Shown here: positions 1-64,000 of the stretch, piece by piece
How the letters are laid out: each line of letters starts with the position of its first letter
Numbering within the stretch: position 1 is the first letter of the stretch
NCBI GenBank assembly: GCA_041661275.1
Contig: JBAZUU010000003.1
Location: 25,586-89,585, forward strand
DNA: 64,000 nucleotides
Direction: 5' to 3'
Source of the DNA: Parcubacteria group bacterium
Lineage (GTDB): Bacteria; Patescibacteriota; Minisyncoccia; Moranbacterales; UBA2206
Notes under the pieces: model-generated
Seen by the model: the letters and a program-made list of their open reading frames with translations, nothing else
Told to the model about the DNA's origin: nothing
Database searches by the model: none
Made by a program: the position numbers and the translations under genes

Positions 1-75
1 TTGACAAATTATATTGTTATGTGCTATTATTTTTTGACATCACAAGACTAGGTAAAAAGCTAATTTTTCATTCTT

Positions 76-1149
76 ATGAATCATAATACGACCCAAAAAT
101 TGGAAGACGTAAATAAGACGCAAAAAACCGGATCAAAACCGGATTTTTCTGGTTTGGTCAATCAAATCCTGTCATTTTTACCGGAGAGAACGCGAGATAT
201 TTTCAAAAGGCGATATGGATTGGCTCACGAAAAAGGGGAGACGCTGGAAAAAATCGGATCTGATTATGGCATAACCCGCGAGCGCGTTCGCCAGATCGTG
301 GCTGACGCTCAAAAAAATATTTCCGCCAATTTGAGCGAGACTGATTTTTTGCAGGCGGAAAATGGTTTGATTTTTACAATTGAAAAAAATAATGGTATAA
401 TTAAGGAAAGCGTAATAGTTAATCAATTCAATTCGGATGGGATCGCGACAGCGAATGCCATCAAGTTTTTGGCCGAATGTTCCTCTAGGATAAAAATAGC
501 CGAAGAAAAAGGGCTCTTGGAAAAATCCTGGGTCGCTTCTTCCCAGATGGAAGAAAAAGCCAAAAAAGTAGCGCAAAAAGCGGAAGAAATTCTCAAAAAC
601 GAAAAAAAGACATATTCTGCGGAAAAAATGAGCGAAGAGTTGAGAAAAATCTTTCCGGAGATGAGTGAACAGGAGATAATGAACTATCTGGAAGTGTCCG
701 TCAGGGTAAAAAAGAACAAATTTGGAAAATGGGGGATATATAACTGGCCGGAAATCAGCCCAAAAGGAACAAGAGAAAAAGTTTATCTGATCCTCAAAGA
801 GAAGAAACAGCCCCTTCATTTTGCTGAAATTGCCAAGTTGATTGATGAATATAAACTGGGAACAAAGAAAGCTCATCCGCAAACGGTGCACAACGAATTG
901 ATCAAAGACGATCGTTTCGTGCTCATCGGTCGGGGAATGTATGCTTTGGCCGAATGGGGATATAAGGAAGGAACAATTAAAGATGTTCTTCAGGAAATCA
1001 TTGAAAAAAGCGGACATCCATTGAAGCGAGAAGAGATCCTTCGGGAAGTGATGAAGCGCCGAAAAGTGAAAAAAAGCACAGTGCTCATCAATCTTAATAA
1101 TCGTGGAATATTTGAAAAACAAAAAGATCATTACTCTTTGAAAAGATAG
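76..1149 (+). CDS. Sigma-70 region 4-like HTH domain protein (N-terminal sigma region 4.2 motif only, long uncharacterised C-terminus)
   Basis: ORF track 357 aa. Motif ETLEKIGSDYGITRERVRQIVADAQKNI resembles sigma-70 region 4.2 (TLEEVG..GVTRERIRQIEAKAL). Confidence 0.55.
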   Translation: MNHNTTQKLEDVNKTQKTGSKPDFSGLVNQILSFLPERTRDIFKRRYGLAHEKGETLEKIGSDYGITRERVRQIVADAQKNISANLSETDFLQAENGLIFTIEKNNGIIKESVIVNQFNSDGIATANAIKFLAECSSRIKIAEEKGLLEKSWVASSQMEEKAKKVAQKAEEILKNEKKTYSAEKMSEELRKIFPEMSEQEIMNYLEVSVRVKKNKFGKWGIYNWPEISPKGTREKVYLILKEKKQPLHFAEIAKLIDEYKLGTKKAHPQTVHNELIKDDRFVLIGRGMYALAEWGYKEGTIKDVLQEIIEKSGHPLKREEILREVMKRRKVKKSTVLINLNNRGIFEKQKDHYSLKR

Positions 1150-1346
1150 CCCTGATGCTTTACGCGATTGTCTCTGCCGATACGCGCTTCGGCGCGGTAG
1201 TTTGGTTGAAGTAGCTAATTCCGACAGTACGGCTAGATAATCATATCAAAAAACTATCAAGCGCCTCCGTAAGCGTATCGCCATCAACAATCGCGTAAAG
1301 CATATTATAAAACAAAAATATTTAATTTCTACAACGTTAGAAAAAA

Positions 1347-2618
1347 ATGATTATAAACAGCGAACTTTTATATACTCTTCATATCCTCGGTGTAGCTTTT
1401 TATCACACCTGGTGGATAATCTTGCCTTTTGGTCTTTACTGGATTTTTAAAATTCTTCATACAGACTTTGTCTTTATCCGATCTTCCAACTCCTATTTCC
1501 GCAGTTTGCAATGGACGTTTTTAGAAGTTATTCCGCCCAAAGAAATTGAACGAGGGCCGAAAATGATGGAGTCTGTTTTTCAGGGTCTTTCTGGAGTGAC
1601 CACCACTCCTAATAATTTTGATCTCTGGGTCGACGGGAAGTGGATCCAGGATCGTTTTAGTTTTGAAATTTTTGGGGAGAACGGACAGGCTCATTTCATC
1701 ATCCGGGTTCAAAAAAGGCTGCGCAATATGGTGGAGGCTAATATATATGCCCAATATCCGGGCGCGGAGATTATGGAAGTGGATGATTACACACTCCGTT
1801 TCCCCAAGATTATGCCTAACAGAGATTGGGATTTTTGGGGAACGGATTTTAGATTTACCGCTCCCATCCCGATACCTATCAAAACATATGACAAATTTGA
1901 AGAAGATATCACCGGAGAAATGATTGATCCAATGTCTTCTCTTATGGAAGTCATTGGCACTTTGCCGCCCAACCAGTATATTTGGATGCAATATGCTATT
2001 GAGCCGAAACTGGAAAAGTGGAATTATGAGGACGCGCATAAGGTAGTTCTCGATAAGCTCAAAAAGAAAGAAAGTCCGGCCAAGATGAATTTTCTGGATC
2101 ATCTGATGGATGTTTTGTCCAATTTTTTCAAGGGCTTTTCAGCGCCACCGGAATTTGCCGTGGTCGCCAAAAATCAGGATCAGCCGCTGGAGTTCAAATT
2201 GAGCCCCCTGGAAAAAGATCTTTTGAAAGCGACAGAGGAAAAAATGGGAAAAAACATTTTCAATACAAAAATGAGATTTATCTATATCGGCAAGCGGGAA
2301 AATTTCGATAAGAATACAGTAGGCAATTTCATCGGCGGGATAAAACAATTCAACGACATGAACTATAATCAGGTTATTCCGGAAGACGTCAGCAAAACTT
2401 ACGGCAAAATATTTTTCAAGGATGTTACCGCCAGTTTCAGAAAAAGAAAAATATATAAAAGATATAGAGACAGGGATCCGACCGGGGTTACCGTTCTTTT
2501 TTCCACCAAAGAAATGGCCACTGTCTATCACTTTCCGGATATGGGAGTTAAATCTCCCGCTGTTCCGCGCGTGGCTTCGAAATTGGGCAGCGCCCCGGCT
2601 AATTTGCCGATAGAATAG
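1347..2618 (+). CDS. Hypothetical membrane-anchored protein (N-terminal TM helices), likely partner of the downstream ATPase
   Basis: 423-aa ORF with hydrophobic N-terminus (LHILGVAFYHTWWIILPFGLYWIFKIL). Its stop lies 3 nt before the next gene start. Confidence 0.5.
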   Translation: MIINSELLYTLHILGVAFYHTWWIILPFGLYWIFKILHTDFVFIRSSNSYFRSLQWTFLEVIPPKEIERGPKMMESVFQGLSGVTTTPNNFDLWVDGKWIQDRFSFEIFGENGQAHFIIRVQKRLRNMVEANIYAQYPGAEIMEVDDYTLRFPKIMPNRDWDFWGTDFRFTAPIPIPIKTYDKFEEDITGEMIDPMSSLMEVIGTLPPNQYIWMQYAIEPKLEKWNYEDAHKVVLDKLKKKESPAKMNFLDHLMDVLSNFFKGFSAPPEFAVVAKNQDQPLEFKLSPLEKDLLKATEEKMGKNIFNTKMRFIYIGKRENFDKNTVGNFIGGIKQFNDMNYNQVIPEDVSKTYGKIFFKDVTASFRKRKIYKRYRDRDPTGVTVLFSTKEMATVYHFPDMGVKSPAVPRVASKLGSAPANLPIE

Positions 2619-2621
2619 CTT

Positions 2622-4472
2622 ATGAATAAGATTAATTTCTTTGCTAAAACTAATTTCCGCAATCAGGAGAGGACGTTCGGGATAAAAAGGGAGGATCGTA
2701 CCCGCCACATGTATGTCATTGGAAAAACGGGTATGGGGAAAACGAATCTTCTGGAGAATATGGCCATTCAGGATATCCGTGATGGCGAGGGTGTTTGCGT
2801 TGTCGATCCGCACGGAGAATTTGCCGAAAAAATGTTGCGAGCCGTTCCGCCCGAGCGTATAAATGACGTTGTCTATTTCAATCCGGCGGACAAAGAATTT
2901 CCGGTGGCTTTTAATATTCTGGAAGCGGTTGATGAGGACAAAAAAAATCTGGTGGCTTCGGGTATGATGGGTGTTTTCAAAAAAATATGGCCGGACGTTT
3001 GGAGTCCGCGGATGGAATATATTCTCAATAATACAATTCTCGCTCTTCTTGATTATCCTGGCTCAACCATGCTTGGCGTCAACCGGATGATGTTTGACAA
3101 GGATTATCGGAAACGCGTTTATCCTAAAATAAAGGATCCGGTGGTCAAATCATTCTGGATCAACGAATTTGACAAATGGGAAGATAAATTCCGAAAAGAA
3201 GCAGTGGCGGCCATCCAAAATAAAGTCGGCCAATTTTTGTCTTCTGTCGTCATCCGCCATATTGTCGGCCAGCCGAAATCGACGATCGATATGCGAGAGA
3301 TTATGGATAACAAAAAAATTCTTATCGTCAATCTTTCGAAGGGCAGGATAGGAGAAGACGCTATGAGACTTTTGGGCGGTATGGTTGTAACAAAGATCCA
3401 GCTGGCGGCCATGGGAAGAGTGGATATCAATTCTGAAGATCGAAAAGACTTTTATCTCTATGTCGATGAATTCCAGAACTTTGCCACGGAGTCTTTTGCC
3501 AATATTTTATCCGAAGCCAGAAAATATCGCTTGAATCTGATCCTGGCTCACCAATATATCAATCAGCTGGTCTTTGATAATAATTCCGTGGTGCGTGACG
3601 CTGTTTTTGGCAACGTCGGAACGATGGTTACTTTTCGGGTTGGGGCGGATGACGCGGAATTTCTGGAAAAAGAATTCGAGCCGGTTTTTATGATGAATGA
3701 TCTGGTCAACTTGGCAAAATACAATGTTTATCTTAAGCTAATGATTGACGGGATAACCGGCGATGCTTTTTCCGCAACCACTTTACCACCGGCCGATCTG
3801 TCGGAGACTACCGGAAATGAAGAAAAAGCTATTAAGGTTTCCCGAGAAAGATATGGAAAAAGCCGAGCGGAAGTGGAAGAAAAGATCGCCCGCTGGAGCG
3901 GAATGATGGATATGGAAGAATATGATAATCTGGCCGCTAAAAGAAATAATAATGCCAGTCCGGCCGTCCCTATTGCTCCGCCCAGATTTAATCCGCCTGC
4001 AAATCAAGCAGTAACACAAGTCAGAAGAGAAGAAGTCAGAGAAAGAGTAGCTTATACGCCAAGACCAGCTAGTGTTTCTGTTTCGCCTCCAAAACCAGAT
4101 ATAAAACAAAATATTGAGGAAAAACCAATGTTTTCGGCGGTGTGCGACACGTGCGAGGAAAAAATCAGTGTTCCTTTCAAGCCCGATCCATCACGTCCAA
4201 CTTTTTGCAAAGAGTGCCTGAAGGATTATCAAAGGGCTAAAGCCCGGGCGCAAGCCAAGCCGGATAATTATCAAAAGCCTGATAATCGTTACGAAAAAAG
4301 AGAACCGGAAAAGAAAGAATATCAACCGAACGCTTTTGTCCCCAGGGAAAGACCGATGAGTCTCAATCAAATTTCGCATATGGCTCCCAAAAAATTCAAA
4401 CGCGCGCGGCCACAGGTAAATTTGAGCGAAGTGCGGGAATTAATTGATAAAACTAAAAAAAATGATAACTGA
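2622..4472 (+). CDS. P-loop NTPase of the VirD4/TraD/TrwB-like (DUF87/HerA-FtsK-like) family with C-terminal CxxC..CxxC zinc ribbon
   Basis: Walker A YVIGKTGMGKTNLLENM followed by VVDPHGEF (similar to DPKGE of coupling proteins). Walker B-like LYVDEFQNF. C-terminal CDTCEEK...CKEC zinc ribbon. Confidence 0.5.
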   Translation: MNKINFFAKTNFRNQERTFGIKREDRTRHMYVIGKTGMGKTNLLENMAIQDIRDGEGVCVVDPHGEFAEKMLRAVPPERINDVVYFNPADKEFPVAFNILEAVDEDKKNLVASGMMGVFKKIWPDVWSPRMEYILNNTILALLDYPGSTMLGVNRMMFDKDYRKRVYPKIKDPVVKSFWINEFDKWEDKFRKEAVAAIQNKVGQFLSSVVIRHIVGQPKSTIDMREIMDNKKILIVNLSKGRIGEDAMRLLGGMVVTKIQLAAMGRVDINSEDRKDFYLYVDEFQNFATESFANILSEARKYRLNLILAHQYINQLVFDNNSVVRDAVFGNVGTMVTFRVGADDAEFLEKEFEPVFMMNDLVNLAKYNVYLKLMIDGITGDAFSATTLPPADLSETTGNEEKAIKVSRERYGKSRAEVEEKIARWSGMMDMEEYDNLAAKRNNNASPAVPIAPPRFNPPANQAVTQVRREEVRERVAYTPRPASVSVSPPKPDIKQNIEEKPMFSAVCDTCEEKISVPFKPDPSRPTFCKECLKDYQRAKARAQAKPDNYQKPDNRYEKREPEKKEYQPNAFVPRERPMSLNQISHMAPKKFKRARPQVNLSEVRELIDKTKKNDN

Positions 4473-4737
4473 CCCAACGCAGATGAGCGACGAAGACAAA
4501 AAGAGAAAAAAACATTCCATCGAAATGGAAATGGTCATTTTAGAATCGGACCAAAAAAAGATGATCAGTCAAAAAACGGCGTTGGAAGCAGAAATCAGAA
4601 AATTGAAATATGATGAAGAAAGGATAAGGGTGACACTTGATGAAAAGAAAGAAGAACTGGAAAAAGCGACATATATTTTGACTCAAAATGAGGAGGAAGT
4701 GAAAAGGCTCAAAAAGCAACTTAATTTGGTAATATAA
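4462..4737 (+). CDS. Small coiled-coil hypothetical protein
   Basis: ORF track 4444..4737 starts at TTG. Internal ATG at 4462 overlaps the upstream stop by 11 nt. K/E-rich heptad-like sequence. Confidence 0.3.
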   Translation: MITDPTQMSDEDKKRKKHSIEMEMVILESDQKKMISQKTALEAEIRKLKYDEERIRVTLDEKKEELEKATYILTQNEEEVKRLKKQLNLVI

Positions 4738-4741
4738 AAGT

Positions 4742-4984
4742 ATGGCCGCGTCTTATTTAAAAGAAATTGTGACTAAAAGAGCCGAAGATATTAAGTTGGA
4801 ACTGGCTGGTTCGGAAAAAGATGCTATCTTTTATCTTGACAGAAAGCTAGACCATGAAGATATTGATTTTATCGGCGCCATGACCGAACTCCGGAAGAAA
4901 TTCGGCAGAAAATTTACCGAACCTGATTACAAATACATGGGCAATGAGATCCATAGGAAATTATATAATAAGCCTTATTTTTAA
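4742..4984 (+). CDS. Small hypothetical protein (80 aa)
   Basis: ORF track. Tightly spaced with its neighbours. Confidence 0.35.
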   Translation: MAASYLKEIVTKRAEDIKLELAGSEKDAIFYLDRKLDHEDIDFIGAMTELRKKFGRKFTEPDYKYMGNEIHRKLYNKPYF

Positions 4985-4995
4985 ATACAGAAAAT

Positions 4996-6849
4996 ATGAC
5001 AGCGAAAGAACTTCGTCAGAAATATTTGGATTTCTTTGAAAGCAGGGGACATGCAATTGTTCCAAGCGCTTCTTTGATTCCGGAAAATGACCCTACAACA
5101 CTCTTCACCGGTTCGGGAATGCAGCCGATGGTGCCATATCTTTTAGGAGAAAAACATCCATTGGGGACAAGAATTACTGATAGCCAAAAATCTTTTCGGA
5201 CTCAGGATATTGAAGAAGTGGGGGATAATCGGCATACTACTGTTTTTGAAATGTTGGGTAACTGGTCGCTTGGTGATTATTTCAAAAAAGAACAAATAAA
5301 TTGGATGTTTGAATTTTTGACCAATGAATTAAAACTAGATCCTGACCGTATATATGTAACAGTGTTTAGAGGAAATGAAAAGATAGGAATCCCAAGAGAT
5401 GACGAATCAGTAAAAATTTGGCAGGAAGTATTTAAAAAATCCGGAATTGAAGCAAGGCCAATTGATTTTTCTGAGCGGGATGGAATGCAGGGAGGAAGAA
5501 TCTTCTATTACGACGAAACAAAAAACTGGTGGTCGCGCGCCGGAGTGCCAGCCAATATGCCAGTAGGCGAGCCGGGAGGGCCTGACAGTGAAATGTTTTG
5601 GGATTTTGGAGTGGAACATAAGTTTCATGAAAATTCCAAATGGAAAGATGAGCCATGCCATATCAATTGTGATTGCGGAAGATTTTTGGAAATCGGAAAT
5701 AATGTCTTTATGGAGTATGTTAAAACGGAAAAAGGTTTTGAACTTCTGAAACAAAAAAATGTTGATTATGGAGGCGGGCTTGAACGCCAAATCGCAGCTA
5801 AGCTGGATACCCCAGATATATTTCTAACGGATATATTTACCCAAGCTATAAAAACAATTGAAAAACTATCAGGCAAGACATATTCTGGCAATGAAGAAGC
5901 GTTTCGAGTAATCCTGGACCACCTAAGGGCGTCTACACTCTTAATAGGCGATGGCGCATATCCGTCCAATAAGGATCAGGGATATTTTGTCAGAAGGCTT
6001 ATAAGGCGCGCTGTTAGATTTGCGCATAAGTTGGGTATAGAAAATAATTTCTGTTCCCAAATCGCGAAAGTTTATATTGAATATTACAAGGATCCATATA
6101 TAAGTCTTGAAAATGATAAAGAGAAAATTTTTAATGAGTTAGAAAATGAAGAAAATAAATTTAGAAAAACTCTTAAAAAGGGGGAATCTATGATAATAAA
6201 ATTAGAGGCGCACGATGTTACTGGAGAAGCTGCCTTTGATTTATATCAAACTTACGGATACCCAATAGAAATGGTAGAAGAGGCCGCCAAAGAAAGAGGC
6301 CTGAATATAGCAGACAATTTTAAGAATGTATTTCAGCAGGAGCTACAAAAACACCAAGATCTTTCCCGTACCGCTTCTGAAGGAAAATTTAAGGGCGGGC
6401 TGGCTGACCACAGCGAAAGGACTACTCAATTGCATACAACCGCGCATTTGATGCTGGCAGGACTGCGAAAAGTGCTGGGTGATCATATCCATCAGAAAGG
6501 ATCCAATATCAATGGCGAAAGAATCCGTTTTGACTTTTCGCACGGCGAAAAGATGACCGATGAACAAAAAAAAGCAGTAGAAGAATTTGTGAATACGGCC
6601 ATTAAGGCCGCGGTGCCGGTAACCCTGGAAGAAATGAGCCTAGAAGAGGCGCGGGAAGCTGGGGCGGAAGGCGCGTTTGAGGATAAATATGGTGACCGGG
6701 TGAAAGTATATACAATAGTTGGTTTTTCCAAAGAAATTTGCGGCGGCCCGCATGTAGAAAACACCGGCGATATCAAGGGTGTGTTTAAAATCACCAAAGA
6801 AGAGAGCTCCAGCGCGGGTGTGAGAAGGATAAAAGCGGTGGTGGAATAA
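4996..6849 (+). CDS. alaS: Alanine--tRNA ligase (short form lacking C-terminal C-Ala domain)
   Basis: N-terminus LRQKYLDFFESRGH and TGSGMQPM are classic AlaRS catalytic-domain motifs. Editing-domain HTTAHLMLAGLRKVLGDHIHQKGS (HxxxH) and C-terminal GGPH are present. Confidence 0.9.
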   Translation: MTAKELRQKYLDFFESRGHAIVPSASLIPENDPTTLFTGSGMQPMVPYLLGEKHPLGTRITDSQKSFRTQDIEEVGDNRHTTVFEMLGNWSLGDYFKKEQINWMFEFLTNELKLDPDRIYVTVFRGNEKIGIPRDDESVKIWQEVFKKSGIEARPIDFSERDGMQGGRIFYYDETKNWWSRAGVPANMPVGEPGGPDSEMFWDFGVEHKFHENSKWKDEPCHINCDCGRFLEIGNNVFMEYVKTEKGFELLKQKNVDYGGGLERQIAAKLDTPDIFLTDIFTQAIKTIEKLSGKTYSGNEEAFRVILDHLRASTLLIGDGAYPSNKDQGYFVRRLIRRAVRFAHKLGIENNFCSQIAKVYIEYYKDPYISLENDKEKIFNELENEENKFRKTLKKGESMIIKLEAHDVTGEAAFDLYQTYGYPIEMVEEAAKERGLNIADNFKNVFQQELQKHQDLSRTASEGKFKGGLADHSERTTQLHTTAHLMLAGLRKVLGDHIHQKGSNINGERIRFDFSHGEKMTDEQKKAVEEFVNTAIKAAVPVTLEEMSLEEAREAGAEGAFEDKYGDRVKVYTIVGFSKEICGGPHVENTGDIKGVFKITKEESSSAGVRRIKAVVE

Positions 6850-6850
6850 A

Positions 6851-6900
6851 TGTCAGAACCACTGATTATCACATGAACTTGCATGATTTCACTTGATTTT
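6851..6900. repeat. Solo copy of the AACCACTGATT repeat family immediately after the alaS stop
   Basis: cagaaccactgattatcacatgaacttgcatgatttcacttgat shares the core with 11319-11350. Confidence 0.45.
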
Positions 6901-6917
6901 TAAAACTATTAAATAAT

Positions 6918-7259
6918 ATGAAAATTGTTACTGATAAAATTACAATAGCTGAATTAAAAGAAATGTCCGGAAAAATGTTTGGTAATCTGGTCAAGGCTGT
7001 TGTGGATGTGGAAAAAGAAATTATGGCAGTAGATGCCGAACTTCATGCTGACGAAGAGGCCTTGATGTTGGAAAACGGATCAAAGCAGGAAAATCTTTGG
7101 GGGATAAATATTTACCCTGAAATGGAAGGCGAAGATTTTGTGGAATTTGATTCTATGATTAATATCCGTCCGGCGCAAAATAATCGCAGTCGAGGAGTTG
7201 AAAGTGAAGAAATGCAAAAAAGGATATTGGAAATTGTTAATAAGCTTGTAACTAAATGA
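6918..7259 (+). CDS. DUF5674-like small protein
   Basis: 113 aa, MKIVTDKITIAELKEMSGKMFGNLVKAVVDVEKEIMAVDAELHADEE...ENLWGINIYPE resembles the DUF5674 family. Its stop overlaps the next ORF (ATGA). Confidence 0.5.
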   Translation: MKIVTDKITIAELKEMSGKMFGNLVKAVVDVEKEIMAVDAELHADEEALMLENGSKQENLWGINIYPEMEGEDFVEFDSMINIRPAQNNRSRGVESEEMQKRILEIVNKLVTK

Positions 7260-7588
7260 ACATTCAACATAAAGAACTAGCCGGTGGACGGTGGAATAAA
7301 CTTTCTTTTTTTGAGCAGATGGCCAATGTTGGCAGTGAAGTAGAAAGAACAATAAAATGGAAAGACAAAAGTAACAAGGAATATTCTGAACTGGCCTTTT
7401 TTCGCGCGCTTGAACTGCTTGATTTGACTATTGCGGATAAAAAAAATATTTCTAAATTAAGAGAGATAGTCAGAGCGCGGGAGGCTCTGGCAGACTATTT
7501 TGTCTTTGATAATGAATATCACTCAACAGACAAGTCCTGGCAAAATTATTTTTACGCCTTCAGCTTTGCAGCCAGGCTGAATAACTGA
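7256..7588 (+). CDS. Hypothetical protein
   Basis: 110-aa ORF translationally coupled to the upstream gene. Confidence 0.45.
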   Translation: MNIQHKELAGGRWNKLSFFEQMANVGSEVERTIKWKDKSNKEYSELAFFRALELLDLTIADKKNISKLREIVRAREALADYFVFDNEYHSTDKSWQNYFYAFSFAARLNN

Positions 7589-7642
7589 CTTATTAGGTAA
7601 CTATACGATAAAAAGAATGGCCTCAAAAGGGTCTTTTTTCGT

Positions 7643-7671
7643 TTGACAGGCGGATAAAAATATGCTATAAT
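7643..7671 (+). promoter_or_regulatory. Sigma-70 consensus promoter TTGACA-N17-TATAAT
   Basis: ttgaca at 7643-7648 and tataat at 7666-7671 with a 17-nt spacer. It sits upstream of the structured leader and small ORF that precede tyrS. Confidence 0.6.
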
Positions 7672-7708
7672 GGACGGTTAGTTGATCGAACTTTGACAAT
7701 GAAATATG

Positions 7709-7775
7709 CCTACATTCGGCCACTTTTTGCCTTTACTTGGTTATCCATTTTGAGGCAAAAATTGGCTGAATGTGG
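7709..7775 (+). other. Long RNA hairpin (about 21 bp, 20/22 pairs) in the 5' leader
   Basis: cctacattcggccactttttgcc pairs with ggcaaaaattggctgaatgtgg, including one bulge and G-U pairs. Confidence 0.5.
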
Positions 7776-7815
7776 AAGAAAGATAATAAACCCGACAAAA
7801 TTCATAGGAGAAGAG

Positions 7816-7998
7816 ATGAAAAAGAATCTGATGGTAATTTTTGTTTGTGCAGCGCTGCTTTTTTCTGCAGCCGATGTTTTCGCAGTTTCCACGTCCAGAA
7901 CGTTTCTGGGCGACAATATTTCGTTGCCCAAAAATTTTGAAAATGAAACCTCAATCAGAGGTTTTTTATATTTCCAAAAAACCCTTGCTTGCTGGTAA
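7816..7998 (+). CDS. Small secreted protein (60 aa, signal peptide MKKNLMVIFVCAALLFSAADVFA)
   Basis: Strong SD aggagaagag then ATG. In frame within ORF-track ORF 7693..7998. Confidence 0.35.
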   Translation: MKKNLMVIFVCAALLFSAADVFAVSTSRTFLGDNISLPKNFENETSIRGFLYFQKTLACW

Positions 7999-8039
7999 AG
8001 TTTATGTTAAATTTGGCATAAATGTGATAAAATAAATTT

Positions 8040-9260
8040 ATGGTAAAAATAATCACTGACGAAAAACTAGTAGACGAATTTTTGGAACGCGGTGTGGCGG
8101 AAATTTATCCGGATAAAACCACTTTCAAGAAGAAACTTTTGAGCGGAGAAAAAATTCGTGTTTATTGTGGTTTTGATCCGAGCGCGCCGTCACTTCATAT
8201 TGGAAATGCCATTCTTATCAATAAATTATCTGAACTGCAGAAACTTGGTCATGAAGTGATATTTCTTATCGGTGATTTTACCGGAATGATCGGTGATCCG
8301 ACAGATAAATCTGCCGTCAGAAAAAAATTGACACGGGAAGAAGTTCTGGAAAACGCTAAAAATTATCAAAAGGAAGCTTCGGCCTATCTGTTTTTTGATA
8401 AAGAAAATCCAGCGACGGTAAAATACAACAGCGAATGGAATGATAAACTTTCCTATAGGGATCTTATGGAAGTGGCTTCCAATTTTACCGCCCAGCAAAT
8501 GTTTGCGCGAGATATGTTCCAGGAAAGGATAAAAAACGACAAACCGATCTATCTCCATGAATTTCTATATCCTTTGGCGCAAGCCTATGATTCAGTGGCG
8601 ATGGATGTGGATTTGGAAATTGGAGGCAATGACCAGATGTTCAATATGATGTGCGGACGAGATTTAATGAAAGCCATGAAAAACAAAGAAAAATTTGTGC
8701 TGACAATGAAGCTCCTGGCTGACAATGAAGGAAAGAAAATGGGAAAGAGCGAAGGAAATGTAGTTTGGCTTTCCGATAGTCCACAGAATATGTATGGCAA
8801 AGTGATGTCTTGGCCGGACGGAGTCATTGGGATTGGGTTTGAACTTTGTACGAATATTAAATTTAGCGAGGTAAAAGAAATATATGTTGAACTGGAAGAT
8901 GGAAAAATTAATCCTAGAGATCTGAAGATGAAGTTGGCGTATGAAATAACCAAAATTAATCATGGAGAGGAAAAAGCTGACGCGGCGCAGGATTATTTTG
9001 TAAAAACTATCCAAAAAAAAGAAATTCCGGATGATGTTTCTCCGTCGCTGCCTCCTCCGGGAGAAGTTACTCTTGTAGAATTTTTAGTTAGGGAAAACAT
9101 GGCCGAAAGCAAGGGTGATGCGCGTAGAAAAATTGAACAAGGCGGAGTAAGTATCGATGGTGAAATAATTAGAGATTACAAAGGTATTATTGATGAAAGT
9201 TGGGATGGAAAAATTGTAAAAGTCGGAAAGAAAAATTTTCGAAAAATTACGTTTGAATAG
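8040..9260 (+). CDS. tyrS: Tyrosine--tRNA ligase (bacterial type with C-terminal S4-like domain)
   Basis: HIGH motif (SLHIGN), KMSKS-like KMGKS, and a C-terminal S4-like domain (VREN...ARRKIEQGGVSIDGE). Confidence 0.9.
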   Translation: MVKIITDEKLVDEFLERGVAEIYPDKTTFKKKLLSGEKIRVYCGFDPSAPSLHIGNAILINKLSELQKLGHEVIFLIGDFTGMIGDPTDKSAVRKKLTREEVLENAKNYQKEASAYLFFDKENPATVKYNSEWNDKLSYRDLMEVASNFTAQQMFARDMFQERIKNDKPIYLHEFLYPLAQAYDSVAMDVDLEIGGNDQMFNMMCGRDLMKAMKNKEKFVLTMKLLADNEGKKMGKSEGNVVWLSDSPQNMYGKVMSWPDGVIGIGFELCTNIKFSEVKEIYVELEDGKINPRDLKMKLAYEITKINHGEEKADAAQDYFVKTIQKKEIPDDVSPSLPPPGEVTLVEFLVRENMAESKGDARRKIEQGGVSIDGEIIRDYKGIIDESWDGKIVKVGKKNFRKITFE

Positions 9261-9469
9261 CGATAATTCTTGCAAAATTTACTTTTATCTTTTACTTTTT
9301 AATTTTTACCTTGAAAAGTTATCCACAGTTCAAAAAAGGGCATTGACAAATATTCTAAAAGTTTTATATTTAAGACTGTGAGTAGTTTTTAATATAAAAA
9401 TTAATTTAACTAAAAAAACTATCTAGTAATTTTAAATTTTTTACACTGGATATTTTCCTACAATAAAAA

Positions 9470-9949
9470 ATGGAAGAAACAAATGGGGTAGGGACTACGC
9501 AATTTGGTTCCCACCTGACGCTAGACGGTTATGGCGGAGACTTTGACAAATTAAACAGCAAAGAAATAGTGTATAAGTGTCTCGACGAGCTTGTGGAAAA
9601 GTTAGGGATGCATAAGCTGACTGAACCGATGGTGGTGGAATGCGGCGCGGTCAATCCCAAAGATTCCGGAGGCTTTTCCGGGTTCACGATGATCATCGAA
9701 AGCCACATCAGTGTCCACACATTCCCGTATCGGAAGTTCGTCTCCGTGGATGCCTACACCTGCAAGGGCTCAATTGACAAAGAGTTTGTGGTAAATTATT
9801 TTAAAGAAGCATTCGGGCTGAAAGAAGTGGAAATAAACTATATCGTTCGCGGAAAGAAATTCCCGGCAGAAGATATAATCGTCAAAGAAGCTGAAGAAAC
9901 TGAACGAAGCGGCGTTGGAGCGTTGAATCTGCAAACGGAAAACATCTAG
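9470..9949 (+). CDS. speH: S-adenosylmethionine decarboxylase proenzyme (pyruvoyl-dependent, SpeH/class 1 type)
   Basis: Motif ESHISVHTFPY matches the ESH self-cleavage site of small AdoMetDCs. Size is 159 aa. Confidence 0.75.
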   Translation: MEETNGVGTTQFGSHLTLDGYGGDFDKLNSKEIVYKCLDELVEKLGMHKLTEPMVVECGAVNPKDSGGFSGFTMIIESHISVHTFPYRKFVSVDAYTCKGSIDKEFVVNYFKEAFGLKEVEINYIVRGKKFPAEDIIVKEAEETERSGVGALNLQTENI

Positions 9950-10047
9950 CAATTACATAGCAAAAAAAGCGCCGGGTTTCCGGCTCTTTTTAATTGTCGA
10001 AAAACTCTATTTGGTTTATAATAAAGACACAAATACAAAATTTTACA

Positions 10048-11316
10048 ATGGGAATTTTTTCCAAAATTTTAGGTTTTAGCAATATTTCTAACGACTATCT
10101 TTTGTCACTGGATATTGGTACAGAAGTGGTGAAAGCGCTCGTTTTTAAGGTGGACAAGGAAACCGGAGACGGAATTGTTTTGGGTGTGGGGCGGGCACGC
10201 CAGGGATTGGGTGACATGCATAGTGGCGCCGTGTCTGATATTTCCGGCGTCATCGAAAATTGCCGGCGGGCGATCGAAATCGCCAAAACTATGGCCGGAG
10301 TGAAAAAAGCGGAAAAAGCCGTTGTGGGAATTGCCGGAGAACTGGTAAAGGGAACAACTACCACAGTGCACTATGAAAGGATAAAGCCGGAGATCAGGAT
10401 TGATTTGCCGGAATTGAAAAATATAGTCCAGAAAGTCCAGTGGAAAGCTTTTGACCGCATACGCCAGCAATTGGCTTGGGAAACGGGACATAGTGAAATT
10501 GAAGTGAAACTGATAAATGCCGTCATTGTCGATGTCAGGATTGATGGCTATAAAATTACCAATCCGGTCGGATTTCAGGGGCGGGACGTTTCTATCGCTA
10601 TTTTTAACGCTTACGCGCCAATGGTTCATCTGGGGGCTTTGCAAACTATTGCTGACGAATTAAAGTTGCAACTTATAAATATTGCCGCTGAACCATACGC
10701 GGTCGCCAAATCAATGGGTGTGGAAGAAATTACTGATTTTTCTGCCGTATTTATTGATATTGGTGGCGGAACAACAGACATTGCCATTGTTCGCAATGGC
10801 GGATTGGAAGGAACAAAAATGTTCGCGCTCGGTGGCCGGGCTTTTACCAAAAGACTGTCAAGAGATTTAGGCATGAATTTTGAAGAGGCGGAGCTTTTAA
10901 AAATACGCTATGCCGAAGGGAGATTATCGCCTGACGTCAGCGCCAAGATAGAAAAAATTCTGGAAGATGATTGTAATGTCTGGGTTTCGGGAGTGGAACT
11001 TTCGCTTGCTGAATTTGCCGAGGCTGATCTTTTACCTTACCGTTTCTTTTTATGTGGCGGGGGGTCGGGTCTTCCTGGGATAAGAAAAGCGCTTCTTTCT
11101 ACCGCGTGGAGAAAAAATATGCCGTTTGCCAAAGATATTGAAGTTGGATTTCTGCAACCTAAAGACGTGGCCAATATCCATGACAAGACCGGAGCTTTGA
11201 AAGATCCGCAGGACATCACGCCAATGGGGCTGGCCAATCTGGCGCTTGATCTGGTCGGAGAAGAAAAGGTGATGGCGGGGATATTGCGAAGAGCGGTAAA
11301 GATGATACAGAAGTAG
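10048..11316 (+). CDS. ftsA: Cell division protein FtsA (actin-like ATPase)
   Basis: LSLDIGTEVVKALVF (phosphate 1), IAAEPYAVAKS, and FIDIGGGTTDIAIV (phosphate 2) follow the FtsA pattern. ORF track begins at 9994; the ATG at 10048 (MGIFSK) is more likely. Confidence 0.8.
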   Translation: MGIFSKILGFSNISNDYLLSLDIGTEVVKALVFKVDKETGDGIVLGVGRARQGLGDMHSGAVSDISGVIENCRRAIEIAKTMAGVKKAEKAVVGIAGELVKGTTTTVHYERIKPEIRIDLPELKNIVQKVQWKAFDRIRQQLAWETGHSEIEVKLINAVIVDVRIDGYKITNPVGFQGRDVSIAIFNAYAPMVHLGALQTIADELKLQLINIAAEPYAVAKSMGVEEITDFSAVFIDIGGGTTDIAIVRNGGLEGTKMFALGGRAFTKRLSRDLGMNFEEAELLKIRYAEGRLSPDVSAKIEKILEDDCNVWVSGVELSLAEFAEADLLPYRFFLCGGGSGLPGIRKALLSTAWRKNMPFAKDIEVGFLQPKDVANIHDKTGALKDPQDITPMGLANLALDLVGEEKVMAGILRRAVKMIQK

Positions 11317-11490
11317 TCTGAACCACTGATTATCACTGATTTTCACATGAAGACACATGAATTTTGATAAGCAAGTTAGCATTTTAAAAAGCTAAAAGCC
11401 ATTTATTAAAAATCAGAGAAATAAATAAAAAAATGAACACCACTAAACTTCACGTGAAATCAGTGTTTTCGTGTGAGAATCAGTGGTTCA
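11317..11490. mobile_element. MITE-like element bounded by imperfect 40-nt inverted repeats (GTCTGAACCACTGATT...)
   Basis: Left end gtctgaaccactgattatcactgattttcacatgaag. Right end cttcacgtgaaatcagtgttttcgtgtgagaatcagtggttcagac is its imperfect reverse complement. The interior is AT-rich. Related solo copies lie at 6851-6900 and 48041-48058. Confidence 0.45.
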
Positions 11491-11497
11491 GACAATT

Positions 11498-13423
11498 ATG
11501 CATCAAACATTTTATATTGACATCGATGAAGAGATAACTTCAGTCGTGGAGCGTCTCAAAAAAGCTCGCGCCAGCGAGATTATTATGGTTGTTCCGAAAA
11601 GGGCGCTTCTGATTCAGAGCATCATTAATTTGCGGCTTTTGAAAAAAGAAGCAGAAGGAATGGGACTCCAACTGATGATTGTCACGCAGGATAAACTGGG
11701 AAAACTCCTTATTGAAAAAGCCGGAATTCTGGTTCAGCAGAAACTGGATGACGCGGATGATGAAATAGTGGACATTAGAGATAATAGTTCCGGCTATCAC
11801 CAGGAAAATAGTTCGGAATTGCCTTCTGAAAAAAAAGATCCTTCCGATGGCAGGCTGGATAAACTTGGTTCAGACAGCTATTTCCATAGCGCGGGAGCGC
11901 CAAAGGAAAAGCCAAAAGATAAAATATATGCTCTGGCCGGCAATGAAGCGGCGGAAAAAATAACCAACAAGGAATTGGTGACAGAAATTGGAAAAGATAT
12001 CAGAAAAAATTCTCCCAAAAGAATGGATTTGGGAATTGGCGCAAACACAAAGACAATTGCTAGCGGATTAGATAAACCGGACAGCTTATCCTGGGAGCCG
12101 GAAGCGGGACAAGTGGGCAAATATTTTTTGGGGGACAATAAGAATAGTTCTTTTGATCAGGATAAAAAGATAGAGCATTTCTTTCATCCGGAACACGATA
12201 CCCAAGCGCCCAGGCCTGAAAAGATCAGAAAAAAGATGGATTTTTCCAAGCTGAAAAGGGTGGTTTTGGCGATTGTCATCATAGCCATACTTTTTGGTCT
12301 GGGAGTGGCGGCATATGTCTTTATTCCTAAGGCTGACATATCTTTGGCCATCAAGCAAAAAATAAAAGAGCAGGATTATACTTTGAAGGGAGATGCGGCG
12401 AAGTCCGGTATTGATATAGAAAACGAAATCATCCCGGTAAAAATAGTGGAGATAACCAGTGAGGCGACCAGGGATTTTCCCACAACCGGCTCCGGGAAAA
12501 AATCGGTTTCAAGCCAGAAAGCGCATGGAACGATAACTATATACAATGAATTTAGTTCTTCCCCTCAGTCGCTGGTGGCGACCACCAGATTTTTGAGCGA
12601 CAGTGGAAAGCTTTTCCGACTGGTGGGTGCTGTAACTGTTCCTGGAACATCGAGCGTGAATGGAGAAACAAAACCAGGGGCGATCGAAGCAGAAGTAGCG
12701 GCTGATCAGGCCGGAGAAGATTATAACATCGAACCGACAAAATTTTCCATTCCTGGTTTCAAGGATAATGGTAATGACAAATATACCAAAATTTACGCCA
12801 AATCAACCAAAGCCATGAGTGGAGGAGGCAGCTCCACTGCATCAAACGGAGAAGCAAAGGCTATCACCACGGACGACATAGCCAAAGCCAAAAGCGAAAT
12901 ACTCGTTGACCTGAATAAGGATGCCAAGGATAAAATTTCAGCCGGATCCGCTGGCATGGTCGTTTTGAATGATGCTATTAATAATGATGAAGCAACATAT
13001 AAGACTTCTAATTCAGTGGGTGAAGTGGTTGATAAATTTCAGATCATTGCAAGTTCGCGTTCACAGGCCATTGTTTTTAACGAGAAAGACTTGAAAGAAT
13101 TGATCAGCGCGCTTCTGGCCAAATCAGCCGGAGGAACTAAGATGGATTCAAGCGAGATTTCACTGGAGTATGGCAAGTCATTGCCTGATTTCAAAAATAA
13201 GACACTCGATATCAAAGTGCACGCCGTGGGCAAAATCGGAGGCGGAATAGATCTGGAAAAATTCAAGAAAGAAATAGAGGGAAAAAACAACGATGAGTTT
13301 GAAAGTTACTTGAGTAATTATCCGGACATTACTAAAGCGGAAGTTACTTATTGGCCGCCATTTATTTCCAAAATTCCGAGATTTTCTCAAAGAATAGGAG
13401 TGACTCTTGACACATCTCAATAA
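11498..13423 (+). CDS. Hypothetical single-pass membrane protein with D/K/S-rich linker
   Basis: ORF track 11483 has a GTG start that overlaps the right inverted repeat; ATG at 11498. TM helix VVLAIVIIAILFGLGVAAYVFI. Low-complexity acidic regions. Confidence 0.5.
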   Translation: MHQTFYIDIDEEITSVVERLKKARASEIIMVVPKRALLIQSIINLRLLKKEAEGMGLQLMIVTQDKLGKLLIEKAGILVQQKLDDADDEIVDIRDNSSGYHQENSSELPSEKKDPSDGRLDKLGSDSYFHSAGAPKEKPKDKIYALAGNEAAEKITNKELVTEIGKDIRKNSPKRMDLGIGANTKTIASGLDKPDSLSWEPEAGQVGKYFLGDNKNSSFDQDKKIEHFFHPEHDTQAPRPEKIRKKMDFSKLKRVVLAIVIIAILFGLGVAAYVFIPKADISLAIKQKIKEQDYTLKGDAAKSGIDIENEIIPVKIVEITSEATRDFPTTGSGKKSVSSQKAHGTITIYNEFSSSPQSLVATTRFLSDSGKLFRLVGAVTVPGTSSVNGETKPGAIEAEVAADQAGEDYNIEPTKFSIPGFKDNGNDKYTKIYAKSTKAMSGGGSSTASNGEAKAITTDDIAKAKSEILVDLNKDAKDKISAGSAGMVVLNDAINNDEATYKTSNSVGEVVDKFQIIASSRSQAIVFNEKDLKELISALLAKSAGGTKMDSSEISLEYGKSLPDFKNKTLDIKVHAVGKIGGGIDLEKFKKEIEGKNNDEFESYLSNYPDITKAEVTYWPPFISKIPRFSQRIGVTLDTSQ

Positions 13424-13579
13424 TTGCCTTAAGATAATAAAGGAATTTGTAAAACAGAATATTCACACATAAATAGAGGGAATTTCCTGGATTCAGGAAT
13501 TTGGAATGACTCACGCTTCCCGGGGCTTTTTTACGAGCTCTGGAAGTCCGTCTATTTTTTTGTTTTTCCGAGATTTTAT

Positions 13580-13801
13580 ATGGTAAATGATAAAGAATTA
13601 GTCAAATTTGAAGGAGTGGTCGAGGAAACCTTGCCCAGCACTACTTTTCGAGTGAAATTAGATAATGGACACGAAATCCTGGCTCATATTTCCGGCAGAA
13701 TGAGAGTAAACTATATCCGGCTTATTCCGGGCGACCGGGTGCTGGTGGAAATGAGTCCCTATGATCTGACTAAGGGAAGGATAACCCAGAGATTAAAATA
13801 A
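13580..13801 (+). CDS. infA: Translation initiation factor IF-1
   Basis: 73 aa. KGRITQRLK and [20 protein letters not shown] are typical of IF-1. It is the first gene of the alpha operon. Confidence 0.9.
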
Positions 13802-13804
13802 ACC

Positions 13805-13919
13805 TATGAAGGTGAGAGCTTCTGTCAAAAAAATTTGTGATAAATGCAAAACAGTAAAGCGTAAGGGAAAACTTTACGTGATTTGTTCTAATCCAAAACA
13901 TAAGCAAAGACAGGGATAA
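13805..13919 (+). CDS. rpmJ: 50S ribosomal protein L36, apparently disrupted by a +1 frameshift (extra G near 13860/13861)
   Basis: ATG at 13805 encodes [19 protein letters not shown] then hits TAA at 13862. The +1 frame continues [19 protein letters not shown] to 13919. Deleting one G from gcgg restores full-length L36. Confidence 0.5.
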
Positions 13920-13923
13920 AACT

Positions 13924-14310
13924 ATGTTACGAATATCGGGAGTAAATATTCCAGACGACAAAAGAATAGAAGTATCTCTAACCTATATCTATGGCATAGG
14001 ACAGTCTACTGCGACCAAAATTCTGGAAGAATTGGAAATCGACACCTTGAAAAGGACTAAAGATCTGACAGAAGAAGAGCAGAATAAAATCAGAACTCAT
14101 GTAGAAAAAAGGATAAAGGTAGAAGGGGAATTAAAATTGGCCGTGCGGGATAACGTAAAAAGACTGAAAGAAATTGGGTCTTACCGGGGGACAAGACATC
14201 AGAAGGGCTTGCCAACGAGAGGTCAAAGGACTAAAACCAATACCCGAACAGTGAGAGGAAATGTGAGACGAACGATGGGATCAGGAAGAGTGAAGACGGA
14301 GAAAACTTAA
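13924..14310 (+). CDS. rpsM: 30S ribosomal protein S13
   Basis: [26 protein letters not shown] plus conserved operon position. Confidence 0.9.
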
Positions 14311-14400
14311 AACGATGCTAATCCACGAATAAAGGCGAATCTGCGAATTGCTAATAATTCGCAATTAGCGGATTAGCGTATATTAGCAGATTAGCATCAC
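14311..14400. repeat. Array of short GCTAAT/ATTAGC and CGAAT repeats forming an imperfect palindrome between rpsM and rpsK
   Basis: gatGCTAATc...GCTAATaattcgcaATTAGCggATTAGCgtatATTAGCagATTAGCatc. Confidence 0.5.
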
Positions 14401-14408
14401 TTAAAATT

Positions 14409-14885
14409 ATGTCTGAAAAAGAAATTAAAACCGAAGAACTCAAGGAAACAGTTGAAAAGACTGAAAATTTAGCAGTGGAGGAAAAAGTAGCACCATCTGA
14501 CGCGGAAAAAAAGAAGAAAGCCAAAAAGATCAAAAGGCAAATTTCCAAGGGAAAGGCTAGTATCAAATGCACCTATAATAATACCATGGTCACTCTTTCT
14601 GATTCTAATGGACAGGTTTTGGCCTGGGCTACATCAGGGCTTCTGGGATTTAAGGGTGCGAAAAAAGCGACTCCTTATGCCGCGACTCAAGTAGTGGCGA
14701 ACGTTGCAGAAAAAGTGAGAAAATATGGCCTCAAGGAATTGGAAGTTTATGTAAAGGGCGTAGGTTCGGGAAGGGAAGCTTCAATAAGAGCTTTAGCTAA
14801 CAATGGATTCGATCTGATTTTAATAAAAGATATAACACCAATTCCACATAACGGATGCCGGCCGAAAAAGCCAAGGCGAGTATAA
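14409..14885 (+). CDS. rpsK: 30S ribosomal protein S11 (with K/E-rich N-terminal extension)
   Basis: ASIKCTYNNTMVTLSDSNGQVLAWATSG...TPYAA is the S11 core. Confidence 0.9.
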   Translation: MSEKEIKTEELKETVEKTENLAVEEKVAPSDAEKKKKAKKIKRQISKGKASIKCTYNNTMVTLSDSNGQVLAWATSGLLGFKGAKKATPYAATQVVANVAEKVRKYGLKELEVYVKGVGSGREASIRALANNGFDLILIKDITPIPHNGCRPKKPRRV

Positions 14886-14889
14886 ATTT

Positions 14890-15522
14890 ATGGCAAGAAA
14901 CACAGATCCAAAATGCAGACTTTGTCGAAGAGCCGGAGAAAAGCTCTTTCTTAAGGGTGACAGATGCGCTTCGCCCAAATGTGGCATCGTTCGAAAAGCT
15001 TATGCTCCCGGAATGCACGGAAAAAAGATGAGCCGCAACAAAAGCGAATACGGAGCGCAATTGGCTGTGAAACAAAAAATCAAAAGAATTTATGGAGTGA
15101 TGGAAAGACAATTTAGAAAACATTTTGATGAGGTGAAGAATAAAAAAGGAATTACCGGAGACCTTCTGCTCGCGCGATTGGAAACACGACTGGATAACGT
15201 AGTCTACAGACTGGGTCTTGCCAGTTCCCGGGCGCAAGCCAGGCAAATAGTAACTCACGGCCTCATCGCTGTTAATGGCAAAAAGGTTGATATTCCTTCA
15301 TATCAGGTGAAAGTTGGCCAGATAATTTCCGCCAGCGCCACTAAAAAAGACAAAAATTATTATAAATCATTGGAACAGGCTATAAAAAACAAGAAAGATT
15401 TTCCAAGCTGGTTGAGTTTTGACGCCGGGAAAATGGAAGGAAAGATTATGTCCTCTCCTACGCGTGACGATATGGGAGTGATGCTGGACGCGCAGGTTGT
15501 CGTTGAATATTATTCCAGGTAA
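14890..15522 (+). CDS. rpsD: 30S ribosomal protein S4
   Basis: N-terminal zinc ribbon CRLCRRAGEKLFLKGDRCASPKC and an S4 domain. Confidence 0.9.
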   Translation: MARNTDPKCRLCRRAGEKLFLKGDRCASPKCGIVRKAYAPGMHGKKMSRNKSEYGAQLAVKQKIKRIYGVMERQFRKHFDEVKNKKGITGDLLLARLETRLDNVVYRLGLASSRAQARQIVTHGLIAVNGKKVDIPSYQVKVGQIISASATKKDKNYYKSLEQAIKNKKDFPSWLSFDAGKMEGKIMSSPTRDDMGVMLDAQVVVEYYSR

Positions 15523-15539
15523 TTAATTATAAAAAAATT

Positions 15540-16505
15540 ATGCAAGCTATTACACTTCCTCAAAAACCGAAGTATAAGGATGAGGGGAATAACATGGGAA
15601 AATTTGAAATTGAAGGATGCTACCCGGGTTATGGAACAACTCTGGGAAATGCGCTTCGACGCGTGCTTCTTTCCTCGCTTTCCGGCGCGGCTGTTGTTTC
15701 TGTCAAAATCAAAGGCGTGAAACACGAATTTTCTACCATTCCTAATGTTCAGGAAGATGTTATTCAGATCATATTAAACTTGAAACAGGTCAGATTTAAG
15801 CTACATAAAGACGAACCAGCCAGGGTGACACTAAAAGTTAAGGGTGAAAAAGAGATAAAGGCCGGAGCTATCACTTGTTCTTCGGATGTGGAAATTGTGA
15901 ATCCGGAAGCGCATATCGCGACCATTACCAGCGCTAAAGGTGAAATTGAAATGGAAATGGAAGTGGAAAGTGGCATTGGTTATGTTCCAGTGGAGCAACA
16001 GGAAAGAGAGAAAAAGGAAGTGGGGACGATCGCGCTTGATGCCATTTATACTCCAATAAAGAGAGTCAACTATACTATTGAGAATATGCGAGTGGGGAAA
16101 AGAACTGATTTTGAAAGGATTAATCTGATCGTGACAACGGATGGAAGCATTGCTCCTCAGGAAGCTTTTTCCAAGGCGGTCAATATTCTTGCGGAACAGT
16201 TTGAGGTATTGAAAAAACTCGATGAAAAAGATGAAAAAGAAGAAGTGATTGAGGAAAAAGACGAAAAGGATGAAAAAGTCGAAAAAGAGGAAAAAATTGA
16301 CGATCCGAAAGAAGTTTTAGTCACCGACCTCAAAAGTCTTTCTACCAGAACTTTGAATGTTCTGGAAAAAAGCAAAATCAAGAATCTGGGAGGAATTTTA
16401 AAGCTCACCGAAGATCAGCTGAATGATTTGGAAGGAATGGGAGGCAAGGGGATAAAGGAGATAAAAAAAGCTATTGGGGATTATGGATTTAATCTTAAGA
16501 AGTAA
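15540..16505 (+). CDS. rpoA: DNA-directed RNA polymerase subunit alpha (with acidic KDE-rich linker insertion)
   Basis: GYGTTLGNALRRVLLSS is the alpha NTD motif. The CTD follows a low-complexity EKDEK linker. Start may be the ATG at 15594. Confidence 0.85.
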   Translation: MQAITLPQKPKYKDEGNNMGKFEIEGCYPGYGTTLGNALRRVLLSSLSGAAVVSVKIKGVKHEFSTIPNVQEDVIQIILNLKQVRFKLHKDEPARVTLKVKGEKEIKAGAITCSSDVEIVNPEAHIATITSAKGEIEMEMEVESGIGYVPVEQQEREKKEVGTIALDAIYTPIKRVNYTIENMRVGKRTDFERINLIVTTDGSIAPQEAFSKAVNILAEQFEVLKKLDEKDEKEEVIEEKDEKDEKVEKEEKIDDPKEVLVTDLKSLSTRTLNVLEKSKIKNLGGILKLTEDQLNDLEGMGGKGIKEIKKAIGDYGFNLKK

Positions 16506-16532
16506 GAAGAAAGAAGTAAGAAGAAAGCGAAT

Positions 16533-16898
16533 ATGAGACACCAAAAACATGGAAGAAAATTTGGCAGAGTGAGAAATCAAAGAAAGGCGCTCCTGAAAAC
16601 GATGCTGGGGAGTTTGATTATGCGTGAAAAAATCCAAACAACCGAGGCCAAAGCTAAGGAACTGAAAAGCAAGATCGACCGAATCATCAACAAAGCGAAA
16701 AAGACGAAGAATAAGGATATGAAAGTGGCTATCATCAGGGATTTGAAAGATAGCATCCCGATGATGGCGGTAAGCAAATTAATTACCAAAGACTTTATAG
16801 CTAAAGTTGAAGGAAGAACCAGTGGATATTCACGAGTGATCCGATTGCCAAGAAGAAAGGGTGATGGAGCAAGAATGGCAGTAGTGGAGTTAGTTTAA
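16533..16898 (+). CDS. rplQ: 50S ribosomal protein L17
   Basis: MRHQKHGRKFGRVRNQRKALL is the L17 N-terminus. Confidence 0.9.
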   Translation: MRHQKHGRKFGRVRNQRKALLKTMLGSLIMREKIQTTEAKAKELKSKIDRIINKAKKTKNKDMKVAIIRDLKDSIPMMAVSKLITKDFIAKVEGRTSGYSRVIRLPRRKGDGARMAVVELV

Positions 16899-16987
16899 TA
16901 GCGATACGAATGACACGAATTGCATACGAATGCCACGAAGGAGTCAATTAGTATCATTCGCATGTAATTCGTAGATTAGTATCGCTT
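16899..16987. repeat. ACGAAT/ATTCG hexamer array forming an imperfect palindrome between rplQ and rplM
   Basis: Four copies of acgaa(t) followed by two copies of attcg. Outer arms gcgatac...gtatcgc. Confidence 0.5.
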
Positions 16988-16999
16988 TGAAGGAAATTT

Positions 17000-17395
17000 A
17001 TGAAACCGATCAGTCGAAAATATCATTTGTTTAATGCCGAAGGGAAGACTCCTGGACGAATGGCGACAGAGATCGTAAAGGTTCTCCGTGGCAAGAACAA
17101 GGTTGATTGGACTCCACATATTGATGCGGGAGATTTCGCCGTGGTTATCAATTCTGATAAGATAGCGGTTCTTGGTGGAAAAGAAAGCAAAAAAACCTAT
17201 TATCATTTTAGCGGATATCCGGGAGGAATCAGCGCCATAAAATTAAAAGACCAGATTGTGAAGGACTCAAGAAAAGTTATCAAGGACACTCTTTATGGAA
17301 TGCTTCCGAAAAACAAACTGCGCGACCGGATGATGACGAGACTTTTAGTGTATAAAGATGATAAGCATACACATAAGATAGAGATAACGCATTAA
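17000..17395 (+). CDS. rplM: 50S ribosomal protein L13
   Basis: GRMATEIVKVLRGKNK...DAGDFAVVIN is the L13 pattern. Confidence 0.9.
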   Translation: MKPISRKYHLFNAEGKTPGRMATEIVKVLRGKNKVDWTPHIDAGDFAVVINSDKIAVLGGKESKKTYYHFSGYPGGISAIKLKDQIVKDSRKVIKDTLYGMLPKNKLRDRMMTRLLVYKDDKHTHKIEITH

Positions 17396-17506
17396 TTTAA
17401 AATTTTAAATTTAGAATTTTAAATCAAATCTTAATTTTAAATTTAAAATTAAATCATTTAAAATTCATTTCAAATTTCAAATTTAGAATTTAAAATTATT
17501 AGATAT

Positions 17507-17956
17507 ATGGTTACAAAGAAAGTTAAAGAAAAAGCAGAACCCAAAGAAGAAGCAAAAGCTTCCCGGTATTTTTACGGTCTCGGAAAAAGAAAAACAGCTA
17601 TTGCGCAGGTGCGGATCTACGTAGCCGGGAAAGAAGGAAAGGGAGTTGTGGTCAATGAAAAATCATTTGAAAAATATTTTCCGATCGCGCGTCTACGAGA
17701 TCTGGTGAAAGAGCCCTTAGCTTTGGCCGGACAAGACGCCAAGTTCGATGTCAGCGCCAGAGTTCACGGTGGGGGAGTGAATGCCCAAGCGGAAGCTATC
17801 AGACTGGGAATTTCTCGGGCGCTTATTGAATTCAACCCCGAACTGCGAAAATCACTCCGAGACAATGGATTTTTGACCCGTGATTCCAGGATTGTGGAAC
17901 GAAAAAAACCAGGTTTGCGAAAAGCCCGAAGAGCGCCACAGTGGGCAAAACGCTAA
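17507..17956 (+). CDS. rpsI: 30S ribosomal protein S9
   Basis: C-terminal GGGVNAQAEAIRLGISRAL...RKKPGLRKARRAPQWAKR is S9. Confidence 0.9.
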   Translation: MVTKKVKEKAEPKEEAKASRYFYGLGKRKTAIAQVRIYVAGKEGKGVVVNEKSFEKYFPIARLRDLVKEPLALAGQDAKFDVSARVHGGGVNAQAEAIRLGISRALIEFNPELRKSLRDNGFLTRDSRIVERKKPGLRKARRAPQWAKR

Positions 17957-17984
17957 TTTTGAGTACATTACATTTATATATACC

Positions 17985-18011
17985 AAAAATCCTGTGAAAG
18001 CGGGATTTTTG
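17985..18011 (+). terminator. Rho-independent terminator after rpsI
   Basis: Hairpin atcctgtgaaagcgggat followed by ttttt. Confidence 0.55.
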
Positions 18012-18041
18012 GCTTATATAGGGGATAATATGATCTTATGT

Positions 18042-18070
18042 TTGACAAAATGGTTAAAAAGGAGTATAAT
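18042..18070 (+). promoter_or_regulatory. Sigma-70 consensus promoter TTGACA-N17-TATAAT
   Basis: ttgaca 18042-18047 and tataat 18065-18070, spacer 17 nt. A roughly 115-nt leader with nested stems (acagc...gctgt; ctctacgtcgtgtagag) follows. Confidence 0.55.
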
Positions 18071-18188
18071 GTAAGGTTGAACATTAAAAATTTATACCTA
18101 GCCATTTAACAGCCATTTTCTGGCCAGCTCTACGTCGTGTAGAGGCAGCCGGAAATGTGCTGTTAAAAACAAATGAAAGGTAGAGACA

Positions 18189-18704
18189 ATGGAAAACGTA
18201 CTCGAACTTTTTAGTAAAGGCAAGGATCTTTCTGCTGATTTGGCAGAAAAAGTTGAAAAAGTTTGTTTGATTGTTGAAAGGTTGGACAAGTTTAAATCTG
18301 GTGAAGAAAGAAGAATTTTGTGGGAAGAATTTGAAGACATGCTCGGAATTGAAGTCGAGATATGTCATCAAGTAATAAAGGATGATGAGACCGGAGAAGT
18401 GATTGATGAATACGTCGAGTGTTCAGTCAATCAACGCCCGGACAACCTTTTCTGGCACCTCTGTCAGAACTTGCCCTCACTTTACACGGTTGATTGGACT
18501 GAAGGAAGGGATTACGTCATTCTTCCTAATGGTTTTGTAATCGAGCTGTGTAGCACTGGACTGTATTATTCGAAAAACATCAATTCGCTCACGAATCGGA
18601 TTCTTGATGAAATCAAGAGTCAAGAAGAATATCGAAAAGAATGTGAAGAGTCGGAGCGAGAGTATTACTCCTCAGAAGAATGTCGGGAGTGGTACAAGAA
18701 GTAG
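18189..18704 (+). CDS. Hypothetical acidic Cys-rich protein inserted within the ribosomal protein gene cluster
   Basis: 171-aa ORF with six or more Cys and an E/S-rich tail. No recognisable motif. Confidence 0.45.
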   Translation: MENVLELFSKGKDLSADLAEKVEKVCLIVERLDKFKSGEERRILWEEFEDMLGIEVEICHQVIKDDETGEVIDEYVECSVNQRPDNLFWHLCQNLPSLYTVDWTEGRDYVILPNGFVIELCSTGLYYSKNINSLTNRILDEIKSQEEYRKECEESEREYYSSEECREWYKK

Positions 18705-18915
18705 GAACTATTATATCGAAATTGAGTACTGCAAAGAAGCCGGATAGTAGAAAAATAGAAACTTGATTTTGTTTAATTAGGCTAAGAGCACAAGATTAGA
18801 GAAATGGGTCTAATCTTATCAATCCCTAGGATTTACACCGCGCTTGTAAGTCCTTTTTTATTTTCCAAAACAAAACCGCCCTTTTGAGGCGGATTTATTT
18901 TGTTAGAGTTGTATG

Positions 18916-19209
18916 TTATTTCTTCTTTTTCTTGGAAATTGTCTTTTTGATCTCCGGTTTGGTTTTGACGCGTTCTTTCTTTTTCGGTTTCGCAGCCAAT
19001 TTCTTGGCGGCAATTTCTGTCAGTTTCTTGAAGCGGTCAACTCGTCCGGCGGTGTCCATCAGCTTCTTTTTGCCGGTATAAAATGGATGGCAAGCGGAGC
19101 AGATTTCCACTTTCATTTCCGGCATAGTTGAGCCGGCGGTAATGACATTGCCGCAAGCGCAAGTAATTTTGGCGTTTTTGTAGTATTTGGGATGAATATT
19201 CTTTTTCAT
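18916..19209 (-). CDS. rpmE: 50S ribosomal protein L31 (with K-rich C-terminal tail)
   Basis: [28 protein letters not shown]...[13 protein letters not shown] is the L31 zinc-ribbon pattern. Confidence 0.85.
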
Positions 19210-19260
19210 GATATCTCTACGAATTACGAATCTGTACGAATGTACGAATTACGAATCCTG
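19203..19260. repeat. Five tandem ACGAAT hexamers upstream of rpmE (minus strand)
   Basis: ctACGAATtACGAATctgtACGAATgtACGAATtACGAATcc. Confidence 0.5.
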
Positions 19261-19479
19261 TTAAAATCTAGTTTTAGTTACTAAATTAGCCTATCACAAG
19301 GGTTTAAAATTGACAAGAGGCGCCGGAGTTGATATATTGTATTAGTACCATTTGGTATAAAACACATACTTATTTAGGCTTTATCCTGTCCCGCCATAAT
19401 TTTGCGAAGCAAAACTAAAGCGGGTTATTAAAGCCATACAGCAAATAAGTAGAGGATAATTAATTAAGGAATAAACAAT

Positions 19480-20307
19480 ATGACAAATGGAAAAAACGCT
19501 CCAAAAGCGGAGCAGGAAAGTGCCGGCCAGGTGAAAAAATCTGCCGGGTGTTTTGACGGTTTTGATTTTTCGTCGCTCGAAATCAAAATTGAAGACATGT
19601 TCAAGGGCGGCGTCCATTTCGGACACAATAAGTCCAGGAAAGATCCGAGGATGGATCAATATCTATTTGGCGTCAAAAATGACATCAGCATCATCGATCT
19701 GGAAAAGACTGAAGAGAAACTGAAAGAGGCGATGGAGTTTGTCACTAATACAGTGGCTGAAGGGAAAAATATTCTTTTTGTCGGAACGAAAAAACAAGCT
19801 CAAAAAATGATTGTGGAAGCGGCCAGGATTTGTGAGATGCCCTATGTCAGTGAAAGATGGCTGGGGGGAACATTCACTAATTTCGACATCATCTCCAAGA
19901 GAACGAAATTTTTGCGTGATGGTCAGGAAAAGATGAAAAGAGGGGAATATACCCACTATACAAAATTTGAGCAGATGAAAATTGCCGAAGAGCTCAATCG
20001 ATTGGAATCAAGAATGGGCGGGATAAAAGAGATGGTAAAATTGCCCGGAGCTATATTCATCGTCGGCGTCATTGAAGACGATCTGGCCATCAAGGAAGCG
20101 ACAGCCAAAAATATTCCCATCGTGGGGCTGGTTGATTCCAATGTCAATCCGGAGCGTGTCACGTATCCCATTCCGGCCAACGAAGACGCGCTGTCTTCGA
20201 TAAAGCTAATGCTGGCCTATATGGTGAAAGCAGTATTGGAGGGAAAAAATAACGCGGTAGTGGCAAAAGCTAAGGAAGAGAAAGAAAAAATCAAGGAGGA
20301 GAAATAA
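19480..20307 (+). CDS. rpsB: 30S ribosomal protein S2
   Basis: MFKGGVHFGHNKSRKDPRM and ILFVGTKKQA are S2 motifs. Confidence 0.9.
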   Translation: MTNGKNAPKAEQESAGQVKKSAGCFDGFDFSSLEIKIEDMFKGGVHFGHNKSRKDPRMDQYLFGVKNDISIIDLEKTEEKLKEAMEFVTNTVAEGKNILFVGTKKQAQKMIVEAARICEMPYVSERWLGGTFTNFDIISKRTKFLRDGQEKMKRGEYTHYTKFEQMKIAEELNRLESRMGGIKEMVKLPGAIFIVGVIEDDLAIKEATAKNIPIVGLVDSNVNPERVTYPIPANEDALSSIKLMLAYMVKAVLEGKNNAVVAKAKEEKEKIKEEK

Positions 20308-20449
20308 ATTTAAAAATCACAAATCCAAAATTACAAATCACAAATAAATTACAATATCAAAATCCAAAATTAAAAACCGTTTTGGATTTAGAAAATTAGA
20401 GTTTTGAATTTATTTGGAATTTGGCGCTTGAGATTTGGAATTTAATAGC

Positions 20450-20893
20450 ATGTTGGATAAAATTAAAAATTTACGAGAAAAAACCGGCGCGGGAATGGTG
20501 GAGATCAAAAAAGCGCTTGAAGAAACAGGTGGAGATGAGGCGAAAACTCTCGAAATTCTAAGAGCTCATGGGCAGGAAAAGGCTCAAAAAAAATCCGACC
20601 GGGTCGCCGGCGAGGGTTTTATCGTTTCCTATGTTCATCCCAATGGGAAAGTTGGATCTATGGTGAAACTAATGTGTGAGACAGACTTTGTGGCTATGAA
20701 TGATGATTTCAAAAATCTTGCTCGTGACATCGCTATGCATGTGGCGGCGATGAATCCGGAAGATGCGGTCGCGCTTCTTGCTCAACCGTTCGTCAAGAAT
20801 CCTGAAATAACCGTCGGAGAGCTGATCATTCAAAACATTTCGAAGATTGGTGAGAATATCCAAGTGGGAGAATTTTCAAGAATGGAAATATAA
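20450..20893 (+). CDS. tsf: Elongation factor Ts (short form)
   Basis: IKNLREKTGAGMVEIKKALEETGGD is the UBA-like N-terminus of EF-Ts. The gene follows rpsB. ORF track starts at TTG 20435. Confidence 0.8.
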   Translation: MLDKIKNLREKTGAGMVEIKKALEETGGDEAKTLEILRAHGQEKAQKKSDRVAGEGFIVSYVHPNGKVGSMVKLMCETDFVAMNDDFKNLARDIAMHVAAMNPEDAVALLAQPFVKNPEITVGELIIQNISKIGENIQVGEFSRMEI

Positions 20894-20910
20894 TTATTGC
20901 CAGAAGTATT

Positions 20911-21687
20911 ATGCCTAAATTTTTGATAAGAGTTTATTCCTGGGAAACGCCGAAGGTATATTTTTCCGAGATCGTTCTGGCCAAAGGGGAAAGCGTCATT
21001 GTAGCTACTGATTTTTGCAATGAATTGGGAATAGTTGAAGAGGCTGCCACGGAAAATAAGGAAGAAGCGGCGTTAAAAATATTACGGGTGGCAACATCCA
21101 GAGATAGAGAAGTTTTTTCCGGATATGAAAAAGAAGGGCCGCAACTAATGTCTGTTTGCCGGGAAGAAGCAAAGAAAATGAATTTGGAAATGAAAGTAGT
21201 TGACGCGCGAGTCAGTCTTGACGGAAAGCAGGTGATATTTGTTTTCACGGCTGACGGACGGATCGATTTTCGGGAGCTGGTCAAAAAACTTTCCAAAGAT
21301 CTGAAGAAAACTATCCGAATGCAGCAAATCGGTTCACGAGATGAGGCAAAAAAATTAGGCGGATTTGGAATATGTGGAAGGACTTTGTGTTGTGTTAATT
21401 CCAAGGGAAATATTCCGTCCATTTCTACTGATATGGCCAGGATCCAGCAAATTTCCCATCGCGGCGCGGAAAGAATTTCCGGGCTTTGCGGACGCCTCAT
21501 GTGTTGTCTGGCTTATGAAACGGAACAATACAAAGAAATGATGGCCGGTATGCCTGAAATGTACAGCGTAGTTAATACTAAAGAAGGCAGAGGGACAGTC
21601 ATTGAAATCAATGCTATCGAGCAGAAGATAAAGGTCAAATTGGAAAAAGGAGAATATATCACCATAACCAAAGAAGATTTGAAATAA
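20911..21687 (+). CDS. PSP1 C-terminal domain protein (RicT/YaaT-like)
   Basis: Repeated GICGRTLCC and GLCGRLMCCLAYE motifs are characteristic of PSP1/RicT. Confidence 0.7.
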   Translation: MPKFLIRVYSWETPKVYFSEIVLAKGESVIVATDFCNELGIVEEAATENKEEAALKILRVATSRDREVFSGYEKEGPQLMSVCREEAKKMNLEMKVVDARVSLDGKQVIFVFTADGRIDFRELVKKLSKDLKKTIRMQQIGSRDEAKKLGGFGICGRTLCCVNSKGNIPSISTDMARIQQISHRGAERISGLCGRLMCCLAYETEQYKEMMAGMPEMYSVVNTKEGRGTVIEINAIEQKIKVKLEKGEYITITKEDLK

Positions 21688-21690
21688 CAT

Positions 21691-22386
21691 ATGGCTTATT
21701 CCATTATACCTCCAATAGTAGTAGTCTTGAGCCTTATCGGTATAATTTTGTTTTTGATGAAAAAGGCTCCGCAAGTGAGACAGCTGAGAGAAGATGTTTC
21801 GAAGAGAGAATCGGGCGTCCTTTCTCCGGTAGCCAATGGCATTTCCAACGGATCGAAAATGCAATCAGTGAAACACGGATTTTTTCTGACACTGGAAAAA
21901 ATGACAAGAAAATTCAAGGTGATGTTTTTGAAGCTGGAAAATAAATTTACCTCATGGAACGAATCGATGAGGCAAAAGAGAAAAAATCATTCAGAAGAGG
22001 CAATGCCGAAAACGGATCAGCATAACGAAGTTTTTTCCGGTGACTTCAGACGCTCAGAAGATAATACTCAAAAAGTTGGCAGAAGAGGAATTTTCGTTCG
22101 GGAATCACTGGAAGAAAGGCTGAATCGTCCGATGGTGAGCGAAAAAGCAGTTATGCCGGAAGCGATACAACCGGAAATAAAAGACAGATTTGAAAAATTG
22201 CTCATCGAAAGGATCGCCGTCAATCCGAAAGACACCGAAGCTTATGAACGGTTGGGTGAATATTATTTTGAAATCCGCAATTACAATTATGCCAAAGAAT
22301 GTTTCAAGCAAGTGATCAAGCTCAATCCTGCCAACCAGGATGCCAAGAACCGGATGAAGAGATTGGAAAAGATTTTGTCGAGATAA
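21691..22386 (+). CDS. Membrane-anchored protein with C-terminal TPR-like repeat
   Basis: N-terminal TM helix (IIPPIVVVLSLIGIILFLM). C-terminus EAYERLGEYYFEIRNYNYAKECFKQVIKLNPAN is TPR-like. Confidence 0.5.
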   Translation: MAYSIIPPIVVVLSLIGIILFLMKKAPQVRQLREDVSKRESGVLSPVANGISNGSKMQSVKHGFFLTLEKMTRKFKVMFLKLENKFTSWNESMRQKRKNHSEEAMPKTDQHNEVFSGDFRRSEDNTQKVGRRGIFVRESLEERLNRPMVSEKAVMPEAIQPEIKDRFEKLLIERIAVNPKDTEAYERLGEYYFEIRNYNYAKECFKQVIKLNPANQDAKNRMKRLEKILSR

Positions 22387-22403
22387 ATTCTTTTTGTCAA
22401 TGT

Positions 22404-22475
22404 GCCGAAGTAGCTCAATGGTAGAGCAGCGCTCTTGTAAAGCGAAGGTTGGGGGTTCAAGTCCTCTCTTCGGCT
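22404..22475 (+). tRNA. tRNA-Thr (anticodon TGT)
   Basis: Manual fold. Acceptor gccgaag/cttcggc. D-arm gctc-aatggta-gagc. Anticodon loop cttgtaa. T-arm ggggg-ttcaagt-cctct. No encoded CCA. Confidence 0.7.
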
Positions 22476-22493
22476 CGTTAAAATAAAAATAAA

Positions 22494-22892
22494 ATGCACA
22501 TAAAAACAAAAGGATATATTGCAGAAATGTATGTAACGGCGCGGCTAATTGAAGACGGATGGCGAGTGTTGCATCCAATCGGAGAAAATAATCGGTATGA
22601 TCTGGTTGCTGAACGCGACGGAAAATTTATCAGAATCCAGGTTAAATATGTGACACCTAAAAAAGGTGTTTTGGATGTAAATTGCAGAAGTAGTAATAAT
22701 TGGTCAGTTTTGCATTATTCAGCTAAGGAAATTGATGTTATAGCAGCTTATAATGCGCAAACCAGAGATATCTATTACATACCAGTTTCAAAAATAAATA
22801 GAAGTTTGATAAAATTAAGAATATTTCCAACAAAAAACAACCAGAAGATAAATATTAATTCAGCAGAAAAATTTTTAAAATTAGAATATTAA
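22494..22892 (+). CDS. YraN-like (UPF0102) PD-(D/E)xK endonuclease family protein
   Basis: GYIAEMYVTARLIEDGWRVLHPIGENNRYDLVAERDGKFIRIQVKY matches the YraN pattern (G..aE..a...L...G..il.....GEIDLIa.dg...FVEVKtR). The gene is embedded in the tRNA cluster. Confidence 0.5.
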   Translation: MHIKTKGYIAEMYVTARLIEDGWRVLHPIGENNRYDLVAERDGKFIRIQVKYVTPKKGVLDVNCRSSNNWSVLHYSAKEIDVIAAYNAQTRDIYYIPVSKINRSLIKLRIFPTKNNQKININSAEKFLKLEY

Positions 22893-22897
22893 TATAT

Positions 22898-22980
22898 GGG
22901 TGTGTCGCATAGTGGCAATTGCTCCTGACTGTAAATCAGGCGTCCTACGGACTTCGCAGGTTCGAGTCCTGCCGCACCCA
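22898..22980 (+). tRNA. tRNA-Tyr (anticodon GTA, long variable arm)
   Basis: Acceptor gggtgtg/cgcaccc. Anticodon stem-loop cctga-ctgtaaa-tcagg. Variable arm cgtcctacggacttcg. T-arm gcagg-ttcgagt-cctgc. Confidence 0.8.
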
Positions 22981-23013
22981 CATAAAATAAATAGTTTGCC
23001 GTTGTTTCGATGT

Positions 23014-23088
23014 CGGGATTGCCGAGATAGCTCAGTTGGTAGTCGCCTCATCGGCGACCTGCCGAAGAGGCAGGAGCACGTCCTTGCC
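23014..23088 (+). pseudogene. Disrupted tRNA-Gly(GCC)-like 5' half: intact D-arm, 31-nt insertion, sequence through anticodon GCC, then truncated (no T-arm or 3' acceptor)
   Basis: gccgagaTAGCTCAGTTGGTAG[tcgcctcatcggcgacctgccgaagaggcag]GAGCACGtCCTTGCCt matches tRNA-Gly(GCC) up to position 36, then diverges. No TTCRA T-loop before the next tRNA. Confidence 0.35.
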
Positions 23089-23102
23089 TGATTTCGTTTA
23101 AT

Positions 23103-23174
23103 GCCCAGGTAGTTCAGTGGCAGAACGCTTCCATGGTAAGGAAGAGGTCGAGAGTCCGATTCTCTCCCTGGGCT
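23103..23174 (+). tRNA. tRNA-Thr (anticodon GGT)
   Basis: Acceptor gcccagg/cctgggc. D-arm gttc-agtggca-gaac. Anticodon stem-loop cttcc-atggtaa-ggaag. T-arm gagag-tccgatt-ctctc. Confidence 0.75.
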
Positions 23175-23273
23175 CAAGTTTAATAAAATTAATTGTATCC
23201 CTCATCCGTCTCCGACTATCCGTCGGAGCCACCTTCTCCCAGAGGGAGAAGGGGATTTGAAGGGACTGAATAT

Positions 23274-23429
23274 ATGGCGCGAGAAAATTTGGTGAAAATG
23301 CGATGCTCCGATTGTAAAAGTATCAATCATTTCACAACCAGAAACAAGAAAAAAATCAAAGAGAAATTGGAACTAAAAAAGTTCTGCAAAAAATGCCGGA
23401 AAAATACCGTGCACAAAGAGATGAAATAA
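23274..23429 (+). CDS. rpmG: 50S ribosomal protein L33
   Basis: MARENLVKMRCSDCKSINHFTTRNKKKIKEKLELKKFCKKCRKNTVHKEMK is the L33 zinc-ribbon pattern. ORF track 23193 has extra upstream residues. Confidence 0.8.
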   Translation: MARENLVKMRCSDCKSINHFTTRNKKKIKEKLELKKFCKKCRKNTVHKEMK

Positions 23430-23473
23430 GTGAGTGTCCGCCTTCGCTCTTTTCGAGCTTCGGCGGGACGAAG

Positions 23474-23547
23474 GCGGGATTCGTACAGTGGTAGTACATC
23501 GGTCTCCAAAACCGACGACGTAGGTTCGATTCCTACATCCCGTGCCA
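23474..23547 (+). tRNA. tRNA-Trp (anticodon CCA, CCA end encoded)
   Basis: Acceptor gcgggat/atcccgt. D-arm gtac-agtggtag-tac. Anticodon stem-loop tcggt-ctccaaa-accga. T-arm gtagg-ttcgatt-cctac. Discriminator g, then cca. Confidence 0.8.
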
Positions 23548-25137
23548 ACGTGTAATCAGCGAGCTTAATTGCTCGCTTTTTACTTTGTTAGAGCCACTTT
23601 CTCTCGGTTCTAACCCTTCATATTCACTATGCAAGGCAGGATACTTGTTTGTGATAGGCACAAACCAATCTTTGGCTTGAATGGCGGATATTTTGTCTTT
23701 TATGGCGTGGTTCGAGCCTAAATGCAAAATAAGCTCTCGTTTGCCCTCAAGGTCTCTTTTGAGAAATTCATTATGGGCGTAAGCCGCAAAAGAAAATGTC
23801 TTTTCCGTGAGCTCCAGCGTTTTTTCTTTGTTTTCTTCGGCGTGTTTCAGTTTATCCTCAAACTGGGCGATATTTTTCTTTAGCGTTTCCCGTTCAACTA
23901 CAAATTCATCATCGGTAATCAAATTTTTATAACGCATAGCCGTGAGGCTGGCAAGCTGATTTTTAGTTTCCGAAAGCGTTCTCTCTTGCATCTCTTTTAT
24001 TTTCTTCTCGTTATCAATCTCGGTGCCCTTTTTACTTTCGATAACTTCCAACGCCCAAGACAAAAATTCGGGAATCATTTCGTATTTTTCCAGTTCATAT
24101 TCCAGTTGCTCAAAAAGTTTTCTTTCCTCTAAAACTTTATTCTGCGTGCATTTTCTTTTTTTACTCTTTCTGGTGCAGTGATAATACGTATAGGCTCTTA
24201 GCTCGCCCGTGCTTTTAATGAGTTTATATTTTGTCTCTGCGGTATACATACAGCCACATTCCGGACAGCGGAACAAGCCAGTGAAAGGGAAATGGTGTTT
24301 TTTGGGTCTGGGTTTTCCCGCTCGTCCCAAAATGGCTTGAGCTCGGTCATATTCTTCGAGCGTTATCATTGGGGTGTGTTTTCCTGGATATTGTATGTTA
24401 TTGTGTTCGATAATTCCTGCATAAAAGATATTGGTAAAAATTTTATACATACCGCTCATTGCTAATGGCTTGTCTCCTAATCTCTTTTTCTTTATTGTCC
24501 GGAATCCCCATTCATTATTGAGCTTATTAAGGACTTGAGGCACTGTGTAATCACCAGTAAGCATTAAATCCCAAGCTTTACGAAGCAATCTGAATCGCAA
24601 TGGGTCTATTGGCATTGTGTGCGTTGCCAAATCATTTAAATAGCCTGTAGGTGCCATTCCAGGTCTCCACCCATCCTCTCGTTTCTTCTGGTTTCCTCTT
24701 TTAACAACCGTGCTTAAATCTCGAGAATACTGGTTAGCCATTCCACTTTCAACACTAAAAAGCAATACATTGTCCTCGGGTTTGTATTCCTTTTCTATTG
24801 TTTGGATTGATTTAATAACTCCTTGTTGCAAGAGCCAGCTTATTTTCCCGCTGTCTATTGGATTTCTGGAAAGACGGTTAAGGTGCCAGCATAAAATGCC
24901 ATCCGCCTCTCCACTTTCAATTCTTTTTATCATCTCATCGAATAGGGGACGATTGTTCGGTTTTTTGGCGGACTTTGATTCTTTGTAGGTATTCTTCACA
25001 TTAAAGCCCCTGTCCTTGGCTAATCGCTCCAGGCTTCCAACTTGGTCTTCGATTGATTGCACCTGGCGGTCTTCGCTTTCTGAAGATTTTCGAGCGTAGA
25101 GAAAATATTTTATTTCTTGCGGTTTAGTTGTTGCCAT
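23533..25137 (-). CDS. Large serine recombinase (phage/ICE integrase type)
   Basis: 534 aa. N-terminal resolvase catalytic domain (YARKSSESEDRQVQSIEDQ with catalytic Ser). Recombinase domain, zinc ribbon (CPECGC...YYHCTRK), C-terminal coiled coil. Confidence 0.8.
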   Translation of the reverse strand: MATTKPQEIKYFLYARKSSESEDRQVQSIEDQVGSLERLAKDRGFNVKNTYKESKSAKKPNNRPLFDEMIKRIESGEADGILCWHLNRLSRNPIDSGKISWLLQQGVIKSIQTIEKEYKPEDNVLLFSVESGMANQYSRDLSTVVKRGNQKKREDGWRPGMAPTGYLNDLATHTMPIDPLRFRLLRKAWDLMLTGDYTVPQVLNKLNNEWGFRTIKKKRLGDKPLAMSGMYKIFTNIFYAGIIEHNNIQYPGKHTPMITLEEYDRAQAILGRAGKPRPKKHHFPFTGLFRCPECGCMYTAETKYKLIKSTGELRAYTYYHCTRKSKKRKCTQNKVLEERKLFEQLEYELEKYEMIPEFLSWALEVIESKKGTEIDNEKKIKEMQERTLSETKNQLASLTAMRYKNLITDDEFVVERETLKKNIAQFEDKLKHAEENKEKTLELTEKTFSFAAYAHNEFLKRDLEGKRELILHLGSNHAIKDKISAIQAKDWFVPITNKYPALHSEYEGLEPRESGSNKVKSEQLSSLITRWHGM

Positions 25138-25249
25138 ATGATTATTATAATAATTTATTACTGATATAATTTTACCAAAAACGATTAGTTAAATTACATT
25201 TCAGGAAAAATGTGAAAAATTTTTGGAAAATTTATTGATGTTTTCATTA

Positions 25250-26002
25250 TCAACGAAAAAGTCGACTAAAAATATCCGGAGGCTCTTTTACGGGTATTAT
25301 TTTTTTCTTATGACGTAACTGCTCGAGTTTTTGTGTAATTTCTTTCATCCCGAGGATTCCACCCACGCCCCTAATTTCATTGATAGCCAGTTTTATATCT
25401 TCTTTCTTATAATATGTCTTATAAAATGACAAAGCCTTATTGGTTTCAGATTCTTCTGTATTTATTTTTTTTGGCTCGATTTCATCATATGATTTAATCC
25501 TATGATTTACAGGGTCAAATTCTACCTTAGTTGCGAGTTCATTTTGACTCTCTACCTTGTCCATTTTGACACTAGGCTCCAGATAGATGTTTTCCTTTTC
25601 AAAGCCAGGAAGCTTTTTCCAGACGGAAGTATCCAGAAGATAATAATTATTTACCATTCTTTTTCCAGGACGATTTACAAAAATCAGGTTGTACCTCTCA
25701 AGTTCTTTTAAGCCCTTCGATACGTACCGATTGTTGCAAATCCCGCCCTCTCTAACGATTTTTTCCATTCCTGGGAAGCACGCCTGAGTTTTTGCGTTAG
25801 CGTGTTTTGCTAATGAAAAATAAACCAGCGTAGCGTGCTTCGAAAGATTTTTGGCGTATCCCCATTCGTAATACTCATTGTCCACAAAAAATCTCTTTTG
25901 CTTGCCCTTTCTTCTAATCGGAAAATCAGGAGAAAACCCTCCGTGAGTCATTTTGAAAGCGGTGCTTCTGATTATTTTGTCTATACGTTTTATTTCACTC
26001 AT
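25250..26002 (-). CDS. HTH (winged-helix) DNA-binding protein, replication-initiator/HTH_36-like
   Basis: LVYFSLAKHANAKTQACFPGMEKIVREGGICNNRYVSKGLKELERYNLIFV resembles plasmid/phage HTH replication proteins. Confidence 0.4.
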   Translation of the reverse strand: MSEIKRIDKIIRSTAFKMTHGGFSPDFPIRRKGKQKRFFVDNEYYEWGYAKNLSKHATLVYFSLAKHANAKTQACFPGMEKIVREGGICNNRYVSKGLKELERYNLIFVNRPGKRMVNNYYLLDTSVWKKLPGFEKENIYLEPSVKMDKVESQNELATKVEFDPVNHRIKSYDEIEPKKINTEESETNKALSFYKTYYKKEDIKLAINEIRGVGGILGMKEITQKLEQLRHKKKIIPVKEPPDIFSRLFR

Positions 26003-26193
26003 ATTATTTTCATTTCCCGCCGCCTTTTTTGTAATAGCTTAAATTCCCGTTCCATCATCGGTTTATAAGTAAGCTCGACCTCACGTACAAGGCTTTCTGC
26101 CTGTTCGTGAGCCTCACTTAAATCAAGCTCCTTCCCGAGAAGCTCTCTATATAAAATCTGAAATTTTTTGATTTGTTTATCGGATAACGACAT
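25999..26193 (-). CDS. Small hypothetical protein (64 aa)
   Basis: ORF track. 4-nt overlap with the downstream gene. Confidence 0.35.
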   Translation of the reverse strand: MSLSDKQIKKFQILYRELLGKELDLSEAHEQAESLVREVELTYKPMMEREFKLLQKRRREMKII

Positions 26194-26311
26194 TTTTTGA
26201 AAATTAAAAATAGGCTATGTTTCAAGCCTACTTAAATTAAAAATGATTGTCGTTCTAGTCCGAGTGTTTCTTACATTTCTATGTGAATTTCTTAATACTT
26301 CTTAATGTTTC

Positions 26312-27001
26312 TTACTCGTCGATGTTTTTTAATTTTGCAATCCCTTCAGCAAGTTTATCTGGGTCTATGCTAAATTCTTCTATTTTATCTTTGGGAATGA
26401 AATTTCTAAATTTTACAGCATTCATTGAAACCTCAAAAAATAATTTCCGTATCTCATTGTTAAATCCAAGGTCGTTTAATATATGATGAAAGTCTTTTCC
26501 GATGGTCGCTTTCTCATTTTTTTCAATTTCATCCCTACGAATCAGTCTGTTGGGATTGCAAAAGACGTAGTTAAAAAAGTGGTCATTTTCTGACTCAAAG
26601 TTCGGCTTAGAAAGTTTATATTTATCATCCAGCGATATAGTTCTGTCTTCTTTGATGCTTATGTAATGACAATCCTTTTTGTTTATACGTCTTTCAAATT
26701 TTATTCCGTGTTCTTCACATAATTTGTCAAACCCAGGGCTTATTATTTTAATATCATACCAATTCGTTTTATTTTTATTTGCCTTTGCTCCATTTCTTGA
26801 TTTTTTTCTGCTCAAAATTTTTATAGCCTCAAAAACTTCTAAAACTTTTTCGACTATGTCTCTCTGGGTTTCTGGAAGTGGGTCTGTTTCTTGCGTATCA
26901 ATCTTGTACCACGTCCTGTCGCTTATTTTGGGATAATTTTCAAAATTATTTACAATTTTTTCAAGTACCCATTTTCTTTGTCGGGCTGATACTGAACTCA
27001 T
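26312..27001 (-). CDS. Hypothetical protein
   Basis: 229-aa ORF. No motif recognised. Confidence 0.45.
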   Translation of the reverse strand: MSSVSARQRKWVLEKIVNNFENYPKISDRTWYKIDTQETDPLPETQRDIVEKVLEVFEAIKILSRKKSRNGAKANKNKTNWYDIKIISPGFDKLCEEHGIKFERRINKKDCHYISIKEDRTISLDDKYKLSKPNFESENDHFFNYVFCNPNRLIRRDEIEKNEKATIGKDFHHILNDLGFNNEIRKLFFEVSMNAVKFRNFIPKDKIEEFSIDPDKLAEGIAKLKNIDE

Positions 27002-27269
27002 ATTTTTTATATTATTATTGATTCTTATATCCTTAACTTACCTCAAATCCGCCTTAAAATCAACTGAAAAACTTGATATTCTGGCTTTTTTGTAGTATCT
27101 TATAAGTGTTCACCTGCAGCAAATTTTTCGTGAGGAAAACTGCCTTTTCTATCCGATTACGGGTAGTAAGCGGCGGTCGAGTTCCATAATCGGACTTCCT
27201 CACGGATTGTCTGTTGTGGGTGAACGGCTCGGTCGTCGCTTTTTGTTTTGGCTAAATATTTATTTTAAT

Positions 27270-27842
27270 ATGATGAAAACTAAAATTCTGCCGATTATCA
27301 TTGGTTTAGGAATCGGAGTCGTAATATCTCCCGTCCTGGGAATGGCAATCAGCCCAACTAGAAATCTAATTATGAAACTGGCTCCCCAAGAAGCTATCTT
27401 GAGCTTGGCAGATAAAATCAAACAAAAGGAGACGAGCGAACAACAAAAATTAAGTTCTGAAGAAAAAGTCCAAGAAGTAATTCAGGAATCACAACCTGCA
27501 GAAAGTATTACGGAACCTCGACAGGAAATTATTCCCGCAGTTCAATCAGAAAACGACAAGGGACAGATAGAAGCCTGCCAAAATGCCAAAACCGAATGTG
27601 AGAAAAAAATAAAAAATATCAATAATGAAATAGATGATTTGGAAAACCAGGTCAAGGAGCAAGAAAAATTATATGGTGAAGCCAAAGAAAAGTATGGAAA
27701 CAGTACGAGCGACGGAGAGATAAAAATGTTGAAATATCGTGAGGCTATGTTGAAAAAATCAGAAGGAGATTTGAAATCCAGAAAGAAAGAGCTCCAGAAT
27801 ATCACTGGCGGAGAATGTAAAAATTATAATAAAACTTGTTAA
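27270..27842 (+). CDS. Membrane-anchored/secreted coiled-coil protein
   Basis: Start MMKTKILPIIIGLGIGVVISPVLG (TM/signal) within ORF-track ORF 27207. E/K-rich coiled coil. Confidence 0.45.
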   Translation: MMKTKILPIIIGLGIGVVISPVLGMAISPTRNLIMKLAPQEAILSLADKIKQKETSEQQKLSSEEKVQEVIQESQPAESITEPRQEIIPAVQSENDKGQIEACQNAKTECEKKIKNINNEIDDLENQVKEQEKLYGEAKEKYGNSTSDGEIKMLKYREAMLKKSEGDLKSRKKELQNITGGECKNYNKTC

Positions 27843-27846
27843 AAAA

Positions 27847-28239
27847 ATGAATCCACACTTTCAAAAAATAGGCGATGTTTTCCTAAATATTTCCAAAATT
27901 TGGGCTGGCGGGTGGGTTGTTATTATAGTCGCGTCTTTTCTAATAAATTCTGATAGCGATTTTATTCAAAATTTTTCGATACTGGATTTTTTCATTTTTT
28001 TAACCTTGGCATTTAGTCCATATATAATCATTAAAATAATAAAAATCGGGATGGAAAACAAAATAATAAATAACCAAGCAAAAAAGTATTGGCTGGTTTT
28101 AATTTTTATATTGATTTTTGGAGTTATTTTTTATTGGTTTGAATACCGACCAAGCCAGGCAAGAAAACAATGTTCCGCAAAATCATTCAGCGATAACTTA
28201 TATAAAAAATGTTTGCGGGAAAAGGGCTTGGAAAAATGA
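27847..28239 (+). CDS. Small multi-pass membrane protein
   Basis: 130 aa with three hydrophobic segments. Confidence 0.45.
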   Translation: MNPHFQKIGDVFLNISKIWAGGWVVIIVASFLINSDSDFIQNFSILDFFIFLTLAFSPYIIIKIIKIGMENKIINNQAKKYWLVLIFILIFGVIFYWFEYRPSQARKQCSAKSFSDNLYKKCLREKGLEK

Positions 28240-28694
28240 GCTATAAATCAAGCCAGTTTTACTTTTTATCTCTTTTGCTCTATATTTAAGGCACTTCACA
28301 AAGAAATCGAAACAAAGTATCCCGAAGGGAAGCGGACAGGAAACTGACCCAGAAGCCATATAAAATACCAGCGAGCATTAGTTCTTTTGTCGCCCTTGGC
28401 GAATAAGTCTCGCAGTATTTCCAATGAGAAGGTTGTCATCTTCTCACCGCACCGACCAAAAAGACGCTGGAAAGAATAATCCGCCGTAGGAGGAAAAATC
28501 TCAGCCTCGGGGTGTATCGAACGGTGCTAACATCCCCTAGACCAAGTAAAGGCCACTGCTTGTTTCGCAGAACAGTTCCATATCCTTACACGGGCAACCG
28601 TAGATGTAGGGTTATAGTTTATTTGTCCCAATTTAGCTTTTTGAGCTATATAGCTTTTTATACAGTTAATCCAATAAAGCCTTTGGCAACAAAA

Positions 28695-29402
28695 ATGCTT
28701 AGGAAAAAGCTATTAAGCAAAAAAGGGGCGATTTTGTCTCTTATTCTACTTTTTGGCATAATCGCAGTTATTTTTCTTTGGAATTATGAATTTAAGCCGG
28801 AAGAGAAACAGCAGATATGCCAACCGCTATTTTTGGAATACACCTTCGGCGATATTGATTCCCGCTTCAATCTGAAAAACGAAGAACTTATCGAAATGCT
28901 GAAAGACAGTGAGAAGATTTGGGAGGAACCGTTGGAATACGACGTTCTTCGCTACAATCCCGAAGCGTATTTTAAGATAAATTTTGTCTTTGACGAAAGA
29001 CAAGAATACGATATGCTCGAACAGGAATATTCCGAGCTTCAATATTCCCTCAATTTCTCGGAAAAAACCAAGAAAGAAACAGCAAAAATCCAAAAAGAAA
29101 TGGCTGTCATAGAAGCCAAGCAAGATTTGCTCTCCGATAAAATTTACAGCTCGGGAGAAAAATACGAGAAAGACGAAGCTTATACCCAGGGAGATTATAC
29201 GGGAAACTCCATCAATATTTATAATTTTGACGATAGGGATGAATTAGTAACGCTTCTCGCTCACGAGTTCGGGCACGCCTTGGAAGTTCCTGACAACCAA
29301 GACCCTGATTCGATTATGTGTGGGATTAACAGCGGACATTTTCGGCAGGCTACCCCAGATGATTTGGAAAAGGCGAAAGATTTTTGTGTAAGTTCAGAAT
29401 AG
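28695..29402 (+). CDS. Zincin-like metallopeptidase (HExxH) with N-terminal signal anchor
   Basis: HEFGHALEV...D..DSIMCG zinc-binding motif. Start at ATG 28695 (MLRKKLLSKKGAILSLILLFGIIAVIF); ORF track extends upstream to 28512. Confidence 0.5.
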   Translation: MLRKKLLSKKGAILSLILLFGIIAVIFLWNYEFKPEEKQQICQPLFLEYTFGDIDSRFNLKNEELIEMLKDSEKIWEEPLEYDVLRYNPEAYFKINFVFDERQEYDMLEQEYSELQYSLNFSEKTKKETAKIQKEMAVIEAKQDLLSDKIYSSGEKYEKDEAYTQGDYTGNSINIYNFDDRDELVTLLAHEFGHALEVPDNQDPDSIMCGINSGHFRQATPDDLEKAKDFCVSSE

Positions 29403-29449
29403 ATTTTTCGACATATAGCTTACAGTATTGAGAAATCTAAAAAAGTAAA

Positions 29450-30727
29450 ATGGACATACTTAGAAAGCCAATAAATTCATTTGGTCATAGCGATATAGTA
29501 TCTTTTTGTCAGGAAAAAAATCCTGAAGGTGTCCAGTTGGATTATAAGAAGGAACTTCCTCAAAGAGGCCTTGCTAAACATTTTGCCGCATTTTCAAATA
29601 CCAGAGGCGGTGTATTGATAATCGGGGTCGAGGAGGATAAAAAATCAGGATTTCCAGTTATGTGGGACGGAATCGAAGGAGATGCAAAAATGATTGAAAA
29701 AATTCACCAGGAAGCAAGTAATGTTGAGCCGATTCCTTCGTATGAAGTGCACGCTACCGATAAAATTGACGGCAGAAATTTTATTATTATTAGAATATTT
29801 GAAGGAGACAAAACTCCTTATTATGTCCAAAATGATTCTAATGTTTGGGTAAGGACTGGAAACATAAGTAATCCTATTGATATTGCCTCTCCAGATGGAT
29901 TGGAGTTGTTGTTTGGAAAAAAGGAAAAAGCTGAAAAGGCTAGAAATAATTTTTTACTGATAGGCAAGGAATTACACGAAGCGGCGATTGAGAAAGAAGA
30001 GAAAAAAATAAGAGAAGGATGGAAAAAAGAAATAGAAAAAGAAGGAGGTACGACTATTTTTAGATATGAAAAAATAATCGGAATTGATGATGCGATATGC
30101 AAAATAACACTACAGCCATATTTTCCAAGTAAATCACTTGTAGCTCCAAAAGAAATTAAAGACAATATTGATTCAATCCGCTTTAGAAATGGCAATTTTA
30201 CATTTCCGCAGTTAAATGTCGAGCCATCACCAAAAGGAATAAGATATTTTTCTTATCAAAGAAGCAGAGAAATACTTGAATCTCAGATAGTTCTTGGACA
30301 AGGACTAATTCAAAATATTTTTACAGTTTCAAGGAAAGGTCAGGATGAAGAACCTAGAATAATAAGCCTCCAAGCAATCGCCACTAGAGTTTTTGGAATA
30401 TTTAGATTTGCCGATAAATTCTACAATAAATACGGCTATCAGGGAGTGCTCATTGGAAGTATAGAAATAAGCGGGGCTGAAGATGCTCTAGCCAGAAGGA
30501 TAGTGCCATCGGGTATGGATTTTTGGGATAATGATAAAATAAAAGATAGCTTGCTGTCCGATTATTTATGGGAAATAAAAATTGATACAAGGATATTAAA
30601 AGAAAAGGATAAACTGAAAAAATATTACGAAGAAGTTCTGGAAGAAATTTATTGGGATTTTGGTTTTGAAGAATTTGGCGAAGGTGTTATTGATAAATTT
30701 TTTAAAGATAGCGGGTTCACATTCTGA
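29450..30727 (+). CDS. AlbA_2/Schlafen-like (divergent AAA, putative DNA-binding) domain protein
   Basis: N-terminus VQLDYKKELPQRGLAKHFAAFSNTRGGVLIIGVEED follows the AlbA_2 (PF04326) pattern E..lE.K......l.k.i.AfaN..GG.l.iGv.d. Confidence 0.5.
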   Translation: MDILRKPINSFGHSDIVSFCQEKNPEGVQLDYKKELPQRGLAKHFAAFSNTRGGVLIIGVEEDKKSGFPVMWDGIEGDAKMIEKIHQEASNVEPIPSYEVHATDKIDGRNFIIIRIFEGDKTPYYVQNDSNVWVRTGNISNPIDIASPDGLELLFGKKEKAEKARNNFLLIGKELHEAAIEKEEKKIREGWKKEIEKEGGTTIFRYEKIIGIDDAICKITLQPYFPSKSLVAPKEIKDNIDSIRFRNGNFTFPQLNVEPSPKGIRYFSYQRSREILESQIVLGQGLIQNIFTVSRKGQDEEPRIISLQAIATRVFGIFRFADKFYNKYGYQGVLIGSIEISGAEDALARRIVPSGMDFWDNDKIKDSLLSDYLWEIKIDTRILKEKDKLKKYYEEVLEEIYWDFGFEEFGEGVIDKFFKDSGFTF

Positions 30728-31006
30728 TGATTTATCAAGGTCAATTTCAGGGGGTAATTTTGGTTCATATTACATTTTTAATACCCACCTCTTCATAGAA
30801 GGGTTTGAAATCTTAATAGAATCTGGAATATCTGATAGCTAAACTCCAGATTATAATTTCCGCGAAAATGTTGACAAAATGCCGAAAGTGTTATACGATA
30901 GCACATCGGTTCTTTTTATTTCTATGCGGGCTATAAATGGCTGAAATCCATTAAAAATATAGGTGACTTCAACATCAGAAAAAAAACCAAAAGGAGGCAA
31001 GTAATT

Positions 31007-31885
31007 ATGAAATCCGTAAAAACAGTAATGATACTGGCGGAAGAAAAAAGGAAGCGTGCAGATGTTCTGGCTCAACAGGCCAAGGACATTTACACCGAAG
31101 TCAGTCAGGATTGGAACAACATTGCCCAACGTATCAGGGATGGAGAAACCTCGGGCGACCCGCTCAAGGATTTTATCGCCACAAGGTATTTCGCATTCGA
31201 CGAAAAAACCGAAGAGCGTTTCCGTGCCCTTCAAGCAAGGTTCAAGAATTTTCAAGGGCAATATGCAATGCTGGTGCGGGTAAGTAAGGAGAGGAGTCAC
31301 GCACATAGCGATAATTTCGTCGAAAAAACGGAGTTGAGCGTCGGTGTCCTCAGCGGAGACTCATTTATCCTTGACCCGCCTCAGGCACTGTTCTGGTTTC
31401 CTACGGGCGGTAAGAATGCCGTTTGCTACGACCGCTTCAATCAAAACCCCGTTTATATGCGTGAGGGCGACCTGACTCTTCCGCTCCTTGAAGATATGGG
31501 GCTCAAAACATCGTCTGAACTGCAAATCCTCATCGGAGACGAAGAAGTTGCTGGCTGGTTTGAGGAACAGCGTGGTGAAAATTATTTCAAGGTTTTTTGT
31601 GGCTTCAATGCAGTTCTGGGCAGGTCAGTGATACATCCCAGGCTCTCGGTCTATCTCAGCAAAAAACGGGACGAGTGGCTTAAGGAACACGACGCCTTGA
31701 AAGCCAAGAAGGTCTGGCTGGAAGCCGAGTGCAAGCGACTCAAGAAGCCAGGCGTAACCGACGGCAGTGTGGTCAAAATGGAAAAAGAAATTCAGGAAAT
31801 TCCCGAAAGGATAAAGGCCATCATCTCTGAGGCTTCTGGCTGGGGCGTCAATGACCTGGACTGGGAAAACGCCACCGCAGCCTAA
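31007..31885 (+). CDS. Hypothetical protein (gene 1 of a GC-rich three-gene cassette)
   Basis: 292-aa ORF. SD aaaaggagg before ATG. Promoter-like ttgaca-N17-tacgat at about 30873-30901. GC markedly higher than flanks. Confidence 0.5.
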   Translation: MKSVKTVMILAEEKRKRADVLAQQAKDIYTEVSQDWNNIAQRIRDGETSGDPLKDFIATRYFAFDEKTEERFRALQARFKNFQGQYAMLVRVSKERSHAHSDNFVEKTELSVGVLSGDSFILDPPQALFWFPTGGKNAVCYDRFNQNPVYMREGDLTLPLLEDMGLKTSSELQILIGDEEVAGWFEEQRGENYFKVFCGFNAVLGRSVIHPRLSVYLSKKRDEWLKEHDALKAKKVWLEAECKRLKKPGVTDGSVVKMEKEIQEIPERIKAIISEASGWGVNDLDWENATAA

Positions 31886-32101
31886 CGCAGTCCATTACAG
31901 CCCGTGTTTTTTGGAGAAGGAACACTACCGTTCCTTCTCCCCATTTCTAAGTTTGGCAGTAAATGGTAAATTTGGATGATGGATTAAATAAAGTTCTTTT
32001 TAGCGATATGACTTCGGGATGAAGTCATATAAAAAATTATTAACTCGATAGTAAGCGGGATGCTTCCTATCATAACCAGCTAAAAGCTGAAGGAGTTTGT
32101 G

Positions 32102-32662
32102 ATGAGCACTATGTCCGAAAAAAGAAGAGATGCGTTTTTTGAGGAATTTCCTTGGCTCAGCAAATATGTAAAGTTGAAACACAGGAAATATATCAGAAGC
32201 ATCAAGGTGTCCAGAGCGGATAAAGACTTACTCGGAAGAACTGCTTTGTCTGAGTTTATCGACAAAGGCGAGGACAGCTACTATATTTTCGAGCAACTCG
32301 TCCTTCTTGATGAAAATGGCGACATCCTAAAGCGAGAACTTCCCTCAGAGGATTTCAGTATCTGGAGACCTTGCACCTGGAGAAGGCATCGTTTCATTGT
32401 TGGCAGAGTAACCGAACCTCATACTGTTGCAGAATGTATTGTTAGTCTCGGTTCTGAATCTGAAAGGATTGCGTTTATCTTTTCTGTTTTCTGTAATAAC
32501 CTTGTAATCTACAAGCCTCCCAAGAAGTTTAATATTCAGACGCTTCTAGAAGAGGTTGAAGAAGATAAGAGACGGGAAGCGGAAGAAGAGAAGAAAAAAG
32601 AAGCAGAAATCTTTGATGCTCAAAAACAATCTATCCGAAAAGAATGGGAATCGCTGGATTAA
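32102..32662 (+). CDS. Hypothetical protein (gene 2 of the GC-rich cassette)
   Basis: SD aaggag then ATG 32102. K/E-rich C-terminus. Confidence 0.45.
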   Translation: MSTMSEKRRDAFFEEFPWLSKYVKLKHRKYIRSIKVSRADKDLLGRTALSEFIDKGEDSYYIFEQLVLLDENGDILKRELPSEDFSIWRPCTWRRHRFIVGRVTEPHTVAECIVSLGSESERIAFIFSVFCNNLVIYKPPKKFNIQTLLEEVEEDKRREAEEEKKKEAEIFDAQKQSIRKEWESLD

Positions 32663-32681
32663 CTAAAAAGGAGAACCTTCT

Positions 32682-33041
32682 ATGGTTGCCGAGACGTGGA
32701 CAGTTTCAACTGAGGACAAGCTCGGGTTTAGGATGTATCCTCTTCGGGACGAGAAACGCCAGTTTCCTGATATGGTGCCTGTGAGCATACACATTGGTAA
32801 GTTTTCCTGTCGTGGATATGTGCCCAGCGAAGAATACGACGGGCATTACGAGTCGCCGTATGCGGAACTCATCGTTAAATATGACAGTTCCGAAAGGATG
32901 CAACCCGACCTGACCAAGTGGAATTTCCAGAAGATGTCCTGCTGGCTGACAAAGGACGCTGTAGCCTATTCGCTCTATATCAAGAAGCAGAAATTGGAGC
33001 GGTTACGAACTTACCTGCGAAATTCCTGCAGGCTTCCGTAA
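32682..33041 (+). CDS. Hypothetical protein (gene 3 of the GC-rich cassette)
   Basis: 119-aa ORF 19 nt after gene 2. SD aaaaggag. Confidence 0.45.
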   Translation: MVAETWTVSTEDKLGFRMYPLRDEKRQFPDMVPVSIHIGKFSCRGYVPSEEYDGHYESPYAELIVKYDSSERMQPDLTKWNFQKMSCWLTKDAVAYSLYIKKQKLERLRTYLRNSCRLP

Positions 33042-33070
33042 CAGCATCTTTCAGACAATCATTGACCAAA

Positions 33071-33110
33071 AGGCGGCACAGAGAACCATATTCTGCACCG
33101 CCTTTTTCTT
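33071..33110 (+). terminator. Rho-independent terminator closing the GC-rich cassette
   Basis: ggcggcacagagaaccatattctgcaccgcc hairpin followed by tttttctttt. Confidence 0.5.
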
Positions 33111-33148
33111 TTGAACGAAAAAAATTAAAAATTTTTATCTAGAAAGTT

Positions 33149-33200
33149 TTTAGAAGTATTTCTGGCTATGTCTCATTTTTATCCCCCCTCCCTCTTGTTA
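33149..33200 (-). pseudogene. 5' gene remnant A (SD GGGAGGGGGG plus ATG, ORF MRHSQKYF*), paralogous to remnant B
   Basis: Minus-strand ATG at 33173-33175 preceded by gggagggggg. About 85% nt identity with 36222-36272. Confidence 0.4.
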
Positions 33201-33225
33201 GGGGTTTGTGTTATAATTTGCTTGT

Positions 33226-34210
33226 GATGCTATCATTAGAAACTAAAACTAAAGAAATAATCGACAGTCTAGTCCGACTAGCTAGGGAAGTAGAAATTTG
33301 CAATGGAATGGGCTTTTTTGATGGCAATAAATGTGCCGAAGATTTTTTTAAGGGCATTTTGAACCGTGTTTATGACTGCAATCTTATCAATCTTAATTTG
33401 GAAAAAAATAATTTTCCAGCAGTTGACTTAGGCGATAAATCCAAGAGATTAGCAATTCAAGTTACAGCGAGCACGGGGAGAGCAAAAATTTCAAATTCTA
33501 TAACGAAATTTGTAAATCATAACCTCTACGAAACTTATAAAAAGCCAATATTCTTAATCATTGGAAAAAAGCCAAAATATTCCAAAAATTTCGATGCCGA
33601 CACGGAGGGAAAATTTATTTTCAACCCTTCTGAAGATATTTTAGATATTACCGATTTAATAAAAATAATTTCTTCTTTACCCGTTGAAAAAATCACAGAC
33701 CTTAATGAGTTTATTATTTCTAATGTTACCGACGTATTATCTATTGACCCGATTAAAATTAACGAGCAGGATATTAAAAATTTAATTCTAGGCATAAGAG
33801 ATGCTATAAATGACGATACCTCGTTTAAACAAAAATATTCCAGTGATATTCCGATGAGATTCCAGGATTATATTGTAGAAAAAAATAAACTAAACGAGAT
33901 AGATAAATTGTTTTTTGAACAGGTGTTCGCTAGAAGTCTCGCGTATAGCGATGATATTAAGAATTTTTTATCCGACCCCATAAACGCAGAGATAAAAGAG
34001 TGGTATTTTACTATTAGTAGTGAACTTCAGAATGAATATATAAAAAATAGAGATAATTTCGATTTGTTGGAATTTATAGACAAGATTTATGATAAGGTCT
34101 GTAGAAAATTTAAGGCGGATTTGTCATATGACAAAAGAAAAATTAAGGTAATGCTTCATTGTATGTATTTTCATTGTGATTTAGGAATAAATCCAGAGGA
34201 AAAAACATAA
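33226..34210 (+). CDS. Putative effector with SMEK-like/restriction-endonuclease-fold N-terminal domain (candidate ABC-3C C-component)
   Basis: Motif NFPAVDLGDKSKRLAIQVTASTG (D...QVT, PD-(D/E)xK-like). ATG 33226 preceded by tataat at 33211. ORF track begins at TTG 33206. Confidence 0.4.
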
Positions 34211-34452
34211 TGATAACACCAAATAAATATACAAATTTAGACTTATCAGTCTTGAATATCGGGGCTGAAATTGTTAAGGTGCTTCAGAAAAGCAGTCTTC
34301 TTAAATATGATGACCTGTTAAATCAGATTCTGCTAAAGAAGGGGAGGGGGGCGAAAGAAATTTTTGTCTATTCTTTAAATTTTTTATTTGTTCTGAATAT
34401 AATTAAATACCATAGTTCTGAGGATATAATCGAATTTTATGAAACTCGTTAA
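34210..34452 (+). CDS. Small protein (80 aa), candidate ABC-3C middle component
   Basis: Start overlaps the upstream stop (TAATG). Its end overlaps the downstream ATPase by 14 nt. Confidence 0.4.
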   Translation: MITPNKYTNLDLSVLNIGAEIVKVLQKSSLLKYDDLLNQILLKKGRGAKEIFVYSLNFLFVLNIIKYHSSEDIIEFYETR

Positions 34453-36199
34453 GATATATTCTAATATTTCCAGTATGAAGCCAGTTATTTTTAATTCTGG
34501 CTTAAATATAATATACGGCGATGTAAGTCAATATGAAGGAGACAGCAATGAGCATAATTTAGGAAAAACTTCGCTTGTCTACCTGATAGATTTTTTGTTA
34601 TTAAAAAAAATAGATAAAAATAATATATTTAGGAAAAGAAGGAGTAATTTCTTAGGCTGGGATTTTTATTTGGAAGTAGAGCTGGATGATAAATCATACC
34701 TTACGATTAAAAGAAATCTGGTTAATGATTCCAGAATATCAATTAAGCTTCATAAGGAAGGAAATCAGGACTTGTCGTCGGAGGTGTTTTGGGACTATAA
34801 AGATAAATCAATAAGTGCGAAAAAAGAAGAGGAAAATGCGGTTAAGATTTTGAAAAATATATTGAAATTCGATGTCTTAAGCGAATATAATTTGAGGCAT
34901 TTTCTTTCCTATCTTCTAAGAACCCAAAATGATTATGCGGATGTTTTTAGATTAAGCACGTTCAAAAAAGACAAAAACTGGAAGCCACCCCTTCTTTCTC
35001 TATTTGGATATAACGGACAACTATTTGAGAAGAAGTATGATTTAGAGCAGGAAATTTCTATCCGTAGAGAATTGATTGCAAAAATGAAGTCGGATAATCT
35101 CATAGAGAAATCAGAGGAAGCTTTCAAATTACAAGCTGCCATTAAGGCTAGGGAGGATGAAAAGAAATCAATAGAAAAAAATCTTGAAATGCTCAATTTT
35201 TTTACCAGGGATGAACAAATGACGGAAAAAATAGTGAAAGAATTTGAGACAAAAATTAGTATCCTAAATTCTGAGGAATATAGCCTAAAATACGAGGTCG
35301 ACAAGATTAATAAATCATTGGAAAATAATGTTTCCGTTAAAGTTTCTGATGTTAAAAAGATATATGAAGAGGTGGAAATATTTTTTCCAGATAAGCTTAC
35401 TAAATCTTATGAGGAATTAGCCAATTTTAATAAGCAAATTTCAGACGAGAGGTCAAAATACCTAAAAAAAGAATTGGACAATCTGAATGATAGGCTGATG
35501 ATTATTAAAAAAGACCTCAAGGAATATAATGATAAGTTATCAGAAGCCTTATCGATAATAAAGGAGAAAGATGCATTTATAAAATTTAGGAAATATCAAA
35601 ATGAGCTTATAAAAATAGAAACAGACATTGCCATATATAAACAAAAAATTGAGAGTATAGACACTATAGAAAATTATAGTAATGCGATTAGCGAGATAAG
35701 AGAAAAATCCAAAGAAATATCCTCAATAATTAAGGGGGATTTGGCGGAAGAAAAAAATCCATTGCAAGAAATACGTGAGATGTACACTGAGATTTTTAGA
35801 AAAACTATGGATGGAACTGCTACTTTCGCAATAACTCCAAATAAATATGGTTATTTTGATTTTGAGCCGTTTGTAATAAGCGGCGGTGATTTAACAGGGC
35901 AGGGAGATGGATACACCGCTACAAAAGTTCAATGTGCCGCGTTTGTTATAGCGGCATTGGCTTACTATTCAAAAAATTCTTTTTATAAATTTGCCTATCA
36001 CGATGGCATTTTTGAGGGCTGGGGAGATAATCCTAAGATAAATTTTATCAATCTAATTAGGGAATATTGTGATAAATATAAAATTCAGTATATCGCAAGT
36101 ATGATAAAAAGTGATATTCCCAAAAACTTTGATTTTGAAAAAGAAGAAATAATAATTACTTTAGACAAAAACCAGCCATTATTTGGTATCAAATTTTGA
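34439..36199 (+). CDS. SMC/ABC-type ATPase with long coiled-coil insert (candidate ABC-3C ATPase)
   Basis: N-terminal head KLVKIYSNISSMKPVIFNSGLNIIYGDV...NLGKTSLVYL (RecF/SMC-like Walker A). Roughly 230-aa heptad-rich coiled coil. C-terminal head with FAYHDGIFEGWGD (Walker B/D-loop-like). Confidence 0.5.
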   Translation: MKLVKIYSNISSMKPVIFNSGLNIIYGDVSQYEGDSNEHNLGKTSLVYLIDFLLLKKIDKNNIFRKRRSNFLGWDFYLEVELDDKSYLTIKRNLVNDSRISIKLHKEGNQDLSSEVFWDYKDKSISAKKEEENAVKILKNILKFDVLSEYNLRHFLSYLLRTQNDYADVFRLSTFKKDKNWKPPLLSLFGYNGQLFEKKYDLEQEISIRRELIAKMKSDNLIEKSEEAFKLQAAIKAREDEKKSIEKNLEMLNFFTRDEQMTEKIVKEFETKISILNSEEYSLKYEVDKINKSLENNVSVKVSDVKKIYEEVEIFFPDKLTKSYEELANFNKQISDERSKYLKKELDNLNDRLMIIKKDLKEYNDKLSEALSIIKEKDAFIKFRKYQNELIKIETDIAIYKQKIESIDTIENYSNAISEIREKSKEISSIIKGDLAEEKNPLQEIREMYTEIFRKTMDGTATFAITPNKYGYFDFEPFVISGGDLTGQGDGYTATKVQCAAFVIAALAYYSKNSFYKFAYHDGIFEGWGDNPKINFINLIREYCDKYKIQYIASMIKSDIPKNFDFEKEEIIITLDKNQPLFGIKF

Positions 36200-36203
36200 T
36201 TTT

Positions 36204-36272
36204 TTAAATAAGAGGTTTCAGGAAGGATTTCTGGCTAAGCCTCATATTTTAGACCCCCTCCCCCCATTCGGC
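36204..36272 (-). pseudogene. 5' gene remnant B (SD GGGGGGAGGGGG plus ATG, ORF MRLSQKSFLKPLI*), paralogous to remnant A
   Basis: Minus-strand ATG at 36243-36245. Peptide MRLSQKSF vs MRHSQKYF in A. Confidence 0.4.
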
Positions 36273-36325
36273 GGGTTTGGAGTCAGCTTTTTATAAAAAA
36301 TATAATAGTGGGTAGGGGATAGCGA

Positions 36326-36517
36326 TTACTGATGATTTTTTCTTAGGTCAGGTATGTAAATATACTCTTTTTTGTTCTCAAAGATAGTTATGACTTCCTC
36401 TACAACTGCGTGCCAGTCAAAACAAGGCTTATTTAGGCCTTGTTTTTGTATGGGGGTGGTAGGATGTTCGAACTGGCCGGCAAGCCGTTGACTTATGGCT
36501 GATTTTATGCAAGTATA
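36326..36517 (-). pseudogene. 3' gene remnant C1 (63 codons, no start; ends ...WHAVVEEVITIFENKKEYIYIPDLRKNHQ*)
   Basis: Codon-by-codon minus-strand translation from stop at 36326-36328 up to the in-frame stop at 36518-36520. Paralogous to 37980-38087. Confidence 0.45.
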
Positions 36518-36606
36518 TTAAGTCATAGCTCTTTTACAGGCAAAAAGCAGGCTACAGGCAGTAGCCAGAATTGCACCGGCTGATTATCAGAAAAAGGAGA
36601 ATAGGC

Positions 36607-37221
36607 ATGCAGGCGAGAATTAAAGGCTTTGTAGTAGGAGCCGACAGACCCTTTGAGGGTGGCGTCAGAGGCAAAAAGGTTTGGAAAGTCCGAGTCAAGG
36701 ATGAAAGTCACGAAGACAACGGCAAAAAGTTTGAGGTTGCCGAAGGCCATTGGAAGAGATTTTTTTCCAAAGGGCTTGATGTGACATTTGAACTCGGAAA
36801 TTTCCAGGAAGGCGGACAGGCAGTTCGCAAAGCTATCAATGTCAAGTTGTTAGACAACAAAACGGAAGCAAAGGAGCTTCCAATGGAAAAAGCGAAAATT
36901 GTCCAAGACCCTGACACTCTGTACGTGCTTATCACGGAATGTCGCGGCGAACTCAGCGTCTACTTCACTGGCTTTGAGACCGAGGAAGAAGCGGTTGCAT
37001 TTTTTATCAAGGAAACTGGCGAGAATGAAGCGGATTCGGAAAAGGTTGTTTGTTTTATTCCCTTCAATATCTATGATTGGACAGAAGACGCTCTTGATCC
37101 TGATATTGTAAATGGATTCGCGGTCGTTCGTTCTCTCGTAGGTATTACTTCCGCTCAGGAAGCCTTGGAAAAAATGATGACTGTTATTCTCAGGTCTTTT
37201 GCTACCAGAAAGGAAGAATAA
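36607..37221 (+). CDS. Hypothetical protein (gene 1 of a two-gene cassette)
   Basis: SD aaaaaggagaatagg then ATG 36607 (MQARIKGF...). ORF track starts at 36571. Confidence 0.45.
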   Translation: MQARIKGFVVGADRPFEGGVRGKKVWKVRVKDESHEDNGKKFEVAEGHWKRFFSKGLDVTFELGNFQEGGQAVRKAINVKLLDNKTEAKELPMEKAKIVQDPDTLYVLITECRGELSVYFTGFETEEEAVAFFIKETGENEADSEKVVCFIPFNIYDWTEDALDPDIVNGFAVVRSLVGITSAQEALEKMMTVILRSFATRKEE

Positions 37222-37222
37222 C

Positions 37223-37891
37223 ATGCGTATTCTGGTCATTGACGATACTCAGGGACATCTCGATGCGGCTCGACAAACTCTTTCAGGGCACGACCTTACT
37301 CTTTGCTCTTCTCATGACGAAGCTGTTAAGCTTCTCCTTTGGAAATACGATGATAATGAGAAGAGTCAAAGAATCAAGCAATATGAATCAGAAGGTCTGA
37401 AGTGGACTGATGCCTACGAAAAGGCGGAACAGGAAACAAGATTGCCCTATTGGGAGGTCGTTCTTTGTGACCTGCTCATGCCTGCTGGTAGCAGAGAACA
37501 GGGTTCGGGTCGTCATTTAGTTGGTCAAGAAATGGCTGTTGGTTGGTCACTCGCTTTGCAGGCAGTAAAAAACGGTGCCAACTATGTAGCCGTGATTACT
37601 GAATTAAATCATCACCAACATCCTGCTAGTGCCATGATTGATAAAATCAATGGGCACATTTTCACCATTGACAATGCTAAAATGCTCATGACCAATTACG
37701 TCGAAACCGTTGGTATTAAGGGTACCGAGGGTAAATGTATTGAATGCGGTGGTACTGGCAAGCACAGAAAGTGGGGATATGAAGATAATTGCCACTTCTG
37801 CAAAAACGGCATCGACTTTTTGGTAAAGGGCAAGGATTGGGGTAAGATTCTCAACCTGCTTCTCACAGGAAAAAGCATCGATGACGAATAA
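37223..37891 (+). CDS. REC (CheY-like receiver)-like domain protein with C-terminal zinc ribbon
   Basis: MRILVIDD start and VVLCDLLMP (phospho-acceptor-like D). C-terminus CIECGGTGKHRKWGYEDNCHFCKNG. Confidence 0.4.
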   Translation: MRILVIDDTQGHLDAARQTLSGHDLTLCSSHDEAVKLLLWKYDDNEKSQRIKQYESEGLKWTDAYEKAEQETRLPYWEVVLCDLLMPAGSREQGSGRHLVGQEMAVGWSLALQAVKNGANYVAVITELNHHQHPASAMIDKINGHIFTIDNAKMLMTNYVETVGIKGTEGKCIECGGTGKHRKWGYEDNCHFCKNGIDFLVKGKDWGKILNLLLTGKSIDDE

Positions 37892-37892
37892 T

Positions 37893-37955
37893 AGTGTGGA
37901 CTGAGCAGACCTACTGCTCCTGCCAAGGCGAACGCTTTGGCAGTTTTTTATTTAT
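37893..37955 (+). terminator. Tandem hairpins plus T-run after the two-gene cassette
   Basis: ctgccaaggcgaacgctttggcag followed by ttttttatt. Confidence 0.45.
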
Positions 37956-37979
37956 ATAGTGAGCGACACAGTGGGGTAG

Positions 37980-38087
37980 CTATACATTTAAACTCAAATC
38001 AGGAATATAAATATACTCTTTTTTATTCTCAAAAATAGTTCTAACGTCCTTTACTAAGGCGTGCAAATATCCTAAAAATGGCTCTAA
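37980..38087 (-). pseudogene. 3' gene remnant C2 (35 codons; ...LEPFLGYLHALVKDVRTIFENKKEYIYIPDLSLNV*)
   Basis: Minus-strand translation. In-frame stop immediately upstream. The C-terminal 20 aa match C1. Confidence 0.45.
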
Positions 38088-38180
38088 TTAGCCATTTTTT
38101 GTTGGGTAGGCACGCAGCTGGGGTTATGTTAGGCTAAAAACGTGAAAATACCATATTTATTCTTCTTTTTCACGGTTATG

Positions 38181-38209
38181 TTGACAAAAACGTGAAAAAA
38201 GAGTATAAT
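38181..38209 (+). promoter_or_regulatory. Perfect sigma-70 consensus promoter TTGACA-N17-TATAAT with flanking aaaacgtgaaaa direct repeats
   Basis: ttgaca 38181-38186 and tataat 38204-38209. Two copies of aaaacgtgaaaa at 38138 and 38187. Confidence 0.6.
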
Positions 38210-38217
38210 TGTAATAT

Positions 38218-39105
38218 ATGACAAAAACACTCAATGTCTACAATAAAATAAGTTTTCTTCGTGAAAGATATTATAAAGCGTCTATTGGTAAAGAAGCGCT
38301 TATTAAACTTATTGCTGAAACTGAAATTGCCGAGCAGGTATATAACTCGAATGCAATAGAAAACAGCACGCTCACGCTTGAAGAAACTGAAAAAATACTC
38401 CTTCAAATTGATCTGGACAGATATATAACTGAACGAGAAATTTTTGAGGCTAAAAATCTAGCGAGAGTCGTGTCGTATATTAGCAAGAGGGCCAAGGAAC
38501 AAGAGCTTGCTCTTGAGGTGATTTTGTCGCTACACAAGATGCTGATTTCTAATATTCGTGATGATATTGCGGGAAGATTCAGGCGTGACAATGAATTTGT
38601 TCGAGTTGGAAATTATATCGCTCCTGGTCCGCAAGAAGTGTTGGGTCGTCTTGAAAAAATGTTAAATGAATATAACGCGGAAAGTCATGAAAATATTATC
38701 AAACGCATAGCAAGATTACATCTTGCTTTTGAGCATATTCACCCTTTCTGCGATGGTAATGGACGAATCGGGCGAGTAATTAATAATTATTTGCTGATGC
38801 GAGAGGGATTTGTTCCAATAAACATAAAATTTATTGATAGAAAAAAATATTACGAAGCATTTAAAGAATTTGACGTGAAAGGCGCGACTGCTGTCATGGA
38901 GGAAATTGTAGGAAAGGCGTTGACCAATAGTTATTACAAGCGTTTGGCCTATTTGGAGGGAAAGGAAATTATCACCCTGGCTGATTATGCGAAAAAGAAT
39001 AAAATTTCTCACTCGAATCTTATTAATAAAGCAGGAAGACAAACTATCGAAGCTTTTTTAGAAAAAGGAATTTGGAAGATTGGCGTCGATCATAACGGAA
39101 AATAA
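38218..39105 (+). CDS. Fic family protein (AMPylase/Fido domain)
   Basis: HPFCDGNGRIGR is the Fic motif HPFx(D/E)GNGR. Confidence 0.8.
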   Translation: MTKTLNVYNKISFLRERYYKASIGKEALIKLIAETEIAEQVYNSNAIENSTLTLEETEKILLQIDLDRYITEREIFEAKNLARVVSYISKRAKEQELALEVILSLHKMLISNIRDDIAGRFRRDNEFVRVGNYIAPGPQEVLGRLEKMLNEYNAESHENIIKRIARLHLAFEHIHPFCDGNGRIGRVINNYLLMREGFVPINIKFIDRKKYYEAFKEFDVKGATAVMEEIVGKALTNSYYKRLAYLEGKEIITLADYAKKNKISHSNLINKAGRQTIEAFLEKGIWKIGVDHNGK

Positions 39106-39289
39106 TTAATATTTGCGTGATTGATGGTTAAATCTATCCCATCAACGCCATTGCGCGCTCCTTTTTTACCTCAATTCGATCCCAATTTTCCAAAATATTG
39201 TTTCTAGTCGTATCTACTAGCCCGTGCGAAATTTGCTAAAATAGCCGTTAGATTATAAAATAGAGCCAAGGGAAGAACCCCTTGGTTTT

Positions 39290-41092
39290 TTGTTGAAAAA
39301 TATGATTAGCAGAAATTCGAAAAAAGATAATACTGTCCAATTTGATTTTCGTCAATTTTGGATCAAACTCTGGAGGCTTTTGGTTCCGGCGCACGGCAAA
39401 ATAATAAAGTTTGTCATTTTTGTCGTGGTTTTGGAAATTTCCAGGATGGCCGGGCCGTATATTTTAAAATACATAATCGACCTTATCACTAATTTTCAAG
39501 CGGAAAAGATTGGCCAGATGATCGGGCTCATCGCTCTGATGTTTGTGGCTAATCAAGCGGTGTCTATAATGAACTTTTTTTCTGACAGAAGGATTTTTGA
39601 TATTCTCATTACCGTCGAATCATATCTTTCTGACATATCATTTAAAAAATTAGTCTTTCTTGATTTGGGCTATCACGAACGGGAGAATAGCGGAAATAAG
39701 GTGTATAAGATCCAAAAAGGGATTACCAAGATCGATGAGATGATCAGCAGTTTTTCCTGGGAGGTCATTCCGACAAGTATTCAAGTTGTCGTAACTACAG
39801 TTGTCCTCTTTTTCATTAATTGGCGATTTGGAGTGACCATTTTGGTTTTTGTGCCGATATTTTTGTGGTTATCTTTGATTGTAAACAGCACTAATTATTT
39901 AACCAGAAAAAAACGACATGATTTGCAGGAAGACGCGGCCGGATTTATGGCTCAATCGATTGTTAATATAAATACGGTTCAATCATTTGTCCAGGAAAAG
40001 CGGGAGAGGAAAAATTTTCGCGGTATGATGGATCGGGTCTTTGAAATGATTCTTTGGGAATATGGTCGGTATATGAAATATAATCTTTGGCGCAACCTGG
40101 TGATTGACCTTGGGAGAGCGTCCATGTTGCTTTTTAGCATCTATCTTGTGTGGAATAACTCTATTACGGTAGGCAGTATGATATTTGTTTTCACAATTTC
40201 TGAAAAAGCATTAATTTCTCTTTATCGCATCTCGAGGATTTATGACAAAATCATGGAAGCAGGGGAGTCGGTAGTAAGAGTCGATGATTTATTTCAGGAA
40301 AAAGAAGATATTTTCAATAATCCGAAAGGAATTAGACCTAAGGAAATGGAAGGTGCTATCGAATTCAAGCAAGTGGATTTTTCCTACAGGAGTAGCGATA
40401 TTAAGGCATTGGAAAATGTTAGTTTTAAAATCACTTCCGGTTCAGTAACGGCTTTAGTTGGACCATCGGGTGGAGGGAAAACTACTGTTGCCAGGATGGT
40501 TTATCGACACTATGACCCTCAGGAAGGTCAAGTGTTTTTGGATGGTAAGGACTTGAGGGAATATGACCTCTTTTCTTTTCGAAAATTTTTTGCCATTGTT
40601 CCGCAGGAAGTAGAGATATTTAACACATCAGTAAGAGATAATATTTCTTATGCCAAGCCGAGTGCCAGCATGAAAGAAATTGTGGCAGCGGCGCGCATAG
40701 CTAATGCAGAGGAATTTATTTTGAAGTTAAGGGAAGGCTATGATACAGTGGTTGGAGAGCGCGGGGTAAAATTATCCGGCGGACAAAGGCAGAGAATTGG
40801 GATTGCCCGGGCGGTACTGGCTAATCCACGAGTTTTAATCTTTGATGAAGCGACATCCAACCTGGATTCATACTCAGAAAAACTAATTCAGGAGGCGCTG
40901 GATAAAATTGAGAAGGGTCGGACAGTGATAATCATTGCCCACCGCTTAAGTACCATCAAAAAGGCGGATAAGATAATTGTTTTGGAAAATGGAAGAGTGG
41001 TGGAAGAGGGGAGTCACATTGAACTTTCCCGTGAGGAGAAGGGACTTTATCATAAACTTCTGGAGTTACAGAGAATGGGGGATGTGGAGTAG
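39290..41092 (+). CDS. ABC transporter permease/ATP-binding protein (type I exporter, MsbA-like)
   Basis: Six-TM N-terminal domain. NBD with Walker A GPSGGGKTT, signature LSGGQRQRIGIARAV and Walker B ILIFDEATS. Confidence 0.85.
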   Translation: MLKNMISRNSKKDNTVQFDFRQFWIKLWRLLVPAHGKIIKFVIFVVVLEISRMAGPYILKYIIDLITNFQAEKIGQMIGLIALMFVANQAVSIMNFFSDRRIFDILITVESYLSDISFKKLVFLDLGYHERENSGNKVYKIQKGITKIDEMISSFSWEVIPTSIQVVVTTVVLFFINWRFGVTILVFVPIFLWLSLIVNSTNYLTRKKRHDLQEDAAGFMAQSIVNINTVQSFVQEKRERKNFRGMMDRVFEMILWEYGRYMKYNLWRNLVIDLGRASMLLFSIYLVWNNSITVGSMIFVFTISEKALISLYRISRIYDKIMEAGESVVRVDDLFQEKEDIFNNPKGIRPKEMEGAIEFKQVDFSYRSSDIKALENVSFKITSGSVTALVGPSGGGKTTVARMVYRHYDPQEGQVFLDGKDLREYDLFSFRKFFAIVPQEVEIFNTSVRDNISYAKPSASMKEIVAAARIANAEEFILKLREGYDTVVGERGVKLSGGQRQRIGIARAVLANPRVLIFDEATSNLDSYSEKLIQEALDKIEKGRTVIIIAHRLSTIKKADKIIVLENGRVVEEGSHIELSREEKGLYHKLLELQRMGDVE

Positions 41093-41151
41093 GAGGATAA
41101 TAGAAAAACGAACCATCAAGGCTCGTTTTTTTTGTGGGCTGTGGATAACTT

Positions 41152-42384
41152 TTAAGATAGTATTTTTTCGATTTCAGCAGGGGAGACTACTTTCGAATCA
41201 TGCTCCCCTCTTTTTTTAATTTCTACTCCCCCACTGGCCAAACTTTTTTTGCTAACAACGACGCGGTATGGGATTCCAATGAGATCAGAATCGGCAAACT
41301 TTTCTCCGGCGCTTATCTCTTCCCTATCGTCATAAAGCACTTCAATATTTTTCTTCGTCAAATCATTATAAATTTTTTCCGATTCCAAATTTTGCCCAAG
41401 GCTAATCAAATGGACTTTGAAGGGCGCGACAGTTTCCGGCCAGATTATTCCTTTGTCGTCATGAAAAACTTCGACAATCGTTCCCATCGTTCTTTGCGGT
41501 CCGATGCCGTAACAACCCATGATGATATCTTTTTTCTGTCCGGACTCATCAGTGTAGTTAAGATCAAATGGTTTGGAGTATTTTGTTCCCAGCTTAAAAA
41601 TATTTCCCACTTCCACTGCCTTGTCTTCTGTTAGTTTTGTATTTCCGCAGAGTGGGCATTTATGCTCTAAATCTTCAATTATTTCTTTATTGATAGCGAT
41701 GTGGCATTTTTCGCAAATATAAATCGTGTCCTCTCCGGCCGCAGTTACAGTTTGAAATTCGTGGGAATATTTGGAAAATGATCCTCCGGAAGCATAAGTC
41801 AGATATGTTTTTTCGCCCAGTCCCACGCGTTCAAAAACATTTTTGTAGGCCTGCGTTGCCCGATCATAATATTTATCCAAATCTTCTTGTGAAGCGTGGA
41901 AGGAATATAGATCTTTCATAATAAATTCGCGCATTCTTAAAATCCCCGATTTAGCTCTCTTTTCTTTTCGAAATTTATTCTGAAATTGATAGACATATTT
42001 TGGCAGGTCTTTATATGAACTGACAAATTTTTTGGCCAGTGGCGAGACAATTTCTTCGTGGGTCGGCGCCAACGCCATATTATTGTCGTCATCATATCCA
42101 AACTTGACCAGTGCGTCGAGAGTTTCCCATCGTCCAGTCTTTTCCCAATTTTCCTTGGGGTTGATAGACGGCATAAAAATTTCCTGTCCGTCGATGGCGT
42201 TCATCTCTTCGCGGATTATATCTTCCACTTTTTGATAAACCCTGATTCCTAGTGGCAGATAGGTATAAACGCCGGCCATGAGCTTGTCGATATATCCCGC
42301 TCTGATTAACAATTGAGCGTTCACGCTTTCTTCATCTCTCGGCGCGTTCTTTTGAGTTTTGGTGAATAGTTGTGATTGATACAT
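41152..42384 (-). CDS. proS: Proline--tRNA ligase (short form without editing insertion)
   Basis: LIRAGYIDKLMAGVYTYLPLG is a ProRS motif. Class II motifs and a C-terminal anticodon-binding domain are present. Confidence 0.85.
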   Translation of the reverse strand: MYQSQLFTKTQKNAPRDEESVNAQLLIRAGYIDKLMAGVYTYLPLGIRVYQKVEDIIREEMNAIDGQEIFMPSINPKENWEKTGRWETLDALVKFGYDDDNNMALAPTHEEIVSPLAKKFVSSYKDLPKYVYQFQNKFRKEKRAKSGILRMREFIMKDLYSFHASQEDLDKYYDRATQAYKNVFERVGLGEKTYLTYASGGSFSKYSHEFQTVTAAGEDTIYICEKCHIAINKEIIEDLEHKCPLCGNTKLTEDKAVEVGNIFKLGTKYSKPFDLNYTDESGQKKDIIMGCYGIGPQRTMGTIVEVFHDDKGIIWPETVAPFKVHLISLGQNLESEKIYNDLTKKNIEVLYDDREEISAGEKFADSDLIGIPYRVVVSKKSLASGGVEIKKRGEHDSKVVSPAEIEKILS

Positions 42385-42460
42385 AAGTTTTATATATATA
42401 GTAATTTAATAATCTCATAACCATATTTAAAAATCAAATACTTATTTTTATGACGGGCTA

Positions 42461-42488
42461 CCTGACAACGCGCATGCGCGTTGTCAGG
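42461..42488. promoter_or_regulatory. Perfect 28-bp palindrome cctgacaacgcgcatgcgcgttgtcagg upstream of proS
   Basis: A 14-bp inverted repeat with no spacer, 77-104 bp upstream of the proS start. Confidence 0.45.
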
Positions 42489-43332
42489 CTTGATTTCAAT
42501 AGATCGCATATTACTTTCCCAAAGATATTATGCCGTTTTTCAATGGTACCTTTTTGGGGATATCAGTGCTGTTGGTGAGTCGATGATAGAGAAGAATCCA
42601 CATTTTTTCTCTGTCGAGTTCTTTGTGGAAGACGAAGAAGTCTAATAGACAACACTCATCTTCAACAAAACATCCAGCGTATGCCAACACTTTTCCGCAT
42701 CCACCGACTACAACCTGACAGTTAGTATGTCGAATATCGCGCGGCCTTCTTTTTGTGGATGCCTCGTCGTTTTGGAGCAGTTTGCATACCTGACGTGACT
42801 GTGACCAGCTGGGCTTTTTGATCCGTGCCATTGATATTTCTCCTAGTCGCTGAGTTTTGGTTGATCGTTACTTCTGGAAATACCACAGTTTTTTTCTTGT
42901 TTCTATTGAAATTAAAGAACTAAAAAACAACCCCTCCTGAGGTCGTTCATCTTATTCTCTATTGTCCTAAAAATTAGGCTCTACGAAACAACCTCAAAGC
43001 GGGGGTTATTTCTGGTCGCGGGCTTTTGATTGTCGCTAATGTCTTCATGATTTTAGTATAGAGCGGGTATGTGGTTTTTGTCAAATTTCCAAGGCTAAAT
43101 TTAATCTGAAAGAGTCAGTGGATAAAAATAATAGTTGTTATTCAAAAAAGAGCGGCATACCCCTTAAGATTGTCAAAAGAAAATTTAAGGATTGTCTTTT
43201 AGTAACGGATGGTTCAGGTGATTGTTGCGGGGCAAAGTTAGCGCGCATACCTTGTATTTTGATTCAGCCCAGAAAAATCCCGTTATTTTTATTTGATAAA
43301 CAAGCGAAAATGTGTCATTATGGGGTAAATCA

Positions 43333-43605
43333 ATGAAAAAAGGAAATAATAAGATTATTATTTATACGACTGATGACGGTAAGGCGAAGATTGAGGTGAA
43401 ACTGGATAATGAAACCGTTTGGCTAACGCAGAAGCAGATGGCGGAGCTTTTTAATTGTAGCGTGGAAAATGTTATTTTTCATTTGCAGAATGTGCTTGAA
43501 AGCGGTGAAATAAGGGAAAAAGCAACTACTAAGGATTCCTTAGTAGTTCAAAAAGAGGGAAGCCGCACCGGGTTTATCAGGCTATTTTTCCATTTAAATA
43601 TATGA
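43333..43605 (+). pseudogene. RhuM-family (virulence/Fic-associated) N-terminal fragment, about 90 aa (full-length about 330 aa)
   Basis: IIIYTTDDGKAKIEVKLDNETVWLTQKQMAELFNCSVENVIFHLQNVLESGEI matches the RhuM N-terminal domain. Confidence 0.4.
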
Positions 43606-43615
43606 TTAGAATAAT

Positions 43616-44416
43616 ATGAAACCATTATACATCCTCAAAATAGGCGGGAGTGTGGCGACTTATAAAAATAAGCCAGGCATATCCGTTCGAAACTCGCTTC
43701 TCAAAAAAATCGGTCAGTCAATAAAAAAATCCCAGGAAAAGGGAAATTTTGATTTGATTCTGATTCATGGCGCGGGAGCAGCCGGACATCAGCTAGCCAA
43801 AAAATATAGTTTACAGGAGGGGATTGGCGTAAATCCAAAAAAATGGTACGGAGCTTTGATTTCTAGACTTGCTAATAATAAATTAAACACAGCTATCGCG
43901 GAAACTTTTACAAAAATCGGACTTAGAATAGCGCCGGTACACACTGCATCGGCCATCATTCAAAAAAATAAAAAAATTAGTCGCTGCAGCTTAAAAATGA
44001 TTCAAGAGGCATTGCGGCAAAATTGCATTCCTATTCTTTATGGTGAAATGGTTTTTGATACTAAACTTGGCATGTCGATCTGTTCTGGTGATGCCATTGC
44101 GCCATACCTGGCCAAAAAACTGGAGGCCAAAAAAATCATGTTTGCTTCTGACATTGATGGTATATTTACTCAAGATCCACATATTTATAAGGATGCCGAA
44201 TTGATCGAAAAAATAAATTTGAAAGAGATAAATCAAAAAGCGAAAGTTTCTCATTCGCATAATGTTGACGTGACAGGCGGGCTTTTAGGAAAAATAAACA
44301 AAATAGAATTTTCTGATAATTTGCAATCGATTGAAATTTTTAATGGTCTTGATCCGGAAAATTATCAAAAAATATTTCTTGGTCAAAAATTTTCACACAC
44401 AATAATTCTGCCATAA
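43616..44416 (+). CDS. Isopentenyl phosphate kinase (amino acid kinase family)
   Basis: ILKIGGS, LIHGAGAAGH, CSGDAIAPYLA, ASDIDGI and DVTGGL align with IPK motifs (ILKLGGS, LVHGGGAFGH, ISGDDIVPYLA, ATDVDGV, DVTGGM). Confidence 0.65.
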   Translation: MKPLYILKIGGSVATYKNKPGISVRNSLLKKIGQSIKKSQEKGNFDLILIHGAGAAGHQLAKKYSLQEGIGVNPKKWYGALISRLANNKLNTAIAETFTKIGLRIAPVHTASAIIQKNKKISRCSLKMIQEALRQNCIPILYGEMVFDTKLGMSICSGDAIAPYLAKKLEAKKIMFASDIDGIFTQDPHIYKDAELIEKINLKEINQKAKVSHSHNVDVTGGLLGKINKIEFSDNLQSIEIFNGLDPENYQKIFLGQKFSHTIILP

Positions 44417-44426
44417 GAAAAGCGGC

Positions 44427-44915
44427 CTAGGCCGCTTTGGCAAGCTTTTTGATGAGCTTGCGGTAATAAGGAGAATCAAGGAAATGATCCAGTATCGGAC
44501 TGGTTTCAATCCGGACGGAATGACGAAAGAGCTCGGGGATAGTTTTCCAGCCGAAGTAGGCGACGTCATCATCTTCGGGTTGAAGAATTTGGTTACGGTC
44601 GCCAGTGAAAATTCCATAGCCGTAGGCAGTGAAAACGTCACGCCTTCCCGGTATCAAATTGAATTTTTCCCGAAAGATGTGGCAGATCTTCACCTGGCCG
44701 TTAAGAAATCCCATTTCCTCCTTGATAAGACGGAGGATTGTGCCATGTGGAGTAACATCTTTTTCCTCAAAAGTTTCCAGAGGAAAAGAAATCATCCCTT
44801 TCTTTTTAAAATACTCCGGCTTATCTCGCAGCTCTTTTACGGTAAAAACTTCAAGTTCACCGGAGTCGTTTATAGAAAAAACCGGAAACCCTACTCCTAA
44901 AATATTTTTGGCCAT
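44427..44915 (-). CDS. NUDIX hydrolase-like protein (degenerate Nudix box)
   Basis: PLETFEEKDVTPHGTILRLIKEEMGF resembles GX5EX7REUXEEXGU. Confidence 0.4.
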   Translation of the reverse strand: MAKNILGVGFPVFSINDSGELEVFTVKELRDKPEYFKKKGMISFPLETFEEKDVTPHGTILRLIKEEMGFLNGQVKICHIFREKFNLIPGRRDVFTAYGYGIFTGDRNQILQPEDDDVAYFGWKTIPELFRHSVRIETSPILDHFLDSPYYRKLIKKLAKAA

Positions 44916-45088
44916 GATCCCCTCCTTTTTTGAGCCAAAGCTAAAAGTGCTATATTAGAGATTAGCACAAGAAAGTAGGGGTAGGCAAATAGCGTTTGCG
45001 CAAATTGGCGGCTGTATTATAATAGAAATAGACATAAAAACGCATCCAAGAAAGTTTGAGCAATCAAACATAATTGGTGTGGGGATAA

Positions 45089-45634
45089 ATGGACAACAAA
45101 AACAAAATTTTCTTCGCGGTGTTTTTTACGCTTATTGCGGCAGTGGTGATCATCACTTTCACTAAATACTTCGTAGCCAAGGACTATTATATAGAAGCCC
45201 AGGCCGATTGTGATCCTTATACGCAAAAGTGTTTTATCTGGAACTGCGATCCTAATTCGCAAGTTGAGGGTGAAAAATGCACCGGGGATCCGGAAACGGA
45301 TATCTGGTATTATCAAAACGTTAAAAAAATAGCTAACGAAATTCCTCTTTGCGATCCAAATTCTGAAAATTGCAACGCGTTGGCATGTGAAGCCGGAATG
45401 GATTGTGAAGTGACATATTGCGATGAGTCAACAGTCGAGGAAGGAATAACGTGCAATGATCCGGTGAAATATACAGAGGAAAATCCAGTCGAAGAAGAAA
45501 GTAGTGCCGAAGAATGCGCTCCGGATGACGAGGAATGCATAAACACCGAGGACTCGAGTGATAGTATTGATTCCAGTGATGAGAGTAGTTCGGGCGATGA
45601 ATCGAGTGTCAATGTTGAAAATTTTGTGAGTTAA
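45089..45634 (+). CDS. Secreted/membrane-anchored Cys-rich acidic protein
   Basis: N-terminal hydrophobic segment, 12 or more Cys, D/E/S-rich tail. Confidence 0.45.
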   Translation: MDNKNKIFFAVFFTLIAAVVIITFTKYFVAKDYYIEAQADCDPYTQKCFIWNCDPNSQVEGEKCTGDPETDIWYYQNVKKIANEIPLCDPNSENCNALACEAGMDCEVTYCDESTVEEGITCNDPVKYTEENPVEEESSAEECAPDDEECINTEDSSDSIDSSDESSSGDESSVNVENFVS

Positions 45635-45782
45635 GGTTTCAAGGGAACGCGTAACAGCGTTCCCTTTTTAAGTTGTACAAAGGAGTTGTTATTTGACAAT
45701 CTTTTTTTGCGGCTGTATAAGATAGTCAGCATAGTGTTCATTAAATTTATATTGCAACTAACCCGAAAAAGGGAGAAAGTCG

Positions 45783-47114
45783 ATGTTAAAAGTACTGAAG
45801 ATGTCAATGATTTTGGTTTGCTCGATTTTTTTTGTCACGTCAGTCGATGCCGGCGGCAAGCCGGAAAACAGGCCGGCTCCAGCGCCAAGAGCAGCTCCTG
45901 CGCCTCGACAACAAGCGCCAAGACAGCAGATGGCACCAAGGCAACAAGCGCCAAGACAGCAGATGGCACCAAGGCAACAAATGGCGCCAAGGCAAGCGCC
46001 CCAGCAGCGTCCTCAGATGCAGCAGCAACGTCCACAGGGTTTCGGGCAACAGAAATCCTTCGGCAATCAGGGATCTGCTGGCAATAGATTTGGCAACCAG
46101 GGAGCCAATGATCGAGGTAATAGATTCGGTCAGCAGGGATCCGGAAAAGCCGGTAGTACAGGAAGTAGATTTGGCAACCGGGGATCCGACGGTAGCAAAT
46201 TCAGTCAGCAAGGAACTGGCAAGTCTGGCGACAAAACCAGTAGCAAATTTGACCATCAAGGTGCCCAGGGAACTGGAAAGGCCGGTAGTAAATTTGGCCA
46301 GCAAGGAACTGGTAAAGCCGACAGTAGATTTGACAGGCAAAAAACCGGAAAATCTGGCAACAAGCTTGGAAAAACCGGTGAAAAATCCAGTGTCCAGGGT
46401 GCTGGCAAAGGTAAGCAGCCTGACACGGGAAAAATCGCCTCGGACAAAAACAAGCCGGGTGGCGAGAAGATCGGCGGTAAGAATCAGCCGATTGCCGGAA
46501 AACCATCTATGGATGGCAAAAAGCCTATGGACGGAAGAATGTCCGGCCAGAAAATGAACAGACCCAACAGATCCGAGCTGGGCGAGAAAATGAAGAGATC
46601 GCCCAACAAAGAGGCTCTTCGCGACGCGAAGATGGGGCGAAAAGCCGAGCGCGCGAAATTCAGGGACGATCCTAAGCATCACAGACTCAGAGAGCATGAG
46701 CACTCGATGGTGCGCAGTAGCTTTGAATCGCATTCCTGGAGTTACTCAGAATATTCCTACACCTCCACCACTTTTTATGAATCATATGGATATGCACCAG
46801 CACCGTGGTGCTTCGAACTGGCGCCGTATTACGGCGTTTGGGACACAACGTATCTTGGATTCGTTGTAGCCAATGCCGTCGAAATGGAAAGTTCCATTTT
46901 TTATTACCATCACAGAGGGGAAGAGGAGTTGATGGCATGGCGCGCAGAAATGGATCGATTGGCTCAGCAGGATGCTGAACTGGCCGCGCAACTAGCGGTG
47001 CTGGATGAACAAGCGCAGCTGCTGGCAAGCCAAGGCATTGCGGTCAACCCAAACTATGTTCCTGATGCTCCTGTTTTTGCTCCGGAAATTGTGGAGCAAA
47101 TGCAATTAGAATAA
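45783..47114 (+). CDS. Secreted low-complexity repeat protein (APRQQ and FGQQGTGK repeats)
   Basis: Signal peptide MLKVLKMSMILVCSIFFVTSVDA. Tandem peptide repeats. GC-rich relative to the window. Confidence 0.55.
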   Translation: MLKVLKMSMILVCSIFFVTSVDAGGKPENRPAPAPRAAPAPRQQAPRQQMAPRQQAPRQQMAPRQQMAPRQAPQQRPQMQQQRPQGFGQQKSFGNQGSAGNRFGNQGANDRGNRFGQQGSGKAGSTGSRFGNRGSDGSKFSQQGTGKSGDKTSSKFDHQGAQGTGKAGSKFGQQGTGKADSRFDRQKTGKSGNKLGKTGEKSSVQGAGKGKQPDTGKIASDKNKPGGEKIGGKNQPIAGKPSMDGKKPMDGRMSGQKMNRPNRSELGEKMKRSPNKEALRDAKMGRKAERAKFRDDPKHHRLREHEHSMVRSSFESHSWSYSEYSYTSTTFYESYGYAPAPWCFELAPYYGVWDTTYLGFVVANAVEMESSIFYYHHRGEEELMAWRAEMDRLAQQDAELAAQLAVLDEQAQLLASQGIAVNPNYVPDAPVFAPEIVEQMQLE

Positions 47115-47156
47115 CAAGCTCTTCTGGTTTCAGTGAGAACTGGATCTGAGCAATAT

Positions 47157-47200
47157 AAACCCCCGGCTTCGCCTTGTGCGAGATCGGGGTCCTTTTTTTC
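47157..47200 (+). terminator. Rho-independent terminator
   Basis: ccccggcttcgccttgtgcgagatcgggg hairpin followed by tcctttttttc. Confidence 0.55.
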
Positions 47201-47266
47201 AATTTAAAAACCCCGCCGACGTAGCGCCGATGGGGGTAGTGCATTGGCAGCCGATGGGGGTAGTGA

Positions 47267-47875
47267 TCAGCGACGTTTGCCGCTGGATTTGCCATGGATC
47301 CTTCTATCTGAATCTTTGATCGCTTGCGCGGGAAACCTCTTGCCATCGATCCGGCAAAACGATAAACCGTAGCCAGTCGACGAGTCGCTGGCACAGCAAT
47401 TGAATTTCTTGTCCACGAAAAGAAGAACCGGCAATTTACAGGCATCGGCTGGTCCGATGTCCAGCAATTCCATAAACTTCTTCTCCGCTTCGGAGCGCGA
47501 TGTTTCGATGTCGATATCCGTAATGATGATTCCGAAAGGATATTTACTGTTTTTGAGAGCATATATTCCATAGCTCTCATTTTCAAAAAGACATGGCTCA
47601 TCGACGTTACAGTCGATAAACTGGCAGAAATCGGTCACCGACACCGCGCCACGGCCGAAATTGAAGTTGACTCTTTCTCCGGTTGGCGCTGGCGTCGGGC
47701 TTTGGGCGCGCTGTTGTTGGCGCGCATTTTCGTTTTCAATAATGGTGCCGAATACTCCGCCGATAATTCCACTAATCGCATTGGCGGTATCCTCATCCAA
47801 TCCAGCCCTGGCAGGTGGCGCCAAAAAGGCGAAACAAAGGGACACAACGAAAAGCACGGTCAAAATTTTTTTCAT
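47267..47875 (-). CDS. Secreted protein (signal peptide, Cys-containing)
   Basis: MKKILTVLFVVSLCFAFLAPPARA signal. GC-rich. Confidence 0.5.
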   Translation of the reverse strand: MKKILTVLFVVSLCFAFLAPPARAGLDEDTANAISGIIGGVFGTIIENENARQQQRAQSPTPAPTGERVNFNFGRGAVSVTDFCQFIDCNVDEPCLFENESYGIYALKNSKYPFGIIITDIDIETSRSEAEKKFMELLDIGPADACKLPVLLFVDKKFNCCASDSSTGYGLSFCRIDGKRFPAQAIKDSDRRIHGKSSGKRR

Positions 47876-48034
47876 GACTCTCTCCTTGTTTATAGGTAGT
47901 AGGAACTATTGAAATGCGATAAAAAATGATCTTTCGACTTTTGCTCAATGTATCACCGCTTGGAAAAAGTGTCAAACGAGACAATCCGTGGTTATGATAA
48001 TTTTAATTTTCTTACGGTTCATAGCCTTGCTTAT

Positions 48035-48105
48035 TTGACGAACACCACTGATTTTCTCTATAATACACTCATGCAGGAACTTTGGTGGAAAAGGACAAAA
48101 AATAT
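48035..48105 (+). promoter_or_regulatory. Promoter (TTGACG-N18-TATAAT) plus partial copy of the repeated RNA element, serving as 5' leader of the DUF4143 gene
   Basis: ttgacg 48035-48040 and tataat 48059-48064. Transcribed sequence acactcatgcaggaactttggtggaaaagg is homologous to 49463 and 55428. The spacer contains the aacaccactgatt repeat core. Confidence 0.45.
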
Positions 48106-48165
48106 GGAATAGAATTTAATAACCTATACTTGACTAAAATATACAATTATAATAAACTATAGTCT

Positions 48166-49434
48166 ATGAAAATAGATAAGGAACAATTAGTGAGAATAAT
48201 CGATTTTTGGCGGGAAAACGCGCGGGAAAATAACCTTTTTGACCGCGATGTTTTGAATGGAATCGATTTGAAAAGCAAAGAAATCATTGATTTGGTCGGG
48301 CCGAGACGAAGCGGAAAATCGTCGGTATTAAAACTGATTATAAAAAAAATGGCGCTGGGAAACGATTTCTTATATCTCAATTTTGAGGATCCGTTTTTTG
48401 TTGAAAATAACAATCCTCAAATAATAGAAGAGTTTGTAAATGTTTACAGGGAGTATTTTGACGCCAAGGTAAAATATCTTTTTCTTGATGAAATACAAGA
48501 AATAAAAAATTGGGAAAAAGCGGTGAGAAAATTAAGAGACGGGGGAAAATACAAAATATTCATAACCGGTTCCTCATCCAAATTATTGAGTCGGGAGCTG
48601 GCAACTCTTCTGACCGGACGGCACCTGTCATATCGCGTTTTTCCTCTTTCTTTTTCTGAATTTCTAAAATTTGAAAAGGTGGAAATAAGGAACAAGCGGG
48701 ATCTGATTCTTAAGGATAAATTGTTGCAAAAGAAATTTGATCAATATCTTGATCAAGGAGGATTTCCTGAACCGGTTTTGGAAAAAAATCATGAGCTCCT
48801 CAAAAATTATTTTTTTGATATTTTGGAAAAAGATATCATGGCTCGCCATGAAGTGAGGGACAGGATAACACTGGAAAAGATGGCTGTTTTTCTTTTGACT
48901 AATTCGGCTAAAATCGTTACCCAGGAGTCTTTGAAAAATAATTTTAATATTTCTTTTGAAACTGTTTCAACTTATCTGGAATATTTCAAAAACGCGTTTT
49001 TATTGTTTGATCTTATGCAATTCTCATATTCTCTCAAAAAACAACAGAAGGCTTTCAAGAAATTTTATGCCGTGGATACCGGACTGGCCGGAAACGTGAG
49101 CTTCAGGTTTTCCGAAGATAAAGGCAGAATATTGGAAAACGCGGTTTTTTTGGAATTAAAAAGAAGAGGCGGTGAAGTCTATTACTATAAGACGAAGGAG
49201 GGGCTGGAAACAGACTTTTATGTGAAAAACTCGGCGGGCGGAAATCTTATTCAGGTTTCCTGGAGTATTAGTGAAAAAGACGTCAAGGACAGGGAGATAA
49301 AAAACATATTCGCCGCCATGGATGAGTCGAAAATAAAAAAAGGTCTGATGCTTACTTATGGGGAAAATGATATAATAAAAAAAGATGGCAAGGAAATAAG
49401 AGTAATGCCGGCGTATCGCTGGATGCTGGAGTAG
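48166..49434 (+). CDS. ATP-binding protein, DUF4143/AAA_14 family
   Basis: Walker A GPRRSGKSS and Walker B LFLDEIQ are typical of archaeal-type ATPase (DUF4143) proteins. Confidence 0.6.
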   Translation: MKIDKEQLVRIIDFWRENARENNLFDRDVLNGIDLKSKEIIDLVGPRRSGKSSVLKLIIKKMALGNDFLYLNFEDPFFVENNNPQIIEEFVNVYREYFDAKVKYLFLDEIQEIKNWEKAVRKLRDGGKYKIFITGSSSKLLSRELATLLTGRHLSYRVFPLSFSEFLKFEKVEIRNKRDLILKDKLLQKKFDQYLDQGGFPEPVLEKNHELLKNYFFDILEKDIMARHEVRDRITLEKMAVFLLTNSAKIVTQESLKNNFNISFETVSTYLEYFKNAFLLFDLMQFSYSLKKQQKAFKKFYAVDTGLAGNVSFRFSEDKGRILENAVFLELKRRGGEVYYYKTKEGLETDFYVKNSAGGNLIQVSWSISEKDVKDREIKNIFAAMDESKIKKGLMLTYGENDIIKKDGKEIRVMPAYRWMLE

Positions 49435-49469
49435 TTCAATTTTATTAATAGGAGTGCTATAATACAACT

Positions 49470-49587
49470 ATGCAGGAATTTTGGCAGAAAAAGATAAAAA
49501 TACATATAATATTTGAGTCGCTGGAGAGTTATAACGAAAGCGTATATTTTTAGATTTTGAAAGCCGTCCATTTGGACGGTTTTTTTG
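49470..49587 (+). ncRNA. Candidate small RNA (copy 1 of repeated element) with own promoter and intrinsic terminator
   Basis: Promoter ttcaat-N17-tataat (49437-49463). Terminator ccgtcc-attt-ggacgg plus ttttttt (49564-49587). About 85% identical to 55435-55551. Confidence 0.45.
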
Positions 49588-49669
49588 TAAAAAAACAGAC
49601 AATTTAGAAGTTGACAAATAAACCAAACAGGTATATAATAACCAGTTATCATAACGTCTTTAAATAACT

Positions 49670-50269
49670 ATGAAAAAGTCAAAAAGAACCATCGAACAAG
49701 ATAAATTTTCAGTGGAAATATTGGATCATAATAGCAAAAGAGTTGTGGATGAATTGGTGTGTCTTGAAGAAAAATGCTTTCCGTTGGAAATGAGAAATCC
49801 TTCGAGTGATGATTATTATTCTGCCGTTCTCAACGACCCGAAAAACATCAGTCTACTTCTAAAATACAAAGGAAAAGTTGTTGGTTTTTTGGTAGCCAAG
49901 GAATATAAGCGAGTTTATGATTCTTTGTCTAACCATGACCCCGATCTTCGGGAAAATAAGAAAAGACTCTTTTATGTCGACCTCATTCAGATCCATCCTC
50001 GCTTCAAAATTAACGGAGGGCTTAGTCTTCTTGTTTCCAAGCTGATTGAAAAGGCTCTGGAAAAAGATCTTCAGGGATTTTGCCTGCATGCTCGAAAGAA
50101 AAATGGATTGAGCCAATTTTTGCAGAAAATTTTTGATTGCAAAAGACTTCACTCTATCGACAACTGGCTGGGATTTGGCGAACAGTTTGATTATCTCGAA
50201 TTTGCTATAAATAAAAAGATCGTAAAAAAAATAATCGGAAAACTCAATCCGATACACGCGCTGAATTAA
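49670..50269 (+). CDS. GNAT-like acetyltransferase family protein (weak)
   Basis: 199-aa ORF with a weak acetyl-CoA-binding-like segment. Confidence 0.3.
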   Translation: MKKSKRTIEQDKFSVEILDHNSKRVVDELVCLEEKCFPLEMRNPSSDDYYSAVLNDPKNISLLLKYKGKVVGFLVAKEYKRVYDSLSNHDPDLRENKKRLFYVDLIQIHPRFKINGGLSLLVSKLIEKALEKDLQGFCLHARKKNGLSQFLQKIFDCKRLHSIDNWLGFGEQFDYLEFAINKKIVKKIIGKLNPIHALN

Positions 50270-50281
50270 TGAATTAAACTT

Positions 50282-51583
50282 ATGCGAATATTAGTTGTTT
50301 CAATGGATGCGTCAGGGGGGGATTTGGCCTGGAGGCTTCAGGAGGAGGGCAATGAAGTGAAAACCTATATCCACAAAAAGGCTCACCAAAAACATTACGA
50401 CGGAATTTTAGAAAATAAAATCAAGGATTGGGAGAAAGAACTTCACTGGGTCGGGAAAAAAGGACTCATTGTTTTTGACTATTCTGGGATGGGCGAAATC
50501 CAGGACAGTCTCCGGAAAAAAGGATATAATGTCGTCGGCGGATGCCGGATCGGCGATCTTCTGGAAGGTAATAGAAAATTTGGACAAAGGATTTTTTCCC
50601 AAGTGGGGATGGAGATAGAAGCTTCCCGGACTTTTTATTGTATTGATGAAGCGATAGATTTTATCCGGAGGAACCCGGCCGCCTGGGTTATCAAACAAAA
50701 TGGCCAGCTGGACAAAGATTTAAATTATGTAGGGAAGCTGGAAGATGGGCGGGACACTATCGCGGTTCTGGAACTTTATAAAAAAATTCTTCCCAAAACT
50801 TTTGTTAATCTGGATCTCCAAAAAAGGATAGACGGAGTGGAAATCGGAGTCGGCCGCTATTTCAACGGCAAGGATTGGGTTGGTCCGATCGAATTCAACA
50901 TTGAACACAAATCACTTTTTCCTGGAGGCTTGGGACCAAAGACATATGAAATGGGAACGATTATGTGGTACTCTGATAATGAGAAGAATAAACTCTACCA
51001 GGCGACAACAGCGAGAATGAAAAAATTTCTCCAAAATATCGGATTTATCGGAGACTTTGAGATAAATTGCATAGTTAGCAAAGATCACATTTTCCCTTTG
51101 GAAGCGACTACCCGTTTTGGCTATCCCGCACTGCAACTGCAGGCTCAATTCCATCAGTCGCCGTGGGGAGAATTTCTTTTGGCTCTGGCCAGAGGAAAAA
51201 AATATGATTTGAAATGGAAAAAGGGGATGGGGATTATAAATCTGGTAGCTGCTCCCCCATTTCCTTATCATGCCAGAGAACCAAGGCAATCTTCCGAGGG
51301 GATGGAAGTGATTATTGATCCAAAAACTTTCAAGCATAAGAGAAAAAATATCCATCTGGAAGAAGTTTATCAGTCAAAAAAGGACGGAAAACTTTATGTT
51401 TCTTCTGAGCAAGGATACGTTCTTCATGTTTCGAGCGTCAAAGACACGCTTTTCGAAGCAAGAGCAGAAGTTTTGGAAATTATAAAAGACATTACTATTC
51501 CCAAAATGTTCTTCCGAAACGACATCGGCGCCAAATTCCTGAACGAAGAAAAACCGAAGTTGAAGAAGTGGGGGTATATTTAA
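50282..51583 (+). CDS. ATP-grasp enzyme, phosphoribosylamine--glycine ligase (PurD)-like
   Basis: MRILVVSMDASGGDLAWRLQEEGNEV resembles the PurD N-terminus (MKVLVIGSGGREHALAWKL). Size 433 aa. Confidence 0.45.
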   Translation: MRILVVSMDASGGDLAWRLQEEGNEVKTYIHKKAHQKHYDGILENKIKDWEKELHWVGKKGLIVFDYSGMGEIQDSLRKKGYNVVGGCRIGDLLEGNRKFGQRIFSQVGMEIEASRTFYCIDEAIDFIRRNPAAWVIKQNGQLDKDLNYVGKLEDGRDTIAVLELYKKILPKTFVNLDLQKRIDGVEIGVGRYFNGKDWVGPIEFNIEHKSLFPGGLGPKTYEMGTIMWYSDNEKNKLYQATTARMKKFLQNIGFIGDFEINCIVSKDHIFPLEATTRFGYPALQLQAQFHQSPWGEFLLALARGKKYDLKWKKGMGIINLVAAPPFPYHAREPRQSSEGMEVIIDPKTFKHKRKNIHLEEVYQSKKDGKLYVSSEQGYVLHVSSVKDTLFEARAEVLEIIKDITIPKMFFRNDIGAKFLNEEKPKLKKWGYI

Positions 51584-51668
51584 ATTTGCTCAATTTTAAG
51601 GGTCGAAGTATTGCGTGATTATTGCGCGATTCTTGCGCGATTCATGAAAATCGTGTATAATAGAGATA

Positions 51669-52723
51669 TGCTAAAACCACAATATAAACTCACCAACAAA
51701 ATACTTAAAAACCTGACGGATATCGCTGAAGCAAAGGGGATTATTGAAAAAGCTAAACTTCTCCCCAGGCACGAACTAAAGCTCAAGCGTCAGGCGATGA
51801 TAAGGATGTCTCATAGTTCCACGGCTATTGAAGGCAATATTTTGGACATCCGCCAGGTTGAGGCTCTCTATGCTAATAAGAAAATAGACGCACCGGATCG
51901 GGATATTTATGAAGTAAAAAACTATTTGGAAGCTCTGAAATATATAGAGAAGTTTGTCAAAAGTGGAAAGCCGATTTCAGTAAAAGTGTTACTCAAAATT
52001 CATTCGCTGGTAACCAACAAAACTTTGCCAGTCGAGCAGTCGGGTCATTTTCGCCAAAGTCCGGTCTATGTCGTCAAAAGAAGATTGGGATTTCCGGACG
52101 AAATAGTTTATGCCGGGCCTGTCGCGGCGAATGTTCCTTATCTTTGTAACGATTTGATTGAGTGGATAAACAAAAGCGAAAAAGAAGAAACAAATCCGGT
52201 TATTGTGGCCGGAGTAACTCATTTGGAAATTGCGGCCATCCATCCGTTCAGCGATGGTAACGGAAGAACGGCCAGAGCTTTGGCTACTTTGATATTATAT
52301 AAGCGAGGCTATGATTTTAGACATTTATTCGCTTTGGAAGATTATTATAATAAAGATCTGCCAAGCTATTACAAGGCCATAAATGTCGGTAAAAATTATG
52401 AAGAGAGAAAGACAGAAATTACCTATTGGCTGGAATATTTTGTGGAGGGTTTTAGAGACGAAATTATGAGCGTCAAAAATCAAGTTACAACACTAGCTCT
52501 TAAAAAGGTAGATAAAAATATTGGAAGTCAGGTGTATCTAACGCCAAAGCAACAGCAGATATTGGATTTTGTTGATCAGCTGGGAAGAATAAAGGTTAGT
52601 GATGTAGTGGATATTTTGAAATGTCCTCAAAGAACGGCTCAGCTGGAACTACAGAAACTCAAAAAGCTGGGGATTATCAAACAAGTCGGTAAAGGTAAGG
52701 CGACTTATTACAAGTTGAAGTAA
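51669..52723 (+). CDS. Fic family protein with C-terminal winged-helix domain
   Basis: HPFSDGNGRTAR Fic motif. Start ATG 51669 (MLKPQYK) is preceded by tataat and a triplicated ttgcgcgatt repeat. Confidence 0.75.
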
Positions 52724-52791
52724 AAATATGCGAGAAGTTGCTTATTGCAGGGCTGCTATTTTTCAGTAGAATTAATATAAAAGTGCGAGAT

Positions 52792-53542
52792 AAAAGGGGT
52801 CAAGTACCTTTTCTATCAAACAGTAATATGAGCAATATGATATACTCAACACATGGCTAGAATTCCAAGAAATCCAATAGGTGATGTTGCCTATCATGTG
52901 CTTAATCGTGCCAATGGGCGAGAGCAGATTTTTAATAAAGAAAAAGATTACGAAGCTTTCATAAAAATCATTCAAGAAGCCAAGGAAAAATATCCAGTGG
53001 ATATTTTTACCCTTTGCCTCATGTCCAATCATTGGCATTTTTCTTTGAGTGCCAAAAAAGGAGAAAATATTTCCAATTTCATGCGCTGGGTAACTCACAC
53101 CCATACTCAACGTTATCATTCCCATTACAAAACTATCGGTTACGGCCATCTCTATCAGGGTAGATATAAATCTTTCCCTATTGAAAAAGATAACCATTTT
53201 CTCCAAGTTTGCCGCTATATTGAAAGAAATCCGATCAGGGCTGGATTAGTAAGAAAAGCTCAGAATTGGAAATGGTCAAGTCTTTGGATAAGAAAAAATG
53301 GAACCAAAGAACAAAAAGCATTATTATCAGACTGGCCGGTAGAAATGCCGATTGGATATCTGGAATGGGTTAATGTTTTAGATAAAAACGAAGAAGACAA
53401 GCTAAACAAAATACGATATGCTCTCAAAAGAGGGTGCCCCTATGGCGAAGATAGCTGGGTTAAGAAAACAGCAAAAAAACTAAACTTAATTTCCACATTA
53501 ATTCCCAGAGGCAGACCGAAAAAAGGTACCTGACCCCTTTTT
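52792..53542. mobile_element. REP-RAYT-REP unit: IS200-like HUH Y1 transposase gene flanked by inverted REP-like hairpins
   Basis: Left aaaaggggtcaagtaccttttc (52792-52813). Right gaaaaaaggtacctgaccccttttt (53518-53542) is its imperfect reverse complement. Each is itself a small hairpin. Confidence 0.55.
52853..53533 (+). CDS. REP-associated tyrosine transposase (RAYT) / IS200-like Y1 HUH transposase
   Basis: HuH motif LMSNHWH and catalytic Tyr region YQGRYKS. 226 aa with a C-terminal extension typical of RAYTs. Confidence 0.65.
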   Translation: MARIPRNPIGDVAYHVLNRANGREQIFNKEKDYEAFIKIIQEAKEKYPVDIFTLCLMSNHWHFSLSAKKGENISNFMRWVTHTHTQRYHSHYKTIGYGHLYQGRYKSFPIEKDNHFLQVCRYIERNPIRAGLVRKAQNWKWSSLWIRKNGTKEQKALLSDWPVEMPIGYLEWVNVLDKNEEDKLNKIRYALKRGCPYGEDSWVKKTAKKLNLISTLIPRGRPKKGT

Positions 53543-53554
53543 CTCTCTCCCCAA

Positions 53555-53720
53555 GAAAGCTATCATAGAGGCGTTGAAAAAAAGCGGTATTAAAAAAGGA
53601 GAAAAACTGTATGATTTAGGTGCGGGAAATGGAAGGATTTTAGTGATTGCTGAAAAAGAATTTGGCTTAAAATCAATTCTGTCCAAATTTGTTAGGATTG
53701 ATACTAGTGTATGTTTAATT
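53555..53720 (+). pseudogene. Class I SAM-dependent methyltransferase N-terminal fragment (motif I) with no start and truncated after about 55 codons
   Basis: Translation KAIIEALKKSGIKKGEKLYDLGAGNGRILVIAEKEFGLKS contains the DLGAGNG SAM-binding motif. Confidence 0.35.
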
Positions 53721-53858
53721 TAATTTTGCTGATTAATAAGTTACAAATAGGCCTGTTTATTAAACTTTATTTATTTTTTCGACCATCGAAATTAAATTAA
53801 TAACGCACTAGTCCTATAATTATTGTTAAATTCAATAAATATTATTACAATCATCAAT

Positions 53859-55181
53859 ATGCCAAATGAAATATACGCAGGTCACATCTATCCAAACGAA
53901 CTTCTTCGTCCTCCTAAAGATAATATTCCTTCATTAGAACACGTATATTTTGTTGTAGGTACAGTTATGAGTGACATTGGTAAAGGATGGCTTTCAGGTT
54001 CGATAGCTAGTACTTTAGATAATCCCCTGATAATAAAAATAGATCCGATGCTAAATCAAAGTTTTCCTGAAAACGTAGGTATCCCTATGGACAATACACA
54101 CGTAACAGATGACTTTAAAACATATCAGCGTTTAGGATTAGAGACAAAAGTTGATAACAATATCGTAATGGGACAGATATGGAGAGAATATCTAAGTCAT
54201 TCCCAAATTCCTATGCAGATAACCGAAGGATCAATTAAAAAACAGACTTATGCGGATGTGGCGGATTATTTTTCAGATAAACTACTCAATATGATTAAAT
54301 CATCTCATGCTAAAAATGTTGTAATTGAAATTGGAGGTACGCCAGTAGATTCAGAACAAGATGTACTTCCATCCACTTTCCGTTTAATGGGGATCAAGAC
54401 GAATGTTGTACCTGAGCTCATTCTTCTCTCATATTTTGAAACGAGAGAGGATAATGCTAACGATGGGAAAAAAGGTTTGAAAACTCAAATTATTCGACAA
54501 GGAATACGCGATGCAACCACAAAATATGCAGGATTACCATTAAAATCTGTATTTGTACGAAGAAGGCGCGTTTCCGAGTCAATTGTGTCTGTATCATTGC
54601 AGGATGAATTATTGAGGGTGGCATATGAGACACAAATATCTCCACAAAAATTAACACTTCTTGAAAATTATCAAGATGTTACAGAATTAATGAAATATAT
54701 ATCGGAATCTGGTATTTTTAAAGAAATTGATAAACCACTGATGGTTAGTGCATGTATCTTGGGAATACCATGTAGGTTTGATGGAGCATCAAAACCAGTG
54801 GGAGATCGAAAAATGAATGTTATTTTATCAAATGGATCTGCTTTAATTTTATGTCCTGAAATATTAGCAGGTTTACCCACACCAAGAGGACCGTATAATA
54901 TAACTTCAGGTAGTGGAGAAGATGTTTTAAATGGAATTGCAAAAGTAGTTGATAACGATGGAAATGACGTGACGGATCTATTTATAAAAGGTGCAGTAGC
55001 AACATTAAAAGCACTTATGAATAGGGGTATTAAAAAAGCATATTTACGTGAAGGTAGTCCATCATGTGGAATAAATAGAATTACTACAAAATTGGATGGA
55101 AAAGTATCTGCTATGGGTGTAACGACTGCTTTACTACAACGCTGGGGTATAGAGTGCATCTCATCTGATGCAGTTGTTTAG
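53859..55181 (+). CDS. Fusion protein: CTP synthase N-terminal (amidoligase)-like domain plus DUF523 (TudS-like, Cys-rich) domain
   Basis: N-terminus VYFVVGTVMSDIGKGWLSGSI, IIKIDPMLN and VVIEIGGTPVDSEQD parallel CTP synthase motifs. C-terminus ACILGIPCRFDGASKP...ILCPEILAGLPTPRGP matches DUF523. AT-rich codon usage. Confidence 0.45.
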   Translation: MPNEIYAGHIYPNELLRPPKDNIPSLEHVYFVVGTVMSDIGKGWLSGSIASTLDNPLIIKIDPMLNQSFPENVGIPMDNTHVTDDFKTYQRLGLETKVDNNIVMGQIWREYLSHSQIPMQITEGSIKKQTYADVADYFSDKLLNMIKSSHAKNVVIEIGGTPVDSEQDVLPSTFRLMGIKTNVVPELILLSYFETREDNANDGKKGLKTQIIRQGIRDATTKYAGLPLKSVFVRRRRVSESIVSVSLQDELLRVAYETQISPQKLTLLENYQDVTELMKYISESGIFKEIDKPLMVSACILGIPCRFDGASKPVGDRKMNVILSNGSALILCPEILAGLPTPRGPYNITSGSGEDVLNGIAKVVDNDGNDVTDLFIKGAVATLKALMNRGIKKAYLREGSPSCGINRITTKLDGKVSAMGVTTALLQRWGIECISSDAVV

Positions 55182-55434
55182 GACATATATGGATAATTCA
55201 GTAATACTTTGTAGCGCATGTTTGGGATGGAAAACATGGTGTTTTTGCAGTAGCTACTAGCGAGAAAATAACTAGCTCGGTCACTTTCTCGTTAGAACCT
55301 ACCGTATGGCAAGAGCCAAGCTATCCAGAGCCAGGAGAAATCGTTCTTCTTGGTAATCTTCGTAAGAAGCGGGCTTGATCAAAAATGAGCCACATGTGTT
55401 TGACTAACAGAGCTTGTTTTTCGTATAATACACT

Positions 55435-55551
55435 TATGCAGGAAATCAGGAATAAGAAGATAAAAATACATACAATATTCGAGTCGCTCGAGAATCAAAA
55501 CGAAAGCGTATATTTTTAGTTTTTGAAGGCCGTCCATTGGGGCGGTTTTTT
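55435..55551 (+). ncRNA. Candidate small RNA (copy 2 of repeated element) with promoter TTGACT-N18-TATAAT and intrinsic terminator
   Basis: ttgact 55399-55404 and tataat 55423-55428. Terminator gccgtcc-attg-gggcgg plus ttttttt. Its G-U replaces the A-U of copy 1, keeping the stem. Confidence 0.45.
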
Positions 55552-55573
55552 TGTCGGAAAAGATTGAGGATTG

Positions 55574-55860
55574 ACCCCGCACTAACTTTTGTTTGTTATG
55601 CATTACGTTTATATTATACAGAATGAATTAGCCGAATTATATTATGGTTGTACCGGTAATCTTAAGAAAAGATTTTTTGAGCATAACAACAATAAATCCT
55701 TTTCTACCAAAAGTCATAAGTGGAAACTGATCTATTACGAAGCATATACGGCCGAGGAAGACGCATGGAATAGAGAAAAACAGCTAAAGCAATATGGCCA
55801 AGCCCTGGGTCAGTTGAAAAGGAGACTTAAAAAATCTTTGAACAAAAGTTAGTGCGGGGT
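55574..55860. repeat. Perfect 20-bp inverted repeats (accccgcactaacttttgtt / aacaaaagttagtgcggggt) bracketing the GIY-YIG gene
   Basis: 55574-55593 and 55841-55860 are exact reverse complements. The right copy contains the stop codon. Confidence 0.6.
55598..55852 (+). CDS. GIY-YIG nuclease family protein (UPF0213/YhbQ-like)
   Basis: YVYIIQNE...YYGCTGNLKKRFFEHN is the GIY-YIG motif with conserved R and E. Confidence 0.65.
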   Translation: MHYVYIIQNELAELYYGCTGNLKKRFFEHNNNKSFSTKSHKWKLIYYEAYTAEEDAWNREKQLKQYGQALGQLKRRLKKSLNKS

Positions 55861-55927
55861 TGACAAACGGCCTTTTGCGTAGTATTATATCTAGTCAACT
55901 AAAACCGTTTGCTTTATAGAAAATATA

Positions 55928-56752
55928 ATGGAAATTTTTGAAAATAAAACAATACAGACTAAGGAGATGCTGGATTTTCATCTGGACATTAAAAAACTAA
56001 GGGAAATTCCAGTCGAAATTGATAGTTGGGCGTATAAGCAGGTAGGCAAGAAAAATGACGGGTCGTTTAAGGATAATTATCAGAATCTGGAAGTCAGGGA
56101 ATGCGGAGAAAGCCTGGTTGATATAAGCGATTTTAATTTATCAAATAAAGATTATTATTTTCAGAAGTTTTCTGGAGAAAAAGAAATTTTGGCCAAAAAA
56201 CTAGTTACCGAAAAAGTTTTTCTCAGAAAAAGTCATGCTGAACGATTAGCCAGGGCGGATAAATATTTTCGAGAAAGAGGACTGTATATTAACATTGTTT
56301 CGGGCTGGCGGCATCCAGAGTTTCAAAAAATAATCAAAGAAGAATATGCGAAAAAATTTGGACAAGAAAAAGCGGATAGATTATTTGCTTCTGTTGACAG
56401 AAGAGTTCCAGCTCCGCATTCCACAGGCGCTTCCTTTGATGCTGAGTTACGAGATTTATCCTCAAGTAAAAAGATAAAAATGAACGTTTGTTTTAATAAC
56501 GAAGTGATTCATGGCCTGTATTGGGCAGAAGAACTATTAAAAGAAGGGAAACTCGATAATATTAGTGCGGAGGCTGTGAGAAATCGAAGAATTCTTTATC
56601 ATGGCTTGTGTTCAAAAGGCGTGGTTTTTGAAAAAAAAGAAGATCTCTTTGTTGCCCATCCGGGGGAATACTGGCATTATGGCGATGGCGATACATTAAG
56701 CTCCTTTTTAAAGAAAAAAAAGTTTATAAAATACGGCATAGTTTATCCGTGA
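55928..56752 (+). CDS. M15 family D-Ala-D-Ala dipeptidase (VanX/DdpX-like)
   Basis: SGWR...PHSTGASFD...EYWHYGDGD follows the VanX zinc-binding pattern (SxHxxGxAxD, WEWWH). Confidence 0.6.
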   Translation: MEIFENKTIQTKEMLDFHLDIKKLREIPVEIDSWAYKQVGKKNDGSFKDNYQNLEVRECGESLVDISDFNLSNKDYYFQKFSGEKEILAKKLVTEKVFLRKSHAERLARADKYFRERGLYINIVSGWRHPEFQKIIKEEYAKKFGQEKADRLFASVDRRVPAPHSTGASFDAELRDLSSSKKIKMNVCFNNEVIHGLYWAEELLKEGKLDNISAEAVRNRRILYHGLCSKGVVFEKKEDLFVAHPGEYWHYGDGDTLSSFLKKKKFIKYGIVYP

Positions 56753-56777
56753 TTTAATAAATTATAAGCTAATAATT

Positions 56778-57929
56778 ATGAGTAAAAAAGGAAAAAAGTA
56801 TTTTAACAATAGCGTAGTTAATCCTATACATACTTCTGCTACGTACTACTTTGAAGACACAAAGCAGGTTGTTAGATATCATAACAAAAAGGAAAAAGTT
56901 GGTAGATATGGGCGGTATGATAATCCTAATTGGCTAGAAGTAGAAGAAAAATTAGCTAAACTGGATCTTTGCGAAAGCGCTCTTATTTTTCCTTCCGGAA
57001 TGAGCGCGATTGCCACAACGTTAATGAGTCTCAGTGAAAAAGGAAAAAGAATAATTTATACAGGAAAAGGATATCGAAACATACGAAACTTATGCGGTAA
57101 TATTCTAACTAAATTTGGAGTAGATGCTATTTCGTTGTCGCCAGCCAATTCAGAAAAATTCATGGCTGATTTTAAAAAATACTATAATGATAATACTAGT
57201 GTCGTATTTTTAGAGATTCCATCAAATCCTCATCTTCATCTCGTTGATTTGGAAAAAATTAAAAAAATAATCAACAAAAATACTTTGTTAATCGTCGATA
57301 GTACATTTTCTTCTCCCATAAATTTTCAACCTGTTGAGTGGGGCGCTGATATAGTTATTCATAGTTGCGGAAAATATATAGGTGGTCACGCTGATTTGAT
57401 GGCAGGAAGCGTTGCGGGAAAAAAGGAAATTATCGAAAAAATTAGAAATTATAGAAATGTAATGGGAAGTATTGCTGAATCCCATAGTGCATATTTATTG
57501 AATCGAAGCATTGCGACATTGAAAATGAGGATTGAATATTTGAATCAGTCGGGGCTTAAGTTAGCCAACTTTTTGGAAAATCATCCGAAAGTCAAAAAAG
57601 TTTTTTATTCCGGATTGCCGTCATATTTCAATCGAGATCTTGCGGAAAAATATTTAAAGGGTCATGGTGGAGTGGTAACATTTGAATTGGATTTGTCGAA
57701 AGAGAAAACGGCTAAATTTGTAGATTCACTGAAAATTCCATATATGGGAACCAACTTTGGATCATGCCATTCTATGGTCGAGCAATGCTCAATTTTCACT
57801 TATTATAATGAAACAAAAAAGGTTAGGGACGATTTGGGGATTAGCGACACCTTAATCAGGTATAGTATTGGATTTGAGAATGTAGAAGATATCATAAATG
57901 ATATCAGTAAAGTGTTGGAGAAAATTTAG
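56778..57929 (+). CDS. Cys/Met metabolism PLP-dependent enzyme (cystathionine gamma-synthase/beta-lyase/methionine gamma-lyase family)
   Basis: YGRYDNPNW, SGMSAI and PLP-lysine region SCGKYIGGH. AT-rich codon usage. Confidence 0.75.
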   Translation: MSKKGKKYFNNSVVNPIHTSATYYFEDTKQVVRYHNKKEKVGRYGRYDNPNWLEVEEKLAKLDLCESALIFPSGMSAIATTLMSLSEKGKRIIYTGKGYRNIRNLCGNILTKFGVDAISLSPANSEKFMADFKKYYNDNTSVVFLEIPSNPHLHLVDLEKIKKIINKNTLLIVDSTFSSPINFQPVEWGADIVIHSCGKYIGGHADLMAGSVAGKKEIIEKIRNYRNVMGSIAESHSAYLLNRSIATLKMRIEYLNQSGLKLANFLENHPKVKKVFYSGLPSYFNRDLAEKYLKGHGGVVTFELDLSKEKTAKFVDSLKIPYMGTNFGSCHSMVEQCSIFTYYNETKKVRDDLGISDTLIRYSIGFENVEDIINDISKVLEKI

Positions 57930-58027
57930 GCCATCGGATTTGAGATGGAAAATATGCATTTAATGATAGAGCGGGGTTTTTGCAGTATCGTCGTTGTTTA
58001 ACAATCTGTTCAGAAAGGAAGTGGCAT

Positions 58028-59086
58028 ATGTCGCAAAAAATTTCCAGTTTATTGGACGGTTTAAGTAAGAAGTGGCTTTTAAGGGAAGATGACGATACTT
58101 GGAAAAAGTGGGTGGATTTCAAGTCTCGGGATCGGGAAGATCTTATCGACCTCTTGTCGGCTAATATCAGAGACACTTTAAAAGCCAGAGCCCTTTTTTT
58201 GCTTTTGATTCTGGTAGATCGTTGGAATACGATCTATTGGAAGGGCGAGATCGGTGTTTTTCGTAAGGCTGGATTTTTCAAAGATCTTTCGCCAGTATTG
58301 GCGAATCTGGCGGTTATGTTGCTCCGTACATTTTTGGATGCAACCGCTGAAAAAATTGAAGGAGTGAGTCGTCATGAGATAGGAAGCGCTAGAAATTATT
58401 ACAATGACTCTCTTCTTAGCGTCCTGTCGGCATTACCAGAAAAGGAAGCACTGAAAGTTTTTGAGTCGTATTCGTTTAATGATCTTGTTTCTCCCTGGTG
58501 TGATACGGAGAGTTGTTCCGGCTACAAACCCTTGAAAACACTTTTTTTCCGTAGTGATGTTGATGTAAAGTGGAAGCTTCTTGCTCACGAAAAGATGCAA
58601 CAGATTATTGCGGACGAAGTGTCTGGTAAGGCACTACCTCGTACTAGCTGGGAGACGGCGCTTCCTCACTATATAGAGGTAGTGCAGCAACAGCTCTATC
58701 TTCGAAGGGGATTAAACTACCCTACGGAATTATTTGCTGATCAGATCAGGCTTGTTACCGATGAAACTCATTATGGTAAGGCTTCTATTGAGCTTCGCCA
58801 TCTCCCCCAAATCATAACTCTGTTGGCAGGAGATTCTTACCGAGATATCCGATGCCAGCTCTACAGATTTATTCTGTTGGGCAATGCACAAGAATTTCAG
58901 ATATGGGATGAAAGCCTCTTTCATTCGGCCAAGCTTATGCTAGATGAGTTGGGGGAGGGTGATAGCAATATCACCAAACGTCTCCAATCTGCCATCGATG
59001 ATTGGCAGAAAAAAGGCAGAGAGAACAAGGATCGTCAGTTTGAGGCTAGGCGAGACGAAGAGTCGGTTCTGTCTCAAATGAGATAG
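58028..59086 (+). CDS. Hypothetical protein
   Basis: ORF track 57980..59086; ATG 58028 (MSQKISS) is preferred. Higher GC. Confidence 0.45.
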   Translation: MSQKISSLLDGLSKKWLLREDDDTWKKWVDFKSRDREDLIDLLSANIRDTLKARALFLLLILVDRWNTIYWKGEIGVFRKAGFFKDLSPVLANLAVMLLRTFLDATAEKIEGVSRHEIGSARNYYNDSLLSVLSALPEKEALKVFESYSFNDLVSPWCDTESCSGYKPLKTLFFRSDVDVKWKLLAHEKMQQIIADEVSGKALPRTSWETALPHYIEVVQQQLYLRRGLNYPTELFADQIRLVTDETHYGKASIELRHLPQIITLLAGDSYRDIRCQLYRFILLGNAQEFQIWDESLFHSAKLMLDELGEGDSNITKRLQSAIDDWQKKGRENKDRQFEARRDEESVLSQMR

Positions 59087-59194
59087 GCATAATTTTTTTA
59101 CAGAGCTCCCAGCAGATTCAGTCTGTCGGGGGCTCGTTTTTATTAAAATCCAAAACTGCTAAAAGTTTAAAATTCCCCGATTTTGTGCTAAAAT

Positions 59195-59677
59195 TTGAGT
59201 ATGGAGAAAGGAAAATTGGTATGTGTGTTGTTCAATGCTGGCAGGAAAGACGAGCTGACTTCGGAATGCCGGCTAAGGATAAAAGCGGGGCTGACAATTG
59301 AAAACGCAACTCTTTGTTTGGTCGGGGAAAAGACGTGGCTAATGAAAACTATTTGTTCCGACAGATTTATAATAGAACTGAATAACTGTAGTGATACTAT
59401 CGGCAATATTAGAGAAATAGAGAAATTTGCGCGACAAGAGGGTTTTCACGATATTTTAATAATAAGCAGCTCCTATCATCTAAGAAGAATCAAGTTATTA
59501 CTGAACATAATTGGGCTTGAGGCGGATGTGCGGGCGGCGGAGGATATTATGGGCGTGAAAAAAGCAATCAGTTTCACAGAGCCTTTAATATACTTCGCGA
59601 CTCTTATTTTTTGGAAGTTGAGAATTATAAACAAGCAGAAGATAAAAGGAGAAGTCAATATTCAGAAAAAATTATGA
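59195..59677 (+). CDS. DUF218/YdcF-like family protein
   Basis: LVCVLFNAGRKDE...ILIISSSYHLRRIKLL resembles DUF218 motifs. Confidence 0.4.
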   Translation: MSMEKGKLVCVLFNAGRKDELTSECRLRIKAGLTIENATLCLVGEKTWLMKTICSDRFIIELNNCSDTIGNIREIEKFARQEGFHDILIISSSYHLRRIKLLLNIIGLEADVRAAEDIMGVKKAISFTEPLIYFATLIFWKLRIINKQKIKGEVNIQKKL

Positions 59678-60159
59678 CAGCAGAAGAAGGCAAGACTATA
59701 TTAATCAAGCCGCATCATTTTTTGGATATTATAAAACTATACGGTTCTGGTTTGGAAGAATTTATTCCCGATAAAGAGTACAGCCACGATTTTTGGAAAG
59801 TGGGAAATGATATTCTTCGAAATCCGAATATTGAAATGGAATTAACTTTGGGAGCTGATGATATTTGCGTGCCGTGTAAATTTATCAAAAATGGATTATG
59901 CTCCGATATGACTGATATAGATTCCGGTGAAATTTCCAAGGACGAGTGGAATAAAACGATCGACAGGAGATTGTTGGAAATGTTGGGTCTTAATGAGGGG
60001 GATAAAATTACGGCAATTGAATATTGCAACTTAGCGAGTAGAATTATTACCAGGGAAAAAATATTGAAAGTGTGGAAAGAAAAGCCGGTCGAGATTACGG
60101 AAAAGAGGGTGGACTTACTGTTGAAAGGTATTGAGAAATATATTAAAAATGTGGGTTAG
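59674..60159 (+). CDS. Hypothetical protein
   Basis: ATGA overlap with the upstream stop. ORF track extends to 59611. Confidence 0.4.
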   Translation: MTAEEGKTILIKPHHFLDIIKLYGSGLEEFIPDKEYSHDFWKVGNDILRNPNIEMELTLGADDICVPCKFIKNGLCSDMTDIDSGEISKDEWNKTIDRRLLEMLGLNEGDKITAIEYCNLASRIITREKILKVWKEKPVEITEKRVDLLLKGIEKYIKNVG

Positions 60160-60301
60160 GTGCTAAGATTTGGATATGGAAAAAGCGAGCGTCAAAAACT
60201 GCCTTTCGGGTGGTTTTTTGATCCAAAAAACTCTTTGACAAAACGGCCATTTGGGTGTATAATGTTAGGTTATGTCAATAAACACGAGCAGGGACAAAGG
60301 A

Positions 60302-61378
60302 ATGACTTTTTTCTACCTTTTTCTGGTAGATTTTCTTATCGCAACTCAATCCGTGTTGTTTTCTGTTTTTCCCGAGAGCTTTATCCAGCTTGAAGGAACC
60401 GGATCGATGAAAATCTATCTGCTTTCTTTTATTTTGTCATTTTTTGTCTTTTGTCTTTTTTCTGGTGTATTCAAAAATCATAAGGAAAATGAGAGGGTGG
60501 TGAGGCAGGGACTGGCGTTTTTTATGTTGGGGAATTTAATTTGCCTTCTTTTTCCTCAGTCTGATTTTTTTATCCTGGGAATAATTCTATCGGGTCTGGC
60601 GACGGGTATGATACTTTTGGGCCAAATCGGAATTATCTGGATTACGGAAAACAAAAAATCAAAGAAATTTTCTTTTTGGATGGTATTGGCTTTTTTTCTG
60701 GGATTTTTTATCGGACCTTATGCAATGAATTTTCTTTCAGGCCCGAATTTTGACCAGGTCAAAGTTTTTTCTATTTTGGGGGCGACAATCGCTTTTTTAG
60801 CGATCTTTTTCATATGTCGAATACCGGACAAGATTTTTTCTGTATTTTCCTTTATAATAAAAGATATGCCGAAGTATATAAGAAACAAAAAGAGAAGACT
60901 GGCTATTTTGGGAATAGGATATCTTGGAAATGCTATCATTGTTTATGGATTTGATTACTTTTTATATCCCTATGTCATTTGGAAATTTGGAATTTTGAAA
61001 GGTGGAGCAGTGATGACTCTCCTTTCTTTTATCATTTGTTATGTCACGATACTTTTCTATGATTGGGCCAAGCAGGACTGGCTGGGCATAGAAATCATAA
61101 AAGAAGTCAAGGAATATAACGGGAAATCAATGATTGGCCGATTTACTTCCTGGATATTGAAAAAAAGCGAGCCGGTCGTACTTATATTTCTTTCCATTAA
61201 ATTTGATCCCTTCATAACCACAGCTTACATGAGAAAAGGAGCGGAAAAATATAATGGGTTGGGGAAGCGTGACTGGGTCATATTTATGTCCAGTTTATTT
61301 GTAGGAAATGTTTATTGGACTTTTGTGGCATTTACAGGAGTTTCAGTGATTGAATATGCTTGGAAATTTATCAGCTAG
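60302..61378 (+). CDS. Multi-pass membrane protein
   Basis: Multiple hydrophobic helices. Start is ambiguous (60272, 60302 or 60407). Confidence 0.5.
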   Translation: MTFFYLFLVDFLIATQSVLFSVFPESFIQLEGTGSMKIYLLSFILSFFVFCLFSGVFKNHKENERVVRQGLAFFMLGNLICLLFPQSDFFILGIILSGLATGMILLGQIGIIWITENKKSKKFSFWMVLAFFLGFFIGPYAMNFLSGPNFDQVKVFSILGATIAFLAIFFICRIPDKIFSVFSFIIKDMPKYIRNKKRRLAILGIGYLGNAIIVYGFDYFLYPYVIWKFGILKGGAVMTLLSFIICYVTILFYDWAKQDWLGIEIIKEVKEYNGKSMIGRFTSWILKKSEPVVLIFLSIKFDPFITTAYMRKGAEKYNGLGKRDWVIFMSSLFVGNVYWTFVAFTGVSVIEYAWKFIS

Positions 61379-61437
61379 GGCGCTTTTGCTTTAATGTTTT
61401 TTGTGGTAAAATTTAATCATTGGAATTTAGAAAAAAT

Positions 61438-61956
61438 ATGGCAAAAAGAATGTTTTCTTGGATGAATCCGAAATTAGAAGTAAGGGAGACAGAAAAATAT
61501 GGAAAAGGTGTTTTTGCAAAAGAAGATATAGAAAAAAACGAACTACTTGCAATTTTTGGTGGCTATGTTTTGACATTAGAGGAAGAAGAAGGATTATCAG
61601 GAGAATTTGCAGATACAGGAGTTCAGATCCATGATGATTTCGTATTAACTTCCAAAGAACAAAAAGAAGATACGGATTGTTTTAATCATAGTTGCGATCC
61701 AAATGCTGGATACAATGGGCAAATATTTCTGGTGGCTATGGAAAATATCGAAAAAGAAAAAGAAGTAACTTTCGATTATGCTATGGTGTTGCATAAAGCA
61801 GAGAAATCAAGGGAGTATAAGATAAAATGTCTTTGCGGTTCGGAAAAATGCAGAGAATATATAACAGAGAATGACTGGAAAATACCAGAACTTCAAAAAA
61901 AATATGATGGATATTTCCAATATTTTTTGCAAGAGAAAATAAATAAATTAAAATAA
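61438..61956 (+). CDS. SET domain protein (protein-lysine methyltransferase-like)
   Basis: C-terminus FDYAMVLHKAEKSREYKIKCLCGSEKCREYI matches the SET/post-SET pattern (FDY...C.CG...CRG). Confidence 0.6.
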   Translation: MAKRMFSWMNPKLEVRETEKYGKGVFAKEDIEKNELLAIFGGYVLTLEEEEGLSGEFADTGVQIHDDFVLTSKEQKEDTDCFNHSCDPNAGYNGQIFLVAMENIEKEKEVTFDYAMVLHKAEKSREYKIKCLCGSEKCREYITENDWKIPELQKKYDGYFQYFLQEKINKLK

Positions 61957-61960
61957 AAAA

Positions 61961-63619
61961 ATGTTTTGCACGGACATACCAGCTCCTTTCTGGCTAATCT
62001 TTTCCAAAACCACACCTGCGTTACTTTATTATTCCCATATACCAACGGCCATCATCTCATTACTTATTGGTTTTTTTGTATTCTACAAAAACAGAACTCT
62101 TGCAAGTAAAATATTATTTGCCATATCTATAGTATTTTCTTTGTGGATTTTTTCAAGCTTAATTGCTTGGACAAACATTGATAGTAGAATAATAATGTTT
62201 TCATGGGCATTATCTGGCTTGCTTTATTCTTCGATATACATTTTGGGGCTATATTTCGTGTATGTTTTTATAGATAAGAAAGACATATCTATTTGGATAA
62301 AATCAATAATCGGACTACTTTTTCTGCCAGTTATATTGCTTTCAGCTACAAAGTTTAATTTAGCGGGATTTGATTTAGTTAACTGCGAAGCGCAAGAAGG
62401 AGTATATTTCACAAATTATTATTATTTTTTGGGTCTTTTAATTTCTGTGTGGATATTAATACTGGCTGTTTTGCGGTATCGAAAAGCTGAAAAAGAATTT
62501 AAAAAACAAATAATATATCTGACAATCGGAATAGAATTATTCTTATTTTCTTTTTTCGTCACCGGATTTTTGGCGAGCTACATGGTAGAAAAAGGAATGA
62601 TCACTGATTTTGGACTTGAGCAATACGGCCTCTTCGGCATGACAGTTTTTATGGGATTTTTGGCCTATCTGATCGTCAAATTCAAAGCGTTTAATATAAA
62701 AATGATCGCCACTCAAGCCTTGGCAGTGGCGATGGTAATTTTGATTGCTTCGCAATTTGCGTATGTTCAAAATTTTACTAATAAAATTCTAACTGGTATA
62801 ACACTGGCACTTTCCATTATTGGCGGGTGGATGCTGGTGCAGTCAGTAAAACTGGAGGTACAGAGGAAAGAACAACTCCAGGAAATGACGGACAAGCTGG
62901 CGTCGGCCAATGATAAGTTGCGCACGCTCGACAATGCCAAATCGGAATTTATTTCTATCGCTTCCCATCAATTGCGAACTCCTCTCACCGCGGTGAAGGG
63001 CTACGGCTCTCTGCTTTTGGAAGGATCGTATGGCAAAGTGACGGAAAAACAGAAAGATGTTCTCAATAAGATGTACCAATCCAATGAACGCCTCATAACG
63101 TTGGTCGAAGATATGCTCAATCTGTCGAGAATTGAATCGGGCAGGATGGAATATAAGTTTGAGAAAGTGAAGATAGAGGAGCTTTTGAGCGAAACTTATG
63201 ACACTTTCATTTTGCGGGCTAAAGAGCGGGGATTGACGCTCGAGATGGTGAAGAATGAAAAACCGCTTCCCGAAGTGATGACCGACAGAAACAAGATTAG
63301 AGAAATTATTTCCAATTTTACAGACAATGCCATCAAATATACGCCTTCCGGCGGAGTGAAAATCAAAGCCTTTGAAAAAGACGGCAAGCTGACAGTGGCG
63401 GTGAGCGACACCGGAATTGGCATTCCCAAAGACGAAATTCCCTATTTGTTCGAAAAATTCTCGCGTGGAAAGGATGTTTCTCGGCTCAACGCCGGAGGCA
63501 CAGGTCTTGGGCTGCACGTGGGGATAAAGATGATAGAAGAACTGCACGGTCGCATCTGGATAGAATCCGCAGGCACGGGGAAGGGCTCGACATTTTTTGT
63601 GGAACTGCCGGTGGGGTAG
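61961..63619 (+). CDS. Membrane sensor histidine kinase
   Basis: Seven-TM N-terminus. HisKA H-box ASHQLRTPLTAVKGY. HATPase G-boxes DTGIGIP and GGTGLGL. Confidence 0.8.
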   Translation: MFCTDIPAPFWLIFSKTTPALLYYSHIPTAIISLLIGFFVFYKNRTLASKILFAISIVFSLWIFSSLIAWTNIDSRIIMFSWALSGLLYSSIYILGLYFVYVFIDKKDISIWIKSIIGLLFLPVILLSATKFNLAGFDLVNCEAQEGVYFTNYYYFLGLLISVWILILAVLRYRKAEKEFKKQIIYLTIGIELFLFSFFVTGFLASYMVEKGMITDFGLEQYGLFGMTVFMGFLAYLIVKFKAFNIKMIATQALAVAMVILIASQFAYVQNFTNKILTGITLALSIIGGWMLVQSVKLEVQRKEQLQEMTDKLASANDKLRTLDNAKSEFISIASHQLRTPLTAVKGYGSLLLEGSYGKVTEKQKDVLNKMYQSNERLITLVEDMLNLSRIESGRMEYKFEKVKIEELLSETYDTFILRAKERGLTLEMVKNEKPLPEVMTDRNKIREIISNFTDNAIKYTPSGGVKIKAFEKDGKLTVAVSDTGIGIPKDEIPYLFEKFSRGKDVSRLNAGGTGLGLHVGIKMIEELHGRIWIESAGTGKGSTFFVELPVG

Positions 63620-63781
63620 GAAGAGGATGAGTTATATAGCCGTTGTCATATAGCCGTTTGACATACTTACTTTAACATGATAACCTAAGTCATTAGACCT
63701 TTAAAAATTTAATAGAGGGTCTAGACAGGCGTAGAACTCATGATAAAATGAACTAATTGCTTTGTATAAAGGAGACTTTGT

Positions 63782-64000
63782 TATGAATAGGGCAAAAATC
63801 ATTGAGGATATTTCAAGAACAACCGAGGAGATTTTTTCCTTGGAGGAGTTAAAGAAGCTGTTGAAGTCAGGACGTCAACTTCGTATTAAATACGGAATAG
63901 ATGTGACTGCGCCCACGCTTCACATCGGCCATGCTGTTAATCTCTGGATGATGAGAAAATTTCAGGATTTGGGTCACAAAGTCGTCTTTTTAATTGGAGA
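63782..64000 (+). CDS. Class I aminoacyl-tRNA synthetase of the TyrRS/TrpRS family, second TyrRS-like paralog (partial, runs off window)
   Basis: [39 protein letters not shown] has the HIGH motif and resembles tyrS at 8040. Confidence 0.55.

Follow-up and report, generated by a model that had tools for sequence, protein, structure and literature searches.

The closest described systems are the single-domain response regulators, the zinc-knuckle proteins DnaJ and anti-TRAP, and regulators with nucleic-acid-binding outputs. In receiver domains, the loop after strand β4 lies next to the active site. Atypical response regulators that work without phosphorylation are also known. In addition, anti-TRAP offers a precedent, used here only as an analogy, for a zinc knuckle that blocks an RNA-binding protein. 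CPR bacteria have few histidine kinases (PMC10805038).

Regulation in the CPR/Patescibacteria is almost unknown; their genomes are small and hold many unannotated families.

The gene pair described here lies in the window, that is, the whole 64,000-nucleotide stretch of DNA that was analysed. The two products are identical (100% identity and coverage) to the proteins annotated in a Parcubacteria MAG as WCV59_02785 and WCV59_02790. The features of the pair are as follows.

36593..36599, + strand: Shine-Dalgarno-like AAAGGAG, 7 nt 5′ of the gene 1 start, read from the sequence
36607..37221, + strand: gene 1, from ATG at 36607 to the stop at 37221, 204 aa; member of an unannotated CPR protein family
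37223..37891, + strand: gene 2, from ATG at 37223 to the stop at 37891, 222 aa; atypical stand-alone receiver (CheY-fold) protein
37920..37953, + strand: intrinsic-terminator-like hairpin with a T-run, 3′ of gene 2, with 10 pairs including 6 G-C, the hairpin at 37920–37943, from the promoter/terminator scan

The two genes are on the same strand and are separated by 1 nt (TAA-C-ATG), and AAAGGAAG, also read from the sequence as Shine-Dalgarno-like, is found 6 nt 5′ of the gene 2 start. Gene 1 and gene 2 form an operon in a CPR genome. The preliminary description had reported a two-gene cassette with a 1-nt gap, a Shine-Dalgarno sequence and a downstream terminator. All of these are present and the open reading frames are co-directional, but gene 1 is one residue shorter than the 205 aa given there. 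It had also put the GC content of the pair at about 46%; the measured value is 44.6%, within the range of the other genes of the window (30–52%). The pair stands out in GC only because the flanking ABC-3C (30.6%) and Fic (36.3%) genes are low. We tentatively propose, with a probability of roughly 0.45, that the gene 2 receiver switch and an adjacent nucleic-acid-binding partner make up a response regulator split over two polypeptides.

The AF2 model of gene 2 (pLDDT 94.7, pTM 0.87) has the flavodoxin-like (β/α)5 fold that characterizes the REC domains of PF00072, and the best-supported Foldseek matches are receivers. Furthermore, hhalign against an alignment of CheY, Spo0F, PhoB, NtrC and OmpR gave a probability of 96% (E = 3.6e-9) over a region that covers only β1 to the start of α3. 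This alignment pairs D8 of gene 2 with CheY D13 and D83 with CheY D57. An hhalign receiver alignment running through β4, β5 and α5 by way of knuckle-less relatives was dropped, since it contradicts the AF2 secondary structure. When the profile of the gene 2 family was searched against the PDB, the best sequence matches were receiver domains and anti-TRAP, all of them marginal. Gene 2 itself had no match at any Pfam or NCBIfam threshold, and none to PF00072 at E up to 1. Among 38 relatives, 31 match PF00072, all below the curated Pfam threshold of 30.2 bits (best E = 2.5e-6). Among the named homologues and the source genomes of the gene 2 family, nearly all are from the CPR. The features within gene 2 are the following.

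37343..37450, + strand: lineage-specific helical hairpin insert, aa 41–76, between α2 and β3 (AF2 helices 44–56 and 61–71)
37469..37471, + strand: codon of the aspartate predicted as phospho-acceptor, D83, paired with CheY D57 by hhalign; Asp in 125/125 family sequences
37607..37624, + strand: N-H-H-Q-H-P loop, aa 129–134, right after β4 and T126, between strand 121–125 and helix 134–140 of the AF2 model
37736..37810, + strand: predicted zinc knuckle CIECGGTG ... CHFCKNG resembling the DnaJ/anti-TRAP type, aa 172–196, with C172xxC175 and C190xxC193; putative Zn site
37829..37867, + strand: GKDW motif and final helix, aa 203–215 (AF2 helix 206–215)

The acidic pocket is strongly conserved over the 125 sequences of the gene 2 family, with D7 in 97%, D8 in 98%, and D83 and P87 in 100%. 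T126, which follows the predicted strand 121–125, is Thr in 101 and Ser in 24 of these sequences; it was assigned as the β4-end Thr/Ser by the order of secondary-structure elements, without a residue-level structural alignment. By its predicted structure, gene 2 is therefore a stand-alone receiver (CheY-fold) protein of an uncharacterised family that has kept the phospho-acceptor pocket. This agrees with the preliminary description, which had recognized a receiver context in MRILVIDD (aa 1–8) and VVLCDLLMP (aa 79–87) and had named structure prediction as a check for the CheY fold. The unusually long insert that it had seen before the phospho-acceptor Asp corresponds to the helical hairpin, where hhalign has a gap against CheY. 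The α2–β3 segment is variable in the gene 2 family, from 7 to 61 residues. It is one of four lineage-specific additions of this family, the others being the extended β4–α4 loop, the variable insertion ahead of the last helix, and the K-D-W motif.

The cysteine motifs had been described as a C-terminal CxxC...CxxC ribbon. The four cysteines are there and resemble the DnaJ/anti-TRAP CxxCxGxG type, but the zinc knuckle is an insertion rather than the C-terminus, because the chain continues after it with the invariant GKDW and a final helix. K204 and W206 do not vary among the 104 sequences aligned at that place, knuckle-less members included. The number of CxxC motifs per family member ranges from 0 to 4, and roughly one member in five has no zinc knuckle. 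Sub-threshold matches of the knuckle to PF00684 (DnaJ_CXXCXGXG) and to PF15777 (Anti-TRAP) were found in 20 and 17 of the 38 relatives, respectively, and gene 2 itself had no Pfam match to either. No conserved Lys follows strand 145–149, the canonical post-β5 position. The final helix is a candidate α5, and K204, judged by its position immediately ahead of that helix, is a candidate for the receiver lysine.

No kinase that might feed such a receiver lies beside the pair. The only histidine kinase in the window, and the only candidate phosphodonor there, is 24 kb away.

61961..63619, + strand: histidine kinase with HisKA and HATPase_c domains and no adjoining receiver gene

This kinase gene is preceded by a gene for a SET-domain protein and followed by an open reading frame that has a HIGH motif and probably encodes an aminoacyl-tRNA synthetase. 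No other receiver open reading frame was detected in the window with a simple receiver profile, and no kinase homologue was found in the flanks of 46 other related loci. The statement that a cognate kinase is missing nearby therefore extends from this locus to its relatives.

The loop after β4 raises a different reading of gene 2. H130 (98%), H131 (99%), H133 (94%) and P134 (98%) are highly conserved over the same 125 sequences, and the conservation of the three histidines, P134 and D140 matches that of the acidic pocket. Ordinary receiver chemistry has no use for this invariant His triad, and the split regulator leaves it unexplained. Gene 2 could instead be a metal-dependent enzyme on a receiver scaffold, with a transition-metal centre made up of H130, H131, H133, D140, D7, D8 and D83 that would carry out hydrolysis, for instance of the phosphatase or phosphodiesterase kind. 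Its partner, gene 1 or TrmB, would then present the substrate or be regulated. The place of the triad in an extended loop right after β4 of the AF2 model is consistent with such a centre, and so are the lack of an output domain and of any adjacent kinase. However, the structural neighbours of gene 2 are all signalling receivers and none are enzymes, no hydrolase family matches it, and T/S126 and the candidate lysine are retained, as phosphotransfer chemistry would lead one to expect. We consider the enzyme distinctly unlikely.

The same missing kinases could also point to a pseudo-receiver or adaptor that works independently of phosphorylation. The fold and knuckle of gene 2 would then form a constitutive binding module for a neighbouring regulator, and its Asp pocket would be kept for structural or metal-binding reasons. 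CPR genomes are kinase-poor, no locus has an adjacent cognate kinase, and the missing canonical lysine after β5 points the same way. However, pseudo-receivers usually lose some pocket residues, whereas D7, D8, D83 and T/S126 are almost totally conserved over 125 divergent sequences, as would be expected of a working phospho-acceptor site. We consider a pseudo-receiver distinctly unlikely as well.

The other half of the proposed regulator is gene 1. It is predicted to consist of an all-β, OB/cold-shock-like N-domain (aa 1–81), a low-confidence linker (83–102), and an α/β C-domain (105–202), in a weak model (pLDDT 59.7). The N-domain is rich in basic residues, and gene 1 has no conserved catalytic-type residues. 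Homology of the N-domain to cold-shock domains by sequence was rejected: a comparison of the gene 1 family with them by hhalign gave 2.3%, which is not significant, RNP1 and RNP2 motifs are lacking, and none of 32 gene 1 family members has a Pfam match to the cold-shock domain (PF00313). The likeness at the level of the fold remains. Given the weak model, the 2.3% of hhalign and the absent RNP motifs, nucleic-acid binding by gene 1 is a fold-level guess. Gene 1 belongs to a second uncharacterised family, with a modelled OB/cold-shock-like N-domain and a small α/β C-domain. One protein, P0219, was considered as a gene-1/receiver fusion, since its C-terminus looks receiver-like by eye; it was rejected with an hhalign probability of 0.2% and a Gly at the acceptor position.

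As to the pairing of the two families, 13 loci with a gene 1 family gene were examined, the window included. A gene 2 family gene lies directly 3′ of the gene 1 family gene in five of them, with gaps of 1 nt in the window, 1 nt in L034, −20 nt in L040, and 11 nt in both L043 and L045. Scanning metagenomes with the gene 1 alignment gave a single locus, L034. The four other paired loci are divergent (about 30–38% protein identity). The preliminary description had suggested a search for co-occurring homologues of the pair, and the adjacency indeed recurs in these four, from other CPR genomes, at −20 to +11 nt. In three more loci (L001, L036, and L041), the gene 1 family gene is followed by another protein with a sub-threshold Response_reg match, and a receiver-like neighbour is absent at the remaining five.

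Seen from gene 2, the picture is different. There are about 35 homologues of gene 2 at 50% identity or more and only one of gene 1, at 53%. In the 32 loci of the genome scan, none of the 36 gene 2 family genes is near a gene 1, and a divergent TrmB-type regulator is directly upstream of about 22 of the 36. The nearest relatives of gene 2 (50–62% identity) are mostly TrmB-linked as well. Thus, the pairing with gene 1 is a minority context for the gene 2 family. Gene 1 has no detectable similarity to the TrmB partners, and a TrmB gene or remnant was sought in the window by tblastn and not found.

These counts bear on whether the adjacency means anything at all. Gene 2 might be a CheY-like single-domain regulator acting alone, with a kinase such as that at 61961 feeding it and gene 1 merely co-transcribed; the 0/36, the TrmB linkage of the nearest relatives, and the unequal numbers of homologues would all fit. 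However, the pairing recurs with operon-like spacing in four loci as divergent as these, and the three further gene 1 family genes precede proteins with weak receiver matches. Receiver-like neighbours at 8/13 loci are unlikely by chance in our estimate, for which no figure was computed, because receiver genes should be rare in the CPR, which have few two-component kinases. We consider a meaningless adjacency improbable.

The flanks of the pair contain a repeated element.

36335..36413, no strand assigned: conserved intergenic element, upstream copy, with a promoter-like TTGAGA-N17-TACATA on the minus strand
36420..36450, + strand: hairpin with a T-run right after the upstream copy, read from the sequence; palindromic by blastn and resembling a hairpin of L001
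37986..38064, no strand assigned: conserved intergenic element, downstream copy, with a promoter-like TTGAGA-17-TATATT on the minus strand, 10/12 matches

The two copies form a direct repeat of 79 nt with 78% identity, and the similarity reaches over about 110 nt. The element is also present three times around the gene 2 homologue of L016. Gene remnants had been reported to bound the cassette, but blastx against all proteins gathered in this analysis matched only the flanks' own frames, and what is there instead is this direct repeat. A structured RNA in the element was rejected (no Rfam match; 0 pairs in the RNAalifold consensus). An integron-like cassette array was first suspected because of the flanking repeats and the same-strand genes; it was dismissed, as the repeats are direct rather than inverted, no consensus fold was obtained with RNAalifold, and no IntI was found.

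The pair had also been placed in a defence island. The immediate neighbours support this: components of an ABC-3C system lie upstream (33206–36199; its ATPase matches PDC-M68B of PADLOC-DB), and a Fic gene lies downstream (38218–39105; SoFic/PDC-S04 models of PADLOC-DB). A Schlafen/AlbA_2 protein is encoded at 29450, and the only recombinase found, a large serine recombinase (23533–25137), lies beside a tRNA-Trp, 13 kb from the pair. In addition, Fic genes occur within 3 kb of three other gene 1 family loci. However, the annotated neighbours of the related loci are mostly housekeeping genes (IF3, SmpB, ribosomal proteins, TsaD/E, PolA, and RsgA) and do not look like defence genes. Neither protein had a family match in PADLOC-DB (E up to 1) or PHROG. 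Phage origin was rejected, as a search of IMG/VR viral contigs found neither family and no copy of the flanking element. No att-site duplicate of the tRNA-Trp that would delimit an island was found. The ABC-3C, Fic, Schlafen/AlbA_2 and recombinase genes and the direct repeats might suggest a mobile island in which the pair serves as a defence or toxin-antitoxin-like module. We consider this very improbable in view of these negative searches, the housekeeping neighbours elsewhere, and a GC content like that of the core genome and unlike that of the low-GC ABC-3C genes.

We return to the response regulator split over two polypeptides. Its observed parts are the two genes with their neighbourhoods in the related loci, the fold, and the conserved residues. 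Gene 2 would be a phospho-switch, or possibly a metal switch, and lacks an effector domain. The variable insertion of gene 2, placed where the α4-β5-α5 signalling face lies, would contact a nucleic-acid-binding partner encoded by the neighbouring gene. This partner would be the OB-fold protein of gene 1 here, and the divergently transcribed TrmB-type winged-helix regulator in most relatives. Since no kinase is adjacent, the phosphodonor would be a distant receiver-less kinase, such as that at 61961, or a small-molecule donor.

A further-reaching form of the split regulator, which we regard as unlikely, is that a CPR receiver with an Asp pocket and a His triad senses phosphorylation or a metal/redox signal directly and controls separately encoded partners, TrmB-type HTH proteins in most genomes and a new OB-fold family in others, with the insertion acting as anti-TRAP does on TRAP. 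If true, this would be a previously unrecognised and widespread CPR regulatory module, possibly independent of kinases.

In any case, two uncharacterised families are defined: a receiver with an NHHxHP loop and a variable knuckle insertion, and its predicted OB-fold partner. Their reproducible neighbourhoods, either TrmB-type or OB-fold, lead to a testable hypothesis of signal-to-expression coupling without classical kinase-regulator operons. Gene 2, with its confident model, is also a good target for biochemistry, and if the His triad binds a metal beside the Asp pocket, this would be new chemistry for the receiver fold. Our literature searches on the gene 2 family, on TrmB in Patescibacteria, and on combinations of cold-shock or DnaJ domains with receivers found nothing relevant in the literature covered.

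Compared with known systems, gene 2 resembles the single-domain response regulators (CheY, Spo0F, DivK, and CpdR; PF00072) in its acidic pair, its phospho-acceptor Asp, and the T/S after β4. Like them it would act via protein-protein contacts, because an effector domain is absent. However, it differs from them in many respects: it scores below the Pfam threshold, and it has a 36-residue helical hairpin between α2 and β3, an extended β4–α4 loop with NHHxHP, and an insertion of about 50 residues with the zinc knuckle between the β5 region and the last helix. An invariant KDW precedes its last helix, a lysine directly after β5 is missing, and its family is never kinase-adjacent and nearly all CPR.

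The CxxCxGxG motif of gene 2 (C172-I-E-C-G-G-T-G) is like that of the DnaJ cysteine-rich domain (PF00684) and of anti-TRAP (PF15777, PDB 3lcz), and some relatives have four CxxC motifs, as DnaJ does. However, the knuckle of gene 2 is inserted inside a receiver domain and is not a separate domain or protein; it has one four-cysteine site, and its second motif, CHFCKNG, is CxxCxxG.

For the partner, the nearest comparison among RNA-binding outputs is with the ANTAR-type response regulators (AmiR and EutV). In contrast to them, the putative binding module here, which is gene 1 or, in relatives, TrmB, is encoded as a polypeptide of its own with an unrelated fold, and there is no ANTAR domain. Gene 1 also differs from cold-shock and S1-like OB-fold proteins (CspA/CspB and the Unr CSDs), having no significant profile match, no RNP1/RNP2, and an additional α/β C-domain of about 100 residues, in a model of moderate to low confidence. 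Finally, the TrmB family (PF01978) is the usual genomic partner of the gene 2 family, but the window has nothing TrmB-like, and gene 1 is not detectably similar to it.

The two-gene cassette comprises two ORFs and a hairpin:

36607-37221, plus strand: gene 1, ORF of 204 aa
37223-37891, plus strand: gene 2, ORF of 222 aa, co-directional with gene 1
37920-37943, plus strand: terminator-like hairpin (10 pairs and a T-run), 3' of gene 2

The products match WCV59_02785 and WCV59_02790, annotated proteins from a 'Parcubacteria group bacterium' MAG (172,883-bp contig), at every residue. The cassette layout in the preliminary description was recovered: only 1 nt separates the gene 1 stop from the gene 2 ATG, SD-like purine-rich sequences lie 6-7 nt 5' of both genes, and the hairpin follows. 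However, the GC content of the pair (44.6%, against 39.1% for the window) is ordinary, falling inside the range of the other window genes. The pair contrasts with its surroundings because its neighbours, the ABC-3C genes (30.6%) and the Fic gene (36.3%), are low in GC.

The gene 2 protein had no match in Pfam, PADLOC or NCBIfam and none better than E 0.008 in PHROGs, and a phmmer search against PDB sequences gave only marginal unrelated matches (E 0.1 or worse). In a set of 5.8 billion proteins, we found 90 homologues; the named ones are nearly all from Parcubacteria, Moranbacteria or Patescibacteria, and several are termed 'CheY-like' by JGI. The AF2 model, built from an alignment of 38 family sequences, reached pLDDT 94.7 and pTM 0.87, and Foldseek placed receivers among its best-supported matches, with weak E-values. 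Furthermore, hhalign of the same alignment against a CheY/Spo0F/PhoB/NtrC/OmpR receiver alignment gave 96% probability (E 3.6e-9), pairing D8 with CheY D13 and D83 with CheY D57 and leaving residues 41-76 as an insertion. The best matches of the family profile among PDB sequences were receiver domains and anti-TRAP, all marginal. Thus, a CheY fold is present, and gene 2 encodes a receiver-fold protein, as had been proposed.

Conservation of gene 2 residues (window protein numbering) in the family alignment of 125 sequences, namely 90 proteins plus translations from fetched loci
D7: 97%
D8: 98%
D83: 100%
P87: 100%
T/S126: 100%
H130: 98%
H131: 99%
H133: 94%
P134: 98%
D140: 95%
K204, W206: identical in 104 of the 104 sequences aligned at those columns

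The Asp pocket is therefore conserved, and the family carries additional motifs. In the secondary-structure order of the AF2 model, the NHHxHP motif is found in an extended loop that links beta4 (121-125) to a short alpha4 (134-140). The C172xxC175 and C190xxC193 knuckle is part of a beta-rich insertion that separates the beta5 region (145-157) from the last helix (206-215), and an invariant GKDW motif stands just ahead of that helix. K204 is a candidate replacement for the canonical beta5 lysine; extension of the receiver alignment this far by sequence only was unreliable. Cysteine-free relatives also end in K(D/N/H)W and a helix; therefore, the knuckle is an insertion and not a C-terminal domain. 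The zinc ribbon reported at the C-terminus does exist as a CxxC/CxxC knuckle, but it sits before GKDW and the final helix. The number of CxxC motifs after HHxHP varied among family sequences (0 in 27, 1 in 16, 2 in 64, 3 in 11 and 4 in 7), and the alpha2-beta3 segment ranged from 7 to 61 residues. In addition, sub-threshold matches to PF00684 and PF15777 were found in 20 and 17 of 38 relatives, respectively, and the knuckle is predicted to be of the DnaJ/anti-TRAP CxxCxGxG type.

For gene 1, a word-indexed search found only four relatives besides its own database entry, and a full profile search with HMMER against 1.84 billion representatives gave 161 matches, 94 of them at E up to 1e-10. Among these are proteins of full length (about 190 aa), many shorter ones (about 80 aa) that match in the N-domain only, and some in which the N-domain is fused to other regions, membrane-anchored ones included. 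A protein suspected to be a gene-1/receiver fusion, P0219, was unsupported as such on checking. No family member had a meaningful Pfam match, and neither an NCBIfam match nor a significant match to PDB sequences was obtained; thus, the N-domain is predicted to be OB/cold-shock-like at the fold level only. Conservation falls on structural or basic positions (G7, V9, V10, G11, W26, V28, K41, V59, F61, A76 and V79), with no catalytic-type motif among them.

On the gene-1 side, we surveyed 13 distinct loci, the window included. The next co-directional gene belongs to the gene-2 family in five, the window and four loci from other genomes (L034, L040, L043 and L045), with gaps of 1, 1, -20, 11 and 11 nt, respectively. 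The four non-window partners (hmmsearch E from 1e-48 to 3e-35) are without the zinc knuckle. In three loci, a different downstream protein has a sub-threshold Response_reg match: in L001 it comes after an intervening 160-aa gene, and in L036 and L041 the match is at the C-terminus of a 431-477-aa protein. A receiver-like neighbour is absent in the other five (L035, L037, L038, L039 and L042). In L035 (4078-4854) and L038 (4106-4873), the place of the receiver gene, immediately downstream of the gene-1-family gene, is occupied by a member of a third unannotated family of about 255 aa that starts MKIFLIYRNN, with 39% identity between the two proteins.

On the gene-2 side, a genome scan yielded 32 loci from CPR MAGs; unverified Bdellovibrionales or Gammaproteobacteria labels are attached to five, and the HMM found a gene-1-family ORF in none of the 32. 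The usual neighbour there carries a TrmB HTH domain (PF01978, E 3e-17) and is 245-265 aa long; its gene is divergent and directly upstream at about 22 of 36 gene-2-family genes. The nearest relatives of gene 2 (50-62% identity; L002, L003, L029 and L006) are TrmB-linked, and the window itself lacks a TrmB-like gene. Homologues at 50% identity or more number about 35 for gene 2 and only one, at 53%, for gene 1. Thus, the conserved pairing expected in the preliminary description is real and recurs in four other loci, but it is a minority context for the gene-2 family. Meanwhile, one Kerfeldbacteria contig, JACPGJ010000007.1 (overlapping parts L010 and L028), carries an array of at least eight TrmB-like genes alternating with small genes. 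Three gene-2-family paralogues are part of this array, all inside about 23 kb, and the TrmB/receiver module may thus have expanded locally.

The window contains one candidate kinase:

61961-63619, plus strand: membrane histidine kinase with HisKA and HATPase_c domains

Its N-terminal half is long and hydrophobic; a SET-domain gene (61420-61956) precedes it, and an ORF with a HIGH motif lies 3', running off the window end. No receiver gene stands beside this kinase, and a search of the window with a simple receiver profile detected no further receiver ORF. No kinase adjoins gene 2, as had been remarked, and a homologue of the kinase catalytic core was found in the flanks of 0 of 46 other loci. 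In CPR genomes, kinases average about 0.29 per 100 genes (PMC10805038).

The wider surroundings include the following features:

23474-23547: tRNA-Trp, last of a four-tRNA cluster, its end overlapped by the recombinase gene
23533-25137, minus strand: large serine recombinase (Resolvase, Recombinase and Zn_ribbon_recom domains)
33206-34210: ABC-3C effector (SMEK_N and CTD12), upstream of the pair
34210-34452: ABC-3C middle component (MC8), upstream of the pair
34439-36199: ABC-3C ATPase (DUF2326/PDC-M68B), upstream of the pair
38218-39105: Fic gene (SoFic/PDC-S04 models), downstream of the pair

The ABC-3C system (33206-36199) is complete with three components, has the lowest GC in the window, and is bracketed by a 59-nt direct repeat (33122-33180 and 36191-36249; 73% identity). 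A perfect TTGACA-17-TATAAT promoter ends 9 nt 5' of the Fic ATG (feature span from 38181), so the Fic transcript would have little or no leader. Next come an ABC exporter and a class II aminoacyl-tRNA synthetase. In L037, L041 and L043 too, Fic-domain genes are found no more than about 3 kb from gene-1-family genes, which may be coincidence. The recombinase and tRNA-Trp may mark the edge of an integrated element to which the variable region, as far as about 39 kb, would belong; a search for an att duplicate or repeat of the tRNA-Trp site found none. The next minus-strand genes after the recombinase include one for an HTH_36 protein. A Schlafen/AlbA_2-domain protein gene (29450-30727) is low in GC (34%; GC3 26%), as are the ABC-3C genes, which strengthens our impression that the stretch from about 27 to 39 kb is variable and partly foreign. 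Elsewhere, a 138-nt direct repeat (49458-49595 and 55424-55561, about 6 kb apart; 85% identity) is unusually long for the window. The term 'defence island' is only partly apt: the window has ABC-3C upstream of the pair and Fic downstream, but annotated neighbours of related loci are mostly housekeeping genes, and neither family turned up in IMG/VR; therefore, a defence role is unsupported at the family level.

The gene remnants said to bound the pair were not confirmed by blastx of the flanks against all proteins collected here, which matched only the flanks' own frames. The flanks instead share a 79-nt direct repeat (36335-36413 and 37986-38064; 78% identity, with similarity to about 110 nt). 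This intergenic element, conserved over about 60 nt, consists of two conserved blocks around a variable 8 nt. It was also found in L016, a Berkelbacteria-labelled MAG, at 82% identity over 60 nt, in three copies (5811-5838, 6755-6782 and 7554-7581), which lie on either side of the gene-2 homologue and past the next gene. The gene-2 homologues of these two distantly related CPR genomes are only 35% identical, in contrast to the element DNA. The other fetched loci and viral contigs had no copy, and neither a consensus RNA structure nor an Rfam match was found. On the minus strand, the element reads TTNAGA-N17-TATATT behind GTTAGAACTATTTTT, a pattern consistent with a sigma-70 promoter that would fire leftward. 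One L016 copy is upstream of a minus-strand gene whose product has a vault-shoulder/SPFH domain; the remaining copies, both window ones included, would drive antisense transcription into the 3' end of the gene before them.

How might gene 2 act? The His triad, which a simple switch does not explain, may be a metal site next to the Asp pocket; on this rival reading, gene 2 would be an enzyme or a metal sensor. We favour gene 2 as a switch that lacks its own output domain and would act on a nucleic-acid-binding protein encoded alongside. This partner would be the putative OB-fold gene 1 protein in the window and the TrmB regulator elsewhere. Contact with the partner would be made through the variable insertion of gene 2, at the position of the alpha4-beta5-alpha5 signalling face of receivers.

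Follow-up and report, generated by a model that had tools for sequence, protein, structure and literature searches.

The locus raises the question which product, if any, is made from a unit of ~150 bases, equipped with a promoter and terminator of its own, that is present in 2.5 copies in a Moranbacteria-like genome. Within the window, i.e. the whole analysed stretch of 64,000 nt, B (49437-49595) and C (55399-55561) are full copies and A (48034-48116) is truncated; all three lie on the plus strand. B and C align without gaps over 138 nt (49458-49595 versus 55424-55561) at 85% identity, in agreement with a preliminary description of the locus which had reported two full copies about 85% identical. 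Copy A (48034-48101) is 72% identical to copy C and, over 55 nt, 78% identical to copy B. The 21-mer TATAATACANNNATGCAGGAA occurs three times in the window (0.09 expected) and AACGAAAGCGTATATTTTTAG twice (0 expected).

Each full copy consists of a sigma-70-type promoter, ~117 transcribed bases and an intrinsic terminator. The promoter scan finds TTGACT-18-TATAAT in copy C (55400-55429) and TTGACG-18-TATAAT in copy A (-35 at 48035-48040, -10 at 48059-48064), each with 11/12 matches. Near-consensus promoters had been described for both full copies, which applies to C but not to the -35 region of B. There TTCAAT (49435-49440) is weak (3/6 consensus matches), stays under the scan threshold and overlaps the end of a DUF4143 gene, although a pattern match reveals an extended -10 in this copy (TGcTATAAT, 49455-49463). 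The terminators previously described for B and C are indeed present and both fold as predicted. In B (49559-49586) the stem GAAAGCCGTCC / GGACGGTTTTT encloses the loop ATTT, in C (55525-55552) the stem GAAGGCCGTCC / GGGCGGTTTTT encloses ATTG, and seven T follow in either case. A simple terminator scan missed both because the stem extension consumed part of the T run.

An ORF of 27 codons plus TAG on the plus strand, overlooked so far, fills most of the transcribed part: MQEFWQKKIKIHIIFESLESYNESVYF at 49470-49553 in copy B and MQEIRNKKIKIHTIFESLENQNESVYF at 55436-55519 in copy C. The spacing between -10 and ATG is exactly 6 nt in A (ATG at 48071), B, C and the unit of the related genome L085; L086 has a GTG at this spacing of 6 nt, and in L089 the distance is 9 nt. 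The stop codon precedes the G+C core of the terminator by 8-9 nt in B and C, and by 2-12 nt across all five units. This frame is open from the transcript start to near the terminator in every unit (27 aa in B and C, 30 in L085, 22-24 in L086, 21 in L089), and the remaining plus frames contain stops in all of them. Of the 49 window genes of at least 150 aa, 14 (~29%) likewise have a -10-like hexamer 5-9 nt ahead of the ATG, compared to ~0.7 per offset elsewhere. Genes with this leaderless layout are found, e.g., at 38218 and 60272, where the promoter is a full TTGACA-17-TATAAT.

Our best explanation, to which we assign a probability of about 50%, is that each full copy represents an unannotated gene for a leaderless microprotein and forms an autonomous single-gene unit. 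The promoter, using -35 plus -10 in C and the extended -10 in B, would place the transcription start at the A of the ATG, ~7 nt past the -10. With the start on the ATG, the ~117-nt transcript would hence have neither a 5’ UTR nor a Shine-Dalgarno sequence. We infer that ribosomes begin at the 5’-terminal AUG and synthesize a soluble peptide of 27 aa, predicted to have a basic N-terminal half (KKIKIH) and an acidic, Ser-rich C-terminal half (FESLE..ESVYF). The canonical intrinsic terminator shortly behind the stop codon would end the transcript, and an unstructured transcript body (see below) suits leaderless initiation.

In Mycobacterium tuberculosis hundreds of short leaderless ORFs, mapped by Ribo-seq/Ribo-RET, are actively translated (PMC9094748). 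They resemble the ORF described here by a start codon at the predicted transcription start, the lack of a Shine-Dalgarno sequence and a length of <50 codons, and they are likewise missed by gene callers. In contrast, our host is a Moranbacteria-like CPR bacterium of low G+C whose ORF is known from the sequence alone. Moreover, the ORF is here part of a complete monocistronic cassette that has its own terminator and is duplicated, and no homologue of the peptide was found in the libraries searched. In an organism able to initiate on leaderless mRNAs, translation may occur from any RNA that carries a 5’ AUG, with the peptide itself possibly being irrelevant (PMC9094748).

How well is the frame maintained? 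Shuffled units yield a comparable ORF in 0.5-2.2% of cases (B: 0.5-1.2%), whereby the criteria were set after the data had been seen. In a neutral-change control the ORF survives in ~31% of cases at 12 substitutions and in ~20% at 16-17, so its survival among B, C and L085 is weak evidence. Between L085 and B/C a 3-nt insertion keeps the frame (H-IIF versus HIIIF), and a 1-nt deletion in L085 merely leads to two extra codons (SF) before a new stop. The core IFESLE is identical in B, C and L085; within it copy C has two synonymous changes (TTT to TTC and CTG to CTC), and the sole small hairpin there is disrupted by one of these. The pN/pS values are 0.36 (B-C), 1.06 (B-L085) and 0.57 (C-L085), and variable sites are distributed 7/6/9 over codon positions 1/2/3 without a clear coding signature, both based on few sequences. 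The peptides of L086 and L089 show no statistical similarity to the B/C/L085 profile. Peptide homologues are found neither among 5.8 billion clusters nor in Pfam or NCBIfam, the cluster result being limited in that ORFs <30 aa are rarely called. The ORF of copy A is reduced by decay to 13 codons and ends with a stop at 48110-48112 (MQELWWKRTKNME). Frameshift and stop were gained after the truncation, which fits a frame that mattered only as long as the copy was complete.

In L085 the unit is found at the same site. It is 77.5% identical to copy B, compared to 74.0% and 79.9% for the flanking genes and 52.2% for the adjacent spacer. Being conserved like the genes and unlike the spacer, the unit is under selection. 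In L086 and L089 the DNA match is confined to the 3’ part and the terminator, and the close relatives L090, L091, L094/95 and L096/97 lack the unit at this site. In four lineages it lies directly upstream of an operon of a GNAT-like and a PurD-like ATP-grasp gene (starting at 49670 in the window). The promoter P2 (TTGACA-17-TATAAT, 12/12, 49611-49639, plus strand) serves this operon and is kept in all relatives, with or without the unit.

An AAA_14/DUF4143 ATPase gene (48166-49434, plus strand; Pfam AAA_14 4.9e-36, DUF4143 4.4e-25) is situated between copies A and B and, as judged by synteny, is absent from the corresponding site in L085. Altogether the window has three extra genes relative to L085 (45783-49434), and the region is variable. 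Copy A provides the DUF4143 gene with its promoter and a 95-nt leader, just as had been proposed for a third, partial copy. Its 31 bases from TTTGACG to TATAAT show four differences from the promoter of the L085 element (~87% identical), suggesting that A is the ancestral promoter of the element. The ancestral copy would have been located as in present-day L085, with the terminator of an upstream gene on one side and the promoter of the GNAT-like/ATP-grasp operon on the other. We infer that the DUF4143 gene was inserted inside it. Copy A would then consist of the old promoter and the stub of a decayed ORF and today drive DUF4143, copy B would be the remainder of the unit operating on the extended -10, and copy C a dispersed duplicate.

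The preliminary description had interpreted the repeat as a small RNA family. The part of this reading that concerns a discrete transcription unit from promoter to terminator agrees with our data, the part that concerns selection on RNA structure does not. It had been based on an A-to-G change in the terminator stem, but the pair is altered on one side alone (U-A in B versus U-G in C) and the change is not compensatory; as U-G is found in 4/5 of the compared units, the U-A of B is the exception. RNAalifold across the five sequences gives the terminator as the sole conserved helix and no pair changed on both sides. The fold of the transcript body is no better than that of shuffled sequences (z of +0.8, +1.0, +2.1, -0.5 and +0.7 for the five units). 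An Rfam scan had been proposed as a check; with release 15 no family reaches its gathering threshold at the unit, and across the window four tRNAs are the only hits that do so. The best hits of a permissive scan (47900-55700) are Phe_leader with 23.1 bits (threshold 55, E 2.4) and RNAI with 19.9 bits (threshold 47, E 3.7). Hence a structured sRNA is not supported, and the evidence for a microprotein over a structured sRNA is suggestive rather than decisive.

The main rival to the microprotein is a trans-acting, largely unstructured sRNA of ~117 nt with its own promoter and intrinsic terminator, in which the ORF is incidental. The conserved blocks, 5’ AUGCAGGAA and GAGUCGCUGGAGA, would then act as pairing seeds, and a dual-function RNA is conceivable as well. 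Known genes of this kind, e.g. SgrS/SgrT, RNAIII/delta-haemolysin and SR1/SR1P, resemble the unit by a free-standing promoter, a length of ~100-120 nt, a Rho-independent terminator, paralogues and a possible small ORF. Such an RNA would account for the strong promoter, the canonical terminator, the typical sRNA size and the duplicated gene copies. It would also fit a conservation at the level of the flanking genes lacking codon periodicity, and two blocks of 16 and 21 nt that are identical between B and C at nucleotide level, i.e. with zero synonymous changes. Moreover, the DNA motif TATTTT(T)AG falls in differing frames in B, L085 and L086. However, sRNA genes differ from the unit in that the latter has no Rfam family, no conserved stem-loops beyond the terminator and no compensatory pair, its body z-scores stay between -0.5 and +2.1, and its ORF fills the transcript from the first base in every unit, at odds with the low rate among shuffles. 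The frame-preserving indel between B/C and L085 also speaks against an incidental ORF. Complements of the core motif are no more frequent in the 64-kb window than by chance (4 versus 3.35 expected), and exact matches are limited to the two self-matches. We rate this explanation as possible but rather unlikely.

The repeat could also lack a product altogether and be a duplicated cassette of promoter and terminator, either propagated as a ‘mobile promoter’ or acting as a transcriptional insulator. Its persistence would be due to the promoter activity it provides, in the case of copy A to DUF4143, and to the isolation of neighbouring operons. According to Matus-Garcia et al. (2012, PMC3488235), putative mobile promoters are operationally defined as sequences of at least 50 nt and at least 80% identity that precede non-homologous genes of the same genome. 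This class is silent on the product of the unit. B and C fall within this definition with 85% over 138 nt, preceding GNAT-like and GIY-YIG genes, respectively, and the 78% over 55 nt between A and B is just below the cut-off. The likeness consists in highly similar non-coding stretches before non-homologous genes, with copy A recruited as promoter by the unrelated DUF4143 gene; the patchy presence in close relatives and the location in a variable region are in line with it. Unlike in mobile promoters, the repeat continues well past the promoter and includes a conserved ORF of 84 nt as well as a terminator, so the full copies end transcription and do not feed a downstream gene. A mere cassette also leaves unexplained why the ORF is maintained and why the 85-nt body is conserved (77-85%) when the adjacent spacer is not (52%). 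Since the downstream operon has its own 12/12 consensus promoter in every relative, the promoter of the unit is not needed by it. Taken this way, the unit as a product-less cassette seems improbable to us. We give still less credit to a translation-coupled attenuator, in which a ribosome at the stop codon of a leader peptide covers the 5’ arm of the terminator and causes read-through into the downstream genes. Terminating ribosomes protect ~12 nt past the stop codon (PMC9094748), which would result in an overlap with the hairpin given the 2-12 nt between stop and G+C core in 5/5 units. The position directly before the GNAT-like/ATP-grasp operon in four lineages and the weak Rfam resemblance to the Phe leader point in the same direction: leader-peptide attenuators (e.g. 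Phe leader, RF01859) likewise combine a short ORF with a closely following intrinsic terminator upstream of an operon. However, the Phe_leader score is far under threshold, no alternative antiterminator pairing is predicted, and there is no regulatory run of codons for one amino acid. Behind the terminator the operon has a consensus promoter of its own, and relatives without the unit possess the operon unchanged. Copy C, moreover, precedes the unrelated GIY-YIG gene.

A protein encoded on the minus strand (ORFs of 98 and 74 aa, MDGxQxLKIYAF...) had been kept as an alternative, given an open frame in B and C alike and similar-looking peptides. This likeness follows from the 85% DNA identity, and nearly all differences are non-synonymous in that frame. 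The two ORFs begin and end at unrelated places and have to be read through the terminator hairpin against the promoter. The L085 sequence has a stop in place of the Met codon and a shifted frame, several stops interrupt the frame in L089, and no called protein among 5.8 billion clusters resembles the peptides. We consider a minus-strand gene highly improbable.

Three further classes were rejected. A type I toxin-antitoxin system, which combines a hydrophobic membrane peptide with an antisense RNA overlapping it, does not match a charged peptide whose longest hydrophobic run, read from the sequence, is 5 residues; the sole promoter-like site on the minus strand over the unit is weak (9/12). A precursor of a graspetide-type RiPP was considered because GNAT-like and ATP-grasp genes adjoin copy B. 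Such a precursor gene should be genetically linked to its ATP-grasp ligase. However, this GNAT-like/ATP-grasp pair is kept without the small ORF in L090, L091, L094-97, L103 and L104, the ATP-grasp protein matches the PurD-type domains GARS_A and GARS_C, and copy C lies elsewhere. A comparison with REP/REPIN elements of RAYT was prompted by a Y1 transposase gene at 52853-53533. These elements are short palindromes dispersed in many copies, frequently in inverted pairs close to the RAYT gene. The terminator hairpin, in contrast, occurs just twice in the 64 kb, each time within the unit, and the two occurrences have the same direct orientation.

The element consists of a promoter, a transcribed body and a terminator within ~150 nt and constitutes a real, selected and clade-restricted mini transcription unit. 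Two full copies, B (49437-49595) and C (55399-55561), are 85% identical over 138 nt without a gap (49458-49595 against 55424-55561), which bears out the repeat put forward in the preliminary description. The same applies to the third, partial copy A in front of the DUF4143 gene (48034-48101), whose identity is 72% with C and, over 55 nt, 78% with B. The 21-mer TATAATACANNNATGCAGGAA is common to A, B and C with 0.09 expected, and the repeat is far beyond chance. Similarity between B and C starts at the promoter and ends just past the T run, hence the duplicated unit corresponds exactly to one transcription unit. Near-consensus promoters had been proposed for both full copies. This applies to C, and also to A, each matching 11/12 consensus positions, whereas B has a poor -35 and carries an extended -10 (TGcTATAAT, 49455-49463). 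Both B and C end in an intrinsic terminator, as claimed, and it is canonical, with a G+C-rich stem of 6-7 bp, A-U pairs extending the stem, a 4-nt loop and seven U. A simple terminator scan missed both because the stem extension consumed the T run.

The genes around the element, with their homologues, indicate a Moranbacteria-like CPR bacterium. Loci of related genomes were retrieved via the PurD-like ATP-grasp gene (50282-51583) downstream of copy B. In L085, the locus whose ATP-grasp is 85% identical to that of the window, a complete element (nhmmer E = 1e-28) follows the terminator of the upstream gene and precedes the promoter of the operon. Promoter, short ORF and terminator are also found in L086-88 (82%) and L089 (78%), where the DNA match covers only the 3' part and the terminator (E = 1e-5 and 3e-7, respectively). 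L093 (74%) shows a partial DNA match (E = 5.5e-5) with an ORF that falls short of the terminator. The unit is absent from the equivalent site in L090, L091, L094/95 and L096/97 (75-84%) as well as in L103 and L104 (63-64%). The element family is narrow and patchy. B and the L085 element are 77.5% identical, which is close to the values of the genes on either side (74.0% and 79.9%) and well above that of the adjacent spacer (52.2%); judged by sequence conservation, the element is constrained where it is present. Exact-pattern scans with TATAATACANNNATGCAGGAA gave 33 matches in genome_contigs and 51 in metagenome_contigs, all of them chance matches with unrelated flanks and ORFs, and pattern scans of viral_contigs returned no matches or chance ones only.

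The preliminary description had proposed a candidate family of small RNAs and had taken a change in the terminator stem as compensatory and as a sign of selection on RNA structure. This argument for RNA structure does not stand up. Only one side of the pair varies (U-A in B; U-G in C, L085, L086 and L089), so that G-U is the commoner state (4/5 units), and RNAalifold applied to these five units predicts the terminator alone with 0 pairs changed on both sides. Moreover the variable pair sits in the terminator, so that selection on it would not separate an sRNA from an mRNA. Without their terminators the transcript bodies fold no better than shuffled sequence (z = +0.8, +1.0, +2.1, -0.5 and +0.7). 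The single small hairpin of C (CGAG/CUCG) cannot form in B, where a substitution that would be silent in the plus frame disrupts it. Rfam, a check named in the same description, yielded no match at gathering or permissive thresholds, and membership in any Rfam family was dismissed. Within the window no antisense target of the core motif was found beyond chance. The small protein considered as an alternative on the minus strand is rejected as well, since its frame is open in B and C only: L085 carries a stop in place of the Met codon as well as a frameshift, and L089 contains several stops. Among 5.8 billion protein clusters, a profile built from the minus-strand ORF retrieved no called protein resembling it.

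The plus strand of B and C contains a 27-codon ORF, and we regard an unannotated leaderless microprotein gene as the most likely identity of the element. In A, B, C and L085 the -10 is followed by the ATG after exactly 6 nt, so that transcription initiated at the usual spacing would give an RNA beginning with AUG. The encoded peptides are MQEFWQKKIKIHIIFESLESYNESVYF (copy B), MQEIRNKKIKIHTIFESLENQNESVYF (copy C) and MQEIGNKKAYKHIIIFESLENYSVSVYFSF (L085), and tryptic peptides predicted for the microprotein are IHIIFESLESYNESVYF and IHTIFESLENQNESVYF. Relative to B and C, the L085 ORF has an in-frame 3-nt insertion, and a 1-nt deletion merely adds two codons (SF) ahead of a new stop. In L086 and L089 a start codon follows 6-9 nt after an extended -10, and the ORFs (22-24 and 21 codons, respectively) stop 11-12 nt before the terminator core. 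None of the other plus frames is open in any unit compared. Dinucleotide shuffles of each unit produced a comparable ORF in 0.5-2.2% of cases, by criteria set after the data had been seen. Of the 49 window genes of at least 150 aa, 14 (~29%) carry a -10-like hexamer that precedes the ATG by 5-9 nt, compared to ~0.7 per offset at other distances, which suggests that leaderless mRNAs are common in this Moranbacteria-like genome. Gene starts with this layout include 8040, 9470, 25137 (minus), 34439, 38218, 51668, 52853, 53859, 59201, 60272 and 61961, and several of these genes also show a full TTGACA-17-TATAAT promoter. The element would work like the short leaderless ORFs of mycobacteria (PMC9094748).

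Several observations limit the case for coding. The pN/pS values are 0.36, 1.06 and 0.57 with 7, 6 and 9 variable sites over codon positions 1, 2 and 3, and the ORF would survive neutral change in 20-31% of cases. The L086 and L089 peptides have no significant similarity to the B/C/L085 profile, this profile found no match at E <= 10 among 5.8 billion protein clusters, and Pfam and NCBIfam hold no homologue. Furthermore, in organisms capable of leaderless initiation many AUG-starting RNAs are translated without selection on the peptide (PMC9094748). On these grounds we put the microprotein at a probability of about 0.5 and retain an unstructured or dual-function sRNA as an unlikely but serious alternative. 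A leader-peptide attenuator of the adjoining GNAT-like/ATP-grasp operon failed its test and was downgraded, since an antiterminator is missing and the operon owns a 12/12 promoter (P2, TTGACA-17-TATAAT, 49611-49639) that relatives lacking the unit have retained. The peptide does not fit a type I toxin, as it is charged and not hydrophobic. A graspetide/RiPP precursor, considered because the small ORF lies beside GNAT and ATP-grasp genes, was rejected, since many relatives have both enzymes but lack the ORF. A REP/RAYT element was dismissed as well, the hairpin being found in two copies only. B and C also fall under the operational definition of a putative mobile promoter (PMC3488235). A broader version of the microprotein reading appears rather improbable: a CPR lineage-specific leaderless mini-gene spreading as an autonomous promoter-ORF-terminator cassette, whose promoter would be taken over by arriving genes (in this case the DUF4143 ATPase, inserted within it) and whose translation, ending no further than one ribosome footprint from the terminator, would adjust how much transcription reads through into the operon next to it.

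To our knowledge, the small-protein and small-RNA repertoire of CPR/Patescibacteria is virtually unexplored, and ORFs of <30 codons are passed over by gene callers. The locus provides a concrete candidate with two peptide variants and precise predicted transcript ends, the ~117-nt RNA being expected to run from A49470 to 49584-49588 in B and from A55436 to 55550-55554 in C, while the apparent frequency of leaderless initiation bears on the annotation of Moranbacteria-like genomes. Current understanding is not overturned, and the element is limited to a narrow clade.

The arrangement of A, DUF4143 and B seemingly reflects an insertion. Over the 31 bases from TTTGACG to TATAAT, A has 4 differences from the L085 element promoter (~87% identical), which the C promoter resembles far less. 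A matches the element as far as ~48116, and B from ~49457 onwards. In L085 no gene separates promoter and ORF body, and the flanking genes there are orthologues of those in the window. On the simplest reading, the DUF4143/AAA_14 ATPase gene (48166-49434) was inserted into an ancestral element. A would be the old promoter now driving DUF4143, its decayed ORF stub frameshifted and closed by a stop at codon 14; the body would survive in B, running on the extended -10, and C would be a dispersed duplicate. The split copy would neatly illustrate how an inserted gene captures a promoter. No record matched the DUF4143 protein exactly. Upstream, a 443-aa low-complexity Q/G/K-rich ORF (45783-47114) has nested periodic repeats of 33 nt and 93 nt and a G+C of 0.50 versus 0.35-0.42 in its surroundings. 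This ORF, a 202-aa ORF (47267-47875, minus) and the DUF4143 gene are all absent from the syntenic region of L085, which points to an insertion-prone spot.

Downstream of the ATP-grasp gene both genomes encode a 226-aa IS200-like Y1 transposase of RAYT size (52853-53533; 15208-15888 in L085), with no obvious REP array nearby. In a single ORF at 53823-55181 an N-terminal CTP-synthase (amidoligase) domain is joined to a DUF523/2-thiouracil desulfurase domain, an unusual combination. A perfect 20-nt inverted repeat (55574-55593, ACCCCGCACTAACTTTTGTT; 55841-55860, AACAAAAGTTAGTGCGGGGT) flanks an 87-aa GIY-YIG nuclease-domain gene (55589-55852; Pfam E = 1e-12); the repeat does not recur in the window, and its right arm adjoins the -35 of the next gene's promoter. 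Together, gene and repeat may form a small mobile or homing cassette; alternatively, the repeat may be a stem enclosing the transcript. A blastn match to copy A at 43094-43043 (minus; 71% over 52 nt) is not a family member, consisting of a consensus promoter and an unrelated 24-codon leaderless ORF. It overlaps a free-standing unit of the same architecture and unrelated sequence (42974-43084, minus) within a gene-poor gap of 1.2 kb (42385-43615). There, TTGACA-17-TATACT is followed 6 nt later by the ATG of the 24-codon ORF MKTLATIKSPRPEITPALRLFRRA, and a possible hairpin with a T run lies ~40 nt beyond the ORF.

Follow-up and report, generated by a model that had tools for sequence, protein, structure and literature searches.

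What kind of genetic element is formed by a gene for an HUH/Y1 protein that sits between two inverted repeats, beside a fragment of a methyltransferase gene, in the genome of a Parcubacteria group bacterium? The locus lies in a 64-kb stretch of DNA, analysed here as a whole and called the window, and had been interpreted from the letters alone (hereafter the sequence-only reading) as a REP-RAYT-REP unit whose insertion disrupted the methyltransferase gene. Canonical REPs are defined as imperfect hairpins that carry a 5′ tetranucleotide, GT[AG]G, at their foot. A related arrangement was described by Di Nocera, De Gregorio and Rocco (2013, BMC Genomics 14:522), who gave the name TIRtrons to RAYT-like genes in which terminal inverted repeats replace the GTAG REPs. 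We consider it likely that bases 52792–53541, a cassette of 750 bp that is intact in this Parcubacteria genome, are a complete TIRtron, that is, a TIRYT gene enclosed by its cognate pair of 21-nt terminal inverted repeats and preceded by an internal promoter, with an mRNA that is probably leaderless (Table 1). The cassette is a fresh example of an already known and widespread class, since TIRtrons were named in 2013 and classified in 2017–2018, and TIRtron is a better name for the unit than REP-RAYT-REP.

Table 1. Features of the cassette and of the adjoining sequence, in window coordinates
Feature	Position	Strand	Remarks
Left terminal inverted repeat AAAAGGGGTCAAGTACCTTTT	52792..52812	.	Outer edge of the conserved cassette; complementary to the right arm at 20/21 positions
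Extended −10 promoter element TGATATACT	52838..52846	+	Its end lies 6 nt ahead of the ATG; identified by eye in the sequence
TIRYT gene, predicted 226-aa HUH/Y1 single-strand DNA nuclease/transposase, intact	52853..53533	+	
Codons for the HUH motif H60-W61-H62	53030..53038	+	Invariant in 34 homologues; aligned to H59-M60-H61 of TnpA_REP
Codons for Y122-I-E-R-N-P (Y---NP class 2 signature)	53216..53233	+	Predicted catalytic residue, Y122
Right terminal inverted repeat AAAAGGTACCTGACCCCTTTT	53521..53541	.	Takes in the four final codons and the TGA stop (53531–53533)
Methyltransferase relic (class I SAM, aKMT-like), about 43–45 codons with motif I	53547..53675	+	Outside the cassette

Protein family and predicted catalytic residues

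The 226-aa HUH Y1 protein of the sequence-only reading was recovered as described, with LMSNHWH at residues 56–62 and YQGRYKS at residues 101–107, and it matches the Pfam family Y1_Tnp ('Transposase IS200 like') with 72 bits (E 6e-20). Its NCBI record, for the identical protein, names a Parcubacteria group bacterium as the host. The designation IS200-like had to be given up. Neither of the two relevant NCBIfam cut-offs was reached, but the protein scored 72.3 bits with REP_Tyr_transpos (cut-off 80) and only 22.2 bits with transpos_IS200 (cut-off 55). With a profile of 34 homologues, the best solved relative was E. coli TnpA_REP (4ER8), ahead of ISDra2 TnpA, and 4ER8 was also the top fold match of the AlphaFold model (pLDDT 89.7; E 8e-9, target-normalised TM 0.71). 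According to Quentin (2018), Y---NP is the signature of class 2 of TnpA_Y1, IS200-type enzymes having Y---Q. Given the two NCBIfam scores, the best match to 4ER8 and the presence of Y---NP, the TIRYT protein is, as judged from its sequence, a RAYT-type and not an IS200-type Y1 enzyme.

Alignment with TnpA_REP places H60 and H62 on H59 and H61, Y122 opposite the catalytic Y115, and N126 opposite the metal ligand N119. Among the 34 homologues, Y122, E124, R125 and N126 are invariant, and NHWH (residues 59–62) and YIERNP (residues 122–127) are invariant or near-invariant. The catalytic tyrosine is therefore predicted to be Y122, within CRYIERNP, and not a residue of YQGRYKS, which had been taken for the tyrosine region. 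The protein ends in a conserved extension of about 100 residues that is helical in the AlphaFold model and in whose proximal part W141, S142 and S143 (WSS, the 'SS' motif) are conserved; a Pfam search of this tail with a threshold as permissive as E 1 returned no HTH or DnaA_C match.

An ordinary insertion sequence of the IS200/IS605 family would account for the Y1_Tnp match, and the TnpA proteins of ISDra2 and IS608 are indeed detectable structural relatives. The transpos_IS200 score of 22 bits, where the cut-off is 55, and Y---NP in place of Y---Q nevertheless speak against it, as do a length of 226 aa (about 150 aa in that family) that includes a C-terminal extension, the inverted-repeat ends, the lack of a tnpB gene and the single copy. 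The motif and the score in effect dispose of this explanation.

What decided the matter was a comparison with the published TIRYT alignment. Of three published sequences set against the cassette protein, the two TIRYTs gave full-length identities of 48% over 224 aa (RB2408, E 4e-81) and 42% (dau_2153), and E. coli TnpA_REP gave 21%. Most TIRYTs were equated by Quentin (2018) with subclass 2.1, which is Group 1 of Bertels (2017). Similarity and motifs place the cassette protein in the TIRYT/TIRtron class and probably in this subclass. The protein family comprises at least 2520 clusters at 90% identity, nearly all of 223–226 aa.

Terminal inverted repeats

Inverted repeats do bracket the gene, and the positions first proposed for them (52792–52813 and 53518–53542) are right to within 1–3 bases. 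The two 21-nt arms are complementary to each other at 20 positions. Taken singly, each arm gives a weak fold-back with a 6-bp AAAAGG/CCTTTT stem and a 9-nt loop, for which folding as single-stranded DNA yielded −3.2 to −4.5 kcal/mol (z −1.8 to −2.6). The robust signal is the complementarity between the arms, not two strong hairpins; of the flanking hairpins in the sequence-only reading, the stem and the loop stand, while their strength does not. The right arm encodes the last four codons, K-K-G-T, together with the stop codon, and in reverse complement it includes GGGGTCAG, which agrees at every position with the motif GGGGWSAS that is shared by many TIRtron repeats and marks the commonest TIR type (Di Nocera 2013). 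The left arm, at GGGGTCAA, matches this motif at 7 of 8 positions.

Neither GTAG nor GTGG is present at the hairpin foot of either arm. A search of the 64-kb window with up to 3 mismatches found no third copy of the repeat (chance expectation 0.01), and searches of the same 64 kb with 6 mismatches or for half-sites gave no credible further one. With no 5′ GT[AG]G foot, a weak hairpin and no extra copy in the 64 kb, the repeats fall outside the definition of a REP; in sequence, they fit the terminal inverted repeats of TIRYT genes and TIRtrons. Thus the REP-RAYT-REP unit holds as regards the RAYT-type protein and its cognate inverted repeats, but not as regards the REPs. Further copies of the hairpin are absent from the 64 kb, and the other inverted and direct repeats of the window are unrelated in sequence and are not progeny of the TIRYT gene, so the suggested link to the many short palindromes in the window fell away. 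The two points on which the sequence-only reading had staked itself, clustering of the protein and uniqueness of the hairpins, came out split: the protein does not cluster with IS200, and the repeats are unique in the 64 kb.

These results bear directly on the canonical REPtron, in which a RAYT spreads GTAG-type REP hairpins through the genome and the flanking hairpins are members of the spread family. A RAYT-like protein and flanking repeats that are inverted as in REPtrons are what this explanation predicts, and solo copies and doublets of a 19-mer from the repeat occur in other metagenomic contigs (see below). The missing GT[AG]G, the weak hairpin and the lack of extra copies in 64 kb tell against it, however, and so do an identity of 21% to TnpA_REP against 48% to a listed TIRYT, a protein score below the NCBIfam equivalog cut-off (72.3 against 80) and the unrelated sequences of the other window palindromes. 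We regard a canonical REPtron as very improbable.

Anatomy of related loci and evolution of the repeats

A scan of one genome per species yielded 80 loci, from Patescibacteria, Planctomycetota, Nitrospirota, NC10, Elusimicrobiota and other phyla. An inverted pair of repeats, mostly perfect, flanks the gene in 67 loci, and these share a common layout of left repeat, promoter, probably leaderless ORF and right repeat. The left arm typically ends 30–42 nt before the ATG; the start of the right arm varies from −12 to about +30 nt relative to the point where the coding match ends. Since only 12 of the 67 left arms contain a strict GGGGWSAS, a broader consensus was derived, AAAGGKGWCRGGwnYCTTTT with GGKGWCRG at the place of the motif, to which the left arm of the window conforms. 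In Patescibacteria, the stop codon is supplied by the right arm, and the C-terminal residues (KKGT, KKGS or KKGD) follow the local repeat sequence. The types of repeat span phylum boundaries.

Similarity of the repeats is correlated with similarity of the proteins (Mantel r 0.35, a value reached in 0 of 999 permutations), and in pairs with a protein identity of at least 70% the identity of the repeats is 95%. By these measures the repeats co-diverge with the protein. Within the arm, the positions of the AAAGG/CCTTT stem are paired in 79% of cases, against 42–67% in shifted controls, and some outer stem pairs show exchanges among A-T, T-A and G-C, which lends modest support to a conserved fold-back of the single arm.

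The closest relatives of the window cassette are three loci (L085, L003 and L083) with 78–85% aa identity, for which dS is 1.0–2.7, that is, synonymous sites are saturated. Despite this saturation the 19–21-nt repeat is identical among the window and all three, and on this comparison the repeats are evidently under selection as DNA. The dN/dS values against close relatives, 0.05–0.16, indicate strong purifying selection on the TIRYT gene.

Promoter and translation start

For the promoter, we combined an extended −10 element read by eye with statistics of the family. A consensus promoter scan called no promoter upstream of the TIRYT gene of the window, where the −35 region is poor. Among 78 related loci, a TANNNT ends exactly 6 nt before the start in 38, which forms a sharp mode, and lies 4–9 nt before the start in 57, compared with 5 in a control region; likewise, TTGAC occurs between the left arm and the ATG in 41 loci, compared with 2 in the control. 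These frequencies indicate an internal promoter and an mRNA that is probably leaderless.

Mobility of the class

In one Planctomycetia MAG, three copies of the cassette are 98.8–99.2% identical and have unrelated flanks; the shared stretch extends from one repeat to the other, and there is no evident direct duplication of the target. The exact 19-mer AAAGGGGTCARGTACCTTT was found at no fewer than 119 loci in JGI metagenomes. Among the matches listed (at most 1 mismatch), 57 copies flank a homologous gene and 51 belong to gene-less inverted doublets with a spacing of at most 250 nt; 48 are solo copies that lack a gene within 900 nt, and another 36, at contig ends, are undecidable. Some of the gene-less doublets keep the promoter and the start codon and are therefore taken to be derivatives by internal deletion. 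Given the three near-identical copies in different flanks and the gene-less doublets and solo copies of the metagenomes, the TIRtron class is, on this comparative evidence, mobile, and the window holds a single copy without dispersed repeats.

At 18 of the 67 genome loci, and at several metagenome loci, the outer flank has been tandemly duplicated together with the outer half of the repeat, and the junction lies just after GGKGWC(R). We considered iteron-like binding sites for these half-repeat tandems and rejected them as the main explanation, as the duplicated units include locus-specific flank. A scan of viral contigs found no relatives.

Residence of the window copy

The cassette of this genome is, as far as the 64 kb show, a single, apparently long-resident and selectively maintained copy without sign of recent activity. 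The 64-kb window contains no second copy of the TIRYT gene, and in public assemblies the identical protein occurs in a single genomic context. Homology to the three closest relatives and to a fourth (L086) starts at the outer end of the left repeat, homology among the relatives breaks off precisely at the outer end of either repeat, and the immediate neighbours differ in every close relative. A right flank apparently shared with L083 (CCCCAARAAAG) failed in a four-way alignment and was dropped. In a related genome, whose GARS is 85% identical, a cassette with 78% aa identity is found in the corresponding variable region, downstream of GARS and among other neighbouring genes, which is compatible with long residence accompanied by local rearrangement. 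The divergence of the cassette protein (78% aa) is thus near that of the housekeeping neighbour GARS (85%), which fits long vertical residence or domestication.

Domestication would mean that the gene has become an immobile host gene for a nuclease that processes single-stranded DNA, with the repeats kept by selection as operator or substrate sites and not by transposition. The single copy, the strong purifying selection and a divergence similar to that of the housekeeping neighbour are in keeping with this, as are a left repeat that abuts the promoter and the RAYT groups that behave like housekeeping genes (Bertels 2017). On the other hand, the neighbours differ in every close relative while the homology ends exactly at the repeats, near-identical copies sit in different flanks of one genome, gene-less doublets carry the same repeat, repeat types cross phyla, and Group 1 is among the most IS-like of the RAYT groups (Bertels 2017). 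We therefore think domestication quite improbable, and prefer a resident TIRtron of a mobile class.

Methyltransferase relic

The start-less fragment with DLGAGNGRILV noted next to the cassette was confirmed as a piece of a methyltransferase gene. The frame is open from 53535 to 53723, with no ATG, and matches the NCBIfam protein-lysine N-methyltransferase at model positions 5–36 of 142 (E 4e-5); YDLGAGNGRILV, which includes motif I (GxGxG), aligns to residues 12–56 of the 161-aa aKMT 5FA8 (E 1.2e-4). In the JGI annotation the relic is a 49-aa ORF, named UbiE-like. Similarity ends at about 53668–53675, followed by AT-rich non-coding sequence, so that a start and about two thirds of the domain are missing from the relic, among them about 105 C-terminal residues at its cassette-distal end.

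The claim that the cassette disrupted this gene fared less well, for there is no N-terminal piece upstream of the left repeat as well as no cassette-distal part, and no other methyltransferase piece was found in the window. An open frame upstream of the left repeat (52738–52860, ...KRGQVPFLS...) was considered as the N-terminus and proved spurious, being encoded by the repeat itself. Because the relic lacks both ends, including the cassette-distal C-terminus, the cassette alone cannot explain the truncation, and at least one other deletion is needed. A search of the relic against 5.8 billion proteins for an intact orthologue returned only its own 49-aa ORF. An empty site, sought through homologues of the downstream CTP_synth_N/DUF523 gene, was not found among them, the best being 54% identical; one such homologue has a methyltransferase directly upstream that belongs to an unrelated family (E 0.11). 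A gene relic beside the cassette is therefore confirmed, and its disruption by the cassette is unproven. For the annotation of this genome the outcome is modest: one resident cassette of mobile-element type beside a decayed methyltransferase gene.

Proposed mechanism

The literature searched contained no biochemical characterisation of a TIRYT, and the following mechanism on single-stranded DNA is borrowed by inference from the biochemistry of TnpA_REP and IS608. The enzyme would recognise the repeat on single-stranded DNA, where the same sequence would be offered by the top strand at the left end and by the bottom strand at the right end, each arm being able to form a short hairpin with an AAAGG/CCTTT stem. 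Y122 would cut the strand, with a metal held by H60, H62 and N126, to give a 5′-phosphotyrosine intermediate that would then be resolved by rejoining. In this way, the cassette or repeat doublets could be moved without target duplication, as has been proposed for RAYT/REPIN systems. The half-repeat tandem duplications suggest a break just 3′ of the core GGKGWC(R), a position read from the duplication junctions alone, and microhomology-mediated slippage could yield the same junctions. As the left repeat abuts the promoter, binding there could autoregulate the gene.

It is conceivable, although we hold it to be rather unlikely when taken as a whole, that TIRYT cassettes are a distinct class of autonomous single-stranded DNA transposons, very abundant in bacteria of the candidate phyla radiation, whose enzyme cuts within the terminal repeat, 3′ of GGKGWC(R), and not outside the hairpin as in IS608 and TnpA_REP. 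In that case the tandem duplications would record strand transfer that was aborted or iterated, the gene-less doublets would be MITE- or REPIN-like dependants, and the window copy would be a minimal natural version.

TIRYT genes, as Group 1, form the largest group of RAYTs, and the comparison offers testable handles on them: repeats that are near-universal and co-diverge, boundaries at the repeats, MITE-like doublets, and junctions that point to cleavage. As a compact and intact example (750 bp, 226 codons), the window copy could easily be synthesised. The regularities of the family are more useful than the locus itself, whose interest is modest.

Comparison with known systems

With the IS200/IS605 family (TnpA of IS608 and ISDra2), the cassette shares the HUH/Y1 core and presumably the same chemistry on single-stranded DNA without target duplication. 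Those elements have Y---Q and like-oriented subterminal hairpins and are usually multicopy, whereas the cassette has Y---NP and inverted ends and is single-copy; its protein also has an extra C-terminal domain and scores far below the family cut-off.

The REPtron of E. coli (REP/BIME) includes the best solved relative, TnpA_REP (4ER8), with HUH, tyrosine and asparagine ligand in alignment. In both systems the gene lies between inverted copies of the target, and gene-less inverted doublets occur elsewhere, in analogy to REPINs. Here, however, protein identity is 21%, the GTAG guide tetranucleotide is missing, the hairpin is much weaker and there is no high-copy repeat family, and the 25-residue tail of TnpA_REP is autoinhibitory, whereas the cassette protein has a helical tail of 100 residues.

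Subclass 2.1/Group 1 has in common with the cassette protein Y---NP, N-H-u-H, the 'SS' motif, a long C-terminal extension and a length of about 230 aa, as well as a low copy number and a patchy distribution over many phyla. The cassette protein differs in NHWH and YIERNP, where NHVH or NH[YF]H and YIELNP or Y[IV]HLNP are tabulated. Pfam recognises no HTH in its tail, where the class has an HTH-like distal domain. Flanking repeats are near-universal in the loci studied here, whereas REP-like sequences were not found for subclass 2.1 by Quentin (2018).

TIRtrons are the nearest of the known systems. The host is here a MAG of the Parcubacteria (Patescibacteria), a phylum absent from the surveys of 2013 and 2018, and our literature search for RAYTs in Patescibacteria found no relevant report. 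In contrast to the published TIRtrons, the cassette is very compact, with its stop codon inside the right repeat, and a repeat family is undetected within the 64 kb; such a family is optional for the class, a moderately abundant one having been found in the same genome for some, not all, TIRtrons (Di Nocera 2013). The likenesses extend from the protein to the ends of the element. The cassette protein shows full-length homology to the TIRYTs of Rhodopirellula baltica (RB2408) and Desulforudis audaxviator (dau_2153), with which it has in common NHWH, THTQRY, GHLYQGRYKSFP, Y(I/V)ERN, W(S/G)S and a PRGRP(K/R)K tail, and the gene is enclosed, as in TIRtrons, by terminal inverted repeats with GGGGWSAS, one of which overlaps its 3′ end, an overlap already described for the class (Di Nocera 2013).

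Duplication or movement of the whole unit

Three homologous cassette copies on contigs of the Planctomycetia MAG CAWFIG01 (loci L034, L047 and L064) are 98.8–99.2% identical and their flanks are mutually unrelated; a fourth copy (L031) stands at 90%. The near identity of the three copies in unrelated surroundings indicates that the gene and its repeats duplicate or move as one unit, and the CAWFIG01 copies are direct evidence for this.

Tandem duplications at the cassette ends

In 18 of the 67 genome loci with a flanking inverted pair, locus-specific flank together with the outer half of the terminal repeat is tandemly duplicated (L018, L024, L035, L039, L053, L056, L062, L066, L068, L071, L072, L075, L076, L079 and L083, among others). 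These duplications were found at either cassette end, in the outer flanks of the repeats, and comprise up to five copies, a maximum seen in L035. The junction always lies immediately after the core of the terminal repeat, GGKGWC(R). The duplications may be a footprint of cleavage or a product of slippage.

Surroundings of the cassette

The TIRtron of the window lies between a Fic-domain gene and a rare fusion gene whose best homologues are only 54% identical (see table). The Fic protein at L083, a locus of a related genome, is only 35% identical to that of the window, showing that the region downstream of GARS varies between relatives. At L010 (candidate division NPL-UPA2; about 2900–3000), an apparent tRNA 3′ end, GGTTCAAATCCCCCTTGCTCCA, precedes the left cassette repeat within about 15 nt.

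Features of the window near the TIRtron
Feature	Position	Remark
Fic-domain protein, 370 aa	51611-52723	directly upstream of TIRtron; C-terminal winged-helix/HTH region
CTP-synthase-N-like domain fused to 2-thiouracil desulfurase/DUF523 domain	53859-55181	downstream of TIRtron; one gene
138-nt direct repeat	49458-49595 and 55424-55561	85% identity between copies
20-nt inverted repeat	55574-55593 and 55841-55860	perfect; ACCCCGCACTAACTTTTGTT
GIY-YIG nuclease ORF, 87 aa	55589-55852	Pfam GIY-YIG, E 1e-12

The GIY-YIG ORF is bracketed by the 20-nt inverted repeat, and the whole unit (55574-55860) is a second tiny cassette of a nuclease gene inside inverted repeats, 2 kb from the TIRtron. Both copies of the 138-nt repeat carry, in order, a TATAAT box, 6 nt, ATG, a 27-codon ORF (MQEFWQKKIKIHIIFESLESYNESVYF and MQEIRNKKIKIHTIFESLENQNESVYF, respectively) and a GC hairpin with a T-run. 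The repeat had no match in Rfam at the gathering threshold; it looks like a leaderless micro-protein gene or a small-RNA gene present in two copies.

Doublets lacking the gene

Inverted pairs of the 19-mer, the exact repeat sequence sought in JGI metagenomes, also occur with no gene between them, at a start-to-start spacing of 27–200 nt among the matches listed (L090, L092, L094, L097, L099, L100, L108, L110, L124, L133, L163, L180, L188 and L203, among others). Some doublets on different contigs have a common spacer (L110, L188 and L203), and some retain the cassette promoter and ATG (L092 and L180). These gene-less doublets look like MITE/REPIN-like derivatives.
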